Shown here: positions 1 to 33,225 of the stretch, piece by piece
Position numbering within the stretch: position 1 is the first letter of the stretch
How the letters are laid out: the number at the start of each line of letters is the position of its first letter
Assembly (NCBI GenBank): GCA_027021085.1
Contig: JALUVB010000079.1
Location: 1 to 33,225 of the forward strand
Direction of reading: 5' to 3'
DNA length: 33,225 bases
DNA from: a bacterium
GTDB taxonomy: Bacteria > CAIJMQ01 > JAADFP01
The notes under the pieces: generated by a model
The model's input: only the letters and a program-made list of their open reading frames with translations
Databases searched by the model: none
What the model was told of the DNA's origin: nothing
Program-made: the position numbers and the translations under genes

Positions 1-140
1 CCAAATAAGGGTAAGAAGGCGAAGGGTAAAGATGGGTTACAAGGAGAATGCGCATAGTCTATTATACCTCTACTTTAAGGGAGTGAGTAGGTAAGCCTGC
101 CTGCCCCGAATTTTCTGGATGAGTAAGATACCTTGGTTTA

Positions 141-196
141 GTAGCGAGTAGCATTTTAGACTATAGACGGTAGACTATAGACGTTAGACTGGGAGA
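141..196 (+). repeat. Phased heptamer array (GTAGCNN)x2 then (TAGACNN)x5; 157-196 is copy A of a dispersed 40-nt element
   Basis: GTAGC starts at 141 and 148. TAGAC starts at 157, 164, 171, 178 and 185, an exact 7-nt spacing. 157-196 (TAGACTATAGACGGTAGACTATAGACGTTAGACTGGGAGA) differs from 15594-15633 at only 2 of 40 positions. Confidence 0.9.
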
Positions 197-200
197 GGGG

Positions 201-326
201 ATGCAGAATGCAGAACACAGGTGGGAGAATAGGTGCCCCGACAGGTGCCGGGATAGGGAACTGGCAACTAACAACTCACAACTCACAACTTTTAGACCAT
301 AGACTGCGGTCAGTAGTAAGTAGTGA
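201..326 (+). repeat. Patchwork of further phased heptamer arrays
   Basis: ATGCAGA x2 at 201-214. CAACTNA x4 with CAACT at 265, 272, 279 and 286. TAGACNN x2 at 293 and 300. GTAGTRA x2 at 313 and 320. Confidence 0.85.
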
Positions 327-375
327 AGGAAAAGCGAAATACAAGATATAAGCAGGGAATAGGTGCCCCAACAGG
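227..375 (+). repeat. Pair of 19-nt direct repeats GAATAGGTGCCCC(G/A)ACAGG
   Basis: 227-245 and 357-375 are identical at 18 of 19 positions and lie 130 nt apart in non-coding DNA. Confidence 0.8.
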
Positions 376-508
376 GGGCGGTAGCGGGCAGGCCATCCGG
401 ATGTATACCGGGGCAAATCACACCTTTACCCGGTTATCCCGGGATTCTGCCCCGCGGGATGCCGGGAAAGGGGATATTACTGTTTTCAGAGAAATTACTC
501 CTGAATTT

Positions 509-517
509 TGGTATCAT
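509..517 (+). promoter_or_regulatory. Candidate extended -10 promoter (TGgTATCAT) for the coaD block
   Basis: TG at 509-510, one base, then TATCAT at 512-517. This sits about 30 nt upstream of the coaD TTG start, ahead of the purine-rich GGGAGAGGTGAG. The same TTTTGGTAT(A/C)AT string recurs at 18256-18267. Confidence 0.35.
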
Positions 518-545
518 TGATAATATTAGGGAGAGGTGAGATTCA

Positions 546-1022
546 TTGATAATATACCCGGGAACATTTGACCCCATAACTTACGGACATCTGGACTTAA
601 TCGAAAGGGCCTGTCACATATTCAGCAGGGTTGTGGTGGCAGTGGCAGAGAATCCTGGCAAAAAGCCCTTTTTTACCCTGGCGGAAAGAATGGAAATGGC
701 CAGGGAGGCTACTTCCTCTTTTGCTCAGGTGAGGGTAGAAAGTTTTTCCGGCCTCCTGGTGGAATTTGTGCAGGAAAAGAAATGCCGGGTGATTCTTCGG
801 GGAGTAAGGGCAATATCTGATTTTGAGTACGAATTCCAGATGGCCCTTTCTAACCGGAAACTTGCCCCGGACATTGAAACGATATTCATGATGCCTAAAG
901 AAAATTACTCTTTCTTTAGTTCACGTATAATAAAGGAAATAGCCTCCCTGGGAGGAGAGCTATCAGAGTTTGTCCCTCCCCTGGTGGAAAGGAAGCTAAA
1001 AGAAAAGCTCTTTCAGCTATGA
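546..1022 (+). CDS. coaD: Phosphopantetheine adenylyltransferase
   Basis: 158 aa with a TTG start. The N-terminus IYPGTFDPITYGHLDLIERA carries the T/HxGH nucleotidyltransferase motif. ISDFEYEFQMALSNR is typical of CoaD, as is the length. Confidence 0.93.
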   Translation: MIIYPGTFDPITYGHLDLIERACHIFSRVVVAVAENPGKKPFFTLAERMEMAREATSSFAQVRVESFSGLLVEFVQEKKCRVILRGVRAISDFEYEFQMALSNRKLAPDIETIFMMPKENYSFFSSRIIKEIASLGGELSEFVPPLVERKLKEKLFQL

Positions 1023-2404
1023 GGTTTCTTTGTCTTCTCCTTGTTTTTTTATTTCCCCTTTTAAGCTATGCGGGGGAAATTCTCTGGATACCCATTGAAG
1101 GCGAAATCGAGTGGGGAAAGGCATCTTTCCTGAAAAGGGCACTTGCAAAAGCCTCGCAGGATAAGGTGGATGCAGTAGTCCTGGAAATTTCAACTTTTGG
1201 CGGAAGGCTGGATTCTATGATAGAGATGAGGGACAGCTTGCTTTCTTTTCCCATTCCCACTTTTTCTTTTATAAATCCCCGTGCCATATCTGCCGGCTCC
1301 CTGCTTGCCCTAGCCACTGACCATATCTATATTACCCCCGGCGGGACAATCGGGGCTGCTACACCGGTTACCGGAGGGCTGGGGAAGATGAAGGAGGCGT
1401 CAGAGAAGGTTGTTTCCTATACGCGTGCCCTATTTCGCACTACTGCCTCGGCAAAAAAACATTCTCCCCTGCTGGCCGAGGCATTTGTGGACAAGGATGT
1501 GGAGCTTGTGGAGGTGGAGGGGGGGAAATTGATGTACAAGCAGGAGGCGAAGGGGAAAAAAGTGCTCAGGGTAATCTCTCCCCGGGGAAAACTGCTGACT
1601 CTTTCCGGTAAGGAAGCCAGGCAGGTGGGACTGGCAGAAGGGAATCCTTCTTCCCGGGAGGAGTTCCTCAAGCTTTCCGGGTTGAGGGATGAAAAGATAG
1701 AAAAAGTATTTCCTAACCCGGGAGAAAAGCTGGCGGGTATTCTCACTAATTCCACGGTTTCTTCGCTTCTTTTCTCTTTAGGGATATTGGCCTTGATTTT
1801 TGAATTTACCATGCCGGGTTGGGGAATATCGGGGACTGCTGGGGTTATCCTTCTCTTGCTCTTTTTCACGGGCAAATACTTTGCCGGATTGCTGGAATGG
1901 CTGGACATTCTGCTTTTCCTGTTGGGCTGTACACTTCTTCTGGTGGAAGTATTTCTTATCCCGGGATTTGGCATAGCCGGAATAGCAGGGATACTATTGA
2001 TATTAACTTCGCTTTACCTCTCGCTGGTAAAATATCCTTTACCCCATACTCCTATAGAATGGAAAACATTTAGAGAGGCAATTTACTCGATTTCGTTCAG
2101 CTTTGCAGTTCTTCTTGCCGGGTTTCTCGCATTTCTCAAGTTTCTTCCTCGTACTCCGCTGTTTTCGCATCTCGCTCTTTCCACCTCTCTTAAGAAAAAG
2201 GAGTTTACCGCGCTTCCTGATTATTCTTTCTGGATAGGAAAGAGGGGAAAAACCATTTCCCATATCCGTCCTGCAGGCAAGGTGGAAATTGAAGGAAAAA
2301 TCATAGATGTGGTAAGCGAGGGCGAGTTTATAGAACCGGGAGAGATGGTAAAGGTGGTAAAAACAGAAGGCCCCCGCATAGTGGTGAAAAAGATAGTAGT
2401 GTAG
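1019..2404 (+). CDS. NfeD-family membrane-bound serine protease (ClpP-class N-domain, TM block, C-terminal NfeD OB-fold)
   Basis: 461 aa with a signal-like N-terminus. It has a ClpP/S49-like region (VVLEISTFGGRLDS ... PRAISAGSLLALATD) and four or five hydrophobic helices. The C-terminus GKRGKTISHIRPAGKVEIEGKIIDVVSEGEFIEPGEMVKVV is the NfeD beta-barrel signature. The start overlaps the coaD stop (ATGA). Confidence 0.85.
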   Translation: MRFLCLLLVFLFPLLSYAGEILWIPIEGEIEWGKASFLKRALAKASQDKVDAVVLEISTFGGRLDSMIEMRDSLLSFPIPTFSFINPRAISAGSLLALATDHIYITPGGTIGAATPVTGGLGKMKEASEKVVSYTRALFRTTASAKKHSPLLAEAFVDKDVELVEVEGGKLMYKQEAKGKKVLRVISPRGKLLTLSGKEARQVGLAEGNPSSREEFLKLSGLRDEKIEKVFPNPGEKLAGILTNSTVSSLLFSLGILALIFEFTMPGWGISGTAGVILLLLFFTGKYFAGLLEWLDILLFLLGCTLLLVEVFLIPGFGIAGIAGILLILTSLYLSLVKYPLPHTPIEWKTFREAIYSISFSFAVLLAGFLAFLKFLPRTPLFSHLALSTSLKKKEFTALPDYSFWIGKRGKTISHIRPAGKVEIEGKIIDVVSEGEFIEPGEMVKVVKTEGPRIVVKKIVV

Positions 2405-4249
2405 ATGCGTTTACAGAGTAAGCTTCTTATCATTCTGCTCGCGGTAACCGTTCTTTCTTTCCTGTTTAATATCCTCATCTCTCTTCTCCTGGTAAGGAAT
2501 ACACTTCTGCTGGTATTCAAAGAGGAGATTTCCGTATCGGGAGATATTTTGAGAAGGGATATAGAAGAAAGAGGCAGGGAGCTGGAGAGGTGGTTGGACA
2601 GCAACCTGACAGACTCTTCTTCCCTGAAGAGCAAATTGCAAGAAACCAGGAAAAGGTTCTCTTTCTGGAAAGAAAAAAAGATTTCCTACCTGCAGGAGAA
2701 CTGGCAGAACATCCCGGATAATAAGCCGCCGCTTCCTCTGTTTCTCCACAATCCGCTTTCCCGGTACCTGGGTAGCATTTCCCAGGCCTCGCTTCTACCC
2801 ATAAAAAGAATTTCCGTGGCTGATGAAACCGGATTCCTCCTTGCCTTTACTAAAAAGCCGGAGCACTTCTTGCTCTCCCGGGAAAAGTGGTGGGAAAAAG
2901 CAAAAAAGGGGAGTAAATTTGTAAGCTGGGACGGAACAGATATGTGCGTGATTATCCCGCTCATGGAAAAGAATACCTTTCTGGGGGTGGTAAAGGTGGA
3001 GGTCGAGGCAGGGAAATTGTTCCGCACGCTTAAATTCTTTTCTATAGGGGAAACAGGCAGTGCGCATGTCTTCCTGGGGGATACCCTGCTCATTTCTTCT
3101 GCCAACTGGAAAGGAAAAGGGGGAAGCCGGGCAATTCTTACTGGTAATGAGTACATAAGAAAAAAGTGGAAGTTGCGGTTCTTGCGTTCCCGCCAGCTGG
3201 GAGACTGGCGTTTAGTGGTGATACAAAAGAGAGAGGAGGGGCTGAGAAGCTACCGGGAAGTCTTCTACCATATTCTCAGGCAGTTTATAGTTATCGTAAT
3301 CGGTGTGGCTTTATTAGGCATATTTTTCTCCCGGCGTGTCACCCTGCCTTTGAGAAAAATAGACAAGTTTGCCCACGAGTTTGCTTCCGGGAAGCTGTCC
3401 ACCCGCATATCCATAAAAACCGCTGATGAGCTTGAGTCTCTTGCCCACTCGCTTAATTCCATGGCAGATAGGTTGCAGGAGAACCTGAAAACCCTGCGGG
3501 AGCAGAAAGAGATGCTGGAGGAGGCAAGCGAAATGAAATCCACTTTTATTTCTGCTGTATCCCACGAGTTCAAAACTCCGCTTACCATAATTCGTAATTA
3601 TGCCCATCTTCTTGCTACGGGTAAACTGGGAGAGGTCAATCCCGAGCAAAAAGAAAGGCTGAAGAAGATAAGCACGCATGCACAGTATTTAGCCCGCTTG
3701 GTGGATAACCTGCTTAACTTTTCCCGTCTGGAATCCGGGGAGTGGGAAACATTTTTTACCAAATTCTCACTGCGCGGTTTACTGGAAAAAGTAAAGGAAG
3801 ACTTTTCCCCCTTTGCCCGGGAAAAGGGAGTAGAGATAGTGCTGCAGCTTCCTTCCCGCCTGCCTTCTATCTATTCAGACCCTTTTGCCCTGAAAATTAT
3901 TATGGATAACCTGGTAGAAAACGGGATAAAGTTCACATTAGGGGCAGGAAAGGTTATAATAAAAGCAGGCAAGGAAGAGGGGAAAGTAAAAATTGAGGTG
4001 GAAGATATGGGGATAGGAATTCCGGAAGGTGAGGAAAACAGGATATTTGAACCGTTCTATCGGGTAGACAAAGAGGAAGCGCGTAAGGGATGGGGTTCTG
4101 GATTGGGGCTTTCTATAACTGCCAGGTTAGTGGAACTTCTGGGGGGGAAAATAGCGGCAAAAAACAAAAAGGAGGGGGGAAGTATATTTCTCCTCTGGTT
4201 GCCGTTGAGATCGGGCGATACAATAGAAAAGGGAGGCAAGGATGGCTAA
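2405..4249 (+). CDS. Sensor histidine kinase (2 TM, roughly 260-aa extracytoplasmic domain, HAMP, HisKA, HATPase_c)
   Basis: 614 aa. H-box FISAVSHEFKTPLT, N-box IMDNLVENGIKF, G-boxes VEDMGIGIP and GSGLGLSI. A HAMP-like segment follows TM2 (IVIVIGVALLGIFF). Confidence 0.9.
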   Translation: MRLQSKLLIILLAVTVLSFLFNILISLLLVRNTLLLVFKEEISVSGDILRRDIEERGRELERWLDSNLTDSSSLKSKLQETRKRFSFWKEKKISYLQENWQNIPDNKPPLPLFLHNPLSRYLGSISQASLLPIKRISVADETGFLLAFTKKPEHFLLSREKWWEKAKKGSKFVSWDGTDMCVIIPLMEKNTFLGVVKVEVEAGKLFRTLKFFSIGETGSAHVFLGDTLLISSANWKGKGGSRAILTGNEYIRKKWKLRFLRSRQLGDWRLVVIQKREEGLRSYREVFYHILRQFIVIVIGVALLGIFFSRRVTLPLRKIDKFAHEFASGKLSTRISIKTADELESLAHSLNSMADRLQENLKTLREQKEMLEEASEMKSTFISAVSHEFKTPLTIIRNYAHLLATGKLGEVNPEQKERLKKISTHAQYLARLVDNLLNFSRLESGEWETFFTKFSLRGLLEKVKEDFSPFAREKGVEIVLQLPSRLPSIYSDPFALKIIMDNLVENGIKFTLGAGKVIIKAGKEEGKVKIEVEDMGIGIPEGEENRIFEPFYRVDKEEARKGWGSGLGLSITARLVELLGGKIAAKNKKEGGSIFLLWLPLRSGDTIEKGGKDG

Positions 4250-4649
4250 GATAATGGTGGTAGATGATGCAGAGGATTTGGTTGACTCTATAGCCATATA
4301 CCTGGAGAAGGAGGGACACAAGGTAATAAAAGTATATACCGGGGAGGAGGCTTTGCGGTTGGCTCCTCTGGAAGCACCGGACCTCATTGTGCTGGATGTA
4401 AATCTTCCTCGCCTGGATGGTTTCGAAGTAGCGCGGCGTTTAAAGGGGCACGTGCTTACTGCTGGCATTCCTATAATCTTTCTTACGGTAAGAACTGCCC
4501 TGAAAGACAGGGTACAGGGATTAAGCCTGGGGGCGCTTGAGTATATCGCCAAGCCTTTTTCCATGGAGGAGCTGAGCAAAAGAATCAAAGAAGTACTGGC
4601 CAGGGTCAAAGAAGCCAGAAGAAAATTAAGGTGGAGAAGAAAGCGATGA
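4242..4649 (+). CDS. Single-domain (receiver-only) response regulator
   Basis: 135 aa. Acidic pocket MVVDDAED, phospho-acceptor context LIVLDVNLPRLDG, conserved T (FLTVR) and K (YIAKPF). No output domain. The start overlaps the kinase gene end by 8 nt. Confidence 0.9.
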   Translation: MAKIMVVDDAEDLVDSIAIYLEKEGHKVIKVYTGEEALRLAPLEAPDLIVLDVNLPRLDGFEVARRLKGHVLTAGIPIIFLTVRTALKDRVQGLSLGALEYIAKPFSMEELSKRIKEVLARVKEARRKLRWRRKR

Positions 4650-5128
4650 GCAGGGTGCTTCTCTTCTATCTGGGAGGATTGCTGCTTATCTTCCTGGAAT
4701 TATATCTTCCCGGGGGAATACTGGGTACCATAGGAAGCATTTTAATTGTAGTGAGCATGGTATATGCGTATCGCGTTTTACCCCAGCAGGCGCCTTTAAT
4801 TATTGCTTTCCAGATTTTACTGGGAGGGATTCTTATTTATATCTGGATAAAACAGTTTCACCGCACGCGCTGGGGGAAGAGGTTAATCCTGGAGGAAAAG
4901 GAGGATACTAACAGGGGATATGTGGCCCAGGAAAAAGAGCTGGAGAAGCTGGTGGGGAAGGAGGGAATCACCCTTACCCTGCTCAGGCCGGTGGGTATAG
5001 CAGAAATAGAAGGCAAGAGAGTAGGAGTGGTAACCGAAGGGATATATGTAGGGAAAGGGAAAAAGGTGCGGGTTTTGGAAGTAAGCGGCAATCAGCTGAA
5101 AGTCAAGGAGATTGAAGAAGATGCTTGA
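4646..5128 (+). CDS. Short NfeD-family membrane protein (TM helices plus C-terminal OB-fold)
   Basis: Hydrophobic N-terminal half, then GKEGITLTLLRPVGIAEIEGKRVGVVTEGIYVGKGKKVRVLEV, an NfeD C-terminal barrel. ATG 4646 overlaps the response-regulator stop (ATGA). The ORF track's GTG at 4631 is an alternative start. Confidence 0.8.
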   Translation: MSRVLLFYLGGLLLIFLELYLPGGILGTIGSILIVVSMVYAYRVLPQQAPLIIAFQILLGGILIYIWIKQFHRTRWGKRLILEEKEDTNRGYVAQEKELEKLVGKEGITLTLLRPVGIAEIEGKRVGVVTEGIYVGKGKKVRVLEVSGNQLKVKEIEEDA

Positions 5129-5432
5129 AAAAATACTCCTGGAAATGTTGGAAGCTTTTCTGCAGGAAGCAAGGGACACCCAGCACCTTGGCTCAGGATA
5201 TTATACCTGCTTACCTTTCATAGAGAGGTATAATAAACTTCTGAAAAAGGTAAAAGAAATTTTGCCGGAAGGTAAAGGTATTTTGGACACCTTCTCTGCT
5301 CTGGATGAGTCGGTTCCTACCGACCCTCTGGAGAAGACCAAGGTAATGGAAAAGATTATCGTGGAAAGTGGCCAGTTAATTGCTTTCCTTAAGAGTATAA
5401 TGGATAAAGAGGAAAAAGGAGGGAAAGGATGA
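5112..5432 (+). CDS. Hypothetical small helical protein encoded between the NfeD and FloA genes
   Basis: 106-aa ORF with no motif I recognise and no TM segment. It is nested by overlaps with both neighbours (TTG 5112 or ATG 5121; its stop overlaps the floA start), which suggests translational coupling. Confidence 0.55.
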
Positions 5433-6421
5433 AAGGTTTTGTTGTTTTTCTGATAGTGATAGTGGGGTTGGTAGTGGCAGGTACGATAATCCGGTTTTTT
5501 GGCTTATGGTTCAGGGCGCTTCTCTCCGGTGCGCGCGTGGGGTTAATGAACCTGGTGGGGATGACCCTGCGCAAGGTGAACCCCGCAGTCATTGTAAATT
5601 CCCGCATAATGGCAGTGAAGGCGGGGCTTGCGGTAAATACGGATGAGATGGAAGCGCATTTCCTGGCCGGAGGTAATGTGGTAAGGGTAGTCCAGGCGCT
5701 CATTGCTGCCAACAAGGCAAATATACCGCTCAGCTTTGCCGAGGCAGCCGCAATTGACCTGGCCGGAAGGGATGTGCTGGATGCAGTGAGGACCTGTGTC
5801 AATCCCAGGGTGATTGATTGTCCTGACCCTTCCCGGGGTAGTCCCACTGTGGCCGCGGTGGCAAAAGATGGTATCCAGTTGAAGGCAAAGGCAAGGGTAA
5901 CCGTACGGATGAATATTGAGAGACTGGTAGGTGGTGCTACAGAAGAGACGGTTATTGCCCGAGTGGGAGAGGGGATAGTGAGTGCTATCGGCTCTTCGGA
6001 GTCGCATAAATCAGTCCTGGAAAATCCCGATGTTATTTCCAAGGCAGTGCTTGCCAAGGGATTGGATGCAGGCACGGCATTTGAAATTCTTTCCATAGAT
6101 ATTGCGGATATCGATGTGGGTGATAATATCGGAGCCAGGTTGCAGATAAAACAGGCGGAAGCTGACAAGCAGATTGCCCAGGCAAGGGCTGAACAGAGAA
6201 GGGCAATGGCAGTAGCCATGGAACAGGAAAATAAGGCCAGGATTGCAGAGATGCAGGCAAAACTCGTGGAAGCGGAAGCAGAAGTGCCCATGGCCATTGC
6301 CGAGGCATTTCGCAAGGGACAGCTGGGAATCATGGATTATTACCGGCTCAGAAATATCCAGGCAGACACGCGTATGAGAGACTCTCTTGCAGGTGATGAG
6401 AAGAGGGAAAAACAGAAATGA
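5429..6421 (+). CDS. floA: Flotillin-like protein FloA (YqfA/UPF0365, SPFH superfamily)
   Basis: 330 aa. It is near-collinear with B. subtilis FloA as I recall it: N-terminal [106 protein letters not shown]. Confidence 0.93.
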
Positions 6422-6831
6422 AGTTATTGTTCATAATCTTAGGATTCATACTATTTACTCACTTCATTCAGAGGCTTTTTCGCGAAACAGCTGCCCAGGA
6501 TGAATATGTGGCCAAACAGGAAGAAATAGAAAAGTTCCTGCAGGAGGCTTCTACTGCCGGGAAGGAGGATATGCCGGAATTCCCCTCGGAGATGCCTCCT
6601 CCCCGGATGGAAGAAACTCGTGTGCCTCCTCCCCGGGAGCAGGAAGAGCCTGTGTGCTCTCTCGTTGCGAAGCCTGAGCCGGGAGCTCCCTGCCATTCTA
6701 CTGCAGAGGAGGTCACCTGGAAGCCTGAAATTATCCTCACCCGCGAAGGGTTGAGAAATGCCATACTCTACCAGGCAATTCTTGGGCCACCCCGGGCAGA
6801 AAAAGAATGGGAATGGACGGGGTTGAAATGA
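6418..6831 (+). CDS. Hypothetical membrane-anchored Pro/Glu-rich protein
   Basis: 137 aa with one N-terminal TM ([15 protein letters not shown]). A low-complexity [26 protein letters not shown] linker is followed by the C-terminal segment [20 protein letters not shown]. The start overlaps the floA stop. Confidence 0.55.
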
Positions 6832-6841
6832 AGCGGCATAT

Positions 6842-7144
6842 GTGTTATTCTTCCTTGCTATGTTTACTTTTTTAATAGCGCTTCATATCCTGGTTTCCAT
6901 ACTCCTGATTCTCATTGTGCTCTTCCAGGTGGGAAAAGGAGCCGGGCTTTCCAATATCTTTGGGGGAGGCCCCAGCGGTGTGTTTGGTGCTTCTACCAGC
7001 ACCTTCTTCACCCGGCTTACCTCCGGGGTGGCGATAGTATTCATGCTCACTTCCCTTTACCTCTCGCTCATTGCACACGAGAAATTTACCCAGTCTTCTC
7101 TGAAAAACCTGCTTATAAAAGGGCAATCTCTACCCAAAAAGTGA
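6842..7144 (+). CDS. secG: Preprotein translocase subunit SecG
   Basis: 100 aa with two TM helices. The characteristic LFQVGKGAGLSNIFGGG motif follows TM1. GTG start; an internal ATG 18 nt downstream is an alternative. Confidence 0.85.
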   Translation: MLFFLAMFTFLIALHILVSILLILIVLFQVGKGAGLSNIFGGGPSGVFGASTSTFFTRLTSGVAIVFMLTSLYLSLIAHEKFTQSSLKNLLIKGQSLPKK

Positions 7145-8739
7145 GAAGAGTTACTGCTTTTATCCTGTTAATCATTACCCTGAGTTTCTCTCTTTATGCG
7201 GGGGAAAAGCCGGAGTATGGAGGGGCTATCGTGGTGGGCTCCATTGGCGATGCTTCCACGCTTATCCCTTTCGTAGCCTCAGACTCAGCCTCTCAGGACA
7301 TTTGTGGGCTAATCTACAATGGGCTCTTAAAATACGATAAAAACCTTGAGCTGACCGGGGACCTGGCAGAATCCTGGGAGGTCTCCCCGGATAATTTAAC
7401 TATTACCTTCCACCTGAGAAAAGGGGTGAAGTGGCAGGATGGCAAGCCTTTTACTGCAAAGGATTGCCTTTTTACCTACCAGAAGCTAATCGATCCCAAG
7501 GTGCGTACTCCCTATGCTTCAAGTTTTCTCCTGGTAAAAGAAGCAAAGGTTATAGATGACTATACTTTCCAGGTAACCTACAAAGAGCCATTCTCTCCGG
7601 GGCTCTCTTCCTGGACCATGTGGATAGTGCCTGAGCATCTCTTAAAGGGAGAAGACCTGAATACCACTTCCTACGCCAGGAATCCCGTGGGCACGGGCCC
7701 CTATAAATTTCTGCAATGGAAAACAGGCGACAAGATTGTTTTAAAATCCAACCCGGATTACTTTGAAGGAAGCCCCTATATTTCCCGTTACATCTACCGA
7801 ATTATTCCTGACCAGGCCACCATGTTCATGGAGCTCAGGGCAGGAGGAATAGATGAGATGGGGCTTACCCCCTACCAGTTCAAATTGCAGACGAACTCTC
7901 CCTTTTTCCGGCGTAATTTCCGGAAATTTCGCTATCCCAGTTTCGGCTACACTTACCTGGGGTATAACCTGAATAACCCCTTGTTTAAAAGTAAAAAAGT
8001 TCGCCAGGCACTTACCATGGCCATTGACAGGGAAGCCATAATTGACGGAATCCTCCTGGGGCTGGGCACTGTCTCCACGGGCCCCTTTGTTCCCTCCTCC
8101 TGGGCTTACAACCCCGAGGTAAAGCCTTTTCCCTACAATCCGGACAAAGCTAAAGAGATGTTAAAAGAGGAAGGATGGTGGGACCATGACGGAGACGGAA
8201 TTATTGATAAGGACGGTGTTCCCTTCTCCTTCACCATCGTTACCAACCAGGGGAATATACAGCGAAAAAAATGCGCAGAGATTATCCAGGATAACCTGGG
8301 TAAAATCGGGATTAAGGTAGAGATAAGAATAATAGAGTGGGCTACTTTTTTAAGTGAATTCATTGATAAGAAGAAATTTGATGCAGTGATATTGGGCTGG
8401 GCTGGATTGGCAGGTGACCCGGACCCCTACGATATATGGCATTCCTCCCGCACCCGGGAAGGAGAATTCAATTTTATCTCTTACAAAAATAAAGAAGTTG
8501 ATGAACTGTTGGTAAAGGCAAGGAGAACCTTTGACCTGGAAGAGCGAAAAAGATACTACCACAGGATTCACCGGCTAATCTATGATGACCAACCCTACAC
8601 CTTTCTCTATGTTCCTGATTCCCTGGTAATTATACATAGGCGATTCAGGGGGGTAGAACTTGCTCCTGCGGGTATTGGGTATAATTTCATAAAATGGTGG
8701 GTTCCCCGTAAAGAACAGAAGTACCACTTTGAGAAGTGA
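7141..8739 (+). CDS. ABC transporter substrate-binding protein, family 5 (peptide/nickel, DppA/OppA-like)
   Basis: 532 aa with an N-terminal signal or anchor. Family-5 hallmarks as I recognise them include LLKYDKNLELTGDLAESWEVSPDNLTITFHLRKGVKWQDG, NPVGTGPYKF and GWAGLAGDPDPYDIWHS. No permease or ATPase genes are adjacent. Confidence 0.88.
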   Translation: MRRVTAFILLIITLSFSLYAGEKPEYGGAIVVGSIGDASTLIPFVASDSASQDICGLIYNGLLKYDKNLELTGDLAESWEVSPDNLTITFHLRKGVKWQDGKPFTAKDCLFTYQKLIDPKVRTPYASSFLLVKEAKVIDDYTFQVTYKEPFSPGLSSWTMWIVPEHLLKGEDLNTTSYARNPVGTGPYKFLQWKTGDKIVLKSNPDYFEGSPYISRYIYRIIPDQATMFMELRAGGIDEMGLTPYQFKLQTNSPFFRRNFRKFRYPSFGYTYLGYNLNNPLFKSKKVRQALTMAIDREAIIDGILLGLGTVSTGPFVPSSWAYNPEVKPFPYNPDKAKEMLKEEGWWDHDGDGIIDKDGVPFSFTIVTNQGNIQRKKCAEIIQDNLGKIGIKVEIRIIEWATFLSEFIDKKKFDAVILGWAGLAGDPDPYDIWHSSRTREGEFNFISYKNKEVDELLVKARRTFDLEERKRYYHRIHRLIYDDQPYTFLYVPDSLVIIHRRFRGVELAPAGIGYNFIKWWVPRKEQKYHFEK

Positions 8740-8792
8740 AAGCCTGGAGACAGTCCTTCATCCCGTGGCAAAAATAAGGATGTAGTAGAAAA

Positions 8793-9773
8793 ATGAAAGA
8801 ATTGGTTAAAGAGTTCTCCTGGTCCAAATCGCGGGACATTGTATTCAGGGAATGTGCCAGAAAATATTATTTCAACTATTACGGCAGCTGGGGCGGTTGG
8901 AAGTTTGATGCGCCCGAAAGGACCAGGCAAATTTATATGCTTAAACAGTTGAAAAACAGGTATATGTGGATTGGGGAGGTAGTGCACTCCTGTGTTGAAC
9001 GGGGCCTGGTGAATATTTACCGGGGAGCGGCGCTGCCTGATATAGAAGAAGTTATCCGGCTGGCGCGTAAAGTAATGAAAGAGGGTTTCCTTTCCTCCCG
9101 GAGAAAAAGATACCTGAGCAAGCCCAGGACCTGTGCACTTTTTGAACATGAATACAACATTGATATAGGCGAAGAAGAATGGGAGAGGTTGTTTGATTAT
9201 GCAGAGAAGTGTCTCAGGAATTTTTACGCATCCTCATGCTATCAGGAGCTCTCTTCTCTTCCCCAGGAGCACTGGCTTGAGATTGAACAATTTTCTCATT
9301 TCTGGCTGGATAAGGTAAAAATTTATGTTACGCTTGATTTTGCTTGCAGGAAAGGGAAAGAGGTATTTATTTATGACTGGAAGACAGGCAGGGGCGGAAA
9401 TACAGAATCGGATAATATACAACTTGCCTGTTATGCTCTTTATGCCATGGAAAAGTGGAAAGTTTCCACGGCTGATATTAGAACTATTGAGTATAACTTA
9501 GCCAGGGATGAAATGTGTGAATTTCCCGTGGACGGGGAAATAATTAAGGGAGTCAGGGAGTATATAAAGGAAAGCGTTAGCAGTATGAAAGCGATCCTGC
9601 GGGATGAAACCAGGAACCAGGCAGTAGAGACTGACTTTCCTAAGACCGGCAATAAAAATATATGTATGCAGTGCAACTTTAAGAAAGTATGCACTGCTGC
9701 TAATAATGAGGTGCAATCTCCCTCTGCAGCAAAACCTGGAAAGCCAAGGACACTATCCCTTTTCAAACTCTGA
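8793..9773 (+). CDS. Cas4/AddB-like PD-(D/E)XK nuclease with a 4-Cys Fe-S cluster signature
   Basis: 326 aa. Motif II D in VTLDFA, motif III D-x-K in IYDWKTG, and QxxxY in QLACYALY. One N-terminal Cys (FRECARKYY) plus C-terminal C-x2-C-x5-C (CMQCNFKKVC). No helicase domain and no cas genes or CRISPR nearby. Confidence 0.8.
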   Translation: MKELVKEFSWSKSRDIVFRECARKYYFNYYGSWGGWKFDAPERTRQIYMLKQLKNRYMWIGEVVHSCVERGLVNIYRGAALPDIEEVIRLARKVMKEGFLSSRRKRYLSKPRTCALFEHEYNIDIGEEEWERLFDYAEKCLRNFYASSCYQELSSLPQEHWLEIEQFSHFWLDKVKIYVTLDFACRKGKEVFIYDWKTGRGGNTESDNIQLACYALYAMEKWKVSTADIRTIEYNLARDEMCEFPVDGEIIKGVREYIKESVSSMKAILRDETRNQAVETDFPKTGNKNICMQCNFKKVCTAANNEVQSPSAAKPGKPRTLSLFKL

Positions 9774-9804
9774 ATAATAGAATCTCTCGGGAAAACTACT
9801 CCCC

Positions 9805-9889
9805 GCTACTTACTACTTAATTCACTGTTCACTATTTACTGCTTACTGTTTCCCCGGTCTACAGTCTATAGTCTGTGGTCTATAGTCTA
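9805..9889 (-). repeat. Copy B (reverse orientation) of the composite heptamer element: (TAGACNN)x5, 6-nt gap, (YAGTRAR)x4, (AAGTAGN)x2
   Basis: On the minus strand, TAGACTA TAGACCA CAGACTA TAGACTG TAGACCG occupies 9889 to 9855. CAGTAAG CAGTAAA TAGTGAA CAGTGAA occupies 9848 to 9821, which is 26/28 identical to 15634-15661. AAGTAGT AAGTAGC occupies 9818 to 9805. Confidence 0.9.
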
Positions 9890-9989
9890 AAATCCCCCTC
9901 ACTACTATCTACTCACTACTGATCGGTGGGTTGCACATGGCGTTAAAGTGAATACTCCAGGATAACCGGGGAGAGACCGGAGGGATTTT

Positions 9990-10988
9990 TCAGTCCCGTG
10001 CTTTATTCTTGAGCTCTTTTATAAGCTCGGGAAGGCGGGAAAGAGCTGCCTTTATTCTCTTTTCTTCCCGATGCTCACGGGCCGGGAACCCGGAAACCGT
10101 GAGTCTTGGGGGTATATCTTTGGTAACCACGGAACGAGCTAATACCTTTGCTCCATTGCCGATTTTTACATGGTCGCAGATTGCTGCCTGCCCGGCCAGG
10201 ATTACTCCGTCGCCTATCTTTGTGCTGCCTCCTATTCCTACCTGGGCTACGATGAGGCAGCTTTTGCCGATGCTTACGTTGTGGCCGATTTGCACCAGGT
10301 TGTCAATTTTGGTGCCTTCGCCGATTGCAGTATTGCCAATGGTTCCCCTGTCTATGGTAACATTGGCACCGATTTCCACCTCGTCTTCAATGGTTACGCC
10401 ACCAATGTGGGGAATTTTCTGTATCTCGTTTTTTTCCTGGTGATAGCCGAATCCGTCACTACCAATCACACTGCCGCTGTGGATTATCACCCTTTTCCCT
10501 ATTTTTACCTCTTCCTTTACTGTTACCCGCGGATAGAGATAGCTTTCTTCTCCTATTCGCACGTTCCTTCCAATATAGCAATAGGTAGAAATAATAGTGT
10601 TTTTCCCTATCCTGGCTCCCTCTTCAATAACTGCGTAGGGCCCTACGTGCACCCCCTCTTCCAGTGTAGCCCCGGGAGAAATTATGGCAGTGGGGTGAAT
10701 ACCCTCTTCTTTTCTCTCCCCCTTCCAGGAGCTTAACAAGGTGGTTAGGGCGGAGTAGGGATTATCCGTTACTATAACAGGCTTTCCATTTGGAGGGATG
10801 GAAGGAGTTATTATTACCGCGGAAGCCTGCGTTGTTTTGTAATAGGGAAGAAAGCGAGGGTTAAAACAGAAGGTTATATCTCCCTTCTTTGCTTCTTCAA
10901 TAGGGGCGATACCTGTAATTGCTACTGTTTCATCCCCTATTATTTCCCCTCCTATCAATCTCCTTATATCTTTTAAAAGCATTTTCAT
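9990..10988 (-). CDS. lpxD: UDP-3-O-acylglucosamine N-acyltransferase
   Basis: 332 aa. LpxD-type N-domain (ITGIAPIEEAKKGDITFCFNPRFLPYYKTTQASAVII), then a long run of hexapeptide (left-handed beta-helix) repeats and a C-terminal helix. Confidence 0.92.
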   Translation of the reverse strand: MKMLLKDIRRLIGGEIIGDETVAITGIAPIEEAKKGDITFCFNPRFLPYYKTTQASAVIITPSIPPNGKPVIVTDNPYSALTTLLSSWKGERKEEGIHPTAIISPGATLEEGVHVGPYAVIEEGARIGKNTIISTYCYIGRNVRIGEESYLYPRVTVKEEVKIGKRVIIHSGSVIGSDGFGYHQEKNEIQKIPHIGGVTIEDEVEIGANVTIDRGTIGNTAIGEGTKIDNLVQIGHNVSIGKSCLIVAQVGIGGSTKIGDGVILAGQAAICDHVKIGNGAKVLARSVVTKDIPPRLTVSGFPAREHREEKRIKAALSRLPELIKELKNKARD

Positions 10989-11035
10989 ACCTTTTAGTAT
11001 ATAGTCAAATACCGTGCCAAAGTTGATTTACTCCC

Positions 11036-11055
11036 GGGATACAGGCCTGTATCCC
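11036..11055. promoter_or_regulatory. Perfect 20-bp palindrome GGGATACAGGCCTGTATCCC (operator or RNA hairpin candidate)
   Basis: The two 10-nt arms are exactly complementary. It lies between the end of the sigma54 response-regulator gene and the lpxD start. No U-tract follows on either strand. Confidence 0.5.
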
Positions 11056-11124
11056 CTATGTATAAAGCGTCCCGGGGTTTTTTGAGGTTTTAGTGGTCTC
11101 TTGAGTTCCCCGCGGATAATGTGG

Positions 11125-12501
11125 TTATTTTTCTACATTTGTGGTATTTCTCCTGCGGAAATCCTCCGGGTAAAGCCGGTATTTCTTCAGCTTGAGATAA
11201 AGATTCTTCCTGTCTATCCCTGCTTCCAGGGCGGTTTTACTTACGTTCCCTCCGAATTTTTTCAGAAGGGAGGAGAAATAATTTTTCTCAAATTCTTCCA
11301 GTATCCTGTTCTTGCCCTCCTGATAAGAAGAAAAAGAAGGGGTATAATCAGCAAGCGGAATATGGAAGTACTCCTTTTTGAGCGTTTCTCCTTCGCACAA
11401 CACCATTGCTCTCTCTACTAAATTCTCCAGTTCCCGCACGTTTCCGGGCCAGTTATACTGCAGCAAAAGCTGGAGGGCATCCTGCTCTATGTCTTTTATC
11501 TTTTTATTCAGTTTTTGGGAGTAAACTTTTATAAAGTGATTTATCAGAAGCGGAATATCTTCTTTCCTTTCTCTGAGAGGGGGAAGGTGTATGGGGAAAA
11601 CATTCAGGCGAAAATACAGGTCTTCGCGGAATGTCCCTTCCTGCACGGATTCTTTTAAATCCTGGTTGGTGGCCGCTACTACTCGTACATCCACTTTTAT
11701 TACGCGGTTGCTTCCCAGGGGTTCTATTTCTTTTGTCTCCAGAAACCGCAGGAGCTTGGATTGCAGGGAAAGGGAGAGTGAACCTATTTCATCCAGAAAA
11801 AGGGTCCCGTGTTCTGCCAGCTCTATCTTGCCTTTTTTATCCTGCACGGCTCCGGTAAATGTTCCTTTCTTGTGCCCGAATAACTCGCTTTCCAGGAGAT
11901 TCTCCGGTATGGCTGCACAGTTAACCACTATATAGGGGCCGTTTCTGCGCGGGCTGAGCTTGTGTACTGCCCGGGCAACAAGCTCTTTCCCCGTGCCAGT
12001 TTCTCCCCAGATAAGAATGGTGGTGTCCTGCGGAGAAACCTTTTTTACCAGCTGCATGGCTCTTTTCAGCGAATTGCTTTCCCCTACAATCTCACCCTGC
12101 AGGATTTTTTCTTTCAGGCTTATATTTTCCTCTTCCAGGTTTTTCATGTGCAGGGCCTTTTTAACCACCTCTTTCAGCTCTTCCAGGTTCAGCGGTTTAG
12201 TCAAGTAGTGGAATGCTCCGCTTTTCATGGCTTCCACAGCACTCTCCACTGTTCCGAATGCCGTGATGACAATTACCTGGGTGTAAGGATAGATGTCTTT
12301 AATTTTTTTCAGCAGTTCCATTCCATCCATACCGGGCATTTTCAGGTCTGTGATTACTATGTCGTACATGGTATCTTGCATCATTTGCAGTGCTTCCCGG
12401 GAAGAGGTGGCTTTATCCACCTGGTGGCCTTCGTTCTTCAGGTTTATCTCTAAAAGCCGGGTCATCTTGACTTCGTCATCTACGGTAAGTATTCTGCTCA
12501 T
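11125..12501 (-). CDS. Sigma54-dependent response regulator (receiver, AAA+ enhancer-binding domain, Fis-type HTH; NtrC/AtoC family)
   Basis: 458 aa. Receiver ILTVDDE ... IVITDLKMPGMDG. Walker A GETGTGKELVARAVH, GAFTGA-type loop (KKGTFTGA), ESELFGH, WPGNVRELEN. C-terminal HTH GNVSKTALEAGIDRKNLYLKLKKY. Confidence 0.93.
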   Translation of the reverse strand: MSRILTVDDEVKMTRLLEINLKNEGHQVDKATSSREALQMMQDTMYDIVITDLKMPGMDGMELLKKIKDIYPYTQVIVITAFGTVESAVEAMKSGAFHYLTKPLNLEELKEVVKKALHMKNLEEENISLKEKILQGEIVGESNSLKRAMQLVKKVSPQDTTILIWGETGTGKELVARAVHKLSPRRNGPYIVVNCAAIPENLLESELFGHKKGTFTGAVQDKKGKIELAEHGTLFLDEIGSLSLSLQSKLLRFLETKEIEPLGSNRVIKVDVRVVAATNQDLKESVQEGTFREDLYFRLNVFPIHLPPLRERKEDIPLLINHFIKVYSQKLNKKIKDIEQDALQLLLQYNWPGNVRELENLVERAMVLCEGETLKKEYFHIPLADYTPSFSSYQEGKNRILEEFEKNYFSSLLKKFGGNVSKTALEAGIDRKNLYLKLKKYRLYPEDFRRRNTTNVEK

Positions 12502-14168
12502 TCTTTCTCCCTGGGAAATATAAGACGGAAGAGTGTGCCTTCCCCTGCTTTACTTTTCACTTTTATTTCTCCCCGGTGAAATTTCACTATCTTGGCTACT
12601 ATGGATAATCCCAGCCCTGTTCCTTCCGGCCGCGTGGTAAAGAAAGGCTCGAAAATCTTGTCTGTTATTTCCGGGGGGATTCCTGTGCCAGTATCCTTGA
12701 TGCTAATTTCCATTTTCCCGTTTTTACTTTTTAACCCCACGAATAATTCTCCCCCTTCTGGCATGGATTCAAGCGAATTCAGGATGAGGTTGAGAAAAAG
12801 GTGGTGAAACTGTTCCGGGTCGCAGGAGAAGTAACAGGTATTGTAGGGAAAATCTTTAACCAGCTTGATTTTTCTCTTTTTGAATTCTCCTCCCAATACC
12901 GTCAGGATTCTTTCCATGAGCTCTTTCATCTCCATTCTTTTCTTCCGGGGGCGGGGAATACGGGCTAACTGCAGGAAATCTTTCACTACTCTTTCCAGGC
13001 GCTCTGATTCCTCTATTATAAACTCCAGGAGTTCTTTTTCTTCCTCTCTGTCCGTTTTCCGTTCCTTCAGGGTTTGAGCGGAGTTTTTTATCACTCCCAG
13101 CGGGTTTCTTATTTCATGGGCAATACCTGCGGCAATCTCTCCCACGGTGATAAGCCTCTCGCTTTTTCTCAATTCTTCCTGTATGGCACGCGTTTCCTTG
13201 AGCTCCTGTGCCATGTCGTTGAAAGCCTGCGCCAGACGTCCTATTTCGTCCTTGGTCCTCACCGGTATGTATTGGTCCAGGTCCCCTTCCGCAATTGCAC
13301 GCGCCCCCTGGGTAAATTCTTTTATGGGCTTCATCACTGCTCTGGCCAGGATGTAACCTAACACGGCCGCGATAAAGAACCAGGAAAGCAGGAAGTAGGG
13401 AAAGAAGCGGATAATTACTGACTGAAAAGTGTACCTCTTGGGAAACCCGAGCACCAGCACTCCCAGTAATTTTCCCTTTTCCCCCAGCAGGGGCTCCAGA
13501 TGGAGAGCATAGGGGTTATTCCCTATTTTCCCCCTGGCTTCGTAATATGCCTTGTGGTCCTTCAACAGGATGACTTTTGCTTTGGGCGAGAGTGTTATTT
13601 CTTCAAATAGGGCTTTCTGCAGGTCGTCTTCTTCCTTGCCCTTCTGGTATATGCGCACTTCCAGCCCCAGGGAGCGGGAAAGAAACTGGGTAAAGCGGTT
13701 TCCCAGGAAGTATCCCAGGATGACTCTTCCCTGGTTTCCTCCACCCAGGATAACCGGGACCACTGCTCCGGCTATCAAGCTCCTGAATTCTTCCGTTTCC
13801 AGGAGAAATATGTGTTTACCTGGTTTCCCTATCTCCCCTTCCCTGACCAGGATAACATCTATGGGGAATTCTCCCTTAAAAAATTTCAGAAAGTTCTCCA
13901 TGCCTCGTGCATCCTTGGCTAAAAAATACTCTCTGAACTTACCTTCCTGTACCAGGATTTTCCCGATTATCTCGGCTTTTTTTTCTAATTCTTCTATTCT
14001 TCCCGTGCTGACTTCGGCGGCTTGCGATAACCTTCCCTTCATTTCCCTTTCCAGTCGTATATTCACCAGGTGTGTGGAAATCAAGAAAGAAAAAAGAAGC
14101 GGAGAAAGAGCCACTACTATGAAAGAAATGATAATTCTGTTTTCTAATCTTCCGCGAGAAATTCCCAT
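12498..14168 (-). CDS. Sensor histidine kinase (2 TM, periplasmic domain, HAMP, HisKA, HATPase_c), partner of the adjacent sigma54 regulator
   Basis: H-box AAGIAHEIRNPLG, N-box LNLILNSLESM, G-boxes IKDTGTGIP and GTGLGLSIV. I place the start at ATG 14168 (MGISRGRLENRIIISF, immediately before TM1). The ORF track's extension to 14489 has no kinase features and runs antisense into cca. Confidence 0.88.
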   Translation of the reverse strand: MGISRGRLENRIIISFIVVALSPLLFSFLISTHLVNIRLEREMKGRLSQAAEVSTGRIEELEKKAEIIGKILVQEGKFREYFLAKDARGMENFLKFFKGEFPIDVILVREGEIGKPGKHIFLLETEEFRSLIAGAVVPVILGGGNQGRVILGYFLGNRFTQFLSRSLGLEVRIYQKGKEEDDLQKALFEEITLSPKAKVILLKDHKAYYEARGKIGNNPYALHLEPLLGEKGKLLGVLVLGFPKRYTFQSVIIRFFPYFLLSWFFIAAVLGYILARAVMKPIKEFTQGARAIAEGDLDQYIPVRTKDEIGRLAQAFNDMAQELKETRAIQEELRKSERLITVGEIAAGIAHEIRNPLGVIKNSAQTLKERKTDREEEKELLEFIIEESERLERVVKDFLQLARIPRPRKKRMEMKELMERILTVLGGEFKKRKIKLVKDFPYNTCYFSCDPEQFHHLFLNLILNSLESMPEGGELFVGLKSKNGKMEISIKDTGTGIPPEITDKIFEPFFTTRPEGTGLGLSIVAKIVKFHRGEIKVKSKAGEGTLFRLIFPREKE

Positions 14169-14190
14169 TACTGTGGAAATTATACCACAG

Positions 14191-14219
14191 TTGGATAGAT
14201 AAAAGAAATCGGTTATACT
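14191..14219 (+). promoter_or_regulatory. Candidate sigma70 promoter for cca (TTGGAT, 17 nt, TATACT)
   Basis: TTGGAT at 14191-14196 and TATACT at 14214-14219 have a 17-nt spacer, about 20 nt upstream of the cca ATG. It is immediately preceded by the inverted repeat CTGTGG-N8-CCACAG (14171-14190) in the divergent kinase/cca gap. Confidence 0.35.
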
Positions 14220-14240
14220 TACCCAGTCGGTGAGGCAAAA

Positions 14241-15596
14241 ATGCAAATAGAAGGGGTCGTTTTGAAAAAAATATGCGAGATATTCAGTAAGAATGCTGCC
14301 CCCATTTATCTGGTCGGGGGCTCGGTAAGAGATATGCTCATGGGGAAGGAGAGTGATGACCTGGATTTTGCTACCCCCCTTTCTCCGGAGCAGATGAAAA
14401 AGATTTTTAGAGAGGAAGGAATACGCGTTTACCCGGTGGGCATAGAATTTGGCACTATAGGGGTTATTGTAGAGGGAAAGGAAGTTCATATAACCACTTT
14501 CCGGCGCAAGGAAAAGTACTCTCCCAAAAGCAGGAAGCCACAGGTGGAATTAGGCGGGAGCATAGAAGAAGACCTCTCCCGCCGGGACTTCACGGTGAAT
14601 GCCATGGCTTTAACGCCCCAGGGAGAGCTTATTGACCCGTTCAACGGGCGGGAAGACCTGAAAAAGAAGATACTGAGACCGCCCATAGACCCGGATGCTT
14701 CTTTCTCGGATGACCCCTTGCGTATGCTCAGGGCTTTCCGGTTCCAGTCTCGCCTGGGATTCGAAATAGAGGAGAACACCCTCTCTTCTATAGGGAGAAA
14801 TTCCTTCCGGATGCTGTTTCTTTCTCCTGAGAGAATCCAGGTGGAAATGGATAAAATACTAACGGGAGAGTTTGTGAGGAAGGCTCTGGAGGGTATAGTG
14901 GAAAGCAGGCTGGCGAGTTTTTTCCTGCACGAACTTGTTCCGCTAAAAGGTTTACATCAGTCAACCGAATTTCACCATAAAGATGTCTGGAAGCATACCC
15001 TAAGGGTGGTAGAGAATGTTGTCCCGGAACCCCGTCTGCGCTGGGCAGCACTTTTGCACGATATAGCTAAACCCTATACCCGGAGCATAGAAAACAAGGA
15101 GATTCATTTTTACCGCCACGAAGAACTGGGAGCGAAGATTGCCTACTATGTATTAACCCGTCTCCGATACCCCAAGGAATTCATAAAAAAGGTCTGCTTC
15201 TTGATAGCACACCACATGCGGCCTGCTTTCTATGCTTCCAACTGGACGGATTCCGCGGTAAGAAGATTCATGCGGGATATGGGAGAGAACCTGGCTGATG
15301 TTATTACTCTGGCCAGGGCAGATATTACTTCTTACCGCCCGGAACGGGTGAAAAAGAGAATAGAATTGCTGGAGGAACTGGAAAAGAGAATAGAAGAATT
15401 TCAATCCTTTAAAGAAGTTACCTATCCGGTGGATGGGAAAGAGATAATGGAAAGGTTTAATATTGCCCCTGGGCCCCTGGTGGGAAAGATTAAAGAATGC
15501 ATCAGGGAAGGGGTAGAAAAAGGAGAACTGCCCGTGGAGTCTCCCGATAAAGAAGTCTACTTCCGGTACGCAGAAAATAAGCTGAGGCTGATTTAG
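14241..15596 (+). CDS. cca: CCA-adding tRNA nucleotidyltransferase / poly(A) polymerase family with HD domain
   Basis: 451 aa. Nucleotidyltransferase motif YLVGGSVRDMLMG..DDLDFAT, RRDFTVNAMAL, and HD motif HHKDVWKHTL ... LLHDIAKP. Both tRNA genes in the window lack an encoded CCA. Confidence 0.9.
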   Translation: MQIEGVVLKKICEIFSKNAAPIYLVGGSVRDMLMGKESDDLDFATPLSPEQMKKIFREEGIRVYPVGIEFGTIGVIVEGKEVHITTFRRKEKYSPKSRKPQVELGGSIEEDLSRRDFTVNAMALTPQGELIDPFNGREDLKKKILRPPIDPDASFSDDPLRMLRAFRFQSRLGFEIEENTLSSIGRNSFRMLFLSPERIQVEMDKILTGEFVRKALEGIVESRLASFFLHELVPLKGLHQSTEFHHKDVWKHTLRVVENVVPEPRLRWAALLHDIAKPYTRSIENKEIHFYRHEELGAKIAYYVLTRLRYPKEFIKKVCFLIAHHMRPAFYASNWTDSAVRRFMRDMGENLADVITLARADITSYRPERVKKRIELLEELEKRIEEFQSFKEVTYPVDGKEIMERFNIAPGPLVGKIKECIREGVEKGELPVESPDKEVYFRYAENKLRLI

Positions 15597-15661
15597 ACTA
15601 TAGACCTTAGACTATAGACGTTAGACTGGGAGATAGTGAGCAGTAAATAGTGAACAGTGAA
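15594..15661 (+). repeat. Copy C of the composite heptamer element: (TAGACNN)x5, 5-nt gap, (YAGTRAR)x4
   Basis: TAGAC starts at 15594, 15601, 15608, 15615 and 15622. The first TAG is the cca stop codon. TAGTGAG CAGTAAA TAGTGAA CAGTGAA lies at 15634-15661. It is 38/40 identical to 157-196 and matches the reverse complement of 9821-9889. Confidence 0.92.
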
Positions 15662-15672
15662 TGGAGGTTTGG

Positions 15673-15696
15673 CATCCTGGTTCCCTGGTTTTGTGG
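15673..15696 (+). repeat. Short octamer array NNNCCTGG-like x3
   Basis: CATCCTGG TTCCCTGG TTTTGTGG, three consecutive 8-nt units. Confidence 0.6.
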
Positions 15697-15921
15697 AGGA
15701 ACAGGCAGAAGCTTGCGCAGGAATGACGGAGAGTGGGTAGAGGGGGAAGGTTACCGGTAGTAAGCAAAGATAATGTGGAATCCTGCTTCCGCAAGAATAG
15801 CAGATGCAAGGATAATGAGTTAGGAGTGGTTAGTTTGTAGTTACCCGGTTAGGTTGATTTTAGGGGTGGTTGAATTATTGGGGTAGATTTATTTCTTCTT
15901 TTTTAATAAAATTATAGCGGC

Positions 15922-18244
<2,323 letters not shown>

Positions 18245-18258
18245 GGTTTCCCTGGTTT

Positions 18259-18267
18259 TGGTATAAT
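18259..18267 (+). promoter_or_regulatory. Candidate extended -10 promoter (TGgTATAAT) upstream of the tRNA pair
   Basis: TG at 18259-18260 and TATAAT at 18262-18267, about 100 nt upstream of tRNA-Lys. Confidence 0.4.
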
Positions 18268-18364
18268 TAGAGAATTGTGTATTTGGAAATAAGGGGAGTT
18301 AGGGAGAATAGAATATACCTCCATTACTCCGGCTCCGTGCAGTATGTGGTAAGTGGTTATTTGA

Positions 18365-18437
18365 GGGGCATTAACTCAGTTGGTAGAGTAACGGCCTTTT
18401 AAGCCGTGAGTCGGAGGTTCGATTCCTCCATGCCCCA
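18365..18437 (+). tRNA. tRNA-Lys (anticodon UUU)
   Basis: 73 nt, folded by hand. Acceptor GGGGCAT/ATGCCCC, D-stem ACTC/GAGT, anticodon stem ACGGC/GCCGT with loop CTTTTAA, T-arm GGAGG-TTCGATT-CCTCC, discriminator A. The 3' CCA is not encoded. Confidence 0.93.
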
Positions 18438-18524
18438 CAATATAAAAATACCGAGGGCCGAATCCCGGGGAAAGGATTTGGAACTTGCGGGATTGAAGTT
18501 TTATTCACTTAGGTGAGTAATGTT

Positions 18525-18599
18525 GTCCCCATCATCTAGCCCGGCCTAGGATACCAGACTTTCGATCTGGGTACGGGGGTTCGAATCCCCCTGGGGACA
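18525..18599 (+). tRNA. tRNA-Glu (anticodon UUC)
   Basis: 75 nt. Acceptor GTCCCCA/TGGGGAC, anticodon stem CCAGA/TCTGG with loop CTTTCGA, T-arm GGGGG-TTCGAAT-CCCCC, discriminator A. The 3' CCA is not encoded. Confidence 0.93.
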
Positions 18600-18783
18600 C
18601 TGCGGTTAAGTACCGGTTAATGTAGTTTTGGGGAGAGGTAGAGGCAATGCGTAAAAATACTCCTATCTTTTCCCTTTAAGCGAGGGGAAAGCGGAGAACG
18701 TAATTAGAGGGTGCGATTAACATAAGAGTTGGGTCCATTCCCTCCTCCAACCTGTGGTGGGAGGCTGAGGCGAGAGAGCTATT

Positions 18784-21112
<2,329 letters not shown>

Positions 21113-21122
21113 ATTTTTATCG

Positions 21123-21131
21123 TGGTATAAT
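21123..21131 (+). promoter_or_regulatory. Candidate extended -10 promoter (TGgTATAAT) for the pilus-ATPase operon
   Basis: TG at 21123-21124 and TATAAT at 21126-21131, about 85 nt upstream of the first PilB-like start. This is the same 9-mer as at 18259-18267. Confidence 0.4.
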
Positions 21132-21214
21132 AAAAATGGAGAATTGGAAACATTTGCAATTTACAGTATCCCGCCGGTACATGGATGTTGAAATCAGCAT
21201 GATTATATAAGATT

Positions 21215-22933
21215 ATGTCTAACCGTGAACAGGAAATCTGGAAAGATATCTTAGTAAATATAGGACTGGTGACGGAAGACCAGCTTTCCTTTGCTCTGCG
21301 TGAACAGGAAGAAACGGGAGAAAAGCTAAGCGATGTACTGGTCAGGATGGGATATATCAGCAGGGAAGATTTGACCAGAGCATTAAGTGCGCATTTCGGA
21401 CTCATCCCGGTTAAACTTTCCGACTATCATCCTACGGAGGATGTTATCGCGCGAATACCTCCTCCCCTGGTGAGAAAATATAAAATCGTCCCCCTGGAAT
21501 ATAAAGATGGGGTTCTTACCATAGCAGTGGCTGACCCCCTGGATTTTTTAAGTATTGACAGCCTGGAAAGGATTTTAGGAGTTAAGTTAAAAGCTGTTCT
21601 TACCTCAGATAAAGAAATCGATCAAGCTATCAGTCGTTACTACGGGGTGGAAGAAGAAACCATAGATACAATTTTAGAGGAGTTAACCGAGCAAGATATT
21701 AGCTTTGCCGAAGGAGTAGCCCAGGAGACAGAGGATGCGGAATTAGCGGAAGAAGCTCCCATAATCCGGTTGGTAAGCTTACTTATCCTGGAGGCTTTTC
21801 GTTCGCGTGCCAGTGATATTCATGTAGAGCCCATGTCCGGCAGGTTAAGGATAAGGTACCGGGTAGATGGAATCCTGCACGAAGTGCCTGCCCCGCCAAA
21901 ACGGCTGGAGGGAGCAGTGATTTCCCGTATCAAAATCCTGGCCGGGATGGACATAGCAGAAAAGAGACTTCCCCAGGATGGTCGAATAATGGTAAATGTC
22001 CTGGGAAGACACTTAGATTTGCGTGTATCTTCTCTCCCCGGCATACACGGGGAAAGTGTGGTGATGAGAATCCTGGACAAGTCCAGCCTTCTCTTGGGTA
22101 TTACCGAATTAGGATTTCTGGAGGAGGACCTGGATAAGTGGAAAAGAGTAATTACCCTTCCTAATGGAATCATCCTGGTGACCGGGCCCACCGGAAGCGG
22201 AAAAACCACCACCCTTTATGCGGTTCTCAATGAATTGAACTTGCCGGACCGTAAAATTATAACCATTGAAGACCCGGTGGAGTATCAGATATCCGGGATA
22301 AACCAGCTGCAGGTAAGGCCTCAGATAGGGTTGACTTTTGCCTCTTCCCTCAGGTCCATACTGCGTCAATCTCCCGATATAATCATGGTGGGAGAAATCA
22401 GGGATACTGAGACAGCGGAAATTGCAGTAAGAGCTGCATTAACCGGACATTTGGTCTTCTCTACCTTGCATACCAATGATTCAGCCGGGGCAGTCACCCG
22501 GCTTATAGACATGGGGATAAAGCCGTTCTTAGTTGCCTCTGCGGTACAGGCGGTAATGGCTCAAAGACTGGTAAGAAAGGTTTGCCCCAAGTGTGCAGAA
22601 CCCTATGAGCCAGAGGAGTCCGTATTAAAAGAGATAGAACGCATAATAGGCACCCTGGAAGGGGCCAACTTTGTCAAGGGGAAAGGTTGCCCGGATTGCA
22701 ATATGTCAGGGTACAGGGGAAGAGTTGCCATATTTGAACTTCTGGTGATAAGTGAAGAAATTAGGCGGATTGTGCTCTCCCGGGCTACAAGTTTTGAGAT
22801 CAGGGACCTGGCGCGCAGCCAGGGGATGAAGCTTCTCAGGGAAGACGGCTGGATAAAGGTTTACCGGGGTATTACCACGGTGGAAGAAGTACTTAGAGTA
22901 ACACAACAGGATATAGTAGAAGGAGTAGTGTAA
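21215..22933 (+). CDS. pilB: Type IV pilus / T2SS assembly ATPase, PilB/GspE family (paralogue 1)
   Basis: 572 aa with an N-terminal GspE_N/MshEN-like domain. Walker A GPTGSGKTTT, Walker B IIMVGEIRD, His box TGHLVFSTLHT, and tetracysteine CPKC ... CPDC. Confidence 0.9.
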   Translation: MSNREQEIWKDILVNIGLVTEDQLSFALREQEETGEKLSDVLVRMGYISREDLTRALSAHFGLIPVKLSDYHPTEDVIARIPPPLVRKYKIVPLEYKDGVLTIAVADPLDFLSIDSLERILGVKLKAVLTSDKEIDQAISRYYGVEEETIDTILEELTEQDISFAEGVAQETEDAELAEEAPIIRLVSLLILEAFRSRASDIHVEPMSGRLRIRYRVDGILHEVPAPPKRLEGAVISRIKILAGMDIAEKRLPQDGRIMVNVLGRHLDLRVSSLPGIHGESVVMRILDKSSLLLGITELGFLEEDLDKWKRVITLPNGIILVTGPTGSGKTTTLYAVLNELNLPDRKIITIEDPVEYQISGINQLQVRPQIGLTFASSLRSILRQSPDIIMVGEIRDTETAEIAVRAALTGHLVFSTLHTNDSAGAVTRLIDMGIKPFLVASAVQAVMAQRLVRKVCPKCAEPYEPEESVLKEIERIIGTLEGANFVKGKGCPDCNMSGYRGRVAIFELLVISEEIRRIVLSRATSFEIRDLARSQGMKLLREDGWIKVYRGITTVEEVLRVTQQDIVEGVV

Positions 22934-23994
22934 TGCTGGAGATTGGTGAACTTTTAAGAATAGTAGTAGAAAGAAATTCTTCTGATTTGCACTTAGTGGT
23001 TGGTAAACCACCCGTACTAAGGATAAACGGGCGTTTGGATATACTGGATTACGAACCCCTTACTCCGGAAGACACGGAAAGAATGATGAAAAGTATTGCC
23101 TCTCCTGCCCACCAGCAGAGGGTAAGGGAAGTGGGAGGCACGGAGTTCGGTTTTGCCTTCGGAGATTTAGCCCGTTTCAGGGTAAGTGTTTACCGGGAAA
23201 AGGGGAGGATAAGCGTGGCCATGCGTCTTATCCCCTACAAACTTTTGACTTTTGAACAGATAGGACTTTCTGACAAAATGAAGGAAATTCTCTATCGTCC
23301 CCGGGGTTTGGTGCTGGTAACCGGGCCTACCGGAAGCGGAAAAACCACTACCTTGGCCACCATGATAGATTATATAAACACCTATCGCGATTGCCATGTT
23401 ATCACCATTGAGGATCCCATCGAGTATTATCACGAGCACAAGAGGAGTATTATTTCCCAGAGGGAAGTCGGGGTGGATGTCCCTTCTTTTGCCGAGGCGA
23501 TAATCAGGTCATTGAGACAGGATCCAGACGTGATAATGGTAGGTGAGATGAGAGACCTGTCCACTATTGAGGCAGCACTTATGGCGGCAGAAACCGGACA
23601 CCTGGTTTTTTCCACACTCCATACCACCGGGGCCGCCCAGACCATTGACAGGATAATAGATGCCTTTCCCACAGAGAGACAGGAACAGGTAAGGGTGCAG
23701 GTGTCTTCTTACCTGATAGCGGTGATTTCACAGACGCTCCTTCCCAAGACTACGGGTTCGGGAAGGGTGGCAGCCTTCGAAATAATGATTGCCATACCCG
23801 CCATTCAGAGCCTGATTAGAGAAAGAAAGACCTACCGCATCACTTCCTTCATCCAGACTGGCGCTCGCTACGGAATGAAGACACTTGACCAGCATCTGTT
23901 TGAACTTTACAACCGGGGTGAAGTAAGTTATGAGGAAATAATGGTAAGGGCGCAGAATCCCGAGGAATTACAGCAAAAAGTGGAGAGCAGGTAA
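22933..23994 (+). CDS. pilT: Twitching-motility retraction ATPase PilT
   Basis: 353 aa with no N-terminal GspE_N domain. SSDLHLVVGKPPVLRINGRL, GPTGSGKTTT, DPDVIMVGEMRD, TGHLVFSTLHT, and the PilT-specific AIRNLIRE-like motif AIQSLIRE. Confidence 0.92.
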   Translation: MLEIGELLRIVVERNSSDLHLVVGKPPVLRINGRLDILDYEPLTPEDTERMMKSIASPAHQQRVREVGGTEFGFAFGDLARFRVSVYREKGRISVAMRLIPYKLLTFEQIGLSDKMKEILYRPRGLVLVTGPTGSGKTTTLATMIDYINTYRDCHVITIEDPIEYYHEHKRSIISQREVGVDVPSFAEAIIRSLRQDPDVIMVGEMRDLSTIEAALMAAETGHLVFSTLHTTGAAQTIDRIIDAFPTERQEQVRVQVSSYLIAVISQTLLPKTTGSGRVAAFEIMIAIPAIQSLIRERKTYRITSFIQTGARYGMKTLDQHLFELYNRGEVSYEEIMVRAQNPEELQQKVESR

Positions 23995-23997
23995 GAA

Positions 23998-25710
23998 ATG
24001 CCGACCGGCAGGAAAAGATTAGGGGAACTACTCCTGGAAAAGGGTATTATTACTGAAAAACAGCTCCAGCAGGCGTTGGAGGAACAGGAGAAGACGGGGA
24101 AACTCCTGGGCAGGGTTCTGGTTGACCTGGGTATGGTAAAGGATGAGGATATTCTTGCCGTCCTGGGGGCTCAGACCGGGATGCAGGAGGTGGATATCTC
24201 GAACATTGAAGTCTCCCCCCAGCTCTTGGAAAAGGTTCCCGGTCCCATAGCCAAGGCTTACAAAATAGTACCTATTCGCATGGAGGGAAATACTCTCCTG
24301 GTAGCCATGGGGGACCCGCTTAATATCCAGGCACTGGATGATTTAAGGTTTTTGCTTGACTGTGATGTAAAAGGGCTTATAAGCAATGAGCAGGCAGTAA
24401 ACGAAGCTATCGACAGGCTGTACGGGGGAGAGATGGAGACAGTGGAAGACCTCCTGAAAGAACTTGAGGCAGAAGCAGCCCCCCTGGAGGAGGCCGAAGA
24501 AAGAGCAGTGGAGGATATCCAGGCGCTGGAACAGCTGGCACACGAAGTTCCCGTGGTAAAACTTCTCAACCTGGTACTCATCCAGGCGATAAAAGATAAG
24601 GCCAGTGATATACACTTTGAACCTTTTGAAGACCAGTTCCGCATCCGCTACAGGGTGGACGGAATCCTCTACGAGATGGTCCCACCTCCCCGGCATTTTG
24701 CCCTGGCGGTGAATACCCGGATAAAGGTTATGGCAGATATGGATATTGCCCAGAGGCGGGTGCCCCAGGATGGCCGTATAGAACTGCACCTGGGAGGCAG
24801 AGAGGTGGACCTGCGGGTTTCCACCATTCCCACTGTGCATGGCGAAAGTGTGGTAATGCGTGTCCTGGACAAAAGTGTTTTAATGCTCTCCCTGGAAAAG
24901 CTGGGTTTTGCCGAGGATGACCTGGAAAAAACACACAAATTAATTTCCAGGCCTAATGGAATAGTCCTGGTAACCGGTCCCACCGGTTGTGGTAAAACTA
25001 CCACGCTCTATGCGTGTTTACGCAAGATAAATTCCCCCGAGGTCAAAATAATCACCGTGGAAGACCCGGTGGAATATGACATTGAGGGAATTCATCAAGT
25101 GCAGGTCAAGCAGTCAATAGGCTTAACCTTTGCCACCACATTGAGACATATCCTGCGCCAGGACCCGGATATTATCCTGGTAGGGGAAATCAGGGACCTG
25201 GAGACTGCGGAAATGGCCATACAGGCCTCTCTTACCGGACACCTGGTTTTTGCTACTTTGCACACAAACGACTCTCCCTCGGCCATTACCCGTTTGATAG
25301 ACATGGAAGTAGAACCGTTCCTTATCAGTTCGACCTTAGAGGCGATAATGAGCCAGAGACTGGTTAGGGTCATCTGCAAGGTATGCAGGGAGGAGTACGA
25401 ACCCTCGCTGGAAGAGCTGGAGCTTTTAGAGATGGAGCCTTCCGAAGCAAAGAAGCATAAGTTTTACCGGGGTAAAGGCTGCTCCGCCTGCAACAATATT
25501 GGATACATGGGCAGGACCGGGATATATGAGATTTTGCTTATGAACGAAGAACTGAGAAGGGCAGTGGTGGATAAAGCCTCGGCGGGTGAGATAAGAGAAA
25601 TAGCCCTGAAGTATGGGATGAAGACCTTGAGACGCGATGGATTAGACAAGATTTTTAGAGGGATTACTACTATTGAAGAGGTGGTAAGGGAGACTACCGG
25701 ATATGTATAG
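23998..25710 (+). CDS. pilB: Type IV pilus / T2SS assembly ATPase, PilB/GspE family (paralogue 2) with an intact MshEN-type N-terminus
   Basis: 570 aa. N-terminus RLGELLLEKGIITEKQLQQALEEQ-EKTGK-LLGRVLVDLGMVKDEDILAVLGAQ. Walker A GPTGCGKTTT, IILVGEIRD, TGHLVFATLHT, CKVC ... CSAC. Confidence 0.9.
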   Translation: MPTGRKRLGELLLEKGIITEKQLQQALEEQEKTGKLLGRVLVDLGMVKDEDILAVLGAQTGMQEVDISNIEVSPQLLEKVPGPIAKAYKIVPIRMEGNTLLVAMGDPLNIQALDDLRFLLDCDVKGLISNEQAVNEAIDRLYGGEMETVEDLLKELEAEAAPLEEAEERAVEDIQALEQLAHEVPVVKLLNLVLIQAIKDKASDIHFEPFEDQFRIRYRVDGILYEMVPPPRHFALAVNTRIKVMADMDIAQRRVPQDGRIELHLGGREVDLRVSTIPTVHGESVVMRVLDKSVLMLSLEKLGFAEDDLEKTHKLISRPNGIVLVTGPTGCGKTTTLYACLRKINSPEVKIITVEDPVEYDIEGIHQVQVKQSIGLTFATTLRHILRQDPDIILVGEIRDLETAEMAIQASLTGHLVFATLHTNDSPSAITRLIDMEVEPFLISSTLEAIMSQRLVRVICKVCREEYEPSLEELELLEMEPSEAKKHKFYRGKGCSACNNIGYMGRTGIYEILLMNEELRRAVVDKASAGEIREIALKYGMKTLRRDGLDKIFRGITTIEEVVRETTGYV

Positions 25711-25759
25711 AGTTTTGAAGCGGATTTTCTTTGAACCCGAGATAAAGGGGGTGAAATAG

Positions 25760-27019
25760 ATGGCGGTCTATAACTATGTGGCTTTGAATCCTCAGGGCAA
25801 GGAAGTAAAAGGTACTATTGAGGCCGAGAACGCTACCCTGGCTGCCAACCAGGTGAGAGAAATGGGATACTTCCCTACCCGCATCAAAGAGCAGAAACTG
25901 CCTTCCGCAACCCAGAAAAAGAAGAAAGAGGGCAGTGCCCTTCAGATGACCATCAAGATACCCGGCCTGACTACCCGGGTAAAGCCAAAACAGCTTACAG
26001 AATTTACCCGTCAGTTAGCTACCCTGATCGATGCGGGGCTACCCCTGGTGAGAAGTCTGAATATTTTAAGGGACCAGGCCAAGCCGGGTATATTGAAAGA
26101 AATCTTAACTGACCTGGTGGAAAGGATAGAAGGAGGAAGTACTTTTTCTGAAGCCCTGGCGCAACACCCCCACAGTTTTTCCAAACTCTACATAAATATG
26201 GTAAAGGCAGGAGAATTGGGCGGTATCCTGGAAGTAGTGCTTAACCGCATAGCGGAATTTATGGAAAAGGAGCTTGCTCTAAGACGCAAAATAAAGGGAG
26301 CCATGATTTATCCTGTCGCAGTGGCTTGTGTGGCAGGAGGTATCGTGGGATTCATTATGACTTTTATTATCCCTACCTTCAAAAAAATGTTTATTTCGTT
26401 TGGAGGAACGGGGGCTGCTTTGCCCCTTCCTACCCGGGTACTGATTACGATGTCTGACTTGATAAAGACAAAGTGGTACTATGGGATAATAGGAATAATC
26501 CTTCTGGTGATTCTATTCAAGCTCATTACCAGGACCTCCAAGGGTAAATATGCTATAGATTTCCTGAAATTAAAAATGCTTATCTTCGGACCGTTGTTCC
26601 TGAAGACTGCCATTGCCAGGTTCTCCCGCACATTGGGAACCCTCATAAACAGCGGGGTTCCCATACTCCAGGCACTGGCCATTGTGAAGGAGACAGCAGG
26701 TAACGAAGTCATATCCAAGGCAATGATAAAAGTGCATGATTCCATAAGAGAAGGTGAAAGTATCGCCAAGCCACTGGAGGATTCACGCGTATTCCCTCCC
26801 CTGGTGGTGCACATGGTAGGTGTGGGAGAGGAAACAGGTGCCCTGGATACCATGCTTATAAAGGTAGCAGACGCCTACGAGGACGAGGTAGATACAACAG
26901 TGGCTGGCCTGGCTTCTGTACTGGAGCCTCTGCTCCTGGTAGGGATGGGGCTTGTGGTAGGCTTTATCGTGATTTCTCTCTTCCTACCTCTCATAAAGAT
27001 AGCCCAGATGATTCGTTAA
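25760..27019 (+). CDS. pilC: Type IV pilus / T2SS platform protein PilC/GspF
   Basis: 419 aa. Two T2SSF repeats (FTRQLATLIDAGLPLVRSL... and FSRTLGTLINSGVPILQAL...) and three TM segments. Confidence 0.92.
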   Translation: MAVYNYVALNPQGKEVKGTIEAENATLAANQVREMGYFPTRIKEQKLPSATQKKKKEGSALQMTIKIPGLTTRVKPKQLTEFTRQLATLIDAGLPLVRSLNILRDQAKPGILKEILTDLVERIEGGSTFSEALAQHPHSFSKLYINMVKAGELGGILEVVLNRIAEFMEKELALRRKIKGAMIYPVAVACVAGGIVGFIMTFIIPTFKKMFISFGGTGAALPLPTRVLITMSDLIKTKWYYGIIGIILLVILFKLITRTSKGKYAIDFLKLKMLIFGPLFLKTAIARFSRTLGTLINSGVPILQALAIVKETAGNEVISKAMIKVHDSIREGESIAKPLEDSRVFPPLVVHMVGVGEETGALDTMLIKVADAYEDEVDTTVAGLASVLEPLLLVGMGLVVGFIVISLFLPLIKIAQMIR

Positions 27020-28399
27020 ATGCCTCTTATTATTCTCGTAGAGGATGATGCAGGGTTAAGGAAGAACCTTACCCTTCTTCTGCAGGAGGAGGGCTTCCAG
27101 GTGGTTGCCTTTCCCGCGGCTGAAGAGGCGGAAGAAAAACTAAAAACGATTTCTCCCGATTTAGTCATTACTGACCTGAAACTCCCGGGTATCAGCGGGC
27201 TGGAATTTGTTTCACACCTTAAGAAAAAGTACCCGCAAGTTCCTGTAATCATAATTACTGCTTATGCTACCTTGAGTAGTGCAGTGGAAGCAATAAGGCT
27301 GGGAGCACGTGATTATCTTATTAAACCTTTTCATCCTGAGAAAGTGATTCTTTCCCTTAGGCGCATACTGGAATTAGAAGAACTGAAAGAGGAAAACCGC
27401 TGGTTAAAAGAAGAACTTTCCAGAAGGGATAAATTTGAAGAAATGGTGGGGAAAAGTTCTTCCATGCAAACTGTTTATAACCTGATAGAGAAGATTGCAC
27501 CCAGTGGAGTGCCGGTGCTGATTGTGGGGGAAAGCGGCACAGGAAAGGAACTGGTAGCGCGTGCCATACATAAAAGGAGCGCGCGAAAAGAGGGTAAATT
27601 CGTACCGGTAAATTGCGGGGCTATCCCGGAGACTCTCATCGAGAGCGAATTATTCGGGCATGAAAAAGGAGCTTTTACTGGGGCCACTGAAAAGAAGAAA
27701 GGGTTACTGGAAATATCTCATGCTGGCACATTGTTCCTAGATGAAGTGGGAGATTTGCCGCTTTCAGTGCAGATGAAGCTACTGAGGTTCCTGCAGGAAA
27801 AAGAGTTTGTACGGGTGGGGGGGACCACTCCCATCAAGGTGGACACACGCATAATTTCCGCCACGAACAAGAACCTGGAAGAAGAAATTGAAAAGGGGAA
27901 TTTCAGGAAGGATCTCTACTATCGCATCCAGGCAGTTGTTCTTCCATTGCCCCCGTTAAGAGAAAGGAAAGGGGATATACCTATTTTAGTTGAGCACTTT
28001 CTCAATAAGTATCGGGATGAAGGGGTAAACAAAAGGGAAAAAAGATTTAGCGCAGAGGCTATGGAGCTGCTTACTGCCTACTCCTGGCCCGGGAATGTGC
28101 GGGAGCTGGAGAACGTGGTAAGGGGATGTATTGCTCTTTCAGAGGGGACTCTTATAGGAGTGGATAGTTTGCCTCCCCGCTTAAAGGAAGGCAGGAGGAA
28201 AGAGAGTAGGTGGCGCGGCTCCTGGGCAGAGATGCAGAAAAAATTTGCAGAGAAGTATATCCGGGAGATTCTTAAGGAAGCCGGGGGTAATGTCTCAAGG
28301 GCGAGCAGAATGGCAGGGATTTCCCGCCGGCATTTCTACGAAAAAATGAAGGAATTCAACGTAAATCCCGAAGAAGCCAGGGGTAGGAAGGGTACTTAG
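27020..28399 (+). CDS. Sigma54-dependent response regulator, PilR-like by context
   Basis: 459 aa. Receiver IILVEDD ... LVITDLKLPGISG. GESGTGKELVARAIH, GAFTGA, ESELFGH, WPGNVRELEN. HTH GNVSRASRMAGISRRHFYEKMKEF. Confidence 0.9.
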   Translation: MPLIILVEDDAGLRKNLTLLLQEEGFQVVAFPAAEEAEEKLKTISPDLVITDLKLPGISGLEFVSHLKKKYPQVPVIIITAYATLSSAVEAIRLGARDYLIKPFHPEKVILSLRRILELEELKEENRWLKEELSRRDKFEEMVGKSSSMQTVYNLIEKIAPSGVPVLIVGESGTGKELVARAIHKRSARKEGKFVPVNCGAIPETLIESELFGHEKGAFTGATEKKKGLLEISHAGTLFLDEVGDLPLSVQMKLLRFLQEKEFVRVGGTTPIKVDTRIISATNKNLEEEIEKGNFRKDLYYRIQAVVLPLPPLRERKGDIPILVEHFLNKYRDEGVNKREKRFSAEAMELLTAYSWPGNVRELENVVRGCIALSEGTLIGVDSLPPRLKEGRRKESRWRGSWAEMQKKFAEKYIREILKEAGGNVSRASRMAGISRRHFYEKMKEFNVNPEEARGRKGT

Positions 28400-28445
28400 T
28401 CTTGAGTTGGTGCAGGCGGACGGTTTCCGGGAATTAGGAGGAGAA

Positions 28446-29495
28446 GTGGAACAAAAAAGCAACCCGGCCAAGCATAAATCTATACGTTATCTCCACCTGC
28501 TTCTTCTCATTCTTATAATTTTTTCGGTAGCTCTGCTTCCTTTCCTCTTCTATTTACCCGGCAACATGCGCGTGATAATACTATGCGGGGAATTCTTTCT
28601 CCTGGGCTCTCTCTTTACCCTCATTGTATTTGTTTTAATTGCTCCCTTCCGGCATTCTCTGCAGGCTCCTTATTCCTCTTCTCACCTGGAAGCGCTTACC
28701 TCTTCCCTGGCGCAGGCACAAAGAGAGGTGGTAAGACTGAATCGGGAGTTGGAAAAGGAATTAAGTGTAAAAAAAGAGAAAATAAAAAGGATTCAGGGAG
28801 AAATGTTGTCCCTGCAAATGCAGGTGGTGGAACAGGAAAAACTTGCCTCCCTGGCAAAAATGGCCTCCGGCGTAGTACATGAGATAAAAACCCCCCTCTC
28901 AGTGATGAGAACTTCCACCTATTTATTAAAGAAATTTTCCCGGGACGAGAAGATAAAGGAGCAGGTGGAATTAATAGAGAGCGAGATTTCACGTATAGAC
29001 GAGATAGCCACTTCTCTTATGGATTATTCCCGCAGTGCCAGGGATGTTCCCCTTACCTGGGTGGATGTTGCTCCTCTTCTCCAGGATATCATCAAGGAGC
29101 TTCAATTCACGGGGAAACTGCAGAATATTGAATTAGTAAATAATCTTCCTTCTTCTTTCCCCCCGGTACATGCACATGCAGGCCGGTTAAGAGAAGTACT
29201 GATTAACATAATAAATAATGCGGTGGAATCCATGGAAAATGGGGGGAAACTTATCCTGGAAGGAAGGATAGAAGAAGAAAAAGCTCACCTGATGGTAAAA
29301 GACACCGGGACAGGAATAGCGGCTGAGGATTTAAAAAACCTTTTTGACCCCTTTTTCAGCACCAAAGGAAAGGGTACAGGCTTAGGGTTGGCCATCTCCT
29401 ATGCATTCGTGAAGAGGTTCGGAGGGGATATACGCGTAAAAAGCCTTCCGGGAAAAGGTACCAGCCTGGAATTGATACTCAAGGCAAAGATGTGA
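28446..29495 (+). CDS. Membrane histidine kinase without an extracytoplasmic domain, PilS-like by context
   Basis: Two closely spaced TM helices, a coiled coil, H-box ASGVVHEIKTPLS, N-box INIINNAVESM, G-boxes VKDTGTGIA and GTGLGLAISY. I favour GTG 28446, 4 nt after AGGAGG at 28436-28441. TTG 28407 from the track is an alternative. Confidence 0.85.
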   Translation: MEQKSNPAKHKSIRYLHLLLLILIIFSVALLPFLFYLPGNMRVIILCGEFFLLGSLFTLIVFVLIAPFRHSLQAPYSSSHLEALTSSLAQAQREVVRLNRELEKELSVKKEKIKRIQGEMLSLQMQVVEQEKLASLAKMASGVVHEIKTPLSVMRTSTYLLKKFSRDEKIKEQVELIESEISRIDEIATSLMDYSRSARDVPLTWVDVAPLLQDIIKELQFTGKLQNIELVNNLPSSFPPVHAHAGRLREVLINIINNAVESMENGGKLILEGRIEEEKAHLMVKDTGTGIAAEDLKNLFDPFFSTKGKGTGLGLAISYAFVKRFGGDIRVKSLPGKGTSLELILKAKM

Positions 29496-29553
29496 GGAAA
29501 AGGTAACAGTTTAGCCTGGCTCCTCCGCTCTGCCGGGGAAAATCCCGGTGTGC

Positions 29554-29576
29554 AAACAGGAGTTTTGAGCCTGTTT
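29554..29576. promoter_or_regulatory. Inverted repeat AAACAGG-N9-CCTGTTT; candidate enhancer (UAS) for the PilR-like activator
   Basis: Seven-bp arms at 29554-29560 and 29570-29576, about 90 nt upstream of the -24/-12 candidate. Confidence 0.3.
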
Positions 29577-29588
29577 ACCGTGCATGTC

Positions 29589-29610
29589 GGGACTGCGGAG
29601 TCCCTTCTGT
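29589..29610 (+). terminator. Weak terminator-like hairpin after the kinase gene
   Basis: GGGACT-GCGG-AGTCCC (6-bp stem, 4-nt loop) followed by TTCTGT, which is a poor U-tract. Confidence 0.3.
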
Positions 29611-29654
29611 CCTATAGTGCGCCTTCTCTGCCGGAAGCTTGCCCGCTTTCAAAG

Positions 29655-29670
29655 GGGAATAGAATTTGCT
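29655..29670 (+). promoter_or_regulatory. Candidate sigma54 (-24/-12) promoter upstream of the first pseudopilin
   Basis: gGGaAta-gaat-TTGCT: GG at 29656-29657 and GC at 29668-29669 with the required 10-nt spacing, and a good TTGCT -12 box. It lies 36 nt upstream of ATG 29706 and just downstream of a sigma54 activator gene. Confidence 0.45.
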
Positions 29671-29705
29671 ACAATCTAAAGGGGAGAAAGGAGTAGAAAG
29701 TAGTT

Positions 29706-30194
29706 ATGAGTTATAGGTTTTTAGTTTCTAATCTGAGAAAGGGGCCAGGGAGAAAGCAATCAGTGAGTGTTTTCCCCGCTCACAAATCACAACTCGCATT
29801 TCCCTCCCTCACTACTCACAACTCACAACCCGCTACTAATAATAAGAGGGGCTTCACCCTTATTGAACTCATGGTAGTCATAGCCATAATCGTGCTTCTG
29901 GCCGGAGTGATGATTCCGAACTATATAAAAAACATGGAGAAAGCCAAGTTAGCCAAGGCCAAGGCAGATATAGAAATTCTCATCAAGGCCATAACTCTTT
30001 ACAGGGTGGATAGCGAAGAATTTCCTTCCTCTCTCAGCGACCTTACCTCGGGAACTCACCCTTACCTGGCAAGGGGTATTCCTCCAAGCCCATGGGGTGG
30101 TCCTTACACTTACTCGTTGTCTACTAACTCGTATACCATAGAAGCAAAGGATTCGCAGGGGAAAGTAAAATATTCGGAAACCATAAAATTTTAG
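29706..30194 (+). CDS. GspG-like major pseudopilin / type IV pilin with prepilin (class III) signal and an unusually long leader
   Basis: KRG|FTLIELMVVIAIIVLLAG with E at +5. GspG-type body (ADIEILIKAITLYRVDSEEFPSSLSDL ... PSPWGGPYTY). The leader is 49 aa from ATG 29706, or 30 aa from in-frame GTG 29763. Confidence 0.85.
   Translation: MSYRFLVSNLRKGPGRKQSVSVFPAHKSQLAFPSLTTHNSQPATNNKRGFTLIELMVVIAIIVLLAGVMIPNYIKNMEKAKLAKAKADIEILIKAITLYRVDSEEFPSSLSDLTSGTHPYLARGIPPSPWGGPYTYSLSTNSYTIEAKDSQGKVKYSETIKF
29780..29842 (+). repeat. Heptamer array inside the leader-coding part of the first pseudopilin gene
   Basis: TCACAAA TCACAAC TCGCATT TCCCTCC at 29780-29807, then CTCACTA CTCACAA CTCACAA CCCGCTA CTAATAA at 29808-29842. 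This is the same CAACTCA family as 265-292. CCCGCTACT also occurs at 9802-9810. Confidence 0.8.
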
Positions 30195-30210
30195 GAAGGA
30201 GGAGGAGGAG

Positions 30211-30813
30211 ATGAATACAAAGGCACAAAGGCGGAGAGGCAGAAAGAATTCTTTTAACTCAAAGCTTGCATTTTCTTTACTCGCTACCAAAAGGAGGGGT
30301 TTTACCCTTCTGGAGCTCATGGTGGTGGTGGCCATAATTGTGATTCTGGCCGGGATAATTTTGCCGAATTATGCCAAGAGAGTGGATAGAGCCAGAATGG
30401 TAAGGGCGGAAGCGGATATTTCTGCGCTGGAGACAGCTATTGCCATGTATGCAAATGATATGGGTACCTATTTTGGCGATGTAAATGGAGATATTTCTCC
30501 CGTAGAAACAGGGTTAGTACAGGGCCCTCCTCAATCCGACCCTGTTTATAGCAAGTGGAATGGTCCCTACGTTAAAGGTATAAGTAAAGATCCCTGGGGA
30601 GAAGATTACCGGTTTTTTGGCAGGAACCCGGCAGTAACCAGCCAGGCTCAGCTGGAAACCAACCTGCAGAGCGAATACGGCAGCATTACCAATCTTCCTC
30701 CCCTGCGTTACTACATATTCTCCAAGGGGAAGAACCGCAAGACAGGCACTGGCTATAACCAGGACGACATCAATAACTGGGATGTAAATAAAACCTGGGA
30801 GAGCCTGTATTAA
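30211..30813 (+). CDS. Second GspG-like pseudopilin with a 30-aa basic leader
   Basis: KRRG|FTLLELMVVVAIIVILAG, AEADISALETAIAMYANDMG, KDPWGEDYRFF, YIFSKGKNRK. A very strong SD (GGAGGAGGAGGAG) lies directly before ATG 30211. Confidence 0.88.
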   Translation: MNTKAQRRRGRKNSFNSKLAFSLLATKRRGFTLLELMVVVAIIVILAGIILPNYAKRVDRARMVRAEADISALETAIAMYANDMGTYFGDVNGDISPVETGLVQGPPQSDPVYSKWNGPYVKGISKDPWGEDYRFFGRNPAVTSQAQLETNLQSEYGSITNLPPLRYYIFSKGKNRKTGTGYNQDDINNWDVNKTWESLY

Positions 30814-30816
30814 GAT

Positions 30817-30837
30817 AAGTTATTAGTTGTGAGTTGA
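30817..30837 (+). repeat. (NAGTTNN)x3 heptamer array abutting the start codon of the third pilin gene
   Basis: AAGTTAT TAGTTGT GAGTTGA with AGTT at 30818, 30825 and 30832. It is the reverse complement of the CAACTNA family and ends 3 nt before ATG 30841. Confidence 0.8.
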
Positions 30838-30840
30838 CTT

Positions 30841-31488
30841 ATGAGCGAAACTTTGACAAAAGAAGAGAAATCGTCTCAAGATGCAAAGCGCATCTCTGCC
30901 TTTACCCTCATTGAATTGGTCGTGGTGGTGGCCATTATCTCCCTGCTGGTTTTTGCCTCTATTCCCACCTTCAGGGAATTTATTAACACTTCCCGGCTGA
31001 GGCAGGCCTCCTACGATGTAATCTCAGCCCTGAGAACTGCCCGCGCCTCAGCTGTAAGTAACAGAATAGAGTACATGACGCTTTTTTATACGTCTATGCA
31101 AAATCGAAATAATATCCCCAACTTTGCCTATGCCTATCCCATCTGGTCTGCCGTGCTGGTTTACCAGGTGGAGGAAGGCCCCATAGGCGGATGGAAGAGA
31201 TTGCCCGAGAACATCTTCCTGGACTTTAATTATTTCTATGGGTTGGAGACAGGAGGGGTGGTAGGAGCAGACCCTGATGGTCTTCCCTATCCCAACAATG
31301 ACGAAGTGGTGCAGGGGGACAGTATGCCCATAGTAAGATTTAACAAGAAAGGTGGGGTGGAAGGCAGTGGATTCCCGTGTATACAGCTGAGGGATAATTC
31401 TACCCAGGACACGGCGGCCATAAGAGTATTGAGAAGCACGGGAAGAATATACCTTTATTCTTTCCGGGGTAAATTGGTGCAGGAATGA
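30841..31488 (+). CDS. GspH/FimT-like minor pseudopilin
   Basis: 215 aa. RISA|FTLIELVVVVAIISLL, with Ala rather than Gly at -1 and E at +5. TSRLRQASYDVISALRTARASAVSNR resembles GspH/FimT. Confidence 0.8.
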   Translation: MSETLTKEEKSSQDAKRISAFTLIELVVVVAIISLLVFASIPTFREFINTSRLRQASYDVISALRTARASAVSNRIEYMTLFYTSMQNRNNIPNFAYAYPIWSAVLVYQVEEGPIGGWKRLPENIFLDFNYFYGLETGGVVGADPDGLPYPNNDEVVQGDSMPIVRFNKKGGVEGSGFPCIQLRDNSTQDTAAIRVLRSTGRIYLYSFRGKLVQE

Positions 31489-32132
31489 GTAAAATAAAGT
31501 GCCGGCTGGAAGGTATAGGTTGTATGCGAAATAATCCCAAACTGGCTAAAGGCTCTGCCTGCTCACCCACAAGCGGTCTTACCCTGATAGAAATACTGGT
31601 TTCACTGGCCATTCTCTCCATTGGTATTCTGGCTATTGCGCATCTTTTCCCGGTAGGGTTGAAATCATCCGAGCGTGCGGTATCTTTTACCCGGGCTTAC
31701 TCCTACCTGCAGGACACGCTGGAAAAGCTGAAGTATGCCGCGGGCGTATATGATGCGGAAGATGTGGCAGAGCTGGAGAATACGTTTAACACCACAAATG
31801 GTCCTAACGGCGTTTTCTACATGGACCCCAACTCTTCTCATTACGATAAGCTCGGCTACTATGAGCTCTGGTACAGGTACCGGATGAATGGCCCCGATTC
31901 TCCTTACCAGGCTAATCCCGGGAAATTCACCACTTATAATGACCCGCAAACCGGGCAGGAATTGGCCTGGTCTTACCTGCTCTTTGAAGAGGAATCCAAT
32001 CTGGATACGGATATAGTGCAGAAAGTGTATATTTCTATCTACTGGAAAGAAAGCGGGGGAGAGAGGGCGGATACCACGCCTCTTTACATTGGTAATATTT
32101 ATTACAGGGAGTTTGGACATGTTCTGCCCTAA
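31485..32132 (+). CDS. GspI/PilV-like minor pseudopilin
   Basis: TSG|LTLIEILVSLAILSIGILAI with E at +5. Start is ATG 31485 (overlapping the upstream stop) or the internal ATG 31524. Confidence 0.78.
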   Translation: MSKIKCRLEGIGCMRNNPKLAKGSACSPTSGLTLIEILVSLAILSIGILAIAHLFPVGLKSSERAVSFTRAYSYLQDTLEKLKYAAGVYDAEDVAELENTFNTTNGPNGVFYMDPNSSHYDKLGYYELWYRYRMNGPDSPYQANPGKFTTYNDPQTGQELAWSYLLFEEESNLDTDIVQKVYISIYWKESGGERADTTPLYIGNIYYREFGHVLP

Positions 32133-32775
32133 GAGGGACCAAGGCTTCACCCTCATTGAAATGCTGGTGGCCGTGGCTATTCTGGCTATCATTGGCACCT
32201 CCTTTTATGCCATTTTCCAGGGCTCATTGGTTTCTTCCAACAAGGGGATGAATCTTGCCTTGGTCTCTTCCAATCTTCGCGGAGCCATGGATTACATTAT
32301 TAAAGACCTTAAAAATGCCGTGGACCCGGAATCAACAGGGAGAACGAATTTTTTCTTCGTAGGAGGAAAGAATAATCAATCTTATATGATGTTTGTAGTC
32401 CCAAATGAGGAAGGGGGTTACCAGGTAGTACTTTACACTCACTCAGAGGATGTCAGTGCTCCCGTGTATGCCGGTACTTCTCGGCAAATTTTGTTCAGGG
32501 CCACCCGGAAGTTGGAGGGGATAGATGTTAAGAGTCAACTTTACGGCACTACTCCGGTTTTCCCTCCTTTTGATGCTACCTGGGTTCAGGGAGATGATGA
32601 ACTGGCTATCCATATAAGTGGGGTTGAATTAAAATTCCAGGGAGAGAATGACTGGGATGATACAGGGCTTCTTCCTCTCTATGTTAATGTGAAACTTACC
32701 TCCACCTATGGCAAGGGAGAACTGGGGCAACAAAAGGAAATGGTTATGGAGGACACGGTGTATCTCAGGAAGTGA
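32119..32775 (+). CDS. GspJ/PilW-like minor pseudopilin
   Basis: MFCPKRDQG|FTLIEMLVAVAILAIIG. I start it at ATG 32119; the track's 32089 start adds 10 hydrophobic residues ahead of the leader. Confidence 0.78.
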   Translation: MFCPKRDQGFTLIEMLVAVAILAIIGTSFYAIFQGSLVSSNKGMNLALVSSNLRGAMDYIIKDLKNAVDPESTGRTNFFFVGGKNNQSYMMFVVPNEEGGYQVVLYTHSEDVSAPVYAGTSRQILFRATRKLEGIDVKSQLYGTTPVFPPFDATWVQGDDELAIHISGVELKFQGENDWDDTGLLPLYVNVKLTSTYGKGELGQQKEMVMEDTVYLRK

Positions 32776-33140
32776 TGAGTGACAAGGTGAAGACTCATAA
32801 GGATTTAGAGGTTTGGAAAAAACCTATTGATTTAGTAGAAGAAGTTTACAAAATTACAGAAAAATTCTCCCAAAAGGAAAAGTACGGATTAACTTTTCAA
32901 ATGAGGAATGCAGCTATTTCCATCCCGAGCAATATTGCAGAAGGGGCAGCAAGAAACTCAACGAAAGAATTTATACAATTTTTATATATAGCATTAGGTT
33001 CTTTATCCGAATTAGAAACACAACTTTTAATTGCTCAAAGAATAAAATATTTGTCAGAGTCATCGGTTTTGGAAAGATTAGAAAAATTAATGATCCTACT
33101 TATAGGACTTATAAATAGCCTTGAGAGGAAGAACAAATGA
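32772..33140 (+). CDS. Four-helix-bundle protein (23S rRNA intervening-sequence protein family, TIGR02436/PF05635; Avd-like)
   Basis: 122 aa. HKDLEVWKKPIDLVEEVYKITEKFSQKEKYGLTFQMRNAAISIPSNIAEGAARNSTKEFIQFLYIALGSLSELETQLLIAQRIKYL matches the family consensus as I know it. The gene is visibly more AT-rich than its neighbours. Its start overlaps the preceding pilin stop. Confidence 0.9.
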   Translation: MMSDKVKTHKDLEVWKKPIDLVEEVYKITEKFSQKEKYGLTFQMRNAAISIPSNIAEGAARNSTKEFIQFLYIALGSLSELETQLLIAQRIKYLSESSVLERLEKLMILLIGLINSLERKNK

Positions 33141-33147
33141 AAAGACC

Positions 33148-33203
33148 TTGTCACTCTGTACCCTTATCACTTTATCACTTTCTCCCTTTGTCATCTTCTT
33201 CCG
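33148..33203 (+). repeat. Phased octamer array downstream of the four-helix-bundle gene
   Basis: TTGTCACT CTGTACCC TTATCACT TTATCACT TTCTCCCT TTGTCATC TTCTTCCG, seven consecutive 8-nt units on a G-poor strand. Confidence 0.8.
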
Positions 33204-33225
33204 GTATGGCTTTAATCATCGTGGT

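Follow-up and report, generated by a model that had tools for sequence, protein, structure and literature searches.

The STRR1-3 repeats of cyanobacteria are built from the heptameric units CCCCAGT, TTGGTCA and CAACAGT. More generally, of the prokaryotic genomes surveyed by Mrazek et al. (2007), the majority have heptanucleotides as their most abundant class of long simple sequence repeats (LSSRs); so that study is cited in PMC4679880, where polymerase slippage is given as the proposed cause. In the BOGUAY genome most TAACTGA repeats closely precede a start codon, in the forward orientation, and an RNA-binding regulator was proposed for them (MacGregor 2015, PMC4679880). Heptamers also occur in Coxiella: in the intervening sequence of its 23S rRNA, tandem GACAGAT units of strain-variable copy number lie upstream of an S23p ORF, a 28-bp stem closes the ends, and the first repeat is the site of RNase III cleavage (PMC4990558).

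Within the window analysed here, a stretch of 33,225 nucleotides from contig JALUVB010000079.1 (assembly GCA_027021085.1), a composite of two heptamer modules occurs in three copies, all of them intergenic (Table 1). At 15594-15628, module 1 comprises the units TAGACTA, TAGACCT, TAGACTA, TAGACGT and TAGACTG, the first TAG of which (15594-15596) terminates the ORF for the CCA-adding enzyme (14241-15596) as its stop codon, and module 2, at 15634-15661, comprises TAGTGAG, CAGTAAA, TAGTGAA and CAGTGAA. Of the three copies, one precedes an operon and the other two follow genes, the module 2 copy at 9821-9848 being placed between convergent PD-(D/E)XK and lpxD genes. Tandem Repeats Finder assigned each of the three sites a period of 7 and 4-5 copies, and it also called a 14-nt super-period at 95% matches. 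The two heptamer patterns match the window 6 and 9 times, where dinucleotide-preserving shuffles lead one to expect 0.00 and 0.06. The repeat-unit junction has the conserved consensus TAGAC(T/C)GGGRG(A)-YAGTRA, with 7 copies known once those of related contigs are included, and the exact composite with this junction was found again in the related metagenome contigs L170 and L175. The TCCTGGT-like module that follows module 2 is also present 3' of module 2 in two related composites (L175 4975 and L175 8320rc), and the short second composite at 293-327 resolves into two TAGAC units at 293-306 and an AGTRA-type array at 311-327. The coordinates, counts and identities of the heptamer element reported by an earlier sequence-only reading of this DNA all match the window sequence, as does the NAG-N4 phasing that it described, with UAG or YAG at intervals of 7 nt. 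That reading overlooked additional heptamer arrays in the same intergenic regions, the conserved junction, and a complete gene cassette at 32768-33182.

Table 1. Heptamer modules and S23p cassettes; coordinates refer to the window unless L122 is named.
Feature	Position	Strand	Basis or remark
Module 1 copy plus junction	157..196	+	38/40 identical to 15594-15633; different modules then follow
ATGCAGA x2 heptamer module	201..215	+	Tandem Repeats Finder
CAACTCA heptamer array, pyrimidine-type strand	265..290	+	Tandem Repeats Finder; L175 has the same module order
Short second composite, TAGACCATAGACTG then CAGTAGTAAGTAGTGAA	293..327	+	Pattern scan
Module 2 copy	9821..9848	-	Reverse complement 26/28 identical to module 2
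Junction, reverse-strand copy	9849..9854	-	With adjoining bases, CGGGGAAA
Module 1 copy	9855..9889	-	Reverse complement 30/35 identical to module 1
AGTGAG-type heptamer array	9898..9921	-	Plus strand reads CTCACTA...
Module 1, (TAGACNN)x5	15594..15628	+	Period-7 call, pattern scan, alignment
Conserved junction TGGGAGA between modules 1 and 2	15627..15633	+	Last two module 1 bases shared
Module 2, (YAGTRAR)x4	15634..15661	+	Pattern scan, alignment
TCCTGGT-like module after module 2	15662..15696	+	Comparison with related composites
s2 cassette 5' arm, AGTGATG-type, module-2-like	32768..32792	+	One more 7-nt unit in the ENA strain
s2 gene, S23p / four-helix-bundle protein (PF05635, TIGR02436)	32775..33140	+	
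s2 cassette 3' arm, complementary to 5' arm	33146..33182	+	
s1 S23p gene	L122 14948-15322		Flanked by AAATTAGACTATAGACTTTAGACCATAGACATTAGA and its complement; cassette L122 14905-15346

The element is of a known type, and what is new is the link of its heptamers to S23p gene cassettes. The reading that we favour, and hold to be somewhat better than an even bet, is that of a slippage-prone, dispersed, non-coding mosaic repeat of STRR/LSSR-like character that is tied to S23p cassettes and has no dedicated cis-regulatory role. Its core is (TAGACNN)3-7 followed by (YAGTRAR)3-6, united by the conserved junction, and it belongs to a widespread class of intergenic heptamer arrays, along with the STRR of cyanobacteria, the long simple sequence repeats and the TAACTGA repeats. 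With STRR and LSSR, whose copy number changes in 7-nt steps, it shares tandem heptamers, a mostly intergenic position, different unit types side by side and many dispersed copies, but its units are TAGACNN and YAGTRAR rather than those of STRR1-3, and these units also serve as the arms of gene cassettes. Because sigma-54 activators are encoded, the host is not a cyanobacterium, and the element stands outside STRR in the narrow sense, which implies a cyanobacterial host. The TAACTGA repeats, found in Beggiatoaceae, Cyanobacteria and Bacteroidetes, are likewise stop-codon-rich intergenic heptamers scattered across phyla and mixed with other heptamers, whereas their start-codon placement rule has no counterpart in the TAGAC arrays and a link to S23p cassettes is not reported for them (PMC4679880). 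Enterobacterial REP/BIME sequences are also short, multi-copy intergenic modules of variable order, some of them palindromic, but their modules are imperfect palindromes of about 35 nt rather than tandem heptamers, and no RAYT transposase was seen with the element. A CRISPR array is rejected, since the units are contiguous and 7 nt long as against repeats of 24-48 nt with unique spacers, and a telomere-like or coding repeat is rejected on unit size and position.

The contig that carries the element also encodes two S23p (PF05635) proteins, whose genes are flanked by inverted arrays of the element's two heptamer types: the arms of s1 read TAGACTA, TAGACTT, TAGACCA and onward, while those of s2 resemble module 2. 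In minimum-free-energy folds the terminal stems form in both cassettes. A purine-rich array on the 5' side pairs with its reverse complement on the 3' side to close a long RNA stem around the gene, and, by analogy with 23S rRNA intervening sequences, RNase III would cut that stem. The resemblance to the intervening sequences of Coxiella burnetii and Leptospira extends to the inverted repeats that form a long stem around an S23p gene and to 5' tandem heptamers of strain-variable copy number (PMC4990558), but the cassettes described here occupy mRNA operons and intergenic spacers, not rRNA. The three solo copies in the window differ from intervening sequences in having neither a partner arm nor an ORF: no reverse-complement partner lies nearby, hence the stem-closing inverted repeats that the cassettes have are absent, and tblastn of the three intergenic regions found no decayed S23p or GxxExxY ORF, so that they are not recently emptied cassettes. 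They are arms lacking partner and cargo, which were probably copied from one intergenic region to another within a mosaic repeat family and probably change length through replication slippage. Transcribed, they would give unstructured RNA that is rich in UAG and has stop codons in all frames. Among database labels, a near-identical S23p is assigned to Caldiserica and an s2-like protein to Nitrospirae.

The association of heptamer arms with S23p genes extends well beyond this contig. Inverted heptamer arms accompany 32 of 52 PF05635 genes from viral contigs, retrieved by protein similarity alone, and none of 30 control genes (Fisher p=2.5e-9); when PF05635 genes were collected blind to arrays, 9/13 scored at least 12, where the maximum among 30 control genes was 10. 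Plasmid-borne genes carry such arms in 7 of 8 cases, in a sample of seven cyanobacterial genes and one from Gemmatirosa, and the PF05635 matches in 72,556 plasmids come mostly from cyanobacteria, the repeat-rich Nostoc and Calothrix foremost, with Gemmatirosa and others besides. The heptamer type follows the protein clade: independently retrieved s1-like genes (L246, L253) have TAGAC/GTCTA arms and s2-like genes (L264-L283) have AGTGAYG/AGTAACG arms; the s1 clade goes with TAGAC, the s2 clade with AGTGA/AGTAAC, and the GGCAGAA and GGGTGTR heptamers each have a protein clade of their own. TAGAC arms also surround distant S23p lineages (L033, L100) and enclose a different cargo, GxxExxY, whose plasmid genes show inverted arrays in 2/6 cases and direct flanking repeats in 2, a weaker association than that of S23p. 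S23p genes with inverted heptamer arrays were found in cyanobacteria, Nitrospirota, Omnitrophota, Gemmatimonadota, Bacteroidota and viral contigs, some of the contexts being metagenome contigs without an assigned taxon. Among the loci whose neighbours were examined, S23p genes are often wedged within essential operons; cassettes occupy a pilus cluster, etfB-etfA, cas10-cmr3 and the spacer of a pair of His_biosynth-family genes (hisA and hisF in all likelihood); none lies in rRNA. In the literature searched, heptamer-bracketed S23p genes are stated for the single Coxiella rRNA case only.

Solo arrays are far more numerous than cassettes: among 239 loci selected for their arrays, a PF05635 gene is present in only 6, and in 97% there is no S23p gene in the vicinity. 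The arrays may therefore have come first, with the genes as guests in them. A minimum of 119 genome stretches contain (TAGACNN) arrays of at least 4 units, often with other heptamer arrays adjoining. These stretches belong to Bacteroidota, Acidobacteriota, Chloroflexota, Gemmatimonadota, Planctomycetota, Nitrospirota and further groups, and metagenome stretches with (TAGACNN)n add at least 120 more. In the window, the agreement between copies (38/40) extends to the variable NN bases and to the flank, which points to copying rather than independent slippage. Length change is seen elsewhere in the family, where slippage is its probable source: an arm of the s2 cassette differs by one 7-nt unit between strains that are 99.9% identical, and contigs encoding an identical protein vary in unit number (L264/L269, L276-L283), while the three arrays of the element have equal length, with 0 gaps, in both of the only two strains compared. 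Logan contigs 100% identical to the window stop inside the repeats, at 379, 9811 and 15626. A phage origin of the composite is rejected, as a scan of viral contigs for the junction pattern gave 0 matches. A giant cassette, with 157-327 (+) and 9821-9889 (-) as nested inverted arms around the 9.5-kb coaD-to-PD-(D/E)XK block, was considered and dropped because its few copies make it indistinguishable from chance. A 2.7-kb arrangement similar to that idea is present in L175.

The sequence-only reading had compared the element with the arrays bound by TRAP and HutP in B. subtilis, which likewise present evenly spaced NAG triplets on one strand, and an array of that type, serving attenuation or the control of translation through an oligomeric regulator of its own, could call on the HutP-like UAG-N4 spacing, on the array that starts at a stop codon and on the two copies in 3' regions. 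We nevertheless regard such a device as extremely improbable. The gene search that the reading had proposed turned up no HutP or TRAP (TrpBP) family among the Pfam matches of the genes called in 42 kb; no terminator-like site or alternative structure was found adjoining the arrays, and an intrinsic terminator or attenuator beside them is therefore rejected; RNA folds of the solo composite gave no structure (z-scores +0.86 and +0.10); and an Rfam scan of the window brought two tRNAs alone to the gathering score and no family for the arrays. Position is inconsistent among the three copies, paired arrays of the element's type form double-stranded stems, and the same arrays recur across many phyla, with unrelated genes around them. 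The idea that the UAG strand is the sense strand finds no significant support as a general rule: solo TAGAC arrays between co-directional genes are sense in 51 cases and antisense in 35 (p=0.105, with crude gene calls), and five composite arrays at L175 4988-5604 (two TAGAC, three YAGTRAR) are antisense to both flanking genes. Many sense arrays begin a few bases from a stop codon, and they could have a function at gene ends. Unit number ranges from 3 to 45 and declines steadily from the search threshold without a peak at five, so that the matching of a pentamer to five units finds no support in it. As the solo arms are predicted to be unstructured, they would be available for antisense pairing in trans, in which (UAGACNN)n solo arms and (NNGUCUA)n arms would form RNase III substrates that couple mRNA stability. 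Complementary arms are present on the same contig, and stems of this sort are RNase III targets in the intervening sequence of Coxiella (PMC4990558), but the scheme is entirely inferential, and a transcript-level role predicts an orientation bias relative to genes that is not significant here; we consider it very unlikely.

What remains of the earlier interpretation, beside the phasing, is its neutral alternative, an STRR-like satellite, which fits best with an element that is tandem at period 7, intergenic and dispersed. In its strict form, however, that alternative would make the arrays pure slippage satellites unrelated to cassettes, the shared heptamers reflecting coincidence or a genome-wide mutational preference, and this we judge decidedly unlikely. 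The abundance of heptanucleotides, for which slippage has been proposed (PMC4679880), the solo state of the majority of arrays and the observed unit indels all speak for it, but it leaves unexplained the 38/40 identity that includes variable positions and flank, the conserved junction and the module order. It is also at odds with the polarity of neighbouring opposite arrays, which are arranged as TAGAC..GTCTA in 51 cases and in the reverse order in 16 (p=2e-5), and in 9 and 0 cases at cargo-sized gaps, and with inverted arms that are far commoner at PF05635 genes than at control genes. That the junction is fixed and the modules keep their order hints at more specificity than a neutral satellite would have, which counts against our own favoured reading as well. 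For the broader idea of a ring-shaped binding protein, the cargo itself is a concrete candidate that the sequence-only reading could not see. The S23p protein, whose closest solved structure is 2GSC (E=4e-20), is related to the DGR protein Avd. Avd binds nucleic acid. S23p proteins form homopentameric toroids (PMC4990558), and an S23p/Avd-like ring (PF05635) is, from sequence, a possible nucleic-acid-binding partner of the arrays. Such a ring would dock on the heptamers, one unit per subunit, on RNA or DNA, with solo arrays as extra sites for regulation or cassette mobility. This docking is consistent with the presence of both heptamer types in the two same-contig cassettes, with the tracking of heptamer type by protein clade, and with the repeat-rich cyanobacterial source of most plasmid matches; we think it unlikely, given that TAGAC arms also flank GxxExxY and distant S23p lineages, that unit numbers show no preference for five, that S23p genes are missing near most array loci, and that stem formation with RNase III cleavage would already account for the inverted arrangement. 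A broader proposal, which we offer tentatively and regard as rather unlikely, is that heptamer arrays, those of STRR type included, are recognition and boundary elements of small selfish cassettes that cross phyla, in which the cargo (the S23p pentameric ring or the GxxExxY protein of PD-(D/E)XK fold) would act on the arrays by binding, cleavage or homing, and solo arrays and cargo-less hairpins would be landing sites or non-autonomous derivatives.

Taken by itself, then, the mosaic repeat that we favour would be another heptamer satellite family, and an unremarkable one. Its link to the cassettes joins two old puzzles, namely the abundance of 7-nt repeats in certain phyla and the role of the S23p intervening-sequence proteins. 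It also suggests that RNase III processing might allow such cassettes to sit harmlessly in operons.

All coordinates and identity counts in the sequence-only reading were borne out on re-checking. The composite is genuine: two heptamer arrays, non-coding and present in multiple copies, which add a new member to the STRR/LSSR-like class of intergenic 7-nt tandem repeats. Its two module patterns match the window 6 and 9 times, where shuffled sequence gives an expected 0.00 and 0.06, and the arrays are also called by Tandem Repeats Finder; arrays of other heptamer units lie in the same intergenic regions (201-215, 265-290, 293-327 and 9898-9921). Logan contigs of run SRR8439019 are 100% identical to the window, and a 66-kb ENA contig, 99.9% identical, reaches window-equivalent position 42132. 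Ends of the Logan contigs fall at window positions 379, 9811 and 15626, all within repeats, an effect that multi-copy sequence has on assemblies and a sign that the rest of the genome contains many further copies. Since sigma-54 activators are encoded, the host is not a cyanobacterium.

Features of the window and of compared stretches (L-numbers; L122 is the ENA strain contig overlapping the window)
Feature	Location	Strand	Remark
Module 1, five phased TAGACNN units	15594-15628	+	opens with the TAG that ends the CCA-adding enzyme ORF (14241-15596)
Module 2, four YAGTRAR units	15634-15661	+
Reverse-complement copy	9821-9889	-	26/28 (module 2), 30/35 (module 1)
Module 1 copy plus flank	157-196	+	38/40 vs 15594-15633
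REP-like hairpin modules	window 15711-15800; L175 5100-5260; L159 4400-4500
Flanking genes			coaD-like, NfeD, flotillin, solute-binding protein
Flanking gene		+	PD-(D/E)XK protein
Flanking genes		-	lpxD, sigma-54 activator, histidine kinase
Flanking genes			cca, isocitrate/isopropylmalate dehydrogenase, purA
Flanking features			two tRNAs, then type IV pilus/T2SS-like cluster
s1 gene	L122 14948-15322		just beyond window end; arms AAATTAGACTATAGACTTTAGACCATAGACATTAGA and its complement
s1 cassette	L122 14905-15346 (window-equivalent about 36389-36830)		TAGAC-type inverted arms
s2 gene	window 32775-33140		AGTGATG-type arms 32768-32792 and 33146-33182
PF05635 cargo	L033, L100, L239
Truncated PF05635 copy	L161		in longer gap
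GxxExxY/TIGR04256 PD-(D/E)XK-fold cargo	L138, L164, L193, L234		between TAGAC/GTCTA inverted arrays

The motif AATAGGTGCCCC(G/A)ACAGG... is present twice (window 228-252 and 358-383), and a hairpin, TAGGCGCCCCGACATACGTCGGGAC, occupies the matching place of the mosaic in the relatives L159 and L175. REP-like hairpin modules (GCAGGAATGAC, GGAATCCTGCTTCCGCAAGAAT, GGATTCCCGCTTGCGCGGGAATGAC and TGTCATGCCTGCGGAAGCAGGCATCC) lie alongside the heptamer arrays, and we take them to resemble the ATTCCC-N8-GGGAAT repeat type. Composite arms are nested and inverted (outer TAGAC, inner AGTRA) around a 9.5-kb operon in the window (157-327, +, vs 9821-9889, -) and around a 2.7-kb gene block in L175 (4988-5055, +, vs 8222-8310, -), cases too few to separate from chance. 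A CTCACAA array (window 29806-29837) falls within the over-called 5' end of a pilin ORF (29706-30194) in which residue 47 is the first of the N-methylation motif KRGFTLIELMVV, and the array's complement TTGTGAG lies about 1 kb downstream (30822-30836).

An exact scan for (TAGACNN)x4 matched at least 119 genome stretches; among the matches listed are Bacteroidota, Acidobacteriota, Chloroflexota, Gemmatimonadota, Planctomycetota, Nitrospirota, Omnitrophota and others, and TAGAC arrays there often abut other heptamer arrays. The more specific TAGACTA-TAGACNN matched at least 120 metagenome stretches. A perfect (TAGACCC)x16 array is found in a cultured model organism, on chromosome II of Aliivibrio fischeri ES114 (L011). 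The class is already described in the literature: in most prokaryotic genomes examined, no class of long simple sequence repeats is more abundant than heptanucleotides (Mrazek et al. 2007, as summarised in PMC4679880), and TAACTGA arrays, known from Beggiatoaceae, cyanobacteria and Bacteroidetes, have had an RNA-binding regulator proposed, not demonstrated (PMC4679880). The composite order of TAGAC array, junction (C/T)GGGRG(A) and YAGTRAR array recurs in L170 and L175 (metagenome Ga0256830), while in L159 (Ga0256830) and L236 there are TAGAC arrays of a related kind, with similar flanking modules but without the junction. A TCCTGGT-like module follows the composite in two L175 copies, as at the window's element, and REP-like hairpin modules lie nearby in L175, L170 and L159; the flanking genes of these contigs show no similarity to the window. 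Among 293 loci compared the junction is confined to this lineage, and viral contigs contain no instance of it. Because the nominally variable NN positions and the junction are both conserved, sequence comparison argues for copying of the composite between sites rather than independent slippage.

The contig also encodes two PF05635/TIGR02436 four-helix-bundle proteins (S23p, alias '23S rRNA intervening sequence protein'), whose genes, s1 and s2, each form a cassette bracketed by a heptamer array and its reverse complement; in the predicted minimum-free-energy fold the arms of both pair as a terminal stem. At s1 the 3' arm takes in the gene's final codons (...KKSKV), and the cassette, between a 1081-aa ORF and a 1157-aa Laminin_G_3 ORF, is kept at the same locus in the relatives L292 and L293; s1 matches the Xanthomonas S23p structure 2GSC (E=4e-20). 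The s2 cassette is complete (window 32768-33182), between a pilin-like gene and the 1081-aa ORF. As s1 arms are TAGAC-type and s2 arms AGTGATG-type, the unit types of the element are the 5'-arm types of two S23p cassettes of its own genome. In the ENA strain the s2 5' arm is longer by one GTGATGA unit (L122 ~11276-11296), a 7-nt indel between 99.9%-identical strains that supports slippage; the composite's arrays show no difference between these two strains. The Coxiella burnetii 23S rRNA intervening sequence is alike in its S23p ORF, heptamers and enclosing terminal stem: two or three tandem GACAGAT heptamers, in strain-variable number, lie upstream of the ORF, and the 28-bp stem enclosing the element is cut by RNase III at the first repeat (PMC4990558). 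The literature searched held nothing extending this arrangement to non-rRNA cassettes or tying it to heptamer repeats generally.

Whether the arrangement is general was judged on S23p genes fetched with no regard to arrays. The s1-like proteins (34 fetched of 810 matches) mostly end in ...KSKV, KSGV or KSKVQSQGSMV, and some have over-extended N-termini reading QTIDNRQQTIDNRQ, both being translated TAGAC arrays. DNA contexts confirm the arms, with one cassette between PagL and DUF1844 (Omnitrophota genome) and another between etfB and etfA, and orthologous pilus-locus cassettes are retained in relatives at 75-86% identity. The s2-like genes have AGTGAYG/AGTAACG arms, as between two His_biosynth-family genes (probably hisA and hisF; protein annotated Nitrospirae) and in marine contigs, and unit number differs between contigs encoding an identical protein. 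By tblastn the family occurs in 26 records of 72,556 plasmids, mostly cyanobacterial (Nostoc 11 and Calothrix 4 foremost) and also Gemmatirosa, one gene lying between cas10 and cmr3; 7/8 records inspected have inverted heptamer arms, of lineage-specific units (TAGGGTG, GGGAGTA, GGCAGAA, AAGGGAA, AGGAGAT). A simple complementarity score reached the threshold of at least 12 in 9/13 array-blind S23p genes, against a maximum of 10 in 30 control genes of the window (Mann-Whitney p=2.6e-5), and in 32 of 52 distinct PF05635 genes that protein similarity alone had picked out of viral contigs (Fisher p=2.5e-9 vs controls). The arms of these viral-contig genes consist of tandem repeats, for the most part with a 7-nt period. 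Heptamer type follows S23p clade, but distant S23p lineages and GxxExxY cargo can have TAGAC arms too, so that arms and cargo are co-inherited within clades, yet are not exclusive partners.

In 239 array-selected loci, adjacent opposite arrays are strongly polarised, with 51 in the order 5'-TAGAC...GTCTA-3' vs 16 reversed (p=2e-5), and their gap sizes fall into two clusters. Those with gaps of 0-150 nt are cargo-less hairpins (39 vs 8 reversed); most gaps of 350-600 nt (9 vs 0) hold a cargo ORF, and one (the L135/L162/L191 contig) holds none. One GxxExxY cargo protein ends in ...KSKSKV. The four GxxExxY loci lie in high-GC metagenome contigs, and there the TAGAC/GTCTA arms enclose cargo of another type than S23p. 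Plasmid GxxExxY genes have inverted arrays in only 2/6; on plasmids of a Fusobacteria bacterium (L286) and Prevotella nigrescens (L290) the gene instead has direct repeats, each about 50 nt long, on its two sides.

The three copies of the element have no complementary partner near them, no ORF remnant beside them, no predicted RNA structure, no adjoining terminator and no matching Rfam family. The sequence-only reading had the UAG strand as the sense strand, fitting a role at UTR level. A general sense-strand rule did not reach significance: of solo TAGAC arrays with co-directional neighbours in various phyla, 51 are sense vs 35 antisense by crude gene calls (p=0.105), and five composite-type arrays in L175 (two TAGAC, three YAGTRAR) are antisense to both neighbouring genes. 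Many sense arrays start at, or few bases from, a stop codon, and since a TAG at every seventh nucleotide stops translation in each reading frame, such arrays are tolerated directly behind genes. TAGAC unit number falls steadily from the search threshold upward.

The phasing had also suggested docking of a ring-shaped RNA-binding protein. This idea survives only in altered form, with the S23p pentamer as candidate in place of TRAP or HutP, the Xanthomonas S23p being a homopentameric toroid (PMC4990558); that such a ring binds the arrays we consider unlikely. With moderate confidence, we instead read the three copies as unpaired arms belonging to a family of mosaic repeats that is prone to slippage, is tied to intervening-sequence-like cassettes and lacks a cis-regulatory role of its own. 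It is this association of arrays with cassettes that is most worth pursuing.
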